Below are positions 1-64,000 of a DNA stretch of 64,000 nucleotides, in pieces. The notes below the pieces were generated by a model. That model made no database searches and had not been told where the DNA came from. It saw only the letters and a list, made by a program, of their open reading frames with translations. Made by a program: the position numbers and the translations under genes. The stretch is from a virus (taxonomy: Duplodnaviria > Caudoviricetes): the IMG/VR virus record IMGVR_UViG_3300028048_000096, positions 1-64,000 of that record; one strand, written 5' to 3'. Positions within the stretch are counted from its first letter, which is position 1. Each line of letters opens with the position of its first letter.

Positions 1-371
1 GCTTTGAATGCATCAATAGTTCCATTGGTAGATAAATGCCATCTACCATTGTCAAACCACATTTTCATCAAAGAACCATCAATCTTTTCAGTTATGAGAA
101 TATAATACCATTCTATATGTGCGGCCCAGGGTTCTCCATAGTTGAAGAACTTTTTAAAAGGACGACACACATAAATCCATTCACCATCAAAATCCTGCTT
201 TACAATGCACCCGCGCGCCTCCTGTACAACTTCATAATCAAAGTCAGATTCAATTTGGTTGTACTTTAAAAGTTTATATTCTCCATCAGTTTTAATAGAG
301 ATATTATAGGGCGGCTTAGAAAGCAAGTCCGCCCAATTATCATATTCATTTATAAAATCAAGTAATCTCAT
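1..371 (-). CDS. T4 Rnl1-type ATP-dependent RNA ligase (5' part; runs off window start)
   Basis: Manual translation (not in ORF track): MRLLDFINEYDNWADLL...KYNQIESDF...EARGCI...RPFKKFFNYGE...EKIDGSLM...WHLSTNG. EARG, KFFN.GE and the adenylation motif KxDGS are characteristic of the Rnl1 family. Confidence 0.88.
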   Translation of the reverse strand, partial: MRLLDFINEYDNWADLLSKPPYNISIKTDGEYKLLKYNQIESDFDYEVVQEARGCIVKQDFDGEWIYVCRPFKKFFNYGEPWAAHIEWYYILITEKIDGSLMKMWFDNGRWHLSTNGTIDAFK

Positions 372-386
372 TATATACTCCAATCT

Positions 387-1055
387 TTAAAAACCTGAAT
401 AATCTAATATAACTGGCTGGTCTCCACGATAACCAAAATTACCTGTGTGAAGGTCATTAATGCCCATTCCATCAATAAAATCTACAATAGCAGTAATTTT
501 TTCGGTGGGTATATCACAGAAAATAGCATAAATACGGTCTTCATCAGCCATATCATAGAAAATTTCGTTTATTCTATCATTGCGCTCGTCTTCATCTTCA
601 ATATATTCATAGTCTTTGCTATAACGAGAACTTACATAATCATAGCAACTTGAAGAAAAAGATTCTTCATCTATATTAACCAGCTCTTGCACATAAAATT
701 CACGCCCGTATACTTCTTTGTAAAAATAACAAGCGGCGAAGTAATCGTCTACATGGGTTTCACACGCAATTTTAAAATTATCAGCTTCTTTGCGGCAGTA
801 ATCATAATATTCATTCTGAATGTCACTTTTGATGTTGGTTTTTAAAACCCATTCACAGTCATTGTCACAGTCAATAAAAACGATTTTCGTACAGCCATAC
901 TCTATATTAATTCCAGTATGGAAAGTGAAATCTGCCTTACCAGCACACTCAAAATCCCAAGTAGTAGCATCAGAGTAATCAAAGAAACCATACTCATCTA
1001 ATTTCTCTATCATACCATCTAATATTTCTCTATTGTATGCGTCTAAGACTTTCAT
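387..1055 (-). CDS. Protein kinase-like fold protein
   Basis: YGCTKIVF, WVLK, YVQE, catalytic-loop-like DLHTGNFG and ILDY motifs. Start re-assigned to MKVLD (RBS AAGGAA). Confidence 0.6.
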   Translation of the reverse strand: MKVLDAYNREILDGMIEKLDEYGFFDYSDATTWDFECAGKADFTFHTGINIEYGCTKIVFIDCDNDCEWVLKTNIKSDIQNEYYDYCRKEADNFKIACETHVDDYFAACYFYKEVYGREFYVQELVNIDEESFSSSCYDYVSSRYSKDYEYIEDEDERNDRINEIFYDMADEDRIYAIFCDIPTEKITAIVDFIDGMGINDLHTGNFGYRGDQPVILDYSGF

Positions 1056-1078
1056 TTCAATTTCCTTTCTTTTATTTT

Positions 1079-1118
1079 CTATAATTATTATATCAAAAAT
1101 TTTTAAAAAAATCAAATT
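1079..1118 (-). promoter_or_regulatory. Sigma-A-type promoter
   Basis: Minus strand AATTTGATTTTTTTAAAAATTTTTGATATAAT upstream of the kinase-like gene. Confidence 0.65.
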
Positions 1119-1148
1119 AAAAAGAGCAAACGGATGCGTCTGCTCTTT
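1119..1148 (-). terminator. Intrinsic terminator
   Basis: AAAGAGCA...TGCTCTTT hairpin with T-run. Confidence 0.6.
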
Positions 1149-1164
1149 AAGAAGTGTGGGTATA

Positions 1165-1719
1165 TTAATGAGATTCTCGATATTCTCTTAATTTATAAAT
1201 TATATCTTCTAAATTCCAAGGATAACAGTCATTAGTATCCATTTCACAATGAAAGATTAAACCCTTATTAATGTCTGCGTCCCAATGCTGAGTATGAGAA
1301 TGACCACACACATTTATGAGTTGTTTTTTAAGCGGCTCCTCGCAATCAAAATTAGATACAAGAGTTGGATAGTGAGTAAAATAAAAGTTATAGCCACAAA
1401 ATTTATAGCGCGCTGCGAACCCTTCAACAATTGTATTAGGTAACTTTTGATATAACTCAATTCGCTTATCCGAATCGTGGTTTCCAATTATTATATGCTT
1501 AAAGCCGTTAAGCAACTTAAAATATTCAAGTCCTTCCTCAGTATTATTAAGCATTAAATCGCCCAATACATAAACCTCATCGCAAGATTCTACTAATGAA
1601 TTCCACCGTTTTATAATCGCTGCATTCATCTGGTCCACGTTCTCAAAACCACGAGGTTCATATAAGAATGGCTGCGCGTGGCAAAAATGTAAATCACTTG
1701 TTATAAATATATTTCCCAT
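1165..1719 (-). CDS. Calcineurin-like metallophosphoesterase
   Basis: DLHFCH, LGD, GNHD, THYP and GHSH motifs. Confidence 0.9.
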   Translation of the reverse strand: MGNIFITSDLHFCHAQPFLYEPRGFENVDQMNAAIIKRWNSLVESCDEVYVLGDLMLNNTEEGLEYFKLLNGFKHIIIGNHDSDKRIELYQKLPNTIVEGFAARYKFCGYNFYFTHYPTLVSNFDCEEPLKKQLINVCGHSHTQHWDADINKGLIFHCEMDTNDCYPWNLEDIIYKLREYRESH

Positions 1720-1720
1720 T

Positions 1721-2050
1721 CTATTTTTCTACCTCATATTTCATTATATAATCATATAAAACTCCAGCGTCAGTAATGTCCCACTTTGCTCCATCACTTA
1801 CTTCAATAACTCTCATATCTCCTCTCTCACCAAATTCTGTTTCCCAACAGAACCAATCAAGAGCCGAACCACAAATTGCGTCTTCTTTTAACTCGCACAT
1901 ATCATGAAGCAAATCATAGAATGAGTTAAGCCAACCGCTTGGTTTCCACTCCGGAGAAGCATCAAGCACATCCATTATTACATATTCTTCTTTAAGCATC
2001 TGCTCATATCTATTCACATATTTTACAAATTGTTCTTTACTCAGTTTCAT
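1721..2050 (-). CDS. Hypothetical phage protein
   Basis: 109 aa ORF, coupled to neighbours. Confidence 0.7.
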   Translation of the reverse strand: MKLSKEQFVKYVNRYEQMLKEEYVIMDVLDASPEWKPSGWLNSFYDLLHDMCELKEDAICGSALDWFCWETEFGERGDMRVIEVSDGAKWDITDAGVLYDYIMKYEVEK

Positions 2051-2513
2051 ATTCTTCTCCTAATATAGCAGTTACAATTAAATCCCAACCTTCATCATAA
2101 GTAGGCTTTTCCATTGTCTTATACATACGACGTATTACCTCTTCAGGTACAACCCTATCTCTTGCGGCCGCGCGCCGTATACATATATCAAGTGGAATAT
2201 CAAAAATAATACACGAAGTATCAATTAAAGAATCAAGTTCTTTAACTCTATTTAAAATTGCAATACGATTTTTTCTTTTTAAATTAGTGGCGTCATAAAT
2301 AACATTATATCCCTTTGCCAGCAGTCCTAAGGTAAGTTTTTCCATCTCTTCAAAAACTCTTTTAGGATTTCTTTGGTCATTAGCATCTCCCCATAATATT
2401 TCTCTTATATCATCTGAGGAAATAAGTACACATTCACCAGTATCTGCGGCCGCGCGACCTAAATATGTTTTTCCACTTCCAGGTATTCCACAAAAAAGAA
2501 TGAAATCAGCCAT
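2037..2513 (-). CDS. Polynucleotide kinase-like P-loop kinase (AAA_33)
   Basis: GIPGSGKT Walker A, SSDDIR, DATN and RxxxR lid, as in the T4 Pnkp kinase domain. Confidence 0.82.
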   Translation of the reverse strand: MADFILFCGIPGSGKTYLGRAAADTGECVLISSDDIREILWGDANDQRNPKRVFEEMEKLTLGLLAKGYNVIYDATNLKRKNRIAILNRVKELDSLIDTSCIIFDIPLDICIRRAAARDRVVPEEVIRRMYKTMEKPTYDEGWDLIVTAILGEEYETE

Positions 2514-2522
2514 TATTATCTC

Positions 2523-2774
2523 CTATTCTACGGGATTTTCTATCATATCAATTATACCTGGGAAATCTCTTTCAAGAAGAATTTCATTGGTATCCATATC
2601 TACATCCCAAATTCTAACATCATAAATGTGCTCTCCGAAAAAATCTTCAAGTTTTTCCATGGCTGCAATTCTATTAGGCGCACAAATAATACCACGTTCG
2701 TGACACTTTTCCCCAGAAGTATCATAATCATCATAAAATTTAACATCAAAAATAAAGTACCAAAGTTCTCCCAT
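2523..2774 (-). CDS. Hypothetical protein
   Basis: 83 aa ORF in operon. Confidence 0.65.
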   Translation of the reverse strand: MGELWYFIFDVKFYDDYDTSGEKCHERGIICAPNRIAAMEKLEDFFGEHIYDVRIWDVDMDTNEILLERDFPGIIDMIENPVE

Positions 2775-2963
2775 CTATTCCACTTCCTTATCTAATACAT
2801 CATTTAAAAATATTTCCAACCGTTCTACTAAATCTTCATTTGGTATATAGAAGCCGTCACTTCCAATATACGACTGAAAGTTCGCAATTAATTGCATCAG
2901 TCTCCATTCCGGTACGCGCTCCCATTGCTCTTTTAATCTATTTAATGTATCATATATAGACAT
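2775..2963 (-). CDS. Hypothetical phage protein
   Basis: 62 aa ORF; W..vPeWRLmQL motif common in small phage proteins. Confidence 0.65.
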   Translation of the reverse strand: MSIYDTLNRLKEQWERVPEWRLMQLIANFQSYIGSDGFYIPNEDLVERLEIFLNDVLDKEVE

Positions 2964-3505
2964 TATTTTTCCCTCTTATAACCAGTCGCTTTGTTTTCAA
3001 GTACCTTACCCCAACCATCTTCATCATAGGTTATGTTAGGGTTGCTAATCTCTATACCCGCATAGACGTAAGAATCCCCTTTGAGATTAAATCCATGCTC
3101 TATACCTTCTCCATATCTCTCGTCCATTTCAGCTTCATCAATTATTTCCATAAGTCCTTTATAGAAACCAATTGCATCGTAGATATAAGGCATCTCTTCA
3201 TCAATTTCCTTGATATAGCCGAAATATTCGGTTATACGGTCAAGCCGTTCATCAAGATTGCCTGTTGCAGTTTTAAGCCACTCAATTTGATTATTATATT
3301 TTCTCTTACTATCTTTATATGCTTCAAGCTCTTTTTCAAGGTCGTTAATAACTTCAACACAATCTGACTTTGTAAGGGGTCGAATTGATTCATAAGGAAG
3401 TATATCATTGATGGCAGCCGCGCGCTTATCGTTGCGTGAGAATGTGCCGATTGGATAGAATATATTATCATTTGTTTTTATAAAAAAATGTGTATACTGC
3501 GACAT
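2963..3505 (-). CDS. Hypothetical protein
   Basis: ORF with start re-assigned to MSQYTH (RBS AAGGAG). Confidence 0.7.
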   Translation of the reverse strand: MSQYTHFFIKTNDNIFYPIGTFSRNDKRAAAINDILPYESIRPLTKSDCVEVINDLEKELEAYKDSKRKYNNQIEWLKTATGNLDERLDRITEYFGYIKEIDEEMPYIYDAIGFYKGLMEIIDEAEMDERYGEGIEHGFNLKGDSYVYAGIEISNPNITYDEDGWGKVLENKATGYKREK

Positions 3506-3506
3506 T

Positions 3507-3674
3507 TTATTCTCCTTTCTGTTCCCACTCTTCCCATTCTTCTGCAAGAATGACATCTACATCATCATTATCACCATACCATTTGTATACATAATAACTA
3601 GCTTCTTCAAAAGTATCTTTATGAAGTGACATTATTTTTTCATTTGTTGATGTACGAACAATATAAAACTTCAT
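3507..3674 (-). CDS. Hypothetical protein
   Basis: Start MKFYIV after promoter and RBS. Confidence 0.6.
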   Translation of the reverse strand: MKFYIVRTSTNEKIMSLHKDTFEEASYYVYKWYGDNDDVDVILAEEWEEWEQKGE

Positions 3675-3699
3675 TTTTAATTCCTTTCTTATCTTTTCT

Positions 3700-3738
3700 A
3701 ATATTATTATACTAAAAATTTTAAAAAAAGTCAAATTA
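3700..3738 (-). promoter_or_regulatory. Sigma-A-type promoter
   Basis: AATTTGACTTTTTTTAAAATTTTTAGTATAAT. Confidence 0.75.
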
Positions 3739-3768
3739 AAAAAAGAGTAGACATAGGTCTACTCTTTA
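3738..3768 (-). terminator. Intrinsic terminator
   Basis: AAAAGAGTAGAC-atag-GTCTACTCTTTT perfect hairpin. Confidence 0.75.
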
Positions 3769-3772
3769 TATT

Positions 3773-5344
3773 TTAAAGTTGTATATGTTGCGCAATAAAA
3801 TCAACGAAATTCTTCATAAAATGAATTGATATAGTTGTTTTAGTAATTCGTCCTAAGCGAAATTCTTCAAAAACGGTCCGCGTCCAAGGAGTTTTTGCCT
3901 CTGTTCCATCGCCATGAAATCCTATTTTTACGAAACCCTCCATATCAGCCTTAGTAGCCATAATTCCTTCTTTTGCTGCTTCCAAATATACTGATAAGGG
4001 CATATAAACTCCAGATAAGTTGAAGATATGAATTATATTAATTTTATTGGGAACTTCCGTGATAGATAAATCATCGAAAAGAAAATGTCCAATTTGAGTA
4101 GCAATATTTCTTAAAACACCGTCCATAGGATTTCCCATTATCATATCTTTTCCAGCATTAGCTAAATAGTCAATAAGGTATTCTACATTGAAAGGGGCGT
4201 CGACCTTATCTAGTAATTTTTCTAAGTTTTCCAATGTAGTATTACTTTGAGCTTCAAAGCCTCCACGACTTTTAAACTTATCATTAATAAAATAATTTTT
4301 ATCTGAAATCATAACGATTTCACCTTCCATATCATGCATATCTTGATACAATTTATTGCAAGCATCAATCATATTAACTCTTACACTTTTTTCTTCATTA
4401 TTACCATTCTTATTTAAATCATTCCAATTAACAGTTCCAGTTGTCGAAGAAATAATTACATCTGCCTTGCCTAAATTGCCTCCTGTGTGTGCTGCTGTAA
4501 AACCAGGACCAGCAACATTTGGCAATCCTTGTAATAGCAAAGGAACAGTAGTAGCCTCTACGATTTCTTGTATTGTACCTTTAGCATACCCTTTCATCGT
4601 AGTTTTTATTTGCGGCAGTGCGGAACGTTTTTTGTTTTCTTGATTATATAACATAGCCTTTTGTGTATCTTGTACAAAAGATTCTAACTCTAATAAAGCG
4701 CTCACTTCTTTAAAAAAAGTATTATTTTGAAAAACATTAATTAATCCTAAAATTTCACCAAAAGCACGAACAGATTCCAAAGTTTCTTTTTCTTCCTTAG
4801 TTGCTGTAGTTTTGAGCCTACCATTTTCATCTATATAATCAGTTGCTTTTGACATAGCTTTAATCGCTTTTTGAAGAATTTCTTTCATTAATTGCTCATC
4901 AACTATTATATTTAATCCGCGCTGTCTAAAAACTTCTCTTGTCGCAGATTGTACATAACTAGAAAAGAATCCTGTAATATCTTGATAAGAATTACTTTTT
5001 TTCTCTGCAACTTGTTGAATAATTTGCACATTTCGTTTAAAAACGCCTTCTCTACTAAAAATTAAATTCATTCCCGTAATTAAGTCAGACCAGTTGTCTG
5101 TAGCATGAGAACCAAAACCATGACGTATTAAAAAATTCTGTTCAGATGCTCGCGCTATTTGAATCATAGCATTTAAATTCATAATTGCCGCATCACCATT
5201 ACGAAAACCACTGGAAAAAGCAAAAGAACGTGCTGCCAAATTGTTATGAGCTTCTTGTCCCGTTTCCCCGAAACGTTGGTGAAAATCTTCAGTGTATGAA
5301 AATTCCGCGGGGCCACCATGCGGATAATAACTTGAATTTGCCAT
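3773..5344 (-). CDS. Large hypothetical protein (~523 aa), possibly late or virion-associated
   Basis: Long ORF; start MANSSY with RBS AGGAGA; preceded by late-type TACTTA motif. Confidence 0.75.
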   Translation of the reverse strand: MANSSYYPHGGPAEFSYTEDFHQRFGETGQEAHNNLAARSFAFSSGFRNGDAAIMNLNAMIQIARASEQNFLIRHGFGSHATDNWSDLITGMNLIFSREGVFKRNVQIIQQVAEKKSNSYQDITGFFSSYVQSATREVFRQRGLNIIVDEQLMKEILQKAIKAMSKATDYIDENGRLKTTATKEEKETLESVRAFGEILGLINVFQNNTFFKEVSALLELESFVQDTQKAMLYNQENKKRSALPQIKTTMKGYAKGTIQEIVEATTVPLLLQGLPNVAGPGFTAAHTGGNLGKADVIISSTTGTVNWNDLNKNGNNEEKSVRVNMIDACNKLYQDMHDMEGEIVMISDKNYFINDKFKSRGGFEAQSNTTLENLEKLLDKVDAPFNVEYLIDYLANAGKDMIMGNPMDGVLRNIATQIGHFLFDDLSITEVPNKINIIHIFNLSGVYMPLSVYLEAAKEGIMATKADMEGFVKIGFHGDGTEAKTPWTRTVFEEFRLGRITKTTISIHFMKNFVDFIAQHIQL

Positions 5345-5697
5345 CTTATAATCTCCTAATAAAAAAGGGAAGTTCGCAACCAAACCTCCCAGAGATAAAA
5401 TATATGTAAAAAGTCGGCGCATAAACGCGAACTTGTATTCATTTCTAAATATAAGTACCAACCTATAAGGCCGACTTCAACTTTTTGAGTCAAAAATAAA
5501 TTTATTTTTGATGTGGATACGGACATTCAACTGGTCCATGCGTTCCACCAGCTTTTCTAATTTCCATTTCATATACCTCCTTTATTATTTATTCATGGGC
5601 AATCCTCCGTTTTAAATTAATTTTAAGAGACAGAAAACGCCACACGACATGTGTGACGTTATCGAGTACCTTTTCCACACTAGTGGATAGGCTAAAA

Positions 5698-5774
5698 TGG
5701 CACCGGTAGTTCGAATCAAACAAACGCCTTCTCGATTTGGAGTCGAGTTGTACTTTCAATTATACTATACCGAT
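5698..5774 (-). tRNA. trnW: tRNA-Trp(CCA)
   Basis: Cloverleaf; CTCGA-CTCCAAA-TCGAG anticodon arm; encoded CCA; atypical T-loop TTTGATT. Confidence 0.8.
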
Positions 5775-5775
5775 A

Positions 5776-5862
5776 TGGTGAGAGTGGCTATATTGAGAAT
5801 CATCATGAAGCCATTTCTGCCACATATACCGTAGTACGTAATACTAATATAGTAGCACTCTC
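5776..5862 (-). ncRNA. CCA-ended acceptor-stem RNA without a cloverleaf
   Basis: GAGAGTG/CACTCTC+ACCA then CTATATT/AATATAG; no D, anticodon or T arms; sits between two tRNAs. Confidence 0.45.
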
Positions 5863-5869
5863 AACTCTC

Positions 5870-5957
5870 TGGAGGAGAAGTAGGGATTCGAACCCTAGGA
5901 GCTTACGCTCAACGGTTTTCAGGACCGTCGCAATAAACCAGACTCTGCCACCTCTCC
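5870..5957 (-). tRNA. trnS: tRNA-Ser(TGA)
   Basis: ACGGT-CCTGAAA-ACCGT, long variable arm, TTCGAAT, CCA. Confidence 0.92.
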
Positions 5958-5960
5958 TTG

Positions 5961-6052
5961 TGGCGGGCGGTGCTGAATTCGAATCAGCGGAAGACTTTTA
6001 CATCTTCGGTCGTTTAGCAGACGACTGGTTTAAACCACTCACCCAACCGCCC
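5961..6052 (-). tRNA. trnS: tRNA-Ser(GCT)
   Basis: GTCGT-CTGCTAA-ACGAC, long variable arm, TTCGAAT, CCA. Confidence 0.92.
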
Positions 6053-6228
6053 AAATTTACGACCGTACATATGCACGGCTGCAATCTTATATGGTGAACT
6101 AAGTTAATAGGCTCCATGTCGTGTGTTCACCCGCGGGGTTCCTATACCCGACACACGCTTCTTACTACTCCCGAGGACCGAGTTTTTATGAGTTTTCTCT
6201 CTCAATTTTACGATATAATTATAGCAAT

Positions 6229-6303
6229 TGGAGCACCCAGTCCGTTATGCTCGGACGTCTCAAGATTACAAGGCTCGTGTTTTACTAATTAAACTATAGG
6301 TGC
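6229..6303 (-). tRNA. trnT: tRNA-Thr(TGT)
   Basis: GCACCTA/TGGGTGC acceptor; CTTGTAA loop; atypical T-loop AGCATAA; CCA. Confidence 0.75.
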
Positions 6304-6310
6304 ATATAAA

Positions 6311-6423
6311 TCTACGGGCGAGGATTTGCACCTCACATGGTTTCACCTGTCTTTGGCCTTCAGCTCTGCTCTCTCTATATGAAACCTTGCCTGACCAGCG
6401 TCTACCTATTCCGCCACCGTAGA
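6311..6423 (-). ncRNA. tRNA-like RNA with anticodon arm replaced by a larger domain
   Basis: TCTACGG/CCGTAGA acceptor, Leu-type D arm GCGGAATAGGTAGACGC, T arm GTGAGG-TGCAAAT-CCTCGC; middle is a GGTTTCA/TGAAACC stem with ~34 nt loop; no CCA. Confidence 0.6.
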
Positions 6424-6515
6424 TATAAAAGCATATCTTCCCCATATGCTAAAAGGGATAATTTAGCCACCAACTATCAAGTCAGTTTTGATTTACCCTC
6501 AATCTGTTAAAAGTT

Positions 6516-6593
6516 GACTTATGCCTATGGACCCCTAGGGATTCGAACCCTACCCTGGCGAGCCAATCTCGCGGCGCCCGATAGGCATAAGTC
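6516..6593 (-). ncRNA. Anticodon-less tRNA elbow mimic inside a 13 bp stem
   Basis: GACTTATGCCTAT/ATAGGCATAAGTC encloses GGGCGCC/GGGGTCC, hairpin GCGAG-ATTGG-CTCGC and T arm TAGGG-TTCGAAT-CCCTA. Confidence 0.55.
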
Positions 6594-7153
6594 TAAACAG
6601 CACAACCTGTTTATGCAGACACTTACGTTCTGGAGTTCCCCAACTTTATTAAGTCCACTTACTAGCGCTTGCGCTCTTGCCATAGTTATTCTCAAAGGAG
6701 CCAGACAAGGGAGTAACTTGCATACTCTCAACAACATTCAGTATTGGGTGGTGGAAAATCTATGTGAGCAAAATGCTTGCCCAGTCATAAATTAAGTGAT
6801 ATGTTCAAGCCTTCTCCCAACAAACATATCATGCTTCGTACCATACGACATTTGTAGCCTCGTACCAGGGCTTTGGCTAGACGAAGCGTCCCTGTGTAAA
6901 CAGCTCTGCAGAGAACCATTTAATTAAAAATCTACACTCGCCTCCCGTGGCTTGCACGTGCCTTTACTGCCAGGATATTTATCAGTGTAGAAAATTCTCC
7001 CGTGACCTTCCTCGGTGTCAATCCACCTATTTATATTACAACTTGCAACATCTAACTCGCTGCGGCAGGATTGATAGGAGGTTAACTTCTAGGCGACTTC
7101 CACACGTCTATGCGTGCTGGGTAAGAACCCCTCGCTTATCTAGACAGTTAAAA

Positions 7154-7228
7154 TGGTACACCTAGTAGGAATTGAACCCACATCTGATGGTCCGTAGCCA
7201 TCTGTTCTTTCCATTAGACTATAGGTGT
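7154..7228 (-). tRNA. trnR: tRNA-Arg(ACG)
   Basis: GATGG-CTACGGA-CCATC; TTCAATT; CCA. Confidence 0.92.
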
Positions 7229-7445
7229 ATGAAAGCATATTTCCCTCGTAAGGACGCATATGCTAGGCGCATTCATGAATTACCAGTTTTTCCGCTTGTA
7301 ACGCTCGCTTAAACTTGGATAAAAACATCACGACTGGAGGCATCTTTTTAAGTTTCATATTGAACTTAGGTGAGGAACCAGCGGGCAATCTCCAAAAGTC
7401 ACTAGTGCTGAAGTTTAGAGCCTTAAGAACTAGTACGAAGGCTAT

Positions 7446-7521
7446 TGGTGCGCCACCGCAGACTTGAACTGCGCACTCCGAAATTAAAAGTTTCGTACTC
7501 TGCCTGATGAGTTAGTAGCGC
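7446..7521 (-). tRNA. trnK: tRNA-Lys(TTT)
   Basis: CGAAA-CTTTTAA-TTTCG; TTCAAGT; CCA. Confidence 0.92.
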
Positions 7522-7664
7522 ATAAGTATAAGTTGAAGTTCTTCCAAATTTTTTACAATCTGTAAAACTAAGTCAATTGAATTAAGTTCTTCTTCTGTAT
7601 ATAAGTTTGGATTAACTTGAAAGTATGAACGGTTTTCAATTTTACGAAGTTCTACTGTTGTCAT
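7512..7664 (-). CDS. Small hypothetical protein (50 aa)
   Basis: MTTVELRKIENRSYFQ...; RBS AAGGAGA; stop overlaps the tRNA-Lys 5' end. Confidence 0.5.
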   Translation of the reverse strand: MTTVELRKIENRSYFQVNPNLYTEEELNSIDLVLQIVKNLEELQLILMRY

Positions 7665-7987
7665 TAGAAGTCTCCTTTTAAGTTAAACGTACAGGTGCGC
7701 GCGGTCGCTAATGTCTGTGCACTAGCGAAGTCAATATGCACGACATGGCAAGCGGCCGCGATGTGCATCAAATAAAAGGTTATTGTTCCACTATCAACTA
7801 CTTACAGGGTCCTCTTACCCAAGCCTTTAACATCATATAATTGTTAAAAGTAGGCTGTTCCTCGAACTCCATTTAACTACTGCCCCGCCGTTACGCTAAG
7901 CCCTACAGAGTCGCCGATTCGTCCAAGTCGCGGCCCGGTCTGTAGAGGTCCGTAGCACCCACTTTTAAAATTAATTTAATAGAAGAA

Positions 7988-8063
7988 TGGTGCAGGTGGT
8001 CAGTGCTGCCCTGACTGCCTTTCGGTCCCAGGCCGAACGCTCTGCTAGTTGAGCTACACCCAC
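7988..8063 (-). tRNA. trnP: tRNA-Pro(TGG)
   Basis: TTCGG-CCTGGGA-CCGAA; atypical T-loop GGCAGCA; CCA. Confidence 0.82.
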
Positions 8064-8187
8064 ATATACATATTGTAATTTTCACTTCGAACTCTATTGT
8101 TACAATAAAGCCAGAGTTTAGGCTTGTATGGTAGAATTTTTAGCATTACCCACCTCGCGCCACGTGGAGGCAAATTCCATGCGAGGT

Positions 8188-8265
8188 TGGAGATGGCGAG
8201 AGTCGAACTCGCGTATAGAATACGGCACTTTGGCTTTAATATCCTATCGAAACCCTAACATCCCC
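8188..8265 (-). ncRNA. tmRNA tRNA-like domain only (mini-tmRNA, no mRNA-like domain)
   Basis: GGGGATGTTAGGGTTTCGA...TACGCGAGTTCGACTCTCGCCATCTCCA: tmRNA-type termini, stemless D region, G3.U70; P2 (TAGGATAT/GTATTCTA) closed by a 15 nt loop. Confidence 0.75.
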
Positions 8266-8336
8266 ATAAATTCCGTATCCTCTACTAGCCAACAGATACG
8301 GATTTGTAGTTTAACGTCTAGAGCTAGCCTGGACAA

Positions 8337-16559: not shown

Positions 16560-16817
16560 TTAATAAATTACATCATGCATAGACGGAAGTGCACAATGAC
16601 ATATTCCACTTGCATGCGGGTTATTTCTGGGATTATTATTACAATTCCTACACGGGTCAAACTGCGACCACGCATAGATTTCATCATAAAGTGGAGTTAT
16701 TTTTATCAAAGGCACATAAACTATTCCAATATCATTTTTATCTTTTGTGTTTATACCTGTTGAAGTTGATGTAGTTATTGAAGGAGTGTAGCTCCAATCA
16801 TCATTAATTATAACCAT
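16560..16817 (-). CDS. Cys-rich hypothetical protein
   Basis: CRNCNNNPRNNPHASGICHCALP, paralogous to the C-terminal half of 12609-12959. Confidence 0.65.
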   Translation of the reverse strand: MVIINDDWSYTPSITTSTSTGINTKDKNDIGIVYVPLIKITPLYDEIYAWSQFDPCRNCNNNPRNNPHASGICHCALPSMHDVIY

Positions 16818-16837
16818 TTTTCACCTCTATTCCCAAA

Positions 16838-17071
16838 CTATTCTCCTGTAATCCACCAAGGTACTTCCGTTGACTTAACGGCAGTCGGTCTATTATTAAG
16901 TATATCTTGTGATTCTAAACTAACCAATGGACAAAATTTAGGTTTTGAACCACCCAAATATTTAAATCGTGAACCATCGCTATCCATATAAGCATAACAC
17001 CACTTATCTTGATAAAAGCGACAATCTATACAGCGCTCCGGCATCTCCATATCTTTTATATATACTTCCAT
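16838..17071 (-). CDS. Cys-rich hypothetical protein
   Basis: MEMPERCIDCRF...CPL. Confidence 0.65.
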   Translation of the reverse strand: MEVYIKDMEMPERCIDCRFYQDKWCYAYMDSDGSRFKYLGGSKPKFCPLVSLESQDILNNRPTAVKSTEVPWWITGE

Positions 17072-17082
17072 TTTATTCTCCT

Positions 17083-17340
17083 TTAGTACATAAGAGGATA
17101 CTTACTTAAACCTTTATAAAAACATCCAAGCTCCTTAAACTCTTCATCAGATAAACCAAAAACTTCAAAATAACTCCAGTCATAGCAAATATCAATTGTG
17201 AGAATTGGGTCTGAATAGATGGTTTCCATCTCATCACCAGCGAGATTTCTACAGTTATAAAGACCACAATCTCCACCTTCATAATTCTCTTTAATAACTT
17301 CTTTTGCAATTTCAAGCTTTGTTTTCTTCATCTTGGTCAC
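17083..17340 (-). CDS. Hypothetical protein
   Basis: 85 aa ORF. Confidence 0.6.
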   Translation of the reverse strand: MTKMKKTKLEIAKEVIKENYEGGDCGLYNCRNLAGDEMETIYSDPILTIDICYDWSYFEVFGLSDEEFKELGCFYKGLSKYPLMY

Positions 17341-17557
17341 ACTCCCTTATAATAATTTTTTCATATTTGATATGACTTAAAGGAGTCTCTAACTCTTCTA
17401 TCGAAAATGGATGAAGTAAAGGACACTTTGTTGCCAAATCATCACGATATCCTTCATAAGCTGGAGCCGTTCTTGGACACATATATGATGCCCTTATCCA
17501 ACTGGGACAATTTTTACAGTCATATCTATCATTATCAACTCGTATATATGTAGTCAT
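17312..17557 (-). CDS. Cys-rich hypothetical protein
   Basis: CKNCP...CP...CPL. Confidence 0.6.
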   Translation of the reverse strand: MTTYIRVDNDRYDCKNCPSWIRASYMCPRTAPAYEGYRDDLATKCPLLHPFSIEELETPLSHIKYEKIIIRECDQDEENKA

Positions 17558-17814
17558 AAAAACTCCTTAATATAAATAAACTATTGTATAAACTAAAACC
17601 AAAAAACTACCAATAAATTTTAAAAAGGTAAGCACTGCATAATATATAACGCTTTCATCTTCTTGAAGAGTCATCATATAAAGTGATAATTCTTCCCAAA
17701 GACCAACCATTATAAGAGCTATTCCAACTATTGCTAACATACGCATAATTCTCCTTTTTATATTCTATATATATTATAGCAAATTTTTTCATAAAATTCA
17801 AATTTAGAAGTTGT

Positions 17815-17970
17815 ATGTAGAAGTGCGGCCGGTCGCTATATCCTAGGATGCCACAGAGCCAGTGCACATCCACTACCAGGATGCCGCTCGCCGAAGGCCA
17901 CAACGTCCAACTTCTGCGTCATAGCAAAAATTCTCTACATATTAAATTATGCGCGCCTGTGTTGCGCGCG
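17815..17970 (-). ncRNA. Candidate small RNA with its own promoter
   Basis: GC-rich non-coding stretch bounded by ATGTAGA/TCTACAT, directly after a perfect TTGACA-17-TATAAT. Confidence 0.45.
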
Positions 17971-18043
17971 ATTATATCTGAATTTTTTCTCAATGTCAAA
18001 TTTCCAAATAAAATTTGACAAAATCTCAAATTTATCATATAAT
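17971..18043. promoter_or_regulatory. Divergent pair of sigma-A-type promoters at the strand switch
   Basis: Minus strand TTGACATTGAGAAAAAATTCAGATATAAT; plus strand TTGACAAAATCTCAAATTTATCATATAAT. Confidence 0.8.
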
Positions 18044-18074
18044 ATAAAGAGAATGATAAAAGGAGAAAAAATCA

Positions 18075-18506
18075 ATGGATTCAAAACTTGGCAATTTAAA
18101 ACTTTATGATGAAATCGTAGGCACGGTAGTTGCCAACGTTTTAGCAGAGTCTGCACGTACAGACAATAAAATTTATCTTAAATGGTTTCAGTCAGACCAA
18201 CCATCTCACAGCGTCTATTTTGAAGGCGCATCTATCGCGGCCGCAGTATTAAAAACTCAAATATATATGGATATGCCACTTCATAAGTATATCCTTTTTA
18301 AACTCAAGAATTGGCGCCGCCGCAAACTACTCAAGTGGGTACGTACAAAAGATGTGCCAGAGTCTGCAACTCAAATTCAACTAATCATAAACCATATCTC
18401 AACCCATTTCGAATTAGCTCTCGAAACAGGTGCAATTTGGAGAGATATAAACTATCGTTATTATACGAAAAAGAAAGGAGCAACTGATGAAAGTAGTAAT
18501 AATTAA
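18075..18506 (+). CDS. Hypothetical protein
   Basis: 143 aa ORF, RBS AGGAGA. Confidence 0.75.
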   Translation: MDSKLGNLKLYDEIVGTVVANVLAESARTDNKIYLKWFQSDQPSHSVYFEGASIAAAVLKTQIYMDMPLHKYILFKLKNWRRRKLLKWVRTKDVPESATQIQLIINHISTHFELALETGAIWRDINYRYYTKKKGATDESSNN

Positions 18507-19032
18507 CGGCCATGCGGGATGTGGAAAGTCAACCTTTATAGACCTTTGTAGAAAACACCCAAAGGCAGATGTATATGAATTCTCAATGGTTGATGCTGCC
18601 AAAGCAATGGCTAAAGTAGTAGGGTGGACGGAAAAACAAAAAAGTCCAAAAGACCGTAAGTTTTTAAGTGACCTCAAAGATTTAATTGATGAATATAATG
18701 ATGGGTCATTTGAATATTTGAAGTTTCTATTACATAACTATGTATATTGCCACGATTTAGATAAGGAAGTCGTCGTATTTATAAATGCGCGCGAGGCCGC
18801 AGATATTAAACGACTTTGCGATACCTTCAATGCAAAAAGTCTTGTTATAAGACGTAAAGAGGTAGAGTCAATTCCAGCATCAAATCATGCAGATGCAAAT
18901 TGGTGGAATTACTCATATGATTATGCTGTTGATAATAATGATGGATTAGAATTTTTGGAAAAGAATAGTCAAAACTTTATTGATTTTATTTTAAAAGAAG
19001 ATTGGGAATATGACCAGGAGAATGAAGAATGA
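18487..19032 (+). CDS. P-loop nucleotide kinase-like protein
   Basis: GHAGCGKST Walker A; dNMP-kinase-like size and C-terminal H..D...DY..DN. Confidence 0.7.
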   Translation: MKVVIINGHAGCGKSTFIDLCRKHPKADVYEFSMVDAAKAMAKVVGWTEKQKSPKDRKFLSDLKDLIDEYNDGSFEYLKFLLHNYVYCHDLDKEVVVFINAREAADIKRLCDTFNAKSLVIRRKEVESIPASNHADANWWNYSYDYAVDNNDGLEFLEKNSQNFIDFILKEDWEYDQENEE

Positions 19033-19196
19033 TAAGAGATTCGGTATCTATGAGTGAAGAACTTTATGAAAAAATAAAGAGTGGTCAAGTTGAAAAAATA
19101 GAAGTTAATGGATATAACGACTATACATATATTTATGAATTAGTTAAAATAGAAAGAAAAGGAAGGACGTATAACTATGAAAGGAATGATTACTAA
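19029..19196 (+). CDS. Small hypothetical protein (55 aa)
   Basis: MIRDSVSMSEELYEK...YERNDY; overlaps upstream stop. Confidence 0.5.
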   Translation: MIRDSVSMSEELYEKIKSGQVEKIEVNGYNDYTYIYELVKIERKGRTYNYERNDY

Positions 19197-19266
19197 TTTG
19201 GGAACATGGTTTGGTTCACATTTTATGTAGCATATCTTAATATTTTCTACTTATATATAGAACAAA

Positions 19267-20226
19267 GTGGAGGATAAGAATATGCCTTTAAAAGATATGA
19301 CAGGCCAAAAATTTGGACGTTTAACAGTTTTATATAGAGATGAGTCTAAACCAAAAGGGCATGGATGTCCAGTATACTGGGTATGTAGATGTGACTGTGG
19401 GAATATTACCTCTGTAAGTCGTACTAATTTAATGAATAATTCAATTAAATCTTGCGGCTGCTTACAAAAAGAAATGCAAGAACAGCGAGCAAAACAAACA
19501 TTAAAAGATTTAACCGGGCAGAAGTTTGGACGTCTGACGGTTCTGCATAGAGACGAATCTAGACCAAAAGGGCATGGTCATAAAGCTTATTGGGTTTGTC
19601 AATGTGAATGCGGAAATATTAAATCAATAATAGGAACTCACTTAAGGGACGGTTCGACTCAATCTTGCGGCTGCTTACAACGAGAGAGAACAAGCGAGGC
19701 CGCATCAGTAGATTTAACTGGACAACAGTTTGGTTTTCTTATTCCGTTATATAAATTAGATGAGAGAAAATGGGGCAAAACTATTTGGCATTGTAAATGT
19801 TTAAACTGTGGCGAAGAAACTGATGTTCTTCATTCATATTTAACTACTGGAGAAACTAAGTCTTGTGGATGTATTAGACGTTCTTATGGAGAAGAAAAAA
19901 TTAATACTATCTTGATTGAAAATAATGTTGATTTTAAAAAAGAGTATACTTTTGATGATTGTTTATCTCGACGGAATGTAAAATTACGTTTTGATTTTGC
20001 AATTTTTAAAAATAAACAATTATATTGTTTAATAGAATTTCAAGGTGATCAACATATAAAATCTGTTGAGTGGTTTGGTGGAGAAGAAAATTTGAAACTA
20101 ACACAAGAACGTGATAATATAAAAAGAGAATATTGTAAAAAAAATAATATTCCTCTTATAGAGATACCTTATCGTGATAAGAATAAATTAACTTGGGAAT
20201 ACTTAAAGGAGAAATGTAATTTATGA
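19267..20226 (+). mobile_element. Free-standing homing endonuclease (three Cys-rich DLTGQKFGRLTV repeats plus PD-(D/E)XK/Vsr-like domain)
   Basis: Repeats with CxCxCG...SCGC; C-terminal GE..I...LRFDF...IEFQGDQH...D..K..YC. Confidence 0.75.
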
Positions 20227-21362
20227 ATTGTATAATTGAAAATATAGATTTTTATAACTTAGATGCGATGCGTTATTATAGTCCTCCAAACAGTTGGAGT
20301 ATAGAAAAACGCAAGGATAATGCAGTGAGTAAAATTTTTAGTTCATTTTGGTGGGGCGCGAGAAAAGTCGACGGGTGCTTTGCCATGTGTGGTAAAAATT
20401 TAGATGGCGAAATTTTCTTGCGCCCGCGCGCGAAAAACGTAAAAGGTGAATATGTAAATAAGGTAGATTGGGTACCACAGTTCCACTCAATTCTTAATGA
20501 ACTTGAACCAGGAACTGTATTGCTTGGAGAAGTATATCTTCCAAGAGACGAACAGGCAAAAACCACAACTTCAATAATGAACTGTTTATTGAATAAATCA
20601 CTCGCGCGCCAAAGCAAAGAAGAGGACAAACTTCATTTATACGTATTTGATATACTCGCTGATGCAGGTGAATCATATTTAAATATGAAAGCAATAGACC
20701 GTTTCCTTCGACTGAGTGATTATGAGAAGAAATATCAGTCAGCGTATGTAGAATGGGCTAAATATTACAATGGAAAAGAACTCTGGGATTTACTTCAACA
20801 GTTGCTTGCAGATGGATATGAGGGTGTTGTTATAACTCAAGAAGATGCAAAGTATCAACCAGGTAAGAGAAGTAATGCAGTTTCACTTAAAATAAAAAAG
20901 GAACTTCAAGATACAATTGATTGCGTAGTAATTGGAGCAAACCCGCCAAGTCGTTTATATACGGGTAAGGAAATTGAATCATGGCCTTATTGGTTTGATG
21001 AGATGACCAATACAAAAGTCGAGGTTACAGACTTTACAAATCCACAGAAGTCGATGTATAAGTCATATGTAGATGGCGCGCCGGTCATCCCAGTAACGAA
21101 AAACTGGTTTTATGGGTGGGCGGGCTCACTTAAACTCGGCGCATATAAAGATGGAAAATTAGTTGAGATTGGAAATCTGAGTGGAATAACTGATGAGGTT
21201 AAAGAAAATTGGCGAGATTATGTAGGTAAAGTTGTAGAAGTTACAGCTATGGAGATTATGACTAACCAACAAGGTGGATATGGTTTAAGGCATCCGAAAC
21301 TTTGTAATGTTAGGGATGATAAGGCTCCAACTGAATGTACTTGGGATTCAATTTTTAAATAA
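20223..21362 (+). CDS. ATP-dependent DNA ligase
   Basis: KVDG motif I, GEVY, VFDIL, EGVV, KIK, OB domain with LRHP. Confidence 0.88.
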   Translation: MNCIIENIDFYNLDAMRYYSPPNSWSIEKRKDNAVSKIFSSFWWGARKVDGCFAMCGKNLDGEIFLRPRAKNVKGEYVNKVDWVPQFHSILNELEPGTVLLGEVYLPRDEQAKTTTSIMNCLLNKSLARQSKEEDKLHLYVFDILADAGESYLNMKAIDRFLRLSDYEKKYQSAYVEWAKYYNGKELWDLLQQLLADGYEGVVITQEDAKYQPGKRSNAVSLKIKKELQDTIDCVVIGANPPSRLYTGKEIESWPYWFDEMTNTKVEVTDFTNPQKSMYKSYVDGAPVIPVTKNWFYGWAGSLKLGAYKDGKLVEIGNLSGITDEVKENWRDYVGKVVEVTAMEIMTNQQGGYGLRHPKLCNVRDDKAPTECTWDSIFK

Positions 21363-21371
21363 ATTAATGCG

Positions 21372-21400
21372 ATGGCCGCACATGTAAGTGCGGTCTTTTA
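21372..21400 (+). terminator. Intrinsic terminator
   Basis: GGCCGCAC-atgtaa-GTGCGGTC-TTTT. Confidence 0.7.
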
Positions 21401-21457
21401 TTTTATTCTCAAAATCAAAATTTGACAGTCTAATATGACCTATGATATAATATAATT

Positions 21458-21545
21458 AAAGGATAGGATAAAAAAGTCGATATCGCAAGCTACTGTACTA
21501 GCATAACCCATAGGCTACAGATGTGGGAGATTTATCCTATCTTTT
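21458..21545 (+). ncRNA. Candidate small RNA (~90 nt)
   Basis: TTGACA-18-TATAAT at 21422-21451, then AAAGGATAGGATAAA...TTTATCCTATCTTTT; no ORF. Confidence 0.5.
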
Positions 21546-21605
21546 ATACATTAATTTTAGAGAGGGTTAATGTAAGTCATAAGAACGGAAAATGTGACAA
21601 AAAGA

Positions 21606-21642
21606 AAAGAACGTGATATTGAGGGACTCACGTTCTTTTTTT
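21606..21642. terminator. Bidirectional terminator
   Basis: AAAAGAACGTGA...TCACGTTCTTTT between convergent units. Confidence 0.75.
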
Positions 21643-21653
21643 ATTTATTTAAA

Positions 21654-23456
21654 TTAGCGAGGCATACCTGCAATATATATACTCCAGCCTGTTATTGAAG
21701 TAGAAGATATTGTTGCACCTGAAATTTCCTGCAATTCCACAGCGGTTCCGCTACTTTTAAAACCACCTGTACTTAATAATGTACCAGAATAGGCACCTGT
21801 AACTACGGGGATAGCATTATCATCAAAAGCAGTTATGCTTGTCATTGAGTCATAAGGAATTGTAAAATCTTTTATTCTCCTATACCAACCATTTGCACTA
21901 TTAGAAGTAGCATTAGTAAAATTAACACTACCACGATACCACACTTCTTGGAAACCGCTATTCCATTTACGATAACGCCATAAGCCTGAACCATTTGTAG
22001 ATTCAGTAACGGTTCCTTGAGCAGTTATATAATCAACTTTTTGAGCCAGTAAATTAGAACTGGTTCCATCATAAGTCCCATTCCAATAAGCCAAAGTATA
22101 TTTATCAATTAAATAATTACTATTGGCTCCGTTGTTCCATTGTAAACTGCCTTGATTATGAAAAATAGCATTATGGCCATTAAGACAAATTGGCAACGGG
22201 TTGTTACCAAGAGATGTATTAATAAAGTTTAGTTGTCCGCCAATATTAATGCCACCACTAGGCGCAGTAGTTAACAAACCAATTCCCTTTCCATCTGCAG
22301 CTATATCTATAACATAAAAAGTAGCAGATATAAAACTAATTTTCGTTTGTTCATAAGAAGCATAATCACTATTTCTTACTTTAACTTGAATATCATATTG
22401 ATTATCAGTTAAATTATTACTATCTGTACCAATCGTAGTCTCATAAGTTGTTTCGCTTGAATCAATCCATGTTTCTTCTGAACTAGTATCTCCTGATGCT
22501 TTAATATATATCCAATTTTGACTAGTACTTAATTTATAAGCGATTGATAGTTGAGTGGTAGAAATAACTTTTCCATCATTACCTTTAGTCCAATTTATAG
22601 TAATTGTAGCTTGAGAATTATTATTTTCTAAACGTTTTCCTTCTAAAGATGTAATTTGTGGTGGAATATAAGCTAATTTCCAACTTGCAACAAGTTCTTT
22701 ACTATCCGTGACATTAGAAATTGTATCACCTGGCTGATATAATGTGCTACCATCTAACCATCCAAGAAAGTCATAATTTGTTCGAGTAGGTGGTGTAGAT
22801 GGAATTGCAAAAGAAGTACTTGTTGTTGTATTATAAATAGTATTTGTTTGAGACGCTGGTGCGCCGCTACCGCTATTGGCATTATACGAAAGAGTTATAT
22901 CTTTTTGCCATATACCATATAAAGTCGCGGCGGCTTCATCAGTATAATACCCACCTGCATTATATCGTGCGGAAGTAGATGTGGCATAAATATTCCATCC
23001 GATAAAAGTCCACCCAGTAACAGACATTGCGTCTCGTAAAACTAATCCCTCTCCATACCATTTCGTTTGAGCAGCGGGGGCTGTGCCATGCCCGTTAGCT
23101 TTATAAGAAATTGTATATGAAGTTTGTGCACTTACTGATACTGTACAACTACCTGTAGGATTACTGTAATATGTACTATAATTAGTAATACCACCTGTTG
23201 CAGTTAGTGATTGAGCATTATGAGTTTTGGTAATAGTAAAATCTGCATAGCCCATTGTTTGGGCGGAAGTAGAGGTAGTATAAGCATGAGTAAAATACTT
23301 TGTAGTACCATTCAATGTTATATAACAGTTATTTGAAGATGGCGAGCTCTTCCAAGTTTCTCCATTGCCATAATACGTCATTGTGACTCTAATTGTTGCT
23401 GAGGTATCGCCATTAGAGGTCGTTGTATATGATAAAGTTATGCTTCCTTTTGCCAT
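21654..23456 (-). CDS. Tail/baseplate protein with Listeria-Bacteroides repeat domains
   Basis: Two Y.AN.G..AP..Q...GY/WTF.GW repeats; C-terminal YRKWNSG..E.W fibre-tip motif. Confidence 0.7.
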   Translation of the reverse strand: MAKGSITLSYTTTSNGDTSATIRVTMTYYGNGETWKSSPSSNNCYITLNGTTKYFTHAYTTSTSAQTMGYADFTITKTHNAQSLTATGGITNYSTYYSNPTGSCTVSVSAQTSYTISYKANGHGTAPAAQTKWYGEGLVLRDAMSVTGWTFIGWNIYATSTSARYNAGGYYTDEAAATLYGIWQKDITLSYNANSGSGAPASQTNTIYNTTTSTSFAIPSTPPTRTNYDFLGWLDGSTLYQPGDTISNVTDSKELVASWKLAYIPPQITSLEGKRLENNNSQATITINWTKGNDGKVISTTQLSIAYKLSTSQNWIYIKASGDTSSEETWIDSSETTYETTIGTDSNNLTDNQYDIQVKVRNSDYASYEQTKISFISATFYVIDIAADGKGIGLLTTAPSGGINIGGQLNFINTSLGNNPLPICLNGHNAIFHNQGSLQWNNGANSNYLIDKYTLAYWNGTYDGTSSNLLAQKVDYITAQGTVTESTNGSGLWRYRKWNSGFQEVWYRGSVNFTNATSNSANGWYRRIKDFTIPYDSMTSITAFDDNAIPVVTGAYSGTLLSTGGFKSSGTAVELQEISGATISSTSITGWSIYIAGMPR

Positions 23457-24983
23457 TTAGTTCACCACCTTTAACGATAAATGTCCATTTGAACGAGCTA
23501 TCCAAGTTAAACTGCCAGTCGTTCCTACTCTCATTCTTAAATTTTCAAACTCACCAAATGTTGTATGCATTAAATTACCTCTATATGTAGTTATGTTATT
23601 TTGATTAATAGATAACTCAATTATACTATCTGTAATTTTTATAGATGAAGCATTATTATTACTTTTTCTTTTTAATTGTATATATCCGGAAGTATCATTA
23701 GGCGTTGTGGCAATATAAAATTCATAGTTATTTATATAAGTAAACGCATTATTAATACGTTGCTTATTGTCAGTAATATTTTGATCAATTAAACTAAGCT
23801 GAGCAGTTAAATCTTTATTATTAAGTGTAATTGTATCAGCATTAATAGTTAATTTATTATCTTTAATTAAAATTTTATCTAAAATTTGAACAGAAATGTA
23901 CTCATCGTTTTGTAAACCAAAATTAAATTCAATTCCATTTGTCTCAAAATTAGAATTTGTAACTATGTCATAGTCTGTAAGAACTAGTCCATTAGTACCA
24001 ATTTTTATAGTACGATATTCGTCAATATTTATATATATATTACCATCATCAAAATACCAAGGTCCTATTTTCCCACTACCGGTATTTTCAAAATAAGTAG
24101 TTAATGTTGGTCCAAAAGCTAATTTGTCTGAGCCTATATATATACCATTATTACTTGAATCAGGAGAGTCATGACCATTTGAATATAGTTGGGTATTATT
24201 AATTTCAAAACCACCAATCGAACCAGATTCTGCATTTATTGTGCCACTTATATCTGCATTTGATGCATATAAATTACCATCAGAATCAACCGCAAAATTT
24301 GTTCCAATTATTTGTCTCCAATTTCTTTTTACAAAATTATCAATAGCAATAGCTCCTTGTGATGGAGTATAATATTCATAATATGACCCAATATCTTCTA
24401 TGGTTGGCGATGAAATAACCGTATAAGTATCATTTTCTTCATCATATTCATAATAGGTTTTATCATCTTCAATTTCTGTGTCTAAAGTCAATCTATAAAA
24501 TGATTCGATTTGACCCACAAAATCTGTTGATGATATATAAACAAAATCATTAGTATTCGGTTTACCTGCTTCAATTCCACCTTTAACTAGTTTTAAGCCA
24601 TTACTTGTAAGAGTTGCATCAGGAGTAGAAGTTGAAGAACCATAAAAATTTAAAACACTATCGGTTAATTCCATGGCTAATGCACCCTGAGTAACAATAT
24701 CCCCACTAATTGTAGGTGCCTTATAAAATTTTAATCCACCATTACTCCACTCAGATAAATCAGTCTCTCTAAATCTTAACTTAATCCCACTCGCGCCAAT
24801 GTGAGTATTGTATCCCCAAGTCTGTGGATTAGACATATTAAAATTGTCATCACCATTAATCACATTGGCGCTAGCAGGAGTAGTCTGCGTTCCATTAGCC
24901 CGATATACAAAATGTCCACCCAAAAGGGAGGTATATGCCGGTATTGTATTTAATTGTATACTAGATTCTGCATGTATTGCCAT
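23457..24983 (-). CDS. Tail protein
   Basis: ISGTINAESGSIGGF beta-repeat; C-terminal W..RSNGHLSLK typical of siphovirus tail proteins. Confidence 0.7.
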   Translation of the reverse strand: MAIHAESSIQLNTIPAYTSLLGGHFVYRANGTQTTPASANVINGDDNFNMSNPQTWGYNTHIGASGIKLRFRETDLSEWSNGGLKFYKAPTISGDIVTQGALAMELTDSVLNFYGSSTSTPDATLTSNGLKLVKGGIEAGKPNTNDFVYISSTDFVGQIESFYRLTLDTEIEDDKTYYEYDEENDTYTVISSPTIEDIGSYYEYYTPSQGAIAIDNFVKRNWRQIIGTNFAVDSDGNLYASNADISGTINAESGSIGGFEINNTQLYSNGHDSPDSSNNGIYIGSDKLAFGPTLTTYFENTGSGKIGPWYFDDGNIYINIDEYRTIKIGTNGLVLTDYDIVTNSNFETNGIEFNFGLQNDEYISVQILDKILIKDNKLTINADTITLNNKDLTAQLSLIDQNITDNKQRINNAFTYINNYEFYIATTPNDTSGYIQLKRKSNNNASSIKITDSIIELSINQNNITTYRGNLMHTTFGEFENLRMRVGTTGSLTWIARSNGHLSLKVVN

Positions 24984-24993
24984 ATTAACCTCC

Positions 24994-27900
24994 CTATTCA
25001 GATATATCTTCTAATTTTGCAGTCACAGTTACCGAATCAATAGCTGTTACACTATACACATTAGTATTTTTACCACTTAAACTGTCTAATGTTCCATTAA
25101 TATACCAATTAATTTGATAATTAAGAGCTTGAATTGCATTATATGGAGTCACTTCAGTCCCATTTTGATATAGATGTGCTGTTAAAGTAGCACTAATATT
25201 ACTACTATCATAACTAGGGCTATGATTAGAAGTAATTGTTAAAACCAATCCTTCCCCACCATCAACTTCGATATCATTAATTACATCATTAATATCTCCA
25301 GTTGTTGTCTGACCATCAATTTCATAGGTAAAAATAATATCTGCACCATTAATACGTAAATTTTTAGCACTTGGAATATCCTCATACCATCCTTCAATAT
25401 GTGGATTTTCATTCCCTTGCGGTTCAACTTCCGTATATACATTATTATTTTTACTATAATAGGTCTTATCATTATCGACTTGAGTATCTTGAGTTAATTC
25501 GTAATGCTCAGGAACAGTATAAAATGTAAGATAACGCGAAGCATCACCAATATACATATTATCAGTATATATACCTTGTGTTCCTTGTAAATAATTAGAA
25601 TATATGCTTCCTAAACCAAAACTATTAATTGGTGGAAGTGTACCTAAGATACCTCTAAAATTATAAGTAACTTTAATAGTATCATTTAAGTCTGGATGTA
25701 TCTCACTTTCAAATAATGAAATCGCCCTCTGCGGCAAGTTTACATAATTATCAGAACTATTAATTCCAATTCCATAATTATGAATTCCATCTTCATACCT
25801 ATCACTAGAGCGATAATATCCAAAGCTTATAAGTGAACCACCCTCAAGACTATCAACTGTATCTTGAGCTTGTAATGGTTTTAAAACAAAAGGTATTTCA
25901 CCATTTAAATCAGAATAAATACGAGTATAAGAGTCTGGTACACCAGCACTCTCTGGTGTTGCCTTATAAATTTCACTAATCTGCGCGACTAAGAAATTTT
26001 CACCCGTATTCTTAAGTTCTAATGAGAATAAAGCAAGGTTTCCAATATATTTTTCAATTGTATAATACCAAACTTCTCCAGTGCTGGTGTCTTCAAAACT
26101 TGTCTTTATTTCATCATAGATTATATCAGTTGTTTCTACACCTATATTCCGTATCTCAAGATTCATGTTCTTAATATAACCACGGTCATTGAAATATACT
26201 TCATACTTTGGCGCACCTAAAGTTATATCTAAATCTACATAATTCTGTAAATTTTCATACTTTGCTGCATCTTCTTGAGAATATTGTTCTGAGAAATGTA
26301 CTGTTGTATAATCAGGATAGAATTGTTCATAATAAATCTTTCCATCAACTGCTTCTATATCTTCAGTTAATACATATTCATCATTGACTAATTCATATAA
26401 ACCCCATGCCTCAGGATTAAAAGCAATCGGTCCTTCTGGATTGCCATCTTCACCAGGAGCAAATGGTCTATATCCATACTTAACTTCTCCCCAACTATCA
26501 TAAGTTGTATCAGGCTCATCACCCGCAATAAAATCTGCGGCCGCACCCTCTAAAGTAACTTCCTTACCACTCGCGCCTATAACTTTATAGACATGAGTCA
26601 GGCCGCCATCATTTAAAATAGTGCTTACATCAGAAGAAGCAGTATTGACATTACTTAACTTAACCCATTCATCAACTTGGAATAAATTAGGCTTTTCTAA
26701 AGTTAAGACAATATCATTATTTCTTATTCTCGCGCCCTTAATGGTTGTACTCGGTCTAAATAAGAACGCACCACCAACAGCTTCGATTTCATTATATTCG
26801 AATACAGCTGTTTTAATGGCTCCACGCACAGATACGTTATTAAAGATAGCGTCTCCATAACCGCTTATTGCCCATCCAGCAGTTGGATTATTTATATAAT
26901 CAGAAGAAGCAATTAATGAATCTGACCTATCGGGATAGCCTTGTAATACAATATACTTCTCTCCACCACCAACACGCAACTCATTCATAAAAGTTCCGCT
27001 TGTAGCATCAATACGACCGCTGAAATATCCATTTTCTGCATAAATATTTCCATGTATATTCGCTGCCATCGCATAAAGACGTCCGTCCGTATCAACACCA
27101 AAAGTATGACCTACAGCGATTGCCCAATCCCTTGTGCCCGTGGCATCTGCAATTGGGATTGAACTATTATATCCAGTTGACAAGAAGACTGAGCCTGGTC
27201 TACCAAATTCACCATTATGTAAATTGTTTTGACCAATTGTAAATCCACCGATTTCACCACCTGCCGCACGTATAATGCCGGCCATTGATATATCACCATT
27301 GTCATCAGTTTCAAAAACAGTCGCGCCTTCGTCATTTTTAATTCTAATTCCATATTTGTCATTATCATTAAATTTTCCGATTTTTATGCGCTCTGTTCCA
27401 TTCGCCACAACTTGGAAGTCGTCAGTAGAACTTATAGAAACATATCCATCTCTATATTTATTTTTAATAAAGAAGCCATCCCAAGTAAGACCAAAACTTG
27501 CTTTTTCTTTTATATCTTCTAAAGAGGTTGCTACATAATCCTCTCCGTTTTGGACTCCATAGAGTCCGTATTTATCATAACGGACGTAAGTATTTAAATC
27601 AATTTTTTTATTGTCTGTTGTACTCCTAAGTCTACGTCCAGGTGCGCTTTCTGTAAAACCATACGCACTAATTCCATTGCTATCCCAACGAAAACTTGGA
27701 CTCTCTCCGTCCATTATTGTAATATTTTGAGTATCAATTGAACCTGAAGTAAGCTTTTCAGTATTAATTCCCTGCGGTGAAACTAAATTTTGCCAAGTCG
27801 TTCCGCCGTCTTGGGAACTTTCAATTCCTCTACTTTTTATTATAAGTAAATTTCCGGGATTTGTCAAATTTCGTACAACTATTCCTTCATCAGTTACTTT

Positions 27901-30900
27901 TAAAACACCATTCACCGCAAGGTTAAAACTATTTCCAGCAATAGCATTTAATGAGCCAACCAATAAGGAAGGATTAATGTGTCCATTCGCATCAAGTATA
28001 CTTGCCGCGCGAGCATATGAAGCTTGATTATATTCAACGGACTGTACTGTTGCACTTATGCGCTGGAACAAATCTTCAAACTGTGTTTTATAATTTTGAA
28101 CAGTTATTACATTTGTTTCAGGTTCATCCAAATGCCATTCAACTTCAGTAACAACTACAATTTCTTTAACTGGAGTATCTGCAATAACTCCATTTTCTCG
28201 GAAGGTTTCCCAACCAAAGAAATCAGTATCTTCAATATAGGTGCGATCACCTACATCAAAATTGTAGTTTTCATAACCCTCAAGCTCACCAATTTCCATT
28301 ACGTTAATTGTATAGGAAACTTTGGGTTGCGCGCTGGCGTTACTAACTTGAAGAGCATCCATATAATATAATTCATTATCTATATAATCTGTTGATTCCC
28401 AAGTTCCTTCTTGAATAAAACGGCTATATTTTGTGTAAAATTCTTTTTCAATCTCTGCTTTTTCTGCAAGAGCATTATCTATTTGTTGTTTTAAACCAAG
28501 AAATTGATTTTCATAATCTTTAGTAGGAACTAAACGGAAACTTTTAGTTAAACCCTCACCATCTCGAATTATTTCAAACACGAGAGCATTAGTTAAAGGT
28601 TTTGTATGCGGCTCTCCATTAACAGCATATTCTAATTCGTAATTAGTTGGAATCGCAACTATTACAATCTCATCATAAAGAATATCTTCTGTAAAATCTT
28701 TATCATTAACTTCTGATTCCCAATCTGTATTTAGTTCGGGAGAAGCTGAACTTCTGAAATTGCACTTAAATCCTTCGACGTAGTCAGATAAAACTAACTT
28801 TGTTGAGTCGGGTAATCCAGGAGTTGTTGATTTAAAAGTTGTAACAGTTATTCCATAGCTTGGGACACCATTACACTTTATATTTAGGTTATTATATTCT
28901 TCATTAATATTTGTTAATAAGCCACGATAGTTATTAACTTGAACTGCAGCCGCATAAATGTCATCAATTGCTTTGCGTAAAGCAGTGTTTTTCTCAAGTT
29001 GCTCTACATCTGGATTGGTAGCCATAAAATCATTATAAGACTGACCAACAATTGTTTCAAAATCATTTAAAGCTTTTGCATATTTCTCTGAGGCTACTTC
29101 CGCAGATTCAGCATATATATTACGATTAGCTTTCGCATGTTCAAGCGCGGCCGACGCAAGAATATATTCATCAGTTAAACTTTGAATTAATATATTCTTT
29201 TCTTTTAGTGCCTTATTGAAGTTATTTAAATCTTCGTTAAAAGCCGCCTTGTCTTTAATCAAACCTTGATTAAGGTAATAATTAAAGTTAAGAATATAAG
29301 ATTCACCGCTGGGATTTGACCTTGCTTCACCAATGTTAAGTGTTCCACTTGTTGTATAATCACTCGCTGGTTGGCCAACGATTAACTTAGTTACGAATTC
29401 ATTACTATCAATAGAACGATTAATTGAATTTAAGTTAATTCCATATTTGAATCCTGCAAAGTTGTCTTTACCTACATACTCTTTGAAGCAAACTTTCTTA
29501 ATTGGCTTATGATATTTATCAAGTTTAATGCGGCCGATTGAATCGTGTTCTACATTGATTTTTAACCAACATTCAAAAGTCTCACATAAATCTTGAAGTA
29601 TATTGAAGCAGTTGGACTTAGATGCTTCTATAGATAAGATTTTTTCACATTGCTCGTTCTTAATAAGTTCAATCTTCTCAGGATTAATATTTAAGCTACT
29701 CGCAAGAGCATTAAGTGAGCTATAAAGTTCAACTGATTCTGCGGTCATTCCATCTTCGGGTTTCAAATAGAAGTTATTAACCGTTTCAGTTTTTGCTTCC
29801 GGCGCTGAACCCACGAATATAGGATTGCCACTGGCATCTTCATAGTATTTTGTAATTTCAATATCTTCTATGTAAGTGTATTGATCGTTATTATTTGTTT
29901 TATATATAAATAAACCAATACGATTCGTTGGGTCTGCAAGCTTTGCTTGAGAAATCGAATTTTTTGCTATTGCAGTCGTATAATAATAATTTGTAAAATT
30001 TTTATTTGTTTTTGGTTTAAAACTATTATCCTTTACAGACCAAATATATTCTGTATCGTCATCTGTTTCTTTATATACATATTTATCAGAAGGGGTTTGA
30101 ACCACTCCATTGATTAAATATGTATCATGATTACTATTAAATTTACCAGTATTTATAATGACATTACCATTTTGGAAATCGCCATCAAAATCTATATAAA
30201 TCTTTTTATCATTTATTTTTTTAACACTTACTTTGCTACCATCTGCAAGTGTCTTTGGTTCTAAAGTGTATCCAGCGACTACCGCTCGTACATTAGAAGT
30301 TTGGGGATTATTTAGTGTCCCATGTTTAGTTGACGCCCATTGGTAACGTACTCTTAAAAGGAATTCGTCTCCACCAGCGATGCCACCAACAAAAGCAGCA
30401 TTATCAACAATACCGCTATTAAAAAATGGATATTGATATTTTCCTTCATTTTCTATATTGGCTGGGGTCTCTAATTCTAAAAATCCCTTAATTTGCTTTA
30501 ACTCTGAAATTTGAGCTAAAGCAGAAGCAGAAGTAAGCTCTGGAAAAGTTGTAACGCCTAAATCAAGGTATCTATCTGCATTTGTATCAACCGCTTCACT
30601 CCAACCAGTAATTCCAGTTCCATTATAGGTTGTAAAATTACTTCCATTAGTTACATAATTTTGAAGTATCGCAGATGTACCATAATGAGAATCAGAATAA
30701 TTATAAATGTCTTGAACCAATCCATCATCATAAGTAAAATGATAAGTATTAACTGTTCTACCCATGACTGGGTCATACGTTGTAAGATTATTATAAACTA
30801 ATCTGTAACCTTGAGATTCTGTATTTATAAGTCCTATGTTGATGGCGGCCGAGCCATAATTTATCACCATAGGCTCATCAAGATTATCGTATGAAATATT

Positions 30901-31653
30901 TTCAGGAAATCTATAATTAGTACCAATAATTGCATTATTATTATCGTATGACCATTTTTCACGGTCGGCCGCACGTAAAAATTGAACGTCTACGACTTCT
31001 CTATTGGCTATATAACTATAAAATACATAAATAGTTTCTTCGTTTTCAATTGTAACGGTTTCATTGGTATCTGTATTTAATGCATCAAATGTACCATTAA
31101 CTGTACATTCATAAATTGGCTCAACAATTTTTTGTTGAAGTAAATCTGAATTAACTCTATCTACAACCCAATCGGTATCTTCTAAAGTTTTTTCAGCTAA
31201 TTCTATAATTGTACCTTGATTGTTACCTAAATCAGTATTAAATGTAATACCATAACCATTTTTAGATAATTCTTGCACAAATAAATCTGTACAAGTATAA
31301 GAAAAAGTATATTCTTCCGATTCTTCTTCTTTCTCTTTAATTACAAAATCATGCCATTCATCTTTATAGAAAAGTTTGACTTTACGTTCATTAACGAGAA
31401 ATTTTTCAAACGGATTAACGACAAAATCCCCAACCGTTTCATCATAGTATTTATACTTTAATGAAAAAGTTAGGGTCTTTTCGCCATTTGTATTTATTTT
31501 AAATACAGGTGAATATACTCTATTTTGAGAAGTCATTGTATCTGAACCAATTTCAGCTATTTTGACTTCTTCATAGTAGCTTTCTCCATCAGAATCTACA
31601 AGTCTATCTTCCCAAATAGAAATCTGATAGGGTCTTATGAGTTGTTCACCCAT
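24994..31653 (-). CDS. Large minor tail protein (Tal/spike-like, 2219 aa)
   Basis: Follows the Dit-like gene; tail-tip N-terminus, coiled coils, GEIGGFTI and FNNVSVRGAI repeats. Confidence 0.8.
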   Translation of the reverse strand: MGEQLIRPYQISIWEDRLVDSDGESYYEEVKIAEIGSDTMTSQNRVYSPVFKINTNGEKTLTFSLKYKYYDETVGDFVVNPFEKFLVNERKVKLFYKDEWHDFVIKEKEEESEEYTFSYTCTDLFVQELSKNGYGITFNTDLGNNQGTIIELAEKTLEDTDWVVDRVNSDLLQQKIVEPIYECTVNGTFDALNTDTNETVTIENEETIYVFYSYIANREVVDVQFLRAADREKWSYDNNNAIIGTNYRFPENISYDNLDEPMVINYGSAAINIGLINTESQGYRLVYNNLTTYDPVMGRTVNTYHFTYDDGLVQDIYNYSDSHYGTSAILQNYVTNGSNFTTYNGTGITGWSEAVDTNADRYLDLGVTTFPELTSASALAQISELKQIKGFLELETPANIENEGKYQYPFFNSGIVDNAAFVGGIAGGDEFLLRVRYQWASTKHGTLNNPQTSNVRAVVAGYTLEPKTLADGSKVSVKKINDKKIYIDFDGDFQNGNVIINTGKFNSNHDTYLINGVVQTPSDKYVYKETDDDTEYIWSVKDNSFKPKTNKNFTNYYYTTAIAKNSISQAKLADPTNRIGLFIYKTNNNDQYTYIEDIEITKYYEDASGNPIFVGSAPEAKTETVNNFYLKPEDGMTAESVELYSSLNALASSLNINPEKIELIKNEQCEKILSIEASKSNCFNILQDLCETFECWLKINVEHDSIGRIKLDKYHKPIKKVCFKEYVGKDNFAGFKYGINLNSINRSIDSNEFVTKLIVGQPASDYTTSGTLNIGEARSNPSGESYILNFNYYLNQGLIKDKAAFNEDLNNFNKALKEKNILIQSLTDEYILASAALEHAKANRNIYAESAEVASEKYAKALNDFETIVGQSYNDFMATNPDVEQLEKNTALRKAIDDIYAAAVQVNNYRGLLTNINEEYNNLNIKCNGVPSYGITVTTFKSTTPGLPDSTKLVLSDYVEGFKCNFRSSASPELNTDWESEVNDKDFTEDILYDEIVIVAIPTNYELEYAVNGEPHTKPLTNALVFEIIRDGEGLTKSFRLVPTKDYENQFLGLKQQIDNALAEKAEIEKEFYTKYSRFIQEGTWESTDYIDNELYYMDALQVSNASAQPKVSYTINVMEIGELEGYENYNFDVGDRTYIEDTDFFGWETFRENGVIADTPVKEIVVVTEVEWHLDEPETNVITVQNYKTQFEDLFQRISATVQSVEYNQASYARAASILDANGHINPSLLVGSLNAIAGNSFNLAVNGVLKVTDEGIVVRNLTNPGNLLIIKSRGIESSQDGGTTWQNLVSPQGINTEKLTSGSIDTQNITIMDGESPSFRWDSNGISAYGFTESAPGRRLRSTTDNKKIDLNTYVRYDKYGLYGVQNGEDYVATSLEDIKEKASFGLTWDGFFIKNKYRDGYVSISSTDDFQVVANGTERIKIGKFNDNDKYGIRIKNDEGATVFETDDNGDISMAGIIRAAGGEIGGFTIGQNNLHNGEFGRPGSVFLSTGYNSSIPIADATGTRDWAIAVGHTFGVDTDGRLYAMAANIHGNIYAENGYFSGRIDATSGTFMNELRVGGGEKYIVLQGYPDRSDSLIASSDYINNPTAGWAISGYGDAIFNNVSVRGAIKTAVFEYNEIEAVGGAFLFRPSTTIKGARIRNNDIVLTLEKPNLFQVDEWVKLSNVNTASSDVSTILNDGGLTHVYKVIGASGKEVTLEGAAADFIAGDEPDTTYDSWGEVKYGYRPFAPGEDGNPEGPIAFNPEAWGLYELVNDEYVLTEDIEAVDGKIYYEQFYPDYTTVHFSEQYSQEDAAKYENLQNYVDLDITLGAPKYEVYFNDRGYIKNMNLEIRNIGVETTDIIYDEIKTSFEDTSTGEVWYYTIEKYIGNLALFSLELKNTGENFLVAQISEIYKATPESAGVPDSYTRIYSDLNGEIPFVLKPLQAQDTVDSLEGGSLISFGYYRSSDRYEDGIHNYGIGINSSDNYVNLPQRAISLFESEIHPDLNDTIKVTYNFRGILGTLPPINSFGLGSIYSNYLQGTQGIYTDNMYIGDASRYLTFYTVPEHYELTQDTQVDNDKTYYSKNNNVYTEVEPQGNENPHIEGWYEDIPSAKNLRINGADIIFTYEIDGQTTTGDINDVINDIEVDGGEGLVLTITSNHSPSYDSSNISATLTAHLYQNGTEVTPYNAIQALNYQINWYINGTLDSLSGKNTNVYSVTAIDSVTVTAKLEDISE

Positions 31654-31667
31654 CTCCTTTTTCCTCC

Positions 31668-33164
31668 TTAATAGTATAAATAATTATAATGAATTCTTGC
31701 ATCTAATGCGGTCGCGCAGTTTAAGTAAATTGTTTGTGTGTGTGAGCCATCATAAGTATCAAACATTGTCCAATCATTTGCTTTAATCTTCACAAAGTCG
31801 CCCGCGACAATATATTCATTATATAAGTTACCCGTTGTCCTCCAAGTTGAGGTCGCCATATCATAAACCACTCCTTCTATTAAGTGGTTATTTGTATTAA
31901 TAATTACACCATTTTCCTTATTTAATGTAGTAGATGATTCAAACGGTTTTAATCTCAGTAATTGATTATCAACATTTATATCAATATAATCACCACTTGC
32001 TGGAGTTAATGAACCAGAATCTACAGTATTACGCATTGATATTTTAATTTTATTTACAGCATCAGGTTCTGTACTAGGCGTGCCAGAATATGTAATACCT
32101 ATATCTTCTAAATTTATTTCATCACTTCCATAATGCCACGCATCATCAGAATAATAAAAAGTATAAACACCATTATATGGATAAACAGATTTAAAAATCT
32201 CTTCATCTACTATAACTTCACCAAAATATGTTGGAGCATCAGCCGTAATTTCTATATTTTCTCCATTACCAAAAGGCAAATATAAGTAAAATGGCGCATC
32301 CACATCTCCAGCATTATAAACTGGAATACACGCATTATAACCAACCACATTTTGTACTTCATAAACACTATCTACATGATACTTCTTATAATATTCATAT
32401 GGTAAAATTCCACTCGATTCCGCCCAATCTTCAGTATTGTCATAAATCGTAATAGTGTTACCCGAATCTATTTCAATAACTGTATATTTCGGGTCGTTTT
32501 CATCAATTACTTCGCCTTCCGCAGCATGTTCTGTATCATAAGCAATACGTTCTTGCGCCTCTCCAATGGTTCTCGGATTGTTCTTGTAATAAACTCCAAT
32601 TCCCCAAGTTGGTTTAAAATCAAAGTTTCCATAAAGGTCAAGAACTTTAAATTGATCAACCGCATAAGGATAAATACATTCAAATTCAATTGTACCTTCA
32701 CCCTTATAAATACGTTGCGTTCTTCCCGTATATATTTTATGGTCTATACTCTGAGGAATGTATCCACCATTATTATCTAACTCTGAATGGTCTTCCCAAA
32801 AATATTGTTCTTCATCAAAACATATATAGTTAAGTTGCGGCGGCGCGGAAATTTTTGCTGTATATACCTTATAAGGTCTTTCATCAAGAATTAACTTACA
32901 AGGCTTTTTAATTGCTAATAATTTTCTTAACTGTCTAAATTGACTTTCAGTCAAAGAATCAAAAGCAATTTGAATTGTTATTGGTTTCGTTCTATATAAT
33001 GAGCCAAAGAAGTAACTTCCATTTTCACCAGGAACAGGAACAATTTTATCTTCTATCTCTGGTACTAAAGACTCATTATATCTATCTCCATCGCTTACCC
33101 TTGTAATACCCAAACGAGAACTATGGATACCATCAAAGCTAAACCCTAAAAAGTCTCCTTTCAT
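31668..33164 (-). CDS. Distal tail protein (Dit-like) with insertions
   Basis: GFSFDGIHSSRLGI...VPGENG.Y...LILDERPYKVY.AK typical of Dit N-termini. Confidence 0.75.
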   Translation of the reverse strand: MKGDFLGFSFDGIHSSRLGITRVSDGDRYNESLVPEIEDKIVPVPGENGSYFFGSLYRTKPITIQIAFDSLTESQFRQLRKLLAIKKPCKLILDERPYKVYTAKISAPPQLNYICFDEEQYFWEDHSELDNNGGYIPQSIDHKIYTGRTQRIYKGEGTIEFECIYPYAVDQFKVLDLYGNFDFKPTWGIGVYYKNNPRTIGEAQERIAYDTEHAAEGEVIDENDPKYTVIEIDSGNTITIYDNTEDWAESSGILPYEYYKKYHVDSVYEVQNVVGYNACIPVYNAGDVDAPFYLYLPFGNGENIEITADAPTYFGEVIVDEEIFKSVYPYNGVYTFYYSDDAWHYGSDEINLEDIGITYSGTPSTEPDAVNKIKISMRNTVDSGSLTPASGDYIDINVDNQLLRLKPFESSTTLNKENGVIINTNNHLIEGVVYDMATSTWRTTGNLYNEYIVAGDFVKIKANDWTMFDTYDGSHTQTIYLNCATALDARIHYNYLYY

Positions 33165-33177
33165 TCTCCTTTACTCC

Positions 33178-34827
33178 TTAATTTCTCCATAAAGCTATCA
33201 ATGTTGTTGAAGCATTTTTAGTGAAAGTTCCACCAGCAGGATATAATCTAACACCTTCCTCTTGTGCATACCAACCACCAAATGTATATCCTTCTCTAGT
33301 GGGCCTTGTTTTTGATATTTTAAGAGGCCTATCATGAAATTTATACTGCGGATCTGGCGCTCCAGAGCCTCCATTTACATCATAAGTAATAGTATATGTT
33401 TTCTTTTTATATAAAATATCAACACTAGTCTTAATATTACTTACTGCAGCATCAAGAGCTGTGAGTTTTAAATATAAAACACCCGATTTGGGGTCATTTC
33501 CTTGCCACCAAATACCATAAATATTAGCATTTTTGGGATTACTTGTTCCATTCATATAAGTTTCCCAAGTTATTACACCAAGAATTTCATAGCCTTCAAT
33601 ATTTAAGTTTTCACCAGTTATTACTGTATTAGGTATAGTATCTGAAGGAATTGCTGTAGGATTATCTCCATAAACAACCGTTTTAATTGAATTTAAACCA
33701 ATTGAAGTAGGTCCAGCATGGTATCTTACTGTTTTTAAATAATCGTTAAATAAATCCGCAGCAGCGTCGCTAATTGCATTTTTATTTTCATCTGAATCAA
33801 ATAATGACTCTACATATTCTTCTAATGTTTGTTCACCAACATAGATGCCACCATTCATAACAATGTCATCTTCTAAATTGGTTGGTGAAGTAAAAGTAAT
33901 TATACCATTATCTGTATGCGCACCAATTGTATCAACTGTAATACCAGAAGCATCTAAATTATTTGCATAAATGTCTCCATAGACAGTTAAATCCTTATTG
34001 TCTCCTTGAGTACCAATTACAACTTGACCAGTAGGTAATAAATTAATATTTTCTTGACTATAGATGCCAACACCATTATTATAATTATCTAAATCAATTA
34101 TAGTAATGGCGCCATCTCCATCGTCAATTTTAATTTTTTTACTACCATCGCTATCGGCACCATTAAAGGTTATATCGGTAGTTATTAAATTGGTAAGATA
34201 GCCTGCACTATTAAACTCCAAATCTCCTGTATCATTAGGAATATGAGGTATATAAACATAAGTTTTTACTTCTTCATCTGTACCATCAATATCATGATAA
34301 GTAACACTGATATATCCTATTTCATCTTCTGCTGGAATTGTGCTATGATAAATAACTGTTGGCGCGGTTAAACTCTCAAGCATATCCTTAACTGCACCGA
34401 CGCTTATAGCAGACTCATCACCATCATCAATTTTAACAACTCCATAGGTCTCATCAGTGGCTACTCCCTTGGCAACCATTTCCCAATAAGTTGTATTATT
34501 CAAACCCTGTGTTATATCTGAATCAGCTGTATATGAAAAATTAACTACTTCTCCATCCGTCCACGCGCCAGGTAATGCGCCATTTTGATTTGTATTCTTA
34601 ATCGAATCTCCATTACTATTACCAGTAGCTGACATTTCTTGTTCAGAATCTCCAATTGTATAAACCAACGATGGATTTTCTACAGAATTTCTATGCGCGA
34701 AATATACACTTAAAATATCCCCAGGTTGTAAATCGTTTGGATTAAAATCTGCTTGTTTAATCTTCACAACCTTTTGAGGAACATTTTCTCCTGTAATTGA
34801 CGTTCCATAATAAACTGTACTTGCCAT
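33178..34827 (-). CDS. Tail fibre/baseplate protein with C-terminal Listeria-Bacteroides repeat
   Basis: Start MASTVY; YTITYDVNGGSGAP...PTREGYTFGGWY. Confidence 0.65.
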   Translation of the reverse strand: MASTVYYGTSITGENVPQKVVKIKQADFNPNDLQPGDILSVYFAHRNSVENPSLVYTIGDSEQEMSATGNSNGDSIKNTNQNGALPGAWTDGEVVNFSYTADSDITQGLNNTTYWEMVAKGVATDETYGVVKIDDGDESAISVGAVKDMLESLTAPTVIYHSTIPAEDEIGYISVTYHDIDGTDEEVKTYVYIPHIPNDTGDLEFNSAGYLTNLITTDITFNGADSDGSKKIKIDDGDGAITIIDLDNYNNGVGIYSQENINLLPTGQVVIGTQGDNKDLTVYGDIYANNLDASGITVDTIGAHTDNGIITFTSPTNLEDDIVMNGGIYVGEQTLEEYVESLFDSDENKNAISDAAADLFNDYLKTVRYHAGPTSIGLNSIKTVVYGDNPTAIPSDTIPNTVITGENLNIEGYEILGVITWETYMNGTSNPKNANIYGIWWQGNDPKSGVLYLKLTALDAAVSNIKTSVDILYKKKTYTITYDVNGGSGAPDPQYKFHDRPLKISKTRPTREGYTFGGWYAQEEGVRLYPAGGTFTKNASTTLIALWRN

Positions 34828-34945
34828 TACTTTCCTCCTTTTATCTCTATCTATATAATAAAAAATCCACTTAATCACTATAATTAAGTGGATTTTAAAT
34901 ACAAAGTATCTACTTATTCAATTCCAAACCGCAAATAGAAAATCA

Positions 34946-35965
34946 CTATTTCTTATAAGCTTTGGCTTTAGCTTGGGTTGCACTACCCCAAAGACCATCT
35001 GCAGTTAGTTTCATAGCACTTTGGAATTTCTTAACCGCATTTACAGTATTAGGTCCATAAATTCCATCAGTAGCTAATTTATAGCTTCCATACCAATTTA
35101 AGAACGCTTGAATACGAGTTACTTGCGTTCCCCTATCACCAGATTTAAAATATCCTCTTGAAGGAAGTACTGGCCATGTACCAGTATAACCAGCTGGCGC
35201 AGCCACCTTAGTTAAATAAGTTGTTGAGGAGTCTTTTACACAAACCCAACCGTTCTTTCCATTGTAATTTGGCACATAAACCCAATTACCATGCTGTTTT
35301 GTGGTCTTAACTGTAACTCCCTTAGGAACTGTTCCTACAATTTTATAACTTGTTGATGCACCTTGACGAATGTTCATAACATCATTTGTTTTATAATATG
35401 CAGTAACATCAGTAGTCGTTGTAGTCGTGGTAGTTGTCGTAGAATTATTAGGTACATTAACTGTCCAAAGTTGTGCTATTAATCCGTACATTTGTGTTTC
35501 ATAGCAATGCCATCCATCGTTATGCCTTCCACCAGGATCACGGGTATACAAATAGTGGTATCCGTTTTTCTTGTAATATCCTGAAAAAGCAACATAATGA
35601 CCAGTTGTTGTCCATGTAACACCACCCCTGGTTCCTTTTTTGAACCAAATAACACCAGCAACATTTCCAGCATCGCAAGCCTTCCAAAACGATGCCATGT
35701 CATAATGAACGCCTACTTTATAACCGTAATATTTTAAACAACTCGTAATTCCCGACGCATAGGTTCCGCTACCATTAAGACAGTAACCATTATTAATCAT
35801 ATATGCACGAGTTATAGCGGGGGTTATATCACGTTTTATGTTATAGATTATTGATGCACAGGCTGTAGGGCCGCATCCTGAGTCACTCATATAATATGGA
35901 GCTCTTGAATAAGGAAGTGAGCCCCAACGAGAATCTGCTTGACGAAAGGTAACAAATTTACTCAT
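34946..35965 (-). CDS. Endolysin (C39-like cysteine peptidase, SH3b, peptidoglycan-binding domain)
   Basis: Q.D.RW, SGCGPTA, GHYV, DPG; SH3-like NIRQGASTSY; PG_binding DGIYGPNT..AVKKFQ. Confidence 0.85.
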   Translation of the reverse strand: MSKFVTFRQADSRWGSLPYSRAPYYMSDSGCGPTACASIIYNIKRDITPAITRAYMINNGYCLNGSGTYASGITSCLKYYGYKVGVHYDMASFWKACDAGNVAGVIWFKKGTRGGVTWTTTGHYVAFSGYYKKNGYHYLYTRDPGGRHNDGWHCYETQMYGLIAQLWTVNVPNNSTTTTTTTTTTDVTAYYKTNDVMNIRQGASTSYKIVGTVPKGVTVKTTKQHGNWVYVPNYNGKNGWVCVKDSSTTYLTKVAAPAGYTGTWPVLPSRGYFKSGDRGTQVTRIQAFLNWYGSYKLATDGIYGPNTVNAVKKFQSAMKLTADGLWGSATQAKAKAYKK

Positions 35966-36269
35966 TTTCGGCCTCCACTGCGGGCAGGTCCTCCTCTTCA
36001 TAAGTTAATTCTTGAGCATCTGCTTTATTAATCTTAATTTCGTTAAGCCAACCTTGCGCTTTGGCTGCAGCGCTTGTAATATTCTGATTCTTCCACCAAG
36101 CATAAATAACTGCAATTGCAGATAAGAAATTAGAAATTAATTCATACACTTGGCTCTCAGAATATGGAATTGGGTTCTTACCATAAGCTGTAAGAATTGT
36201 GTTTACTAAAAGTAAAGCGGTTACAATAAGAGTAGTAATTGCTTTAATTCTTTCTTTTATTACATCCAT
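35958..36269 (-). CDS. Holin (SPP1-like)
   Basis: Two TM segments, GKNPIP, WWKNQNIT..A..AQ; adjacent to endolysin. Confidence 0.85.
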   Translation of the reverse strand: MDVIKERIKAITTLIVTALLLVNTILTAYGKNPIPYSESQVYELISNFLSAIAVIYAWWKNQNITSAAAKAQGWLNEIKINKADAQELTYEEEDLPAVEAENE

Positions 36270-36283
36270 AAGCTGTCCTCCTT

Positions 36284-36652
36284 TTAAAATTTGCCTTCAT
36301 TGGTTAAACGCTCATACTGATTGCTAATATAAGAATCCCCATCTCCAAGAGCGAGATAAGCATCATATTCTGTATGAAGGCGTCTAATTACTCCCTCTGA
36401 AAGCTTTTCTCCATTCTGAATGCGGTCAAAATGGATTATTAGTGTTGTTTTTATTTGTTCAATATTATTTTTGTCAATCTTGACATTAAGACCATCAATT
36501 TTGTCAATAATTTCAGTCTTAGTTTCATCAAGTTGTTTAGCTAATTCAGCAGTTTTATCTTTCTTTTTATCCTGTCTCGTAATAAGATATTGAATAAAAG
36601 CAAAAATCGCTGAATTACCTATAAGTAAAGCAATTATTTGATTTATGTCCAT
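36284..36652 (-). CDS. Membrane protein in lysis cassette
   Basis: N-terminal TM, coiled coil, Y.ALG.G. Confidence 0.65.
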   Translation of the reverse strand: MDINQIIALLIGNSAIFAFIQYLITRQDKKKDKTAELAKQLDETKTEIIDKIDGLNVKIDKNNIEQIKTTLIIHFDRIQNGEKLSEGVIRRLHTEYDAYLALGDGDSYISNQYERLTNEGKF

Positions 36653-36782
36653 TAAAATCCTCCGGTCAACCTCGTACTCATAAGAAATGCCCTTCTCATA
36701 AATATAAGTTAAAAAGAGAATCAGTGGGTATAGGTTTTTGAGTTAAGTTGAACGTTGATGGCGGCCGAGCGTAATTTTGCTC

Positions 36783-36812
36783 AAAAAAAGCACCCATATA
36801 AAGGGTGCTTTT
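36783..36812 (-). terminator. Intrinsic terminator
   Basis: AAAAGCACCC-atataaa-GGGTGCTTTT. Confidence 0.75.
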
Positions 36813-36816
36813 ATCT

Positions 36817-37326
36817 TTAGTCCATCTTATTCATCATTTCTAAGATTGCTTTTCTTGTTTTTTCGTCAGAAGCCGTTTCCATTAATTTTCTTAATTCCTG
36901 TTTCATTTCTTCAGGGTCGCTTCCATGCCTACTATATCCATCATTTGTATACATAGGATATATCATAGGATATCTATATGAATTACCCATATCATAATTC
37001 GATGAACCCATGCCGCGGCCGCCTTGTCCACCTTGACCACGGCCGCCCTGTGCGTAGGAATAATCTCCATATGAATTCCAAGGGTCTCTCTGTCCGCCAT
37101 ATGTTCCATCGACATAATATCTACCCATAGAACGTTGACTATATCCACCCATCATCTCTTCTTTTTCTGACTCAAGTTTTTCAATCTTCATTAAATTTTT
37201 TAATGAACCAGTTAAACCTTTTAATAACTCCACAGTTGCGGGAGTGTCAATTTCTTTCTTCTTCGCAATACCTTCTAATTCTTTGCACACCATTTCTTGA
37301 AGGTCGCGTGAAACATATCTATCCAT
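36817..37326 (-). CDS. Hypothetical protein (six-gene module, gene 6)
   Basis: Helical ends with a G/Y/R/S-rich low-complexity centre. Confidence 0.75.
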   Translation of the reverse strand: MDRYVSRDLQEMVCKELEGIAKKKEIDTPATVELLKGLTGSLKNLMKIEKLESEKEEMMGGYSQRSMGRYYVDGTYGGQRDPWNSYGDYSYAQGGRGQGGQGGRGMGSSNYDMGNSYRYPMIYPMYTNDGYSRHGSDPEEMKQELRKLMETASDEKTRKAILEMMNKMD

Positions 37327-37338
37327 ACTGAACCTCCT

Positions 37339-37773
37339 TTATGCTGTTCTTTCGACAATTAAATTGGCATTTTGTACATTAATTGCTTGGTCAGAAGTAT
37401 TTTCTACTGCTATTGTATAGCAGCATCCTCTGGGAACAGTTATATATAACTCCTCAGCAATATTCCAATAAGAATCAACTACTGTAGGAGTTACAATTGC
37501 TGAACTTGTAGGCACTGGTTCACCATCAATTGCTAAAGCAACTGAAATTGGACCAGCAGTACCGTCAGTAGGAACTGCAATATTTCCACCAAAGAAAATT
37601 CTATAACGTGCAAAACAACCACAAGAGTTATTAACAATACCGCGCAAAGTCACTATGCCGGAGCCCTCTCTATGGAGTACGTAGCCTCTATTACAAGGAA
37701 CTGCGGTTTCGGTAAACAAGATATTTTGACCAGCAGCTACTTCTTGAACTGCATTACTTGTAAATTCCGCCAT
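37339..37773 (-). CDS. Beta-sandwich protein, BclA C-terminal-like (module gene 5)
   Basis: MAEFTSNAVQ.V..GQNILF...HREGSG..TLRG...NANLIVER. Confidence 0.6.
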   Translation of the reverse strand: MAEFTSNAVQEVAAGQNILFTETAVPCNRGYVLHREGSGIVTLRGIVNNSCGCFARYRIFFGGNIAVPTDGTAGPISVALAIDGEPVPTSSAIVTPTVVDSYWNIAEELYITVPRGCCYTIAVENTSDQAINVQNANLIVERTA

Positions 37774-37790
37774 TGTTAACACCTCCCTAA

Positions 37791-38558
37791 TTAGAAACTA
37801 CCACAGCCGCAGCCATAGTTAGTCTGTCCACAGCAATTAGGGTTCTGTACTACATATGCAGGAACAGGTGTGGGATTCAGATACTGTTCAAGCGCAACCG
37901 TCTGAGCCGCATTATCTGCAAGAATTCTTGCGGTCTGTGCGGTCTGTGAAGCCTGCATATTAGCAAGGTTAATCTGTGTTTGAAGATTTGCGTTTTGAGT
38001 TTTAAGTGCATCAATTTCTTGCTGACAAAGTTTATCAATGATTGTTTGGATGCCTGCATTCTGATTTGCAATGATGTCACGAACGCCATCGCTAACAGCA
38101 GCACGGTCTGCGCATGCTTCTCTAGCAATATCTGCACCAAGGTTGGCAAGTCCAAGCCTATTTTCGCAGCAACAATCTTGGAAATTAGAAGCTAAATTAC
38201 TCATCATTGCTGTTGTAGCAACCTGATTTGCATTTAAAGTTTGAAGAATGTTTGCCTGAGAATTACATCTTGATACTTCAGCATTAGCAAAACCATTGCC
38301 TACTGCAGTTGCAAGATTTCCAAGAGAATTCATAACTGCACTCTGGTCAAATCCTCTCTGAACATCAGATACTACATAAGTCGCACCATCACCGCTTCCG
38401 TTATTTCCGCCAAAACCTCCGCGATTCCAGCCGCCAGCAAAAGCAAATAAGAAAAGAACGATTAACCACCAGGCGCCTCCTTCTCCTCCAAATCCATCTC
38501 TGCCACCAGTTACAGCAGCGATATCAGATACACTAAGTCCACCATCAGTTAAAGACAT
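37791..38558 (-). CDS. Gly-rich membrane/coiled-coil protein (module gene 4)
   Basis: GGAWWLIVLFLFAF.GGW, QRGFD, QDCCCENR, C-terminal CGCG. Confidence 0.75.
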   Translation of the reverse strand: MSLTDGGLSVSDIAAVTGGRDGFGGEGGAWWLIVLFLFAFAGGWNRGGFGGNNGSGDGATYVVSDVQRGFDQSAVMNSLGNLATAVGNGFANAEVSRCNSQANILQTLNANQVATTAMMSNLASNFQDCCCENRLGLANLGADIAREACADRAAVSDGVRDIIANQNAGIQTIIDKLCQQEIDALKTQNANLQTQINLANMQASQTAQTARILADNAAQTVALEQYLNPTPVPAYVVQNPNCCGQTNYGCGCGSF

Positions 38559-38622
38559 TTTATTTTCCTCCTATAAGATAAAAGATATAACCTATCTCAT
38601 AGAGAGGATTGGAAATTTATTT

Positions 38623-38838
38623 CTAAAATAAAAACGCGCGCAATTGGTCAGCCTGTTCCGCTAGTTGTTTGAACTGTTCCTGACTCATTTGCCCGCTACG
38701 AAGTAGTGATTGAACTTGTTGCTTGGGGTCGCCTTTAAACATTGACTTAAACTCATTAAACTGAGTAAGCATTTGTTTAAGGTCATTACCCTGATTTATT
38801 CGTTGTGGGCCCAAAATATTAAATAACGAATTGTTCAT
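38623..38838 (-). CDS. Small Gln-rich protein (module gene 3)
   Basis: GDPKQQVQ.LL.SG.MSQ.QF. Confidence 0.7.
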   Translation of the reverse strand: MNNSLFNILGPQRINQGNDLKQMLTQFNEFKSMFKGDPKQQVQSLLRSGQMSQEQFKQLAEQADQLRAFLF

Positions 38839-39220
38839 TCTTCTTACCTCCTTTAGATTTAAGGAGTTCTTCGAGTTTGCTTATGCGCTCCTCGAATTCG
38901 TCTTTTGTAACGAAAGAAGTCTGTCCAATCTTTGACGTTGACTCTTGCGACTCCGCAGTTATCTCTTTGAATTCAAAGACTCTTAACGGACGTGGCATTC
39001 CACTAAGTTCAGTGGTTTTGATGTAAAAGACATCTCTCTCCGAGTCCATTAACACAGCACTAGTTCCTGGGTTAATCGCACAAGCTCGCGCACCTGCTTC
39101 ACCCTGAACCCATTTAATGCCGTTATCCGAAGTTGTTTGAGTCGGCGCCATATATGTATTTTGGGCTTGACTTAAAGGCGTATATGTATACGCCGGATAA
39201 TACGTGTTGTTTACTGCCAT
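38819..39220 (-). CDS. Hypothetical protein (module gene 2)
   Basis: WVQGEAGA.A...LMDSE..VFYIK. Confidence 0.75.
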   Translation of the reverse strand: MAVNNTYYPAYTYTPLSQAQNTYMAPTQTTSDNGIKWVQGEAGARACAINPGTSAVLMDSERDVFYIKTTELSGMPRPLRVFEFKEITAESQESTSKIGQTSFVTKDEFEERISKLEELLKSKGGKKNEQFVI

Positions 39221-39221
39221 T

Positions 39222-39602
39222 TTATCTGCCTCTCTCAAAATAATAAATTGGGATTTCACTGCCCGAATCCCACGAGTCGTAGTAGTCTCCATCTACTACC
39301 GCAATAACGTGTTCGCCAGTGCCGAGTACATAACTGCCTACTGGATGGTCAATACAGAACTCTCTAACTGTATAACAATCAGGACAAGTTTCTGGTATGG
39401 TGCGGCGTACGAAACCTTGTGAGCGTAAAAACTCACCCCATACACGGTTTGCTGACGGCATATCGTACATTTGGTATCCTTGACTTACTAGTCGAAGATA
39501 CGTTTGTCTCCAATCTCTCTCTATGATTTTGGAAATTGCGCGAATTGTGCAATCCCCAACCGATAGGCCCAAAGGATTTGGGTTGTAGTATCTATACCCC
39601 AT
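39222..39602 (-). CDS. Putative Cys/His peptidase-like protein (module gene 1)
   Basis: NPNP...GDC.IRA...HV.AV.DG.YYDSWDS. Confidence 0.7.
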   Translation of the reverse strand: MGYRYYNPNPLGLSVGDCTIRAISKIIERDWRQTYLRLVSQGYQMYDMPSANRVWGEFLRSQGFVRRTIPETCPDCYTVREFCIDHPVGSYVLGTGEHVIAVVDGDYYDSWDSGSEIPIYYFERGR

Positions 39603-39707
39603 AATACTACCTCCTTTCTTTGTGCCTAAATTTAAGTAGAAAAATAAAAAGACGCCTATATAAAATAGACGTCAAAAACTAACAAATTTGTGTTAATTTA
39701 TAATAAA

Positions 39708-39944
39708 TTACATTGAAGGTACTTCATGAGTTGTTGAGCCATCAATATGCTTATAACTTTCTGCTCTAATGGCGCGCCCGTCATCAGTTAAAATAAAAGC
39801 GGTGTGAATAGGAACATCACTAATCGCAGCCGAAGCTAAGATTTGATGGAATTTGCTATCTGCAGCGAACTCATCTTCAAATTGATTGATAAGTGTTGCA
39901 ACTTGACCTTCAGAATTTGTTTGAGTTTCAAGAACAATGTACAT
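39708..39944 (-). CDS. Small tail-fibre-associated protein
   Basis: 78 aa ORF at end of fibre operon. Confidence 0.6.
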   Translation of the reverse strand: MYIVLETQTNSEGQVATLINQFEDEFAADSKFHQILASAAISDVPIHTAFILTDDGRAIRAESYKHIDGSTTHEVPSM

Positions 39945-39956
39945 TTTAATTCTCCT

Positions 39957-40751
39957 TTAACTATATAACCAAGAGCTACCATCGTATAGTCGGGATATAT
40001 ATTCTGTTCGCACCCATTGAGTCCCGTTGTAAACCCAAGACTCTTCAATTGGATACCACCCGTCATCAATATATATAAATTTTTGTGTTGGCGCAATCAT
40101 TAATGCTTCTTTCCACTGTGCATATATTGTGCCACCGCCACTTACGCTATAACTATCGCCTGGATAATATTTAGTACCACTTCCATTTTTATTAGCTGTC
40201 CAATATAAGAATTGATAACCCATACGTGTCGGTTGATTATATGCGTTAACTGTAGCAGGCGTTGAAGATGTATATGTCTGAGCTTCAGGTTCTGCCCAAC
40301 CTCCGTTAGCATCATAATTCAAATAATATGTGGTTGCTGCCGCTGCAGGGACTGTAATTGAAATAGAGCCTGTTGCAGGATTAGGTGAACCTCCGCTATA
40401 CGCAAAGCTTACTTGAAGCGTCTTTGTCTGGGCGCTGGAAGTACGGGTGAAACTAACCGACGTTGAAGTAGTTGACCACGGTATGAGCTTATACTCTGTA
40501 GTGCAATACACACTCCCCTGTGACTTACTTGCTGAACCTAACGATGTCCCACCACATGTTGCAGAAACCGTTCCAGTGGTGGTGTAGGTGTACGTACCTG
40601 CGTATTGATTGGTGTAGTAGGCTACTCCAATCTCGGAAACTGTAACAGTTGTTGCACTACTGCTTGTAGATACGCTGTATTTGATGTATCCGCGTCTTCG
40701 TCCGTGTGTGATACCCGAAACGGTCATCTCCGCTGTGTATAAAATAGCCAT
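39957..40751 (-). CDS. S/T-rich structural protein with Listeria-Bacteroides repeat
   Basis: YDANGG...PTRMGYQF..W...GSGTKY.PG. Confidence 0.65.
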   Translation of the reverse strand: MAILYTAEMTVSGITHGRRRGYIKYSVSTSSSATTVTVSEIGVAYYTNQYAGTYTYTTTGTVSATCGGTSLGSASKSQGSVYCTTEYKLIPWSTTSTSVSFTRTSSAQTKTLQVSFAYSGGSPNPATGSISITVPAAAATTYYLNYDANGGWAEPEAQTYTSSTPATVNAYNQPTRMGYQFLYWTANKNGSGTKYYPGDSYSVSGGGTIYAQWKEALMIAPTQKFIYIDDGWYPIEESWVYNGTQWVRTEYISRLYDGSSWLYS

Positions 40752-40761
40752 TGTTTACACC

Positions 40762-41430
40762 TCAGAATAATTTAATGTATGAATAATGTAACTCACCTGT
40801 CGACATACTACCTGACGATACTGCTGCCGTGAACGAAATAGTTGTTGATGCATCGGTACACTGTACGAGTCCGCAACCGTTTTGAATGAGACCGGATGTT
40901 GTACCCGGGGCTGCACGAACTTGAGTGATGGTATTAGCACCTGCCTTCAAATCCCAACGACAAGTACCTTCTGTATATCCACCACCATAGTTGATTTGGA
41001 AAGTTATGAGATAGAGCCCAGGCGGTAACGTGAATCTATGCATCTCCGTCGTGGTGGTTGTAATAGTGTTAGGCAATGCAGGAGTAGTAGTTCTGGTTAA
41101 GTTAACTCTCGGCTGGAACGTATAGGCTGACGCGCCCGTTTGAAAATAAACGGTTCCAGTTGTTGCACTACCTGTCGGAGGATCACTTCCATATTTTATA
41201 TTAGTAATCTTCTCCGTTGTTCCATCTGTAGCTGCAGCTTGTGCTGAAATCGTACCTGAAAAAGTTTTATTTCCCGAAAATGTCTGCGCGCCAGTGGTCA
41301 CCAAAACTCCATTTTGAGGGGTTAAATATAACTGATTTTCATTAATAGTACCACCAGATGAGGCAGTATTATACTGTGCTTGTGTTAGATAGTTAATTAC
41401 TAATGTATCTAAATTTGTTGTTGTTGACAT
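40762..41430 (-). CDS. Tail fibre-like protein
   Basis: LTQAQY...NQLY; AQTFSGNKTFS. Confidence 0.65.
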   Translation of the reverse strand: MSTTTNLDTLVINYLTQAQYNTASSGGTINENQLYLTPQNGVLVTTGAQTFSGNKTFSGTISAQAAATDGTTEKITNIKYGSDPPTGSATTGTVYFQTGASAYTFQPRVNLTRTTTPALPNTITTTTTEMHRFTLPPGLYLITFQINYGGGYTEGTCRWDLKAGANTITQVRAAPGTTSGLIQNGCGLVQCTDASTTISFTAAVSSGSMSTGELHYSYIKLF

Positions 41431-41443
41431 TTGCTTACCTCTC

Positions 41444-42229
41444 TTATGATGAGTATGCTACAGCATATTTATATAATGTTGAAGCCATAAGACCATAACT
41501 CGTACCAGCTACATATACTTTCATTGTTTTCGCATCTGAAAATCTCATAAATAAAGTATTTGATGCTGATGGTTTAGACGAACTATAAAAATTAATAGTT
41601 GAACTTCCCGAATTTGTGTAAGAAGTCGCTGAAGAAGTACTGCTCTTATATCTTGTATAAATATGACCATAATTTTCAGTACCGCTTGTACCATATGTTG
41701 GAGTAGAATTATATGGTTTTACAACTGATGCCATACCAATAGCATATCTCTGAATGGTACTGCTCCAAGTAGTACTCGTATCATACATATCTGGACTTAC
41801 TTCAAGAAAGACCATTATAGGATAACCCGTCCCCGTATATGGAATATTGACTGTTTGAATAGAACCAGTTGTAGAACTTGTTGTGAAAGTACCAGTTATA
41901 AGATTAGACGCGCCGCCAGCTGGAATTGTATAGTATAAGGCAGTATTGTTATAGCCTACGGGAATATTCAAATACTGTACTGATGAACCAGGTGATAATG
42001 TAGCTCTATATACTCCCGAAGAAGTAGAAGACATAGCACTCGGTGGAGTTATGGTTGACATCGCATTAATTTGCACACTTTCCAAACCGTCATAACCACT
42101 ATCAAAAGTAATTAGTTGAGAGGAAGTAGAAGGATTAATGCCTGTCTTTGTTTGTAAAACTGGGGCACTACTAGTGCCATCACCCTCAACTGTTGGCACG
42201 ACTAAATGTGAACCTAAATATAAACTCAT
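41444..42229 (-). CDS. S/T-rich virion or fibre protein
   Basis: LQTKT..PS.SSQ.IT.DSGYDGL..V. Confidence 0.6.
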   Translation of the reverse strand: MSLYLGSHLVVPTVEGDGTSSAPVLQTKTGINPSTSSQLITFDSGYDGLESVQINAMSTITPPSAMSSTSSGVYRATLSPGSSVQYLNIPVGYNNTALYYTIPAGGASNLITGTFTTSSTTGSIQTVNIPYTGTGYPIMVFLEVSPDMYDTSTTWSSTIQRYAIGMASVVKPYNSTPTYGTSGTENYGHIYTRYKSSTSSATSYTNSGSSTINFYSSSKPSASNTLFMRFSDAKTMKVYVAGTSYGLMASTLYKYAVAYSS

Positions 42230-42230
42230 G

Positions 42231-42974
42231 CTACCACCTCACAATTTGTGCTGGACTTGCAATCGCAGCCACACCACTGGTTACAACCGAAGTGCCACCG
42301 ACGGTTACATCAGTTACACCACCAGTTTGAACTTGTGCCCAAGTCGGCGCACCACTTCCATTCGATTTTAGTACATACCCAGATGTACCTGCAGTTGTGG
42401 GTGCATAAAAGCTTGGAGAGGTTGTTGCAGTACCATTAAGAGTAATTGTTGGTACAGTTGGAATTGAAGGTATATCGCTAGTTAAGGCAATTGTTCCAGT
42501 AGCGTCAGGCAAAGTAAGTATAATATTACTAGTTGCGCTAGGATTTATTATTGTTTGTCCTTTGCTAGTTCCATTATTTGCCAATCCTAGCCCACCAGCG
42601 TATGCCCCAGATGCGCTACCAACGGTTAAATATGTCGGCCCGCCACTATTTCTATAGGCGGTAATATCTGGAACATAATATTTATTTGCTGCTGTAGTCT
42701 CTGCTGGGCCGCTTAATAGGTAAGATGTTGTACCAGTCGATAATGACGTCGTTTTTAATTTTTCATCAGAATCAGTTGTAATAAAACCACTATCATTAGT
42801 TAAATGTGATGTTTTAGTTGGAATATTCGTTGTGATAATTCCACTAGTCACTGTTTGGGCGCCAGCGATATGACTTCCCGCGGTTGTCGTCATTCCAGTA
42901 ACATAACCACTAACGGTATCTTTTATGTTATAAGTATTACCATCAGGTAATTTAATTCGACTTACATCTGCCAT
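42231..42974 (-). CDS. Tail fibre-like protein
   Basis: PTKTSHLTNDSGFIT, LPDATGTIALTSD, GYVLKSNG. Confidence 0.7.
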   Translation of the reverse strand: MADVSRIKLPDGNTYNIKDTVSGYVTGMTTTAGSHIAGAQTVTSGIITTNIPTKTSHLTNDSGFITTDSDEKLKTTSLSTGTTSYLLSGPAETTAANKYYVPDITAYRNSGGPTYLTVGSASGAYAGGLGLANNGTSKGQTIINPSATSNIILTLPDATGTIALTSDIPSIPTVPTITLNGTATTSPSFYAPTTAGTSGYVLKSNGSGAPTWAQVQTGGVTDVTVGGTSVVTSGVAAIASPAQIVRW

Positions 42975-43051
42975 TTTGATTCTCCTTTTACTCCGACATT
43001 GATGCGCGGCCAGTCAGTGAAATGACCGACCGCGCTACATCTATTTATAAA

Positions 43052-44884
43052 TTATTCATTACCTTTAGTTACGCTGACATCAGTTGCATTTGTAAGCACA
43101 GTAACACTATCCTTATTATTCCAAGCAGTATTTGCACCACTTGCGGTAGCTTTAATCTTAGAAGTTGTAAGCTCTTGTACGAATTTCTGACGTCCTGTTG
43201 CTGTACTATCTTCTGCGCTAAGAGTAACAGTCGGTTGTGTAACTGAACTAATACCATTAACAAGACTGATAACACCAGTACCAGCTGTAGCATTTTTGGC
43301 AAGAGCAATTGTAGGTTGAGCCGTAACTTTTACTCCAGTTAAGGCCGCGGCCGTTGTCGGTGTACCAAGTCCAGTAAGTGCACTTGCAGAAGAACCAATT
43401 GTTACTCCAGTTACAACTGCAGCACCTGTTCCTTCTTCATCTGTTTCACCTGTCGCAACAGTAACAGCAGTACCTACCTTAGCAACCGTCTTATCACTAA
43501 TTGTAACTGCAGTTACTATATCACTACCAGTACCCGTAGATGCGACTGAACCTGTAGCCACTGTAACCGCAGAACCAGCCTTTGCGACTGTCTTATCACT
43601 AATAGTTACACCCGTAACGATATCACTTCCAGTTCCTGTATCTGATACAGCGCCCGTGGCAACAGTTACTGCTGAACCAGCTTTTGCTACGGTTTTATCA
43701 CTAATTGTAACCGCAGTTACTACGTCACTACCAGTGCCTGTGGATGCAACAGCACCTGTCGCAACAGTTTTTGCTGTACCTAAAGTAACTTTTGAAGCGG
43801 TATTTGCAGTACCTAATACCGTATTTGTAGCACTTACATCACTACCATTACCACCACCAATTATAAGGGTTTCTGTTTCTCCCGTTGCGGTTCCCATTTG
43901 GAAAGTCCAGGTTGATTTATTTGCAGTTACTGAAGAATTTCCTGTAATATTTGGCACAGATACATCTGTATTGCCCGTAACATTAGGTACTGTTGTAGTG
44001 ACTAATTTACTTGCGGTTTTAGTTACTTTAGAAACACTTTCTGTTCCATTAGTGGGAACAATACTCGTAGTAACTAACTTACTTGCAGTTTGGGTCACTT
44101 TAGAAACGCTTTCGGTTCCATTAGTTGGCGTAATACTTGTCGTAACAAGTTTACTCGCAGTTTTAGTTACTTTAGAAACACTTTCTGTTCCATTAGTAGG
44201 AACAATACTTGTAGTAACTAAATTCTTTCCCGTTTCTGCAGAAACAGATTTAACAAACGTATCAGTCGTAGCATTTGGAAAACCAGTTATAGCATTTGCG
44301 GTTCCATTTGCACCAACTGCGGTACCACTTGCAGTAGCTTTTACGTTTGTAGTTGATGGAGTTACTGCAGTACCACTTGCAGTGGCTGCCATATACTTTG
44401 TTGTTCCACCTTTTACATAACTTACATTACCATTTGTGGAATCTTCGGCAAGTGTAATAGTGGGCTGAGTAATTTTAAAGGTAGCATCTGAACCGATTAC
44501 TGTATCCGTAGCCTTTGATAAATCAACATCAGTAACAATATCAGATAAATCAATTTGGGTATCACCAATTTTTTCCCAAGCTCTTGAACCGCTTTCACCT
44601 ACTGGTACATACTCATCATAATGGTCACTTACACCAGCTAATGTTGAAGACCTAACCAAATAAAACGCACCAGGCGTTGCATCATCTGCCGCAAGGGTAC
44701 CTGTATAACTCGTTCCATTGTAAGTAACTACAATTCCCTCTGGAATCTTAGTTACGTCAGGAGTACTTGTACCATCCCAGCCTATAATAAAAGATACACC
44801 ACCCGAAATCATTTCACGGGCGACCGCGTCTTTTATGTCATATACATTACCACTAGGTAATTTAATTCTACTAATATCAGGCAT
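43052..44884 (-). CDS. T/V/G-rich repeat fibre protein
   Basis: Internal 24 aa and 34 aa repeats; N-terminus shared with 42231-42974. Confidence 0.75.
   Translation of the reverse strand: MPDISRIKLPSGNVYDIKDAVAREMISGGVSFIIGWDGTSTPDVTKIPEGIVVTYNGTSYTGTLAADDATPGAFYLVRSSTLAGVSDHYDEYVPVGESGSRAWEKIGDTQIDLSDIVTDVDLSKATDTVIGSDATFKITQPTITLAEDSTNGNVSYVKGGTTKYMAATASGTAVTPSTTNVKATASGTAVGANGTANAITGFPNATTDTFVKSVSAETGKNLVTTSIVPTNGTESVSKVTKTASKLVTTSITPTNGTESVSKVTQTASKLVTTSIVPTNGTESVSKVTKTASKLVTTTVPNVTGNTDVSVPNITGNSSVTANKSTWTFQMGTATGETETLIIGGGNGSDVSATNTVLGTANTASKVTLGTAKTVATGAVASTGTGSDVVTAVTISDKTVAKAGSAVTVATGAVSDTGTGSDIVTGVTISDKTVAKAGSAVTVATGSVASTGTGSDIVTAVTISDKTVAKVGTAVTVATGETDEEGTGAAVVTGVTIGSSASALTGLGTPTTAAALTGVKVTAQPTIALAKNATAGTGVISLVNGISSVTQPTVTLSAEDSTATGRQKFVQELTTSKIKATASGANTAWNNKDSVTVLTNATDVSVTKGNE
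43440..44225 (-). repeat. Coding tandem repeats (about 4x102 bp and 3x72 bp)
   Basis: TVATGAV..TGTGSD.VT.VTISDKTVAKAGSAV and ASKLVTTSI.PTNGTESVSKVT.T. Confidence 0.85.
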
Positions 44885-44897
44885 TTGTATCTCTCCT

Positions 44898-45290
44898 TTA
44901 ATTCCTATTTAAAATTAGTACCTCATCAGATAATTCATCACGAATTATATCTTCAGAGTCATCTATATTTATTTTATTATTCCAAAATAATTTTTCTTGA
45001 AGAGTAACATGGATATCGTGATTATTAATATGTTCCATTAAGATATCCCTTGTTTTCTCATCTACAAATGGCAAATCTTGAACATACGCATTCCCTGTTC
45101 CAACTTTTATATTTGGAATCTCTACCGTCTTTGTAATTGTCTCACCATACTCTTCAACTGTATATGTTTTTGTTTCATAATCAGTGTAAACGATAACCTC
45201 CCCTGCAAGAGGAATAAATCCTTGTGCATTATTCCAATGCTCGGTTGTATCTCGTTTTAATTGAATTCTTGTATTAACTGTAGCACTCAT
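44898..45290 (-). CDS. Mtd/hyaluronidase N-terminal-like fibre-anchor protein
   Basis: RIQLKRDT..HW...FIPLAGE...KVG.G...DLPF. Confidence 0.7.
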   Translation of the reverse strand: MSATVNTRIQLKRDTTEHWNNAQGFIPLAGEVIVYTDYETKTYTVEEYGETITKTVEIPNIKVGTGNAYVQDLPFVDEKTRDILMEHINNHDIHVTLQEKLFWNNKINIDDSEDIIRDELSDEVLILNRN

Positions 45291-45613
45291 ATCCCACCTC
45301 CAATATTTGTGGTACTAGTGCCACAATCTAAAATTAAATCATCTAATCGAATTGCCTTATCTTCAATTATAATTCCATTCCCAGCAGAATATAATCCTTG
45401 CTCAATTAATTCCATTATTTCTTCATATTCACTTTGAAATAAATATTCAATCTCTGACCAAGGATGTATTCCATCACCTATTTTCAGCTTATTAACGTCT
45501 GTTGAATATGCTGGTTCACCAAGTCTTAAAATCGGATTAGCTTCAATCCATTCTGGTTCTGTGGCGCGGCGCAGTTGAATTATAGCCTTTACATGTCTTG
45601 TTTTAGTAGCCAT
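45287..45613 (-). CDS. Mtd/hyaluronidase N-terminal-like fibre-anchor protein
   Basis: IQLRR.T..EW...NPIL..GEP...KIGDG...W. Confidence 0.75.
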   Translation of the reverse strand: MATKTRHVKAIIQLRRATEPEWIEANPILRLGEPAYSTDVNKLKIGDGIHPWSEIEYLFQSEYEEIMELIEQGLYSAGNGIIIEDKAIRLDDLILDCGTSTTNIGGGI

Positions 45614-45779
45614 ACCCCTCAACACCTCCACCATCATAAATAATTACCTCATCATAATATACATCTTCAGGTTTGGTATTATTTATGTCAATTTTATTTT
45701 CTAAAACGGTAGAAGTCTTATGAAGCTTAACCTTAAAATCTTGGTTACTATTAAAAACTGTTTTAAATACCTTCTCCAT
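45603..45779 (-). CDS. Small hypothetical protein (58 aa)
   Basis: MEKVFKTVF...YDGGGVEGYGY; RBS AGGAG. Confidence 0.55.
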   Translation of the reverse strand: MEKVFKTVFNSNQDFKVKLHKTSTVLENKIDINNTKPEDVYYDEVIIYDGGGVEGYGY

Positions 45780-45788
45780 TTTAGCTCC

Positions 45789-46202
45789 TTATATTACACC
45801 ATCTTTTAAAACTCCATATATGCGCTCATGAATAACTTCTGACGCATATGCTTCTCCTTCTGTATCTAAAACTCGAATTTGAATTGCAGTTATGTTCTTT
45901 TCCGCGGCGGGATAAAACTTAAATGCAAGAGTATCTTCTTGAGTTAAATGAATTGTTGCTTGACATCCTTTAGGTTCTTCTTCCTCAATATCCGTATTGT
46001 TTCCTATTATATCGTCTCCAATATTTGTATCAGTAATAAAACCATTGTCATCTTTTTCAATAGGAGCAAGTTCAATTTCACTTATATCTTTTTCTAAAAC
46101 TACTTCTCCATTTTGCCAATAAGTAACATACAATTCTACTATTTCATCTATAGATAAAGGTAAAGTAAAACTATGATATGGAGTTGTGCCTCTATATAAC
46201 AT
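45789..46202 (-). CDS. Hypothetical structural protein
   Basis: M.RGTTP...LTQEDTL.F...QIRV. Confidence 0.7.
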   Translation of the reverse strand: MLYRGTTPYHSFTLPLSIDEIVELYVTYWQNGEVVLEKDISEIELAPIEKDDNGFITDTNIGDDIIGNNTDIEEEEPKGCQATIHLTQEDTLAFKFYPAAEKNITAIQIRVLDTEGEAYASEVIHERIYGVLKDGVI

Positions 46203-46297
46203 TATTTTTTACCTCCGCTTAAATAATTTAATATCCATTCCTTTCTTAAGTAGACTTTATCATTGATAACTCTACTTTTTTGTACGGAGGGATTTTT

Positions 46298-46693
46298 ATG
46301 AGTCAATACGAAGAAAAAATAGTTGCTCTACTAAAAAGAGACAAAATTAAATTTGAAAGAGAAAAAAAATTTAACGATTTACGAAATGGGCGTTTTCGTT
46401 TTGATTTTTATGTCTATGTACAGGGCGGCCCAGCGATTGTAGAAGCTAATGGCATCCAACATTATACTCAGGTCAAAAAATTTCAACCGACCCGCCGCGA
46501 TTTCAACGCGCAACGTGAACGGGATAGGCGCAAGATAAGCTATTGTCTCGCCAACCGAATTCCTATCTACTGTATACCCTATTGGGAAATTGAAAACCTT
46601 ACATGTGCGGCCGACCTATTCCAAGAGCGATTCCGCGCGAAGACTCGATGGAAAAACGATGTTGACTTTCAAAATTTCAAAAATCGTCAATAA
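46298..46693 (+). CDS. DUF559/Vsr-like endonuclease
   Basis: E..F...RFDFY...VEANG.QHY...D..K..YC. Confidence 0.7.
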   Translation: MSQYEEKIVALLKRDKIKFEREKKFNDLRNGRFRFDFYVYVQGGPAIVEANGIQHYTQVKKFQPTRRDFNAQRERDRRKISYCLANRIPIYCIPYWEIENLTCAADLFQERFRAKTRWKNDVDFQNFKNRQ

Positions 46694-46808
46694 AATTTGA
46701 CAGACTCGTCAAAATTTGGGTATAATAAAAGCGGAGCTTGAAAAAAACAAAAAAATCCAAAAGAAATTTATATTATATTATATTTAAGTAATAATAGGAG
46801 GATTATAT

Positions 46809-47858
46809 ATGTATTTATATATAATAATCTTCCTGCTTCTTGTATTTATATTTTATCTATTTACAAAAGAAAAGAAAATAAAAGAAGAAAATTCAAGTTT
46901 ACGCTTAAACCGATTAGAAGATTTAAAGGATTATTTTAGAAAGGAGTGGGAAGAAGAAGAAAATCAACTTATTCAAAAGAAAAGGGATAAGTTAAACGCA
47001 ATTGAAAAAGAATGCTTAACTCATGAGTTTGTAACTAAAGACAAAATCAATAAATTAGATTTTCAAATTAAAAGTTTAGAAACTCAATTAGTTGAAAAAG
47101 AAAAACGGTATAATGAAGTAAATCAAGATTTAGACTTATATCGAAAGGGTAAAATTGAAGAAATAGACGCGGGGCTTATTGAATTAACTCATAAAAAGAC
47201 AATTTTACTTGAAAATGAATTTAAAGAGAAAAAAGAAAACAAATTAAAAGAATTTGATGACGTAGTAAATTTCTTACAAACTCAAGAAGCGTCAATGAAA
47301 AATGAAATTGAGCAACTTAAGTTAGTATTAGAAGATTATCGTACAAAGCGCGCCGCCATTAATGAAGAGATTTTACGGCAGAAACAACTCGAAGAACAGC
47401 AAGACTTTTATCGAATCCAACTTGACCCTAATGAAATTGGTGATATAGAAATCCTTAGAAATACGGCCGCGCGCCTTCAACGTCCAGAAATTATTAATAA
47501 AATTATATGGTCTGGTTATTATCAGAAACCTCTTGCAGAATTACGTAAGCGACTTCTGCCAAACGGAGACATAAGCGGAATATATAAAATAACTCGACTT
47601 AAAACAAAGGAAATTTATATAGGTCAAAGCACATCATTAGATAAGCGTTGGCAAGAACATACGAAATCTGCTTTGGGAGTTGGAACTTTAGCCTCTTCTC
47701 AACTTCATCGAGTAATGGCACTAGATGGTCCAGAGAATTTTACCTTTGAAGTCCTTGAAGAGACACCTAAAGATAAGCTCCGTGAGCGAGAATCTTATTA
47801 TATAGATTTTTATGATAGTAAAAACTATGGCCTTAATACAATTAAAGGCGATAAATAA
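46809..47858 (+). CDS. Membrane-anchored coiled-coil protein with C-terminal GIY-YIG nuclease domain
   Basis: N-terminal TM; GIYKIT...IYIGQS...RWQEH...E..YI...GLN. Confidence 0.8.
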   Translation: MYLYIIIFLLLVFIFYLFTKEKKIKEENSSLRLNRLEDLKDYFRKEWEEEENQLIQKKRDKLNAIEKECLTHEFVTKDKINKLDFQIKSLETQLVEKEKRYNEVNQDLDLYRKGKIEEIDAGLIELTHKKTILLENEFKEKKENKLKEFDDVVNFLQTQEASMKNEIEQLKLVLEDYRTKRAAINEEILRQKQLEEQQDFYRIQLDPNEIGDIEILRNTAARLQRPEIINKIIWSGYYQKPLAELRKRLLPNGDISGIYKITRLKTKEIYIGQSTSLDKRWQEHTKSALGVGTLASSQLHRVMALDGPENFTFEVLEETPKDKLRERESYYIDFYDSKNYGLNTIKGDK

Positions 47859-47894
47859 ATAAATAACGCGAAAGCGAAGGAGGAAGAACCTTTC

Positions 47895-48956
47895 ATGAAT
47901 TTAATTCAAGACCAAATTATTCAAACTAAAGAACCTAAAGTATTCGTTAATTCTGCCGCGGCCGCAGGAAAAACATTCGTACTAACCGAACGTATACGTT
48001 ATCTTTTAGATAATGGAGTACAACCCGAAGAGATTGTTGCAATTACTTTTACAAATAACGCGGCATCAGTAATGTATGAACGTTTAGGGCGGCCGAATGG
48101 TTTATTTATCGGAACAGTACATTCATATTGCAATTTTTTGCTTAGGTGTTCAGGAATCGATACAAGTAATCTTCTTGATGAAGAAAGATTTGACGATTTA
48201 TTTCCGCTAATCCAAGAGCATCCAGAATGCGTGCGCCATGTGAGTCATTTACTTTTAGATGAAGGACAGGATTCAACACAAGAACAATTTGAGTTTTTTG
48301 AGCTTATTAATCCTGACAATTTCATGTACTTTTTTGATATTCGTCAAAGCATCTACTCATTTATTGGTGCGGACCCGCAATATTTAATTAATAAAATAGA
48401 AAATGACCCTGATATAGTTGTTTATAATATGGTTCAAAATCATCGTAATTATCGAGAAATTTTACAGTTTGCGAAGAAATTCTTATATCGACTTGGTCCT
48501 TCTTATGCCGATAATTCAGTTCCTACAAGAGGAAGTTCTCAAGGATGTGTATTTGAAGGAGATTATACACCATCTCAAGCAATTGAAATTTTTAAAAAAG
48601 TTAACTCCACGCTACAAGATGATTGGAAAGATTGGTTTATTTTGTGTCGTACTAATGCCGATGTTGAATTATTTGCAACCCTTTTAAATAAAGAAGGAAT
48701 CCCAAATGATACTTTTAAACAATCGGAATTAACTAATGCAGAAATTGAAGACCGTATGAAAGAGAATACAGTTAAAATTTTAACCGTACATAGCGCGAAG
48801 GGCATGGAAAATAAGAATGTGTTAGTGTTCAATGTAAGAGCTTACAAAGATGAAGAGGCGCGCATATGCTATGTCGCAGCGACACGTGCGAGAGACCATT
48901 TAATTTGGATACGGATGCCGAAGAAGAAAAAAGCAAAAATTGTAAATTGGGAATAA
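47895..48956 (+). CDS. UvrD/Rep-like SF1 helicase (compact)
   Basis: AAAGKT, AITFTN, TVHS, DEGQD, QSIYSF, TVHSAKGME, YVAATRA. Confidence 0.88.
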   Translation: MNLIQDQIIQTKEPKVFVNSAAAAGKTFVLTERIRYLLDNGVQPEEIVAITFTNNAASVMYERLGRPNGLFIGTVHSYCNFLLRCSGIDTSNLLDEERFDDLFPLIQEHPECVRHVSHLLLDEGQDSTQEQFEFFELINPDNFMYFFDIRQSIYSFIGADPQYLINKIENDPDIVVYNMVQNHRNYREILQFAKKFLYRLGPSYADNSVPTRGSSQGCVFEGDYTPSQAIEIFKKVNSTLQDDWKDWFILCRTNADVELFATLLNKEGIPNDTFKQSELTNAEIEDRMKENTVKILTVHSAKGMENKNVLVFNVRAYKDEEARICYVAATRARDHLIWIRMPKKKKAKIVNWE

Positions 48957-48984
48957 AAAAGACCGACTTATATGTCGGTCTTTT
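48956..48984. terminator. Bidirectional terminator
   Basis: AAAAGACCGAC-ttatat-GTCGGTCTTTT. Confidence 0.8.
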
Positions 48985-48987
48985 AAA

Positions 48988-49464
48988 TTAAACTGTAATA
49001 GTACCAGCGCCAGTAATTCCAAATTCACCTGCAGCATAGGTAATGTCACCAGTTACTGTTATTGGCGTAGCCAAATCAAAATCACTCATAACACCAATCA
49101 ATCCTTTTTCAGAATCAATTGGAACTTGAACAGTTTGAGTACCTGGTCCTATTAACATAACTACGCCATTAAAATTTCCATTACTATCATAGTTCGGCAA
49201 ATAAATTTTATTAATATTCATTCCATTAGATGTTATTGTAACATCTACTAACTCAAGACTATTTGAACTTGAAGCAGGGACATTAACAATTACCTTGCTA
49301 TATGCACCACCAGATTGCTGATATGTACCATTAGAAGTGGCTATCAAAGTGCTAAGTTTAATTTTCTCTTGCTCTGAAAGAGCCTGTAACATACTCTTTA
49401 ATACATTAGGATTAGTATTTGCGGGAGTATGCATTACATAGTCAAGAACTTCTTGTATATTCAT
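48988..49464 (-). CDS. Hypothetical (likely virion) protein
   Basis: DYV..TP.NTNPNVL motif and beta-rich C-terminus. Confidence 0.65.
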   Translation of the reverse strand: MNIQEVLDYVMHTPANTNPNVLKSMLQALSEQEKIKLSTLIATSNGTYQQSGGAYSKVIVNVPASSSNSLELVDVTITSNGMNINKIYLPNYDSNGNFNGVVMLIGPGTQTVQVPIDSEKGLIGVMSDFDLATPITVTGDITYAAGEFGITGAGTITV

Positions 49465-49483
49465 GGCTTCCTCCCGTAGCTAA

Positions 49484-49678
49484 TTATTCTTTCTTTTCTT
49501 CGCCTTGTTCTTCTATAGGTTCTTCTCCGGGTTCAACCGCGGGCTCCTCTGTGGGAGTTGGGTCTTCTTCGCTTTCATCCTCTTCTGGTTCAATAGATTC
49601 TAAAACAGCTTTAAGAACCGCGGGATTTAAAGCATCTTTATTTTTTAAAATAAAATCAATTGTTTCTTTCATTTTCAT
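49484..49678 (-). CDS. Small acidic protein
   Basis: MKMKETIDFILKNKDALNPAVL plus E/P-rich tail. Confidence 0.55.
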   Translation of the reverse strand: MKMKETIDFILKNKDALNPAVLKAVLESIEPEEDESEEDPTPTEEPAVEPGEEPIEEQGEEKKE

Positions 49679-49809
49679 AGGTACGTACCTCCTAATTTTA
49701 TTTGTACTCGTACATTTATAAGTCATTTTCACCGCTTTAAACTCTGTAAATTTGACTTTTAATAAATTTTTTGATATAATATAAGTAGAATGAGAAAGGA
49801 GCAAGTAAA

Positions 49810-50013
49810 ATGACCGAAATTAACAAAACAAAAGTAGAACGCGGTGATACAATTGTTATAATTGATATGTTGGGTGAGCCGCAGTATAATGGAAAAAGTG
49901 GAACTGTTGACCATATTGACTCTATGGGCCAAATTCATTGTAAAGGATTTGGATTAGCGGTGATTCCAGAGCAAGATATATTTAAGATTATTAAGAAAGA
50001 AAAAGATATATAA
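49810..50013 (+). CDS. DUF4314-like small beta-barrel protein
   Basis: GD.I..IDM.GEP...GTV.HIDSMGQIH...GLAVIP..D.F. Confidence 0.6.
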   Translation: MTEINKTKVERGDTIVIIDMLGEPQYNGKSGTVDHIDSMGQIHCKGFGLAVIPEQDIFKIIKKEKDI

Positions 50014-50177
50014 TGTTTAAAGTTAAGAAAATAAGTACGGGTGAAATTTTTCAAGTCCTCGATACTCATGTTGATGATTATTTTAATATAACCTATTTTC
50101 TTATTTGGGAAAACAATGGTTGGAGATGGAGGCTTGCAAAGAATTTCGTACCACCAGGAGTAGAAATTAATGAGTAA
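50013..50177 (+). CDS. Small hypothetical protein (54 aa)
   Basis: MFKVKKISTGEIFQVL...W.W..A..FVPP. Confidence 0.55.
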   Translation: MFKVKKISTGEIFQVLDTHVDDYFNITYFLIWENNGWRWRLAKNFVPPGVEINE

Positions 50178-52023
50178 TTCTTATGGAATTGATGATATTA
50201 AAAGTTTAAGTTTCCGCGAAGGCGTGCGCGAGCGTATACAAATGTATTTAGGCAGCGATGACCTTGATGGAACATATCAGGCTTTTAAAGAAATTATAAA
50301 TAATGCAACTGATGAAGCAATCGCAGGATTTGGTACAAAAATTGAAATCTACGTCCATGAAAGTGATAACTCAATAGATATTCGTGATTATGGGCGCGGC
50401 GTTCCTTTTGGAATTCGTGAAGATGGAGAGAATGTTTTAATTTCAATCTATTCTAAATCTCATACGGGTGGAAAATTTGAAGAAGGTGCATATAAGAATT
50501 CAAGCGGTCTTAATGGTATTGGCGCCAAGTGCGTTTGTTTAAGTTCTGACCATTTTCTTGTTCAAAGTTTTCGTGATGGCAAGGGCGCGGAAGCAAGATT
50601 TAAGAAAGGTTTTCTTGAATCTTATGAAGAATTTGATACTGCCGAGCCAAACGGAACTTTTGTTTCCTTTCAACCTGATCCTGAGGTTTTTAAGAATGGA
50701 GAACTTGGTTATTCTTTTGAAAAGATAAGTGAAGATATTAAAAATATATCATATCTTTATAGTGGAATAACCTTTGAAATTAAAGGTGAAAAAGGTAAGA
50801 AAAATACCTATTGCGCCAAAAATGGAATTGTAGATTTTGTAAAAGACAATATAAAAAGTCCTTTACATAAACATATAATTGTAGGTAAAGCAGAAGATGA
50901 AACTGATAAAGTTGAAATTGCATTCCAATGGGGAGATGGAAAAGAAAGCGAGTATGTCTTCGTTAATGGCTTGCGTTGTCCAGAAGGTGGTAGTCCTATC
51001 ACCGGCGCAAAGGGAGCAATTACGCGTACGTTTAATTCGCTCTCAGGGCAAAAATTCGATGGCGATAGTATACGTTCAGGTTTGTTCTATGTTATCAACT
51101 GTTCCGTGGCGCAACCTTCTTTTGCTAACCAAACGAAGTCAAAAATTAACAACGCTAATTTGCGAACTTTGGCTTCAAATGCATTCTCAGACGCACTCAA
51201 GCAAATGAGCCTGAGATATAAGGATGAGTTTGATACAATTGTTGAATTGCTTAAAAAGTATGCGAAGGCTGAGGCCGCTGCAGAAAGAGCAAGACAGAAT
51301 GTATTAAACGCGGCGCGCGAGATTGAAAAAAATCAAAAGAAAAAGGTTTTTGCAAGTGATAAGCTTAAGGACGCAGAATTTCTTGGACAAAATTCCACTC
51401 TTCTAATTGTCGAAGGTAATAGTGCTATGGGAGGCATGGCGCGAGCTCGTGATTATACTCACTATGGACTACTCGCAATTAGAGGAAAAATTATCAACTG
51501 TTTGTCTAATCCTGAAGAGAAAATTTATAATAATGAAGAGATTAAGCTGCTTTTAAGTGCAATGAATATCGTACCTGGGAAGTATAATTCACAAAAATTA
51601 CGCTATGGAAAGATAGGTATCTGCGTCGACGCTGATTCCGATGGAAGTCATATTGCATTACTTATAATGAGTGCGTTACAGTATCTTGCACCGGAATTCA
51701 TCCGCGAAGGGCGTTTGTGCTGGTTAAGGTCTCCACTCTATATTGTTGAAAACAAGGGAAAAGAAAGTTATTATTTCACCGATGAAGAATTTAATAAGGT
51801 AAGAAATAAGATTAAGGGTGAAGTTACTAGGGCGAAGGGTCTTGGTGAATTATCCGATGAGACCGCAAGGGCTTCAATGTTTTCAAGTGAATATCAAAGG
51901 ATGGACGTGTTAGATTGGGATGCAGATGCAGTAAGTTTATTATATGACTTAATGGGCGAAGATGTAGAGTGCCGTCGAAAATTTATTATGGAAAAGGTAG
52001 ATTTTACCAAAATACGAGAATAA
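50170..52023 (+). CDS. gyrB: DNA gyrase/type IIA topoisomerase subunit B
   Basis: EIINNA.DE, DYGRGVP, GGKF, GLNGIG, EGNSA, RGK, DADSDG, KGLGE. Confidence 0.93.
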   Translation: MSNSYGIDDIKSLSFREGVRERIQMYLGSDDLDGTYQAFKEIINNATDEAIAGFGTKIEIYVHESDNSIDIRDYGRGVPFGIREDGENVLISIYSKSHTGGKFEEGAYKNSSGLNGIGAKCVCLSSDHFLVQSFRDGKGAEARFKKGFLESYEEFDTAEPNGTFVSFQPDPEVFKNGELGYSFEKISEDIKNISYLYSGITFEIKGEKGKKNTYCAKNGIVDFVKDNIKSPLHKHIIVGKAEDETDKVEIAFQWGDGKESEYVFVNGLRCPEGGSPITGAKGAITRTFNSLSGQKFDGDSIRSGLFYVINCSVAQPSFANQTKSKINNANLRTLASNAFSDALKQMSLRYKDEFDTIVELLKKYAKAEAAAERARQNVLNAAREIEKNQKKKVFASDKLKDAEFLGQNSTLLIVEGNSAMGGMARARDYTHYGLLAIRGKIINCLSNPEEKIYNNEEIKLLLSAMNIVPGKYNSQKLRYGKIGICVDADSDGSHIALLIMSALQYLAPEFIREGRLCWLRSPLYIVENKGKESYYFTDEEFNKVRNKIKGEVTRAKGLGELSDETARASMFSSEYQRMDVLDWDADAVSLLYDLMGEDVECRRKFIMEKVDFTKIRE

Positions 52024-52024
52024 T

Positions 52025-52747
52025 ATGAAACTAATTGATTTAACTGGTAAAACTTTCGGTAATTTAACTGTTATTGAGAGAGATTGGGAATATCAAAAGA
52101 AAAACAACTATGAAAAACCATATTGGAAGTGTCATTGCTCTTGTGGGAAAATTGTTTCAGTTTTAGGGAAAAGTCTACGAGAAGGTACACAAGTTAGTTG
52201 TGGGTGCCTAGCCAAGCAAAGAGCTAAACAATTAAATTTTAAAGATATTACTAATCAGCGATTCGGTAAGCTGACAGCTTTAAAATATGTTGGAAATTCT
52301 AAGTGGGAATGTCAATGTGATTGTGGTTTTAAATGTGTGGTTGCTACTGGTCATTTAACCTCTGGTCACACCACATCATGTGGTTGTTTGCGTTCTAAAG
52401 GAGAGTCGATAATTTCTCAATGGCTAGATACAAATAACTATCTTTATAAAAAACAATATACAAATCAATTATTGAGAAATAATAAAGGTAATATATTGAA
52501 AATTGATTTTGCTATTTTAAATAGTCAAAATCAACCAATAGGTTTTATTGAATATAATGGTAAACAACATTATGATATTAATGATGCTTGGTATAAACCA
52601 GAAGTAGAAGAGGGATTAATAATAAAGGAGCAATATGCTTACAAAAACAATATTCCTTTTATTATTATCTCTTATCAAGATGATATTATTAGTACATTAG
52701 AAAATTTTATTTTGAAGAAAGTTGATTTTAGTAAGGTAAGAGAATAA
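52025..52747 (+). mobile_element. Free-standing homing endonuclease (DLTGKTFG repeats plus PD-(D/E)XK-like domain)
   Basis: Same architecture as 19267-20226; C-terminus duplicates the gyrB end. Confidence 0.78.
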
Positions 52748-55096
52748 ATGAGTAATTTAAAAACAATAATCGAAGATTCAATGATACAATATAGTGGTGC
52801 GGTTTTGCAAAGCCGTGCTCTTGTTGACGTGCGCGATGGTCTCAAACCATCTGCTCGTCAAATCTTCTATTCAATGCTTACTCGTAAACTTACTCATAAT
52901 AAACCATATAAGAAAACTGCTAATGCTGTTGGTATGGCTATGGCTGACTTCTATATCCATGGTGATTCAAGTTGCGAAGGCGTTATAATGCGCGCCGGTC
53001 AAGAATTTGCCATGAGATATCCACTTGTAGATGTTAAAGGTAACGTAGGTTCGCTTATTGAATCTGGCAATTGGGCTGCCATGCGTTATACAGAAAGCCG
53101 ACTCTCAAAAATTTCTAATATCTTATTCACAGATATAGATAAGGATACAATAGAAGAATGGAGAGATAACTATGATAATACAAAACAGTATCCCGCTGTT
53201 CTTCCAAGTAAAGGCTTCTACAATATATGTAACGGAAGTCAAGGAATTGGAGTTGGTCTTGCCGCGTCAATACCTCAGTATAACTTAAAAGAAATGAACC
53301 AAGCTCTTGAGCACTTACTTCTCAACCCTGATTGCGATTTTGAAGAAATTTATATTGCTCCAGACTTTGCGACGGGCGCGATTCTTCTTAATGAAGATGA
53401 AGTTAAGAACTCAATGAAGCAAGGAACTGGTTTTGCTTGTAAGTTACGTAGCGTTGTAGACTATGATAAGAAAGAAAATTGCTTCATAGTAACTGAAATA
53501 CCCTATGGAGTTTATACAAATACAATATGCGGTGAATTGGAAGATATAATTAACGGTGAAGAAAATCCAGGAATTGAACGTTTTAACGACTTAACTGGAA
53601 AGACTCCACTTATTAAAATTTACCTTAATAAAAGAGTTAATCCCGATAAAGTATTAAAGTATTTATATAAGAATACTTCGCTTCAATACTACTATGGAAT
53701 TAATTTTACAATGTTAGATATGGGTAGATTTCCAAAAGTGTTTACTTGGAAAGAAATGTTACAAGCCCATATTGACCATGAAAAAGAAGTTTATCGCAGA
53801 GGGTTTGAATTTGACCTTAAAAAGATAACTGACCGACTTCATATAATTGATGGATTATTGATTTGTCTTGCTAATATTGATGAAGTAGTACATATAATTA
53901 AATCGTCCACGTCGTCAGTTACGGCGGCCACCGCATTAAAAGAGCGATTCTTACTTGATGATGTGCAGACAAAGGCAATTCTTGATATGAAGTTAAGCCG
54001 ACTCGCGCATTTAGAGGTTAAGAAATTAACTGATGAGAAAGAAGAACTTGAACGGTCGGCCGCGCATATAAGTCAAATCTTATCCGACGTCGACTTATTT
54101 AATCAAGAACTTATAAATGGTTGGAGAGAAGTTTCCCAAAAATTTGGTGATGAGCGTCGCACGCGCATCCTCAATATTGCTAAAGAAAACGAAGAGCCGC
54201 GCGAAACTCATGAACTTCTAATCAACCTATCAAATCAAAATAATATTTATATCACAACCGTTTCAACACTTTATTCACAAAAACGTGGTGGTGTGGGCAA
54301 TAAATTCAAAATGAGTAAAGGAGAATATGTGATAAGTACTGCTTCTGGTACAAACCTCGATACACTTCTCTTCTTCTCTAATGAGGGTAATTGCTATCAC
54401 ACTCAAATTTCAGACCTACCATTTGAGGAAGTGATTCCAATTGAATCACTATGCAACCTCAACACAACAGAACACATTAAACAACTCGCATTTCTCAATC
54501 GCAAAGACAGTAAAGAACATATCATTTTCTTGACTAAAAAGGGAATACTCAAAAAGTCTAGATTATCCGAATATAATACAAAAATGAAAATCGGTGTTAA
54601 GGCCCTTAACTTAGACGAAGGCGATGAAATTTGTTCAATACTTCTAATGAATGATGAACGAGTTGGTATGTTGACAGCGCGCGGTCAATTCGTAATGTGT
54701 GAAACCAAAGACATACGTGCTATTGGTAGAATCGCGCGAGGAGTAAAAGGAATTACGTTAAATCTGGGTGATAGTTTAGTTTCAGCACAAATCATTCCAA
54801 GCAACGTAAAAGAATTATTGACCATAAGTGAGTTGGGCTTCAGTAAACGAACTTCAATTTCTGAGTTTAACGTAACTGGTAGAGCAACCAAAGGAGTAAA
54901 AATCCAAACACTTAAAGAAAACGATTCAATGATTGACTTTGCACCCATTGTGAACCAGAGAGATACGATAGTGGTGTCATCGAACTCTCAAATCAAATTT
55001 AACATTGACGAGATTAACTTACTTAGCAAAGGCGCGCAAGGCACCAAATCGATAAAATTGAATGTAGCTAAAGTAATTGGATTACAAATTTTTTAA
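52748..55096 (+). CDS. gyrA: DNA gyrase subunit A
   Basis: RDGLKP, HGDSS, AAMRYTE active-site Tyr, PDFATG; beta-pinwheel CTD with QKRGGVG. Confidence 0.93.
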   Translation: MSNLKTIIEDSMIQYSGAVLQSRALVDVRDGLKPSARQIFYSMLTRKLTHNKPYKKTANAVGMAMADFYIHGDSSCEGVIMRAGQEFAMRYPLVDVKGNVGSLIESGNWAAMRYTESRLSKISNILFTDIDKDTIEEWRDNYDNTKQYPAVLPSKGFYNICNGSQGIGVGLAASIPQYNLKEMNQALEHLLLNPDCDFEEIYIAPDFATGAILLNEDEVKNSMKQGTGFACKLRSVVDYDKKENCFIVTEIPYGVYTNTICGELEDIINGEENPGIERFNDLTGKTPLIKIYLNKRVNPDKVLKYLYKNTSLQYYYGINFTMLDMGRFPKVFTWKEMLQAHIDHEKEVYRRGFEFDLKKITDRLHIIDGLLICLANIDEVVHIIKSSTSSVTAATALKERFLLDDVQTKAILDMKLSRLAHLEVKKLTDEKEELERSAAHISQILSDVDLFNQELINGWREVSQKFGDERRTRILNIAKENEEPRETHELLINLSNQNNIYITTVSTLYSQKRGGVGNKFKMSKGEYVISTASGTNLDTLLFFSNEGNCYHTQISDLPFEEVIPIESLCNLNTTEHIKQLAFLNRKDSKEHIIFLTKKGILKKSRLSEYNTKMKIGVKALNLDEGDEICSILLMNDERVGMLTARGQFVMCETKDIRAIGRIARGVKGITLNLGDSLVSAQIIPSNVKELLTISELGFSKRTSISEFNVTGRATKGVKIQTLKENDSMIDFAPIVNQRDTIVVSSNSQIKFNIDEINLLSKGAQGTKSIKLNVAKVIGLQIF

Positions 55097-55112
55097 AATT
55101 CGAACGGTTTGA

Positions 55113-55176
55113 AAATTTGAAAGTGTTCTGAAAATCTGATATAATAATTATAGAAAGTTGAGAGAGAAAACTTTCG
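55113..55176 (+). promoter_or_regulatory. Promoter with GAGAGAGAA-loop leader hairpin
   Basis: TTGAAA-17-TATAAT followed by GAAAGTT-GAGAGAGAA-AACTTTC. Confidence 0.65.
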
Positions 55177-55215
55177 CAGAATTAATAAATTATTAAATTT
55201 AAAGGAGAATTAAAA

Positions 55216-55473
55216 ATGAAAGACGGTAAGATGACAGAGAAGGAAATCGCAGTATTTAACTATGTAAAGTCCAATGGCGGAAGAGTTTCTATTGATGAGA
55301 TTGCTGAAGCACTTGAGAGGTCTCCTCGTTCTATCGGTCCCAACATCAATGCTTTTGTTAGCAATGACCTTGCTGTAAGAGAGAAGGTTGAGGTTGAGGG
55401 AGCAGAGAAGCCGGTTACATATGTAGTGCTTACTGATGCTGGCATGAATTTTGTTCCTGCTACTGAAGAGTAA
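55216..55473 (+). CDS. Winged-helix DNA-binding protein
   Basis: TEKE..VFNYV...SIDEIAEAL...LV...LT..G. Confidence 0.75.
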   Translation: MKDGKMTEKEIAVFNYVKSNGGRVSIDEIAEALERSPRSIGPNINAFVSNDLAVREKVEVEGAEKPVTYVVLTDAGMNFVPATEE

Positions 55474-55557
55474 TCGAGTAGGTCAAGGTGCGGAGGCTGA
55501 GTCTCAGCCTCCATTCTATTATTTAATGTATTTGAAAATTAAAAAAGAGGAAGAAAA

Positions 55558-56475
55558 ATGTTAAGACAAGCAGAAAACAGAGTAAAAATTGAAGGAATTT
55601 TAAACGAAATAGACCTTGAAACAAAAGCATTGCCGAGAAAGGATGGTTCCACAATTGATGGAATCACAGGTAGAGTTATTGTTAAAGTTAATACAACCAT
55701 TAGTGGCGAAGACAAGGATCTTATGATTCCAGTTCATGTCTTTGCATATAAGCTTACAAATGCGGGTAAGCCCAATCCTGCATACGAAAGTCTGCTTAAG
55801 GTTAAGAACGAATTTTTAAGCGTCGCCGCGACTGGTGATGAAAATGCCGCCAACAGAGTTCGTATTACTGGTGCAAATATCAGAATGAATGAGTATTATT
55901 CACAGGACGGAAGACTTATCTCCTTCCCAAGAATCAATGCATCTTTCATTAATAAGATTAGAAAGGAAGAGTGTAAGCCTGAAGCAACTTGTTCTGTTGA
56001 GTTCGTTGTAGCTCAGAAGAGGGAAGAGGTTGATAGAAATGGTGAGCCTACCGGCAGATATATGATTAATGCAGTTCTTCCCCAGTATGGCGGTCTTGTT
56101 GATGTTGTTCCGTTCTATGCGGAAAGCGAAGGAGTTATTAACGCAGTATCTCAGTATTGGAATGAGGGAGATACAGTTAAGGCGAATTGCAGACTTAACT
56201 TTACTACAAAGGTAGAACCCACTTATGAAGATGTTGATTTTGGTGAACCTATTGAGAGAACCAGAACAACCAGTGTAAGTGACATCGTAATCATTGGTGG
56301 TTCTCAGACTCCAGTTAGTGATGAGTTTGCTTTTGATAGTAAGGAAATTCAGGATGCCTTAACTCAGAGAAAGGCTAGACTTGAATCACTGAAGGAAAGA
56401 AGCATGTCTAGAGTATCTCAGAAGGCAACTCCTAGTGCAAATCCTAGCGCTGGTTTTGCAGACCTCGGATTTTAA
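55558..56475 (+). CDS. Putative single-stranded DNA-binding protein
   Basis: N.V.IEG.L OB-like start; acidic/aromatic tail ADLGF; position before AAA, helicase and primase. Confidence 0.6.
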   Translation: MLRQAENRVKIEGILNEIDLETKALPRKDGSTIDGITGRVIVKVNTTISGEDKDLMIPVHVFAYKLTNAGKPNPAYESLLKVKNEFLSVAATGDENAANRVRITGANIRMNEYYSQDGRLISFPRINASFINKIRKEECKPEATCSVEFVVAQKREEVDRNGEPTGRYMINAVLPQYGGLVDVVPFYAESEGVINAVSQYWNEGDTVKANCRLNFTTKVEPTYEDVDFGEPIERTRTTSVSDIVIIGGSQTPVSDEFAFDSKEIQDALTQRKARLESLKERSMSRVSQKATPSANPSAGFADLGF

Positions 56476-56487
56476 TGGAGGTGAATT

Positions 56488-64000: not shown

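What the first reader, a model, noticed from the sequence alone, without database searches (positions are those of the whole stretch)
8188..8265. tmRNA stripped to its tRNA-like domain (78 nt, no tag reading frame)
Seen in sequence: tmRNA-type 5' (GGGGATG...GGTTTCGA) and 3' (GCGAG-TTCGACT-CTCGC-CATCTCC-A) ends, G3.U70 alanine identity and a stemless D loop. Helix P2 is closed by only 15 nt instead of ~280 nt of pseudoknots and ORF. CCA is not encoded. Established: the TLD binds SmpB, AlaRS and EF-Tu. Inference: an SmpB decoy that inhibits trans-translation, or a tag-free ribosome rescuer (possibly adding Ala without a degradation tag).
Basis: partly seen in the sequence, partly recalled or inferred. 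Interest (0 to 1): 0.85.

Follow-up and report, generated by a model that had tools for sequence, protein, structure and literature searches.

The report
Phage mini-tmRNA trimmed by a ribozyme
An uncultured 100-kb phage carries a 78-base gene for only the tRNA-like end of the bacterial ribosome-rescue RNA (tmRNA), followed directly by a self-cutting ribozyme that should make its 3' end. This kind of RNA is already known from mycobacteriophage DS6A, is common in phages, and probably interferes with the host's rescue-and-tag system.

Summary
Minus strand 8188-8265 is a 78-nt tmRNA tRNA-like domain (TLD). It has G3.U70, discriminator A, no D stem and a T arm. Helix P2 is closed by a 15-17 nt loop, and there is no tag frame and no CCA. 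Rfam tmRNA scores it 56.7 bits (cut-off 47).

It is not a one-off remnant. I collected 76 distinct short forms from viral contigs, with compensatory changes in P2, T arm and acceptor. A model built from 42 of them finds the published "TLD-only" tmRNA of mycobacteriophage DS6A. A related metagenome contig (L165) keeps the same cassette at 96.7% identity; the four changes inside the two RNAs are all structure-neutral.

New for this locus: a 56-nt theta-type HDV-like ribozyme (8132-8187) starts right after the discriminator, which explains the missing CCA.

The SmpB-decoy idea is already published for DS6A (Mao 2009, via Hudson 2014). G3.U70 and A73 are kept in 51 of 52 forms found without constraining the acceptor, which argues that the RNA is charged with alanine. 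Function was not tested here.

This scan has reported phage mini-tmRNAs and tmRNA-plus-theta-ribozyme junctions before on other DNA.

Verdict: real gene, known kind, new ribozyme-processed variant, moderate interest.

The parts
8188..8265 (-). TLD-only tmRNA gene, 78 nt. Acceptor 5' strand 8259-8265; D-loop analogue 8248-8258; P2 5' strand 8239-8247; apical loop 8224-8238; P2 3' strand 8215-8223; T stem and loop 8196-8212; acceptor 3' strand 8189-8195; discriminator A 8188.
   Evidence: RF00023 scores 56.7 bits against a cut-off of 47. Family model R1 scores 76.5 bits. Helices covary across 42 relatives. The pattern occurs in none of 100 shuffles.
8132..8187 (-). Theta-type (P4-less) HDV-like self-cleaving ribozyme, 56 nt. 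P1 8181-8187 pairs with 8152-8158; P2 8172-8179 pairs with 8132-8139; P3 8169-8171 pairs with 8159-8161; P1.1 GG 8150-8151; catalytic C 8143. The predicted cut lies between 8188 and 8187.
   Evidence: It parses segment for segment in the published theta format. The core pattern matches once in the window and in none of 100 shuffles. Rfam HDV models give weak hits of 29.9 and 26.4 bits. Twenty distinct ribozymes of the same subtype have covarying P1 and P2, mostly directly 3' of phage tRNAs.
8266..8336 (-). Conserved 71-nt leader or spacer with a 9-bp hairpin (8272-8302), between the CCA of tRNA-Asp and the TLD. It is part of the conserved cassette.
   Evidence: L165 matches window 8129-8340 at 96.7% identity, while flanking sequence is 81% identical or unalignable. 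Its role is inferred: an RNase P leader, and possibly a weak promoter of its own.
8337..8410 (-). Upstream neighbour tRNA-Asp(GUC), with encoded CCA.
   Evidence: Rfam tRNA 46.2 bits; sequence.
7991..8063 (-). Downstream neighbour tRNA-Pro(UGG).
   Evidence: Rfam tRNA 37.5 bits.
2037..2513 (-). Polynucleotide-kinase-like P-loop protein. Possible RNA end-healing partner (inferred only).
   Evidence: Pfam AAA_33 at 6.3e-23; PHROG 505 'polynucleotide kinase'.
1165..1719 (-). Metallophosphoesterase. It could open the 2',3'-cyclic phosphate left by the ribozyme (inferred only).
   Evidence: Pfam Metallophos_2; PHROG 547 'phosphoesterase' at 2.7e-38.
5636..5660 (-). Terminator-like hairpin after the last tRNA (Trp), the likely end of the tRNA-array transcript.
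   Evidence: Promoter-like sites on the same strand lie at 11647-11675, 10838-10866 and 10153-10181.

Best explanation
This is a working phage gene for a tag-less 'mini-tmRNA' of the DS6A type, made up only of the tRNA-like domain.

It lies in the phage's tRNA array. RNase P should cut its 5' end, as for any tRNA-like acceptor (inferred). The abutting theta-type HDV-like ribozyme cuts exactly after the discriminator A, as the anatomy shows; cleavage itself was not assayed. The resulting 2',3'-cyclic phosphate must be opened, possibly by the phage's kinase and phosphoesterase pair or by host enzymes. The host then adds CCA, because the phage has no CCA enzyme.

Host AlaRS then charges the RNA through G3.U70 and A73. 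The RNA binds host SmpB (the phage has none) and EF-Tu. It competes with host tmRNA for SmpB and for stalled ribosomes. Because it has no message part, no degradation tag can be added.

The net effect is suppression of ssrA tagging during infection. Ribosome release is left to tag-free back-up factors of the ArfA/ArfB type.

Confidence by layer: identity and processing anatomy about 0.9; action through SmpB and trans-translation about 0.6; the charged state about 0.6.
For: Identity:
- RF00023 scores above its cut-off.
- Model R1, built from 42 viral short forms without DS6A, scores the window at 76.5 bits and the published DS6A TLD-only tmRNA ([JN698994] 28478-28557) at 60.4 bits.

Selection:
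- 13 of 20 consensus pairs show compensatory changes.
- L165 keeps the leader, TLD and ribozyme at 96.7% identity against 81% for the neighbouring ROOL region. The two TLD changes are G.U to G-C and a loop base; the two ribozyme changes are A-U to G.U in P2 and a variable loop base.

Charging:
- In a scan that did not constrain the acceptor, 51 of 52 distinct forms keep G3.U70 and 51 of 52 keep discriminator A, while pairs 4-6 vary freely. 20 of 52 encode CCA.

Ribozyme:
- It fits the theta format exactly.
- The same subtype sits directly 3' of CCA-less phage tRNAs and of full-length phage tmRNAs (L066, L067, L152, L155, L159 and others).
- Theta ribozymes self-cleave in vitro, and only 4.5% of their tRNAs encode CCA (PMC10879173).

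Dependence on the host:
- No SmpB in this phage or in 47 other viral records matched by the scan patterns (about 42 of them with the short form only), 15 of the 47 at least 90% complete.
- None of the TLD-only records also carries a full-length tmRNA.

Literature:
- A TLD-like molecule strongly inhibits tmRNA in E. coli (Mao 2009, as cited in PMC4131195 and PMC11915505).
- Peptidyl transfer to a TLD-only tmRNA occurs in vitro (Shimizu and Ueda 2006, as cited in PMC3895274).
Against: - Nothing here shows expression, cleavage, alanylation or SmpB binding.
- The ribozyme has A1-U at the cleavage site, where published theta ribozymes have G1 paired with U. Only L067 and its near-identical metagenome relatives share this feature, and activity is unverified.
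- The Rfam HDV scores are below their cut-offs.
- A 2',3'-cyclic phosphate blocks CCA addition unless it is healed. No CCA enzyme, RtcB or DRB0094 ligase is present in this 86%-complete genome.
- According to Hudson et al. 2014 (PMC4131195), citing Mao 2009, a TLD-like molecule inhibits tmRNA whether or not it can be charged, so charging may not be needed for a decoy.
- The base of P2 departs from the usual GAC/GGAC junction (GAU/AUAC).
- The host is unknown.
Confidence: 0.6

Rival explanations
1. Uncharged SmpB sponge. The ribozyme deliberately leaves a CCA-less end blocked by a cyclic phosphate, so the RNA is never aminoacylated and acts only by titrating host SmpB away from tmRNA.
For: No CCA is encoded and the ribozyme product ends in a 2',3'-cyclic phosphate (anatomy; chemistry of HDV-like ribozymes). 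No CCA enzyme or ligase is in the phage. Hudson et al. 2014, citing Mao 2009, report that a TLD-like molecule inhibits tmRNA whether or not it is chargeable.
Against: G3.U70 and A73 are kept in 51 of 52 family members while neighbouring acceptor pairs drift; a sponge would not need them. 20 of 52 members encode CCA. The same ribozyme type matures ordinary phage tRNAs that must be charged. A kinase and a phosphoesterase that could heal the end are encoded nearby.
Confidence: 0.17
2. Productive tag-free rescuer. Ala-TLD with SmpB accepts the stalled peptide, which is then released with one or a few extra alanines and no degradation tag. This would free ribosomes for phage translation rather than blocking rescue.
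For: Alanine identity is conserved. Peptidyl transfer to a TLD-only tmRNA occurs in vitro. CDS-less tmRNAs persist with SmpB in jakobid mitochondria and some plastids. In one complete 108.6-kb phage, a stand-alone GGQ release-factor domain gene (ArfB-like) sits 341 nt upstream of its TLD-only gene, on the same strand, inside the tRNA array.
Against: No release step is known for a peptidyl-TLD. [quoted passage not shown] Only 1 of 43 TLD-only records has a GGQ-domain gene and none has Pth. This phage has neither.
Confidence: 0.13
3. A tRNA-shaped RNA whose role is unrelated to trans-translation. Examples are a processing punctuation mark in the array, or a decoy for host tRNA- or tmRNA-directed defence nucleases.
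For: It lies in a tRNA array that also holds several other anticodon-less tRNA look-alikes (earlier notes). No conserved protein partner lies next to family members; the most widespread neighbour family occurs in 5 of 76 loci.
Against: The specific tmRNA signatures (G3.U70, A73, the stemless D-loop motif, the P2 junction) are conserved far beyond what a processing site needs. Many family members stand alone, away from any tRNA.
Confidence: 0.07
4. Decayed remnant of a full-length phage tmRNA, or an attachment-site fragment, with no function.
For: Full-length phage tmRNAs with the same ribozyme exist (L066, L067), so a deletion origin is plausible historically.
Against: Both halves are kept in a closed, covarying fold. 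The cassette is more conserved than its surroundings, and the changes inside the two RNAs are structure-neutral. An att core would carry only the 3' part. The family has 76 distinct members and is strongly virus-enriched: 62 viral stretches against 7 in 185,579 species genomes.
Confidence: 0.03

Closest known systems
'TLD only' tmRNA of mycobacteriophage DS6A (Mao et al. 2009; Hudson, Lau and Williams 2014, PMC4131195; PMC11915505)
   Same: It is phage-encoded and about 80 nt long. It has an acceptor stem with G3.U70 and A73, a stemless D loop, a T arm, and a short P2 closed by a small apical element. It has no tag frame. The same covariance model hits both RNAs. The proposed action, titrating SmpB and inhibiting tmRNA, is the same.
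   Different: DS6A is a GC-rich actinophage with a different apical hairpin. The DS6A 3' flank was not examined here. The window RNA lacks CCA and has a cis ribozyme at its 3' end. It sits in a tRNA array of a 35% GC siphovirus-like phage.
Theta ribozymes, the minimal HDV-like ribozymes 3' of phage tRNAs (Kienbeck et al. 2024, PMC10879173)
   Same: It is 56 nt and P4-less, with identical segment order and conserved core letters. The catalytic C opens J4/2. The cleavage site abuts the discriminator of a CCA-less tRNA-like RNA.
   Different: The upstream RNA is a tmRNA domain, not a tRNA; the paper never mentions tmRNA. Position 1 is A paired with U instead of G paired with U. Its published descriptor would probably not have found it, since every listed example starts with G (the descriptor itself is only shown as a figure).
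CDS-less organellar tmRNAs: jakobid mitochondria (Jacob et al. 2004) and Mallomonadaceae plastids of about 65 bp (PMC11915505)
   Same: These are tmRNAs reduced to the tRNA-like domain that persist under selection together with SmpB.
   Different: They are organellar and vertically inherited, and they serve the genome's own ribosomes. No Rfam mt-tmRNA hit was found here. The phage form acts on a foreign host system.
Full-length phage tmRNAs followed by theta ribozymes
   Same: The same ribozyme subtype cuts right after the discriminator A of a phage tmRNA-type acceptor with no CCA.
   Different: Those RNAs are 396-439 nt long, with pseudoknots and tag frames called by ARAGORN. The window RNA has none of that.
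Engineered TLD fragments used in trans-translation biochemistry (Shimizu and Ueda 2006, as cited in PMC3895274)
   Same: A TLD-only RNA accepts the nascent peptide on stalled ribosomes in vitro.
   Different: These are laboratory constructs derived from host tmRNA. They are not natural genes.

Membership tests
tmRNA (Rfam RF00023), tRNA-like domain | Score at or above the family's gathering cut-off (47 bits) | tested here: met
   56.7 bits, model positions 1-374 matched end to end.
tmRNA (Rfam RF00023), tRNA-like domain | 7-bp acceptor stem with G3.U70 and discriminator A (alanine identity) | tested here: met
   Read directly from the sequence. Kept in 51 of 52 relatives.
tmRNA (Rfam RF00023), tRNA-like domain | D-loop analogue without a stem, T arm, and a P2 helix joining the 5' and 3' halves | tested here: met
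   Alignment to the model. P2 and T-arm pairs covary.
tmRNA (canonical, full function) | mRNA-like domain with resume codon, tag frame and pseudoknots | tested here: not met
   302 model positions are replaced by 9 nt. ARAGORN finds no tag peptide and no permuted form in the whole genome. No message-like piece was found elsewhere in the array.
tmRNA (canonical, full function) | Alanylation by AlaRS and binding of SmpB and EF-Tu | not testable with these tools
   Needs biochemistry. Only the identity elements are seen.
TLD-only phage tmRNA (DS6A type) | Phage-encoded RNA consisting of little more than the TLD, homologous to the DS6A form | tested here: met
   The record is viral. Model R1, built without DS6A, scores DS6A at 60.4 bits and the window at 76.5 bits.
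TLD-only phage tmRNA (DS6A type) | Inhibits endogenous tmRNA when expressed | not testable with these tools
   Known only from Mao 2009, as cited.
Theta / HDV-like ribozyme | Nested P1, P1.1, P2 and P3 helices with C as the first base of J4/2, and no P4 | tested here: met
   Segment-by-segment parse against the published format. P1 and P2 covary across 20 distinct subtype members.
Theta / HDV-like ribozyme | Cleavage site within 1 nt of the 3' end of a tRNA-like RNA | tested here: met
   P1 starts at 8187, the base after discriminator A at 8188.
Theta / HDV-like ribozyme | G1 forming a G.U wobble at the cleavage site | tested here: not met
   A1 pairs with U instead. L067 and its relatives share this. 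All published examples seen start with G.
Theta / HDV-like ribozyme | Rfam HDV family gathering score | tested here: not met
   RF00094 scores 29.9 against a cut-off of 50, and RF02682 scores 26.4 against 44. These models expect a P4 helix.
Theta / HDV-like ribozyme | Mg-dependent self-cleavage, abolished by changing the catalytic C to U | not testable with these tools
   Needs an in vitro assay.
Ordinary tRNA-Ala | D stem and an anticodon arm with a 7-nt loop | tested here: not met
   No D stem, and a 15-17 nt loop on P2. ARAGORN makes no call. RF00023 beats RF00005 within the clan.
Two-piece or permuted tmRNA | Acceptor piece and coding piece in permuted order | tested here: not met
   The order is standard 5' to 3' with P2 closed. 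The only RF04321 hit is 20.8 bits on tRNA-Pro. The ARAGORN permuted search is negative.

The most novel reading that the evidence does not exclude
The conserved 208-nt cassette (leader hairpin, TLD, ribozyme) may be a self-contained, transferable expression unit. On this reading its alanine-charged product enters stalled ribosomes with host SmpB and takes over the nascent chain without a tag. The phage would thereby convert the host's tag-and-destroy rescue into tag-free rescue, adding one alanine or several in repeated rounds. Release would be by ArfB-type factors, which a few phages even encode next to the RNA. This would be a widespread phage counter-measure against host translational quality control.
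Probability: 0.2. Interest if true: 0.75.

Novelty: new variant of a known kind. Interest (0 to 1): 0.5.

Why it matters
Trans-translation is the main ribosome-rescue and protein-tagging pathway of bacteria. TLD-only tmRNAs would be a natural, RNA-only way for phages to switch it off or redirect it.

The kind is published only as a single example (DS6A), yet it is common in phage sequence. ARAGORN does not detect it. The Rfam tmRNA model scores it above its cut-off only when the speed filters are relaxed; the default whole-window run missed it.

This locus adds three things. It gives a clean case in which the RNA's 3' end is made by a self-cleaving ribozyme. It gives a close relative showing that the RNA and the ribozyme are conserved together. 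It provides family-level evidence that alanine identity is under selection.

That last point turns 'decoy or rescuer?' into a simple test: compare chargeable and non-chargeable variants on a tagging reporter.

Tried and rejected
- The whole-window Rfam run at the gathering threshold missed the RNA because of speed filters. ARAGORN misses it and all 41 distinct relatives tested.
- One viral scan used a mis-spaced loop pattern and returned nothing; this result is uninformative.
- L140 was the only relative found through the 562-aa neighbouring protein. It shares the tRNA order Pro-Lys-Arg...Ser-Ser-Trp, but the contig ends at a tRNA-Tyr upstream of Pro and its full record is not held. It says nothing about presence or absence.
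- I searched for a conserved protein partner next to 76 family members. No family occurs in more than 5 loci, and the ones found are unrelated (WhiB, capsid, protease and others).
- The following were not found in this phage: SmpB, CCA enzyme, DRB0094 ligase, RtcB, GGQ domain, Pth.
No message-like piece, permuted form or second tmRNA-type hit exists in the genome.
- The att-site remnant reading is rejected because both halves are present and covary.
- No cultured relative or host could be named. The best topoisomerase match is 34% identical. GC content is 35%.
- The complex-prediction tool does not take RNA and was not used.

Full report
WHAT IS THERE

The window is the first 64 kb of a 100,766-bp IMG/VR virus record that is about 86% complete. 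The record has 35% GC. It has long ORFs under the standard code and siphovirus-type tail genes, topoisomerase II and a DnaB helicase. It has no close cultured relative.

Between about 5.6 and 11.1 kb the minus strand carries an RNA gene array. ARAGORN and Rfam find at least eleven tRNAs there, plus a 604-nt ROOL RNA. Promoter-like sites lie upstream and a terminator-like hairpin follows the last tRNA.

The finding lies in this array, between tRNA-Asp (CCA encoded) and tRNA-Pro.

On the minus strand, 8265 to 8188 reads as a tmRNA tRNA-like domain:
- a 7-bp acceptor stem with G3.U70 and discriminator A;
- an 11-nt stemless D-loop analogue with GG and UUCGA;
- an 8-9 bp P2 helix closed by 15-17 nt;
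- a 5-bp T stem with a 7-nt loop;
- no CCA.

Rfam's tmRNA model aligns it end to end at 56.7 bits (cut-off 47, E 8.6e-21). 302 model positions, covering the pseudoknots and the message, are replaced by 9 nt.

A strict pattern for this architecture occurs once in the window and never in 100 shuffles. ARAGORN does not call it. Rfam with default filters on the whole window missed it. The genome holds no other tmRNA-type hit, no permuted form and no message-like piece.

A RIBOZYME MAKES THE 3' END

The base after the discriminator (8187) is the first base of a 56-nt P4-less HDV-like ribozyme (8187 to 8132). The Rfam HDV models give only weak hits (29.9 and 26.4 bits). However, the sequence parses segment for segment in the format of the published theta ribozymes (Kienbeck et al. 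2024; supplementary tables):
- a 7-bp P1;
- a one-base J1/2;
- an 8-bp P2;
- a 3-bp P3 around the conserved U-CC-ACGU loop;
- the GG of P1.1;
- a six-base linker;
- CUAA, whose first base is the catalytic C (8143).

The conserved core occurs once in the window and in no shuffle. A viral scan for this core returned 20 distinct ribozymes, all with fully paired but unrelated P1 and P2 sequences. Most sit directly behind the discriminator of CCA-less phage tRNAs.

Theta ribozymes self-cleave in vitro, and only 4.5% of their tRNAs encode CCA. That matches the missing CCA here.

There is one departure: position 1 is A paired with U, where published examples have G paired with U. Only L067 and its relatives share this.

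A second theta-type ribozyme lies at 9620-9676, about 10 nt before the ROOL RNA.

IT IS A FAMILY, AND A PUBLISHED ONE

A pattern for short TLD forms found 62 viral contigs, giving 41 distinct sequences of 65-81 nt. Aligned with the window RNA, 13 of 20 consensus pairs show compensatory changes.

A covariance model built from these sequences scores the window at 76.5 bits. It also picks out one 80-nt site in mycobacteriophage DS6A at 60.4 bits.

Hudson, Lau and Williams list DS6A as 'TLD only'. They note that a similar molecule, chargeable or not, strongly inhibits tmRNA, perhaps by titrating SmpB (Mao et al. 2009). The 2025 tmRNA database paper repeats this and adds CDS-less plastid and mitochondrial forms.

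So both the kind and the decoy idea are in the literature. No paper I could search describes the family at large, or any link to ribozymes.

This scan has reported phage mini-tmRNAs in many other genomes, and theta ribozymes behind phage tmRNAs. My results agree with those notes and were obtained independently.

FAMILY-LEVEL FACTS THAT BEAR ON MECHANISM

1. A second scan fixed only the D-loop motif and the T arm and left the acceptor free. It gave 52 distinct forms with a paired acceptor. 51 keep G3.U70 and 51 keep discriminator A, while pairs 4, 5 and 6 change freely. 20 encode CCA. A wobble pair held this tightly argues for selection on AlaRS recognition.
2. None of 47 viral records matched by the scan patterns encodes SmpB, including 15 that are at least 90% complete. 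This phage does not either.
3. In those records the short form is the only tmRNA-type gene; about 39 score above the Rfam cut-off.
4. The form is virus-enriched. There are 62 stretches in IMG/VR against 7, all on MAG contigs, in 185,579 species genomes.
5. No protein family is a regular neighbour.
6. In one complete 108.6-kb phage, a 120-aa stand-alone GGQ release-factor domain gene (ArfB-like) lies 341 nt upstream of the short form, inside the tRNA array.

A CLOSE RELATIVE KEEPS THE CASSETTE

A metagenome scan for a tmRNA-type 3' end followed by the ribozyme core found L165. It carries the same 78-nt RNA and ribozyme. L165 matches window 8129-8340 at 96.7% identity. The adjacent ROOL region is 81% identical, and sequence beyond the ribozyme's last base does not align.

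Inside the TLD there are two differences. One turns the G.U pair in P2 into G-C. The other is a loop base that moves toward the family consensus. Inside the ribozyme there are also two. One turns an A-U pair of P2 into G.U. The other lies in a variable linker position. In the 71-nt leader, one change keeps a hairpin pair as U.G and another breaks its end pair.

The conserved unit is therefore leader plus TLD plus ribozyme, and the changes inside the two RNAs preserve structure.

The same scan and the viral scan also found several lineages of full-length phage tmRNAs with tag frames followed by theta ribozymes.

HOW IT MOST LIKELY WORKS

Shown by anatomy and comparison: this is a selected RNA gene of the DS6A type, and its 3' end is defined by a cis ribozyme.

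Inferred from established knowledge:
- RNase P makes the 5' end.
- The cyclic phosphate left by the ribozyme is healed. A polynucleotide-kinase-like protein and a metallophosphoesterase are encoded 6-7 kb away.
- The host adds CCA, because no phage CCA enzyme, RtcB or DRB0094 ligase was found.
- AlaRS charges the RNA.
- The RNA binds host SmpB and EF-Tu.

It would then compete with host tmRNA for SmpB and for stalled ribosomes. With no message part, it cannot add the degradation tag. Rescue would fall to tag-free back-up factors.

Three questions remain open:
- whether the nascent chain is actually transferred, as it is in vitro (Shimizu and Ueda 2006);
- whether the RNA is merely a sponge;
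- whether charging is needed.

The conserved alanine identity tilts me toward a charged RNA. Hudson et al. 2014, citing Mao 2009, say a TLD-like molecule inhibits tmRNA whether or not it can be charged, and that statement, together with the blocked 3' end, keeps the sponge reading alive.

VERDICT

This is a real gene of a known kind, in a variant with ribozyme-made 3' end that I did not find in the literature. It is of moderate interest.

Noticed in passing
window 9620-9676 (-), next to ROOL RNA at 9006-9609 (-): A second theta-type HDV-like ribozyme with G1, a 7-bp P1, the conserved core and CUAA ends about 10 nt before the 5' end of the 604-nt ROOL RNA (279.5 bits). It would cut off the upstream leader and stay attached to ROOL. 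L165 aligns across this region at 81% identity.
   Followed up: partly
window 8515-8653 (-) and 10897-11037 (-): Rfam aligns two tRNAs that carry 70-nt and 60-nt insertions in the anticodon loop. This is far too short for group I introns.
   Followed up: no
L150:2353-2715 (-) and L150:1931-2012 (-) (complete 108.6-kb phage G042): A 120-aa stand-alone GGQ release-factor domain protein (ArfB-like) lies 341 nt upstream of that phage's TLD-only tmRNA, on the same strand, inside a tRNA array. It is the only GGQ-domain gene among 43 TLD-only records.
   Followed up: partly
L066:1097-1492 plus ribozyme from 1493; L067:3227-3665 plus ribozyme from 3666; also L152, L155, L156, L159, L161, L166-L168, L170: Full-length phage tmRNAs with tag frames and no CCA are followed at once by theta-type ribozymes, in several unrelated lineages. 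The theta ribozyme paper does not mention tmRNA.
   Followed up: partly
window 8224-8238 (-); L008, L020, L024, L036, L052, L073, L104, L109, L165: A sub-family of short forms shares an apical loop motif (A-rich run, then CC, then RAAGUG) although the surrounding stems differ. Another sub-family has a 3-4 bp hairpin with a tetraloop there. A stop triplet often sits at the start of the loop, but I did not test whether this exceeds chance.
   Followed up: no
L022:4872-6234 and L035:1925-3920: In some small phages the TLD-only gene lies between the prohead protease and the major capsid gene. It is therefore probably expressed late, with the structural genes.
   Followed up: no
window 8266-8336 (-): The 71-nt spacer ahead of the TLD is as conserved in L165 as the RNA itself, although a different tRNA precedes it there. 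It holds a 9-bp hairpin and a weak sigma-70-like pair of hexamers (8 of 12 by eye). The cassette may therefore carry its own promoter.
   Followed up: partly
window 1165-2513 (-): A polynucleotide-kinase-like gene and a metallophosphoesterase gene lie close together just beyond the tRNA array. This resembles the kinase-plus-phosphoesterase halves of bacterial RNA end-healing enzymes. No ligase was found.
   Followed up: partly
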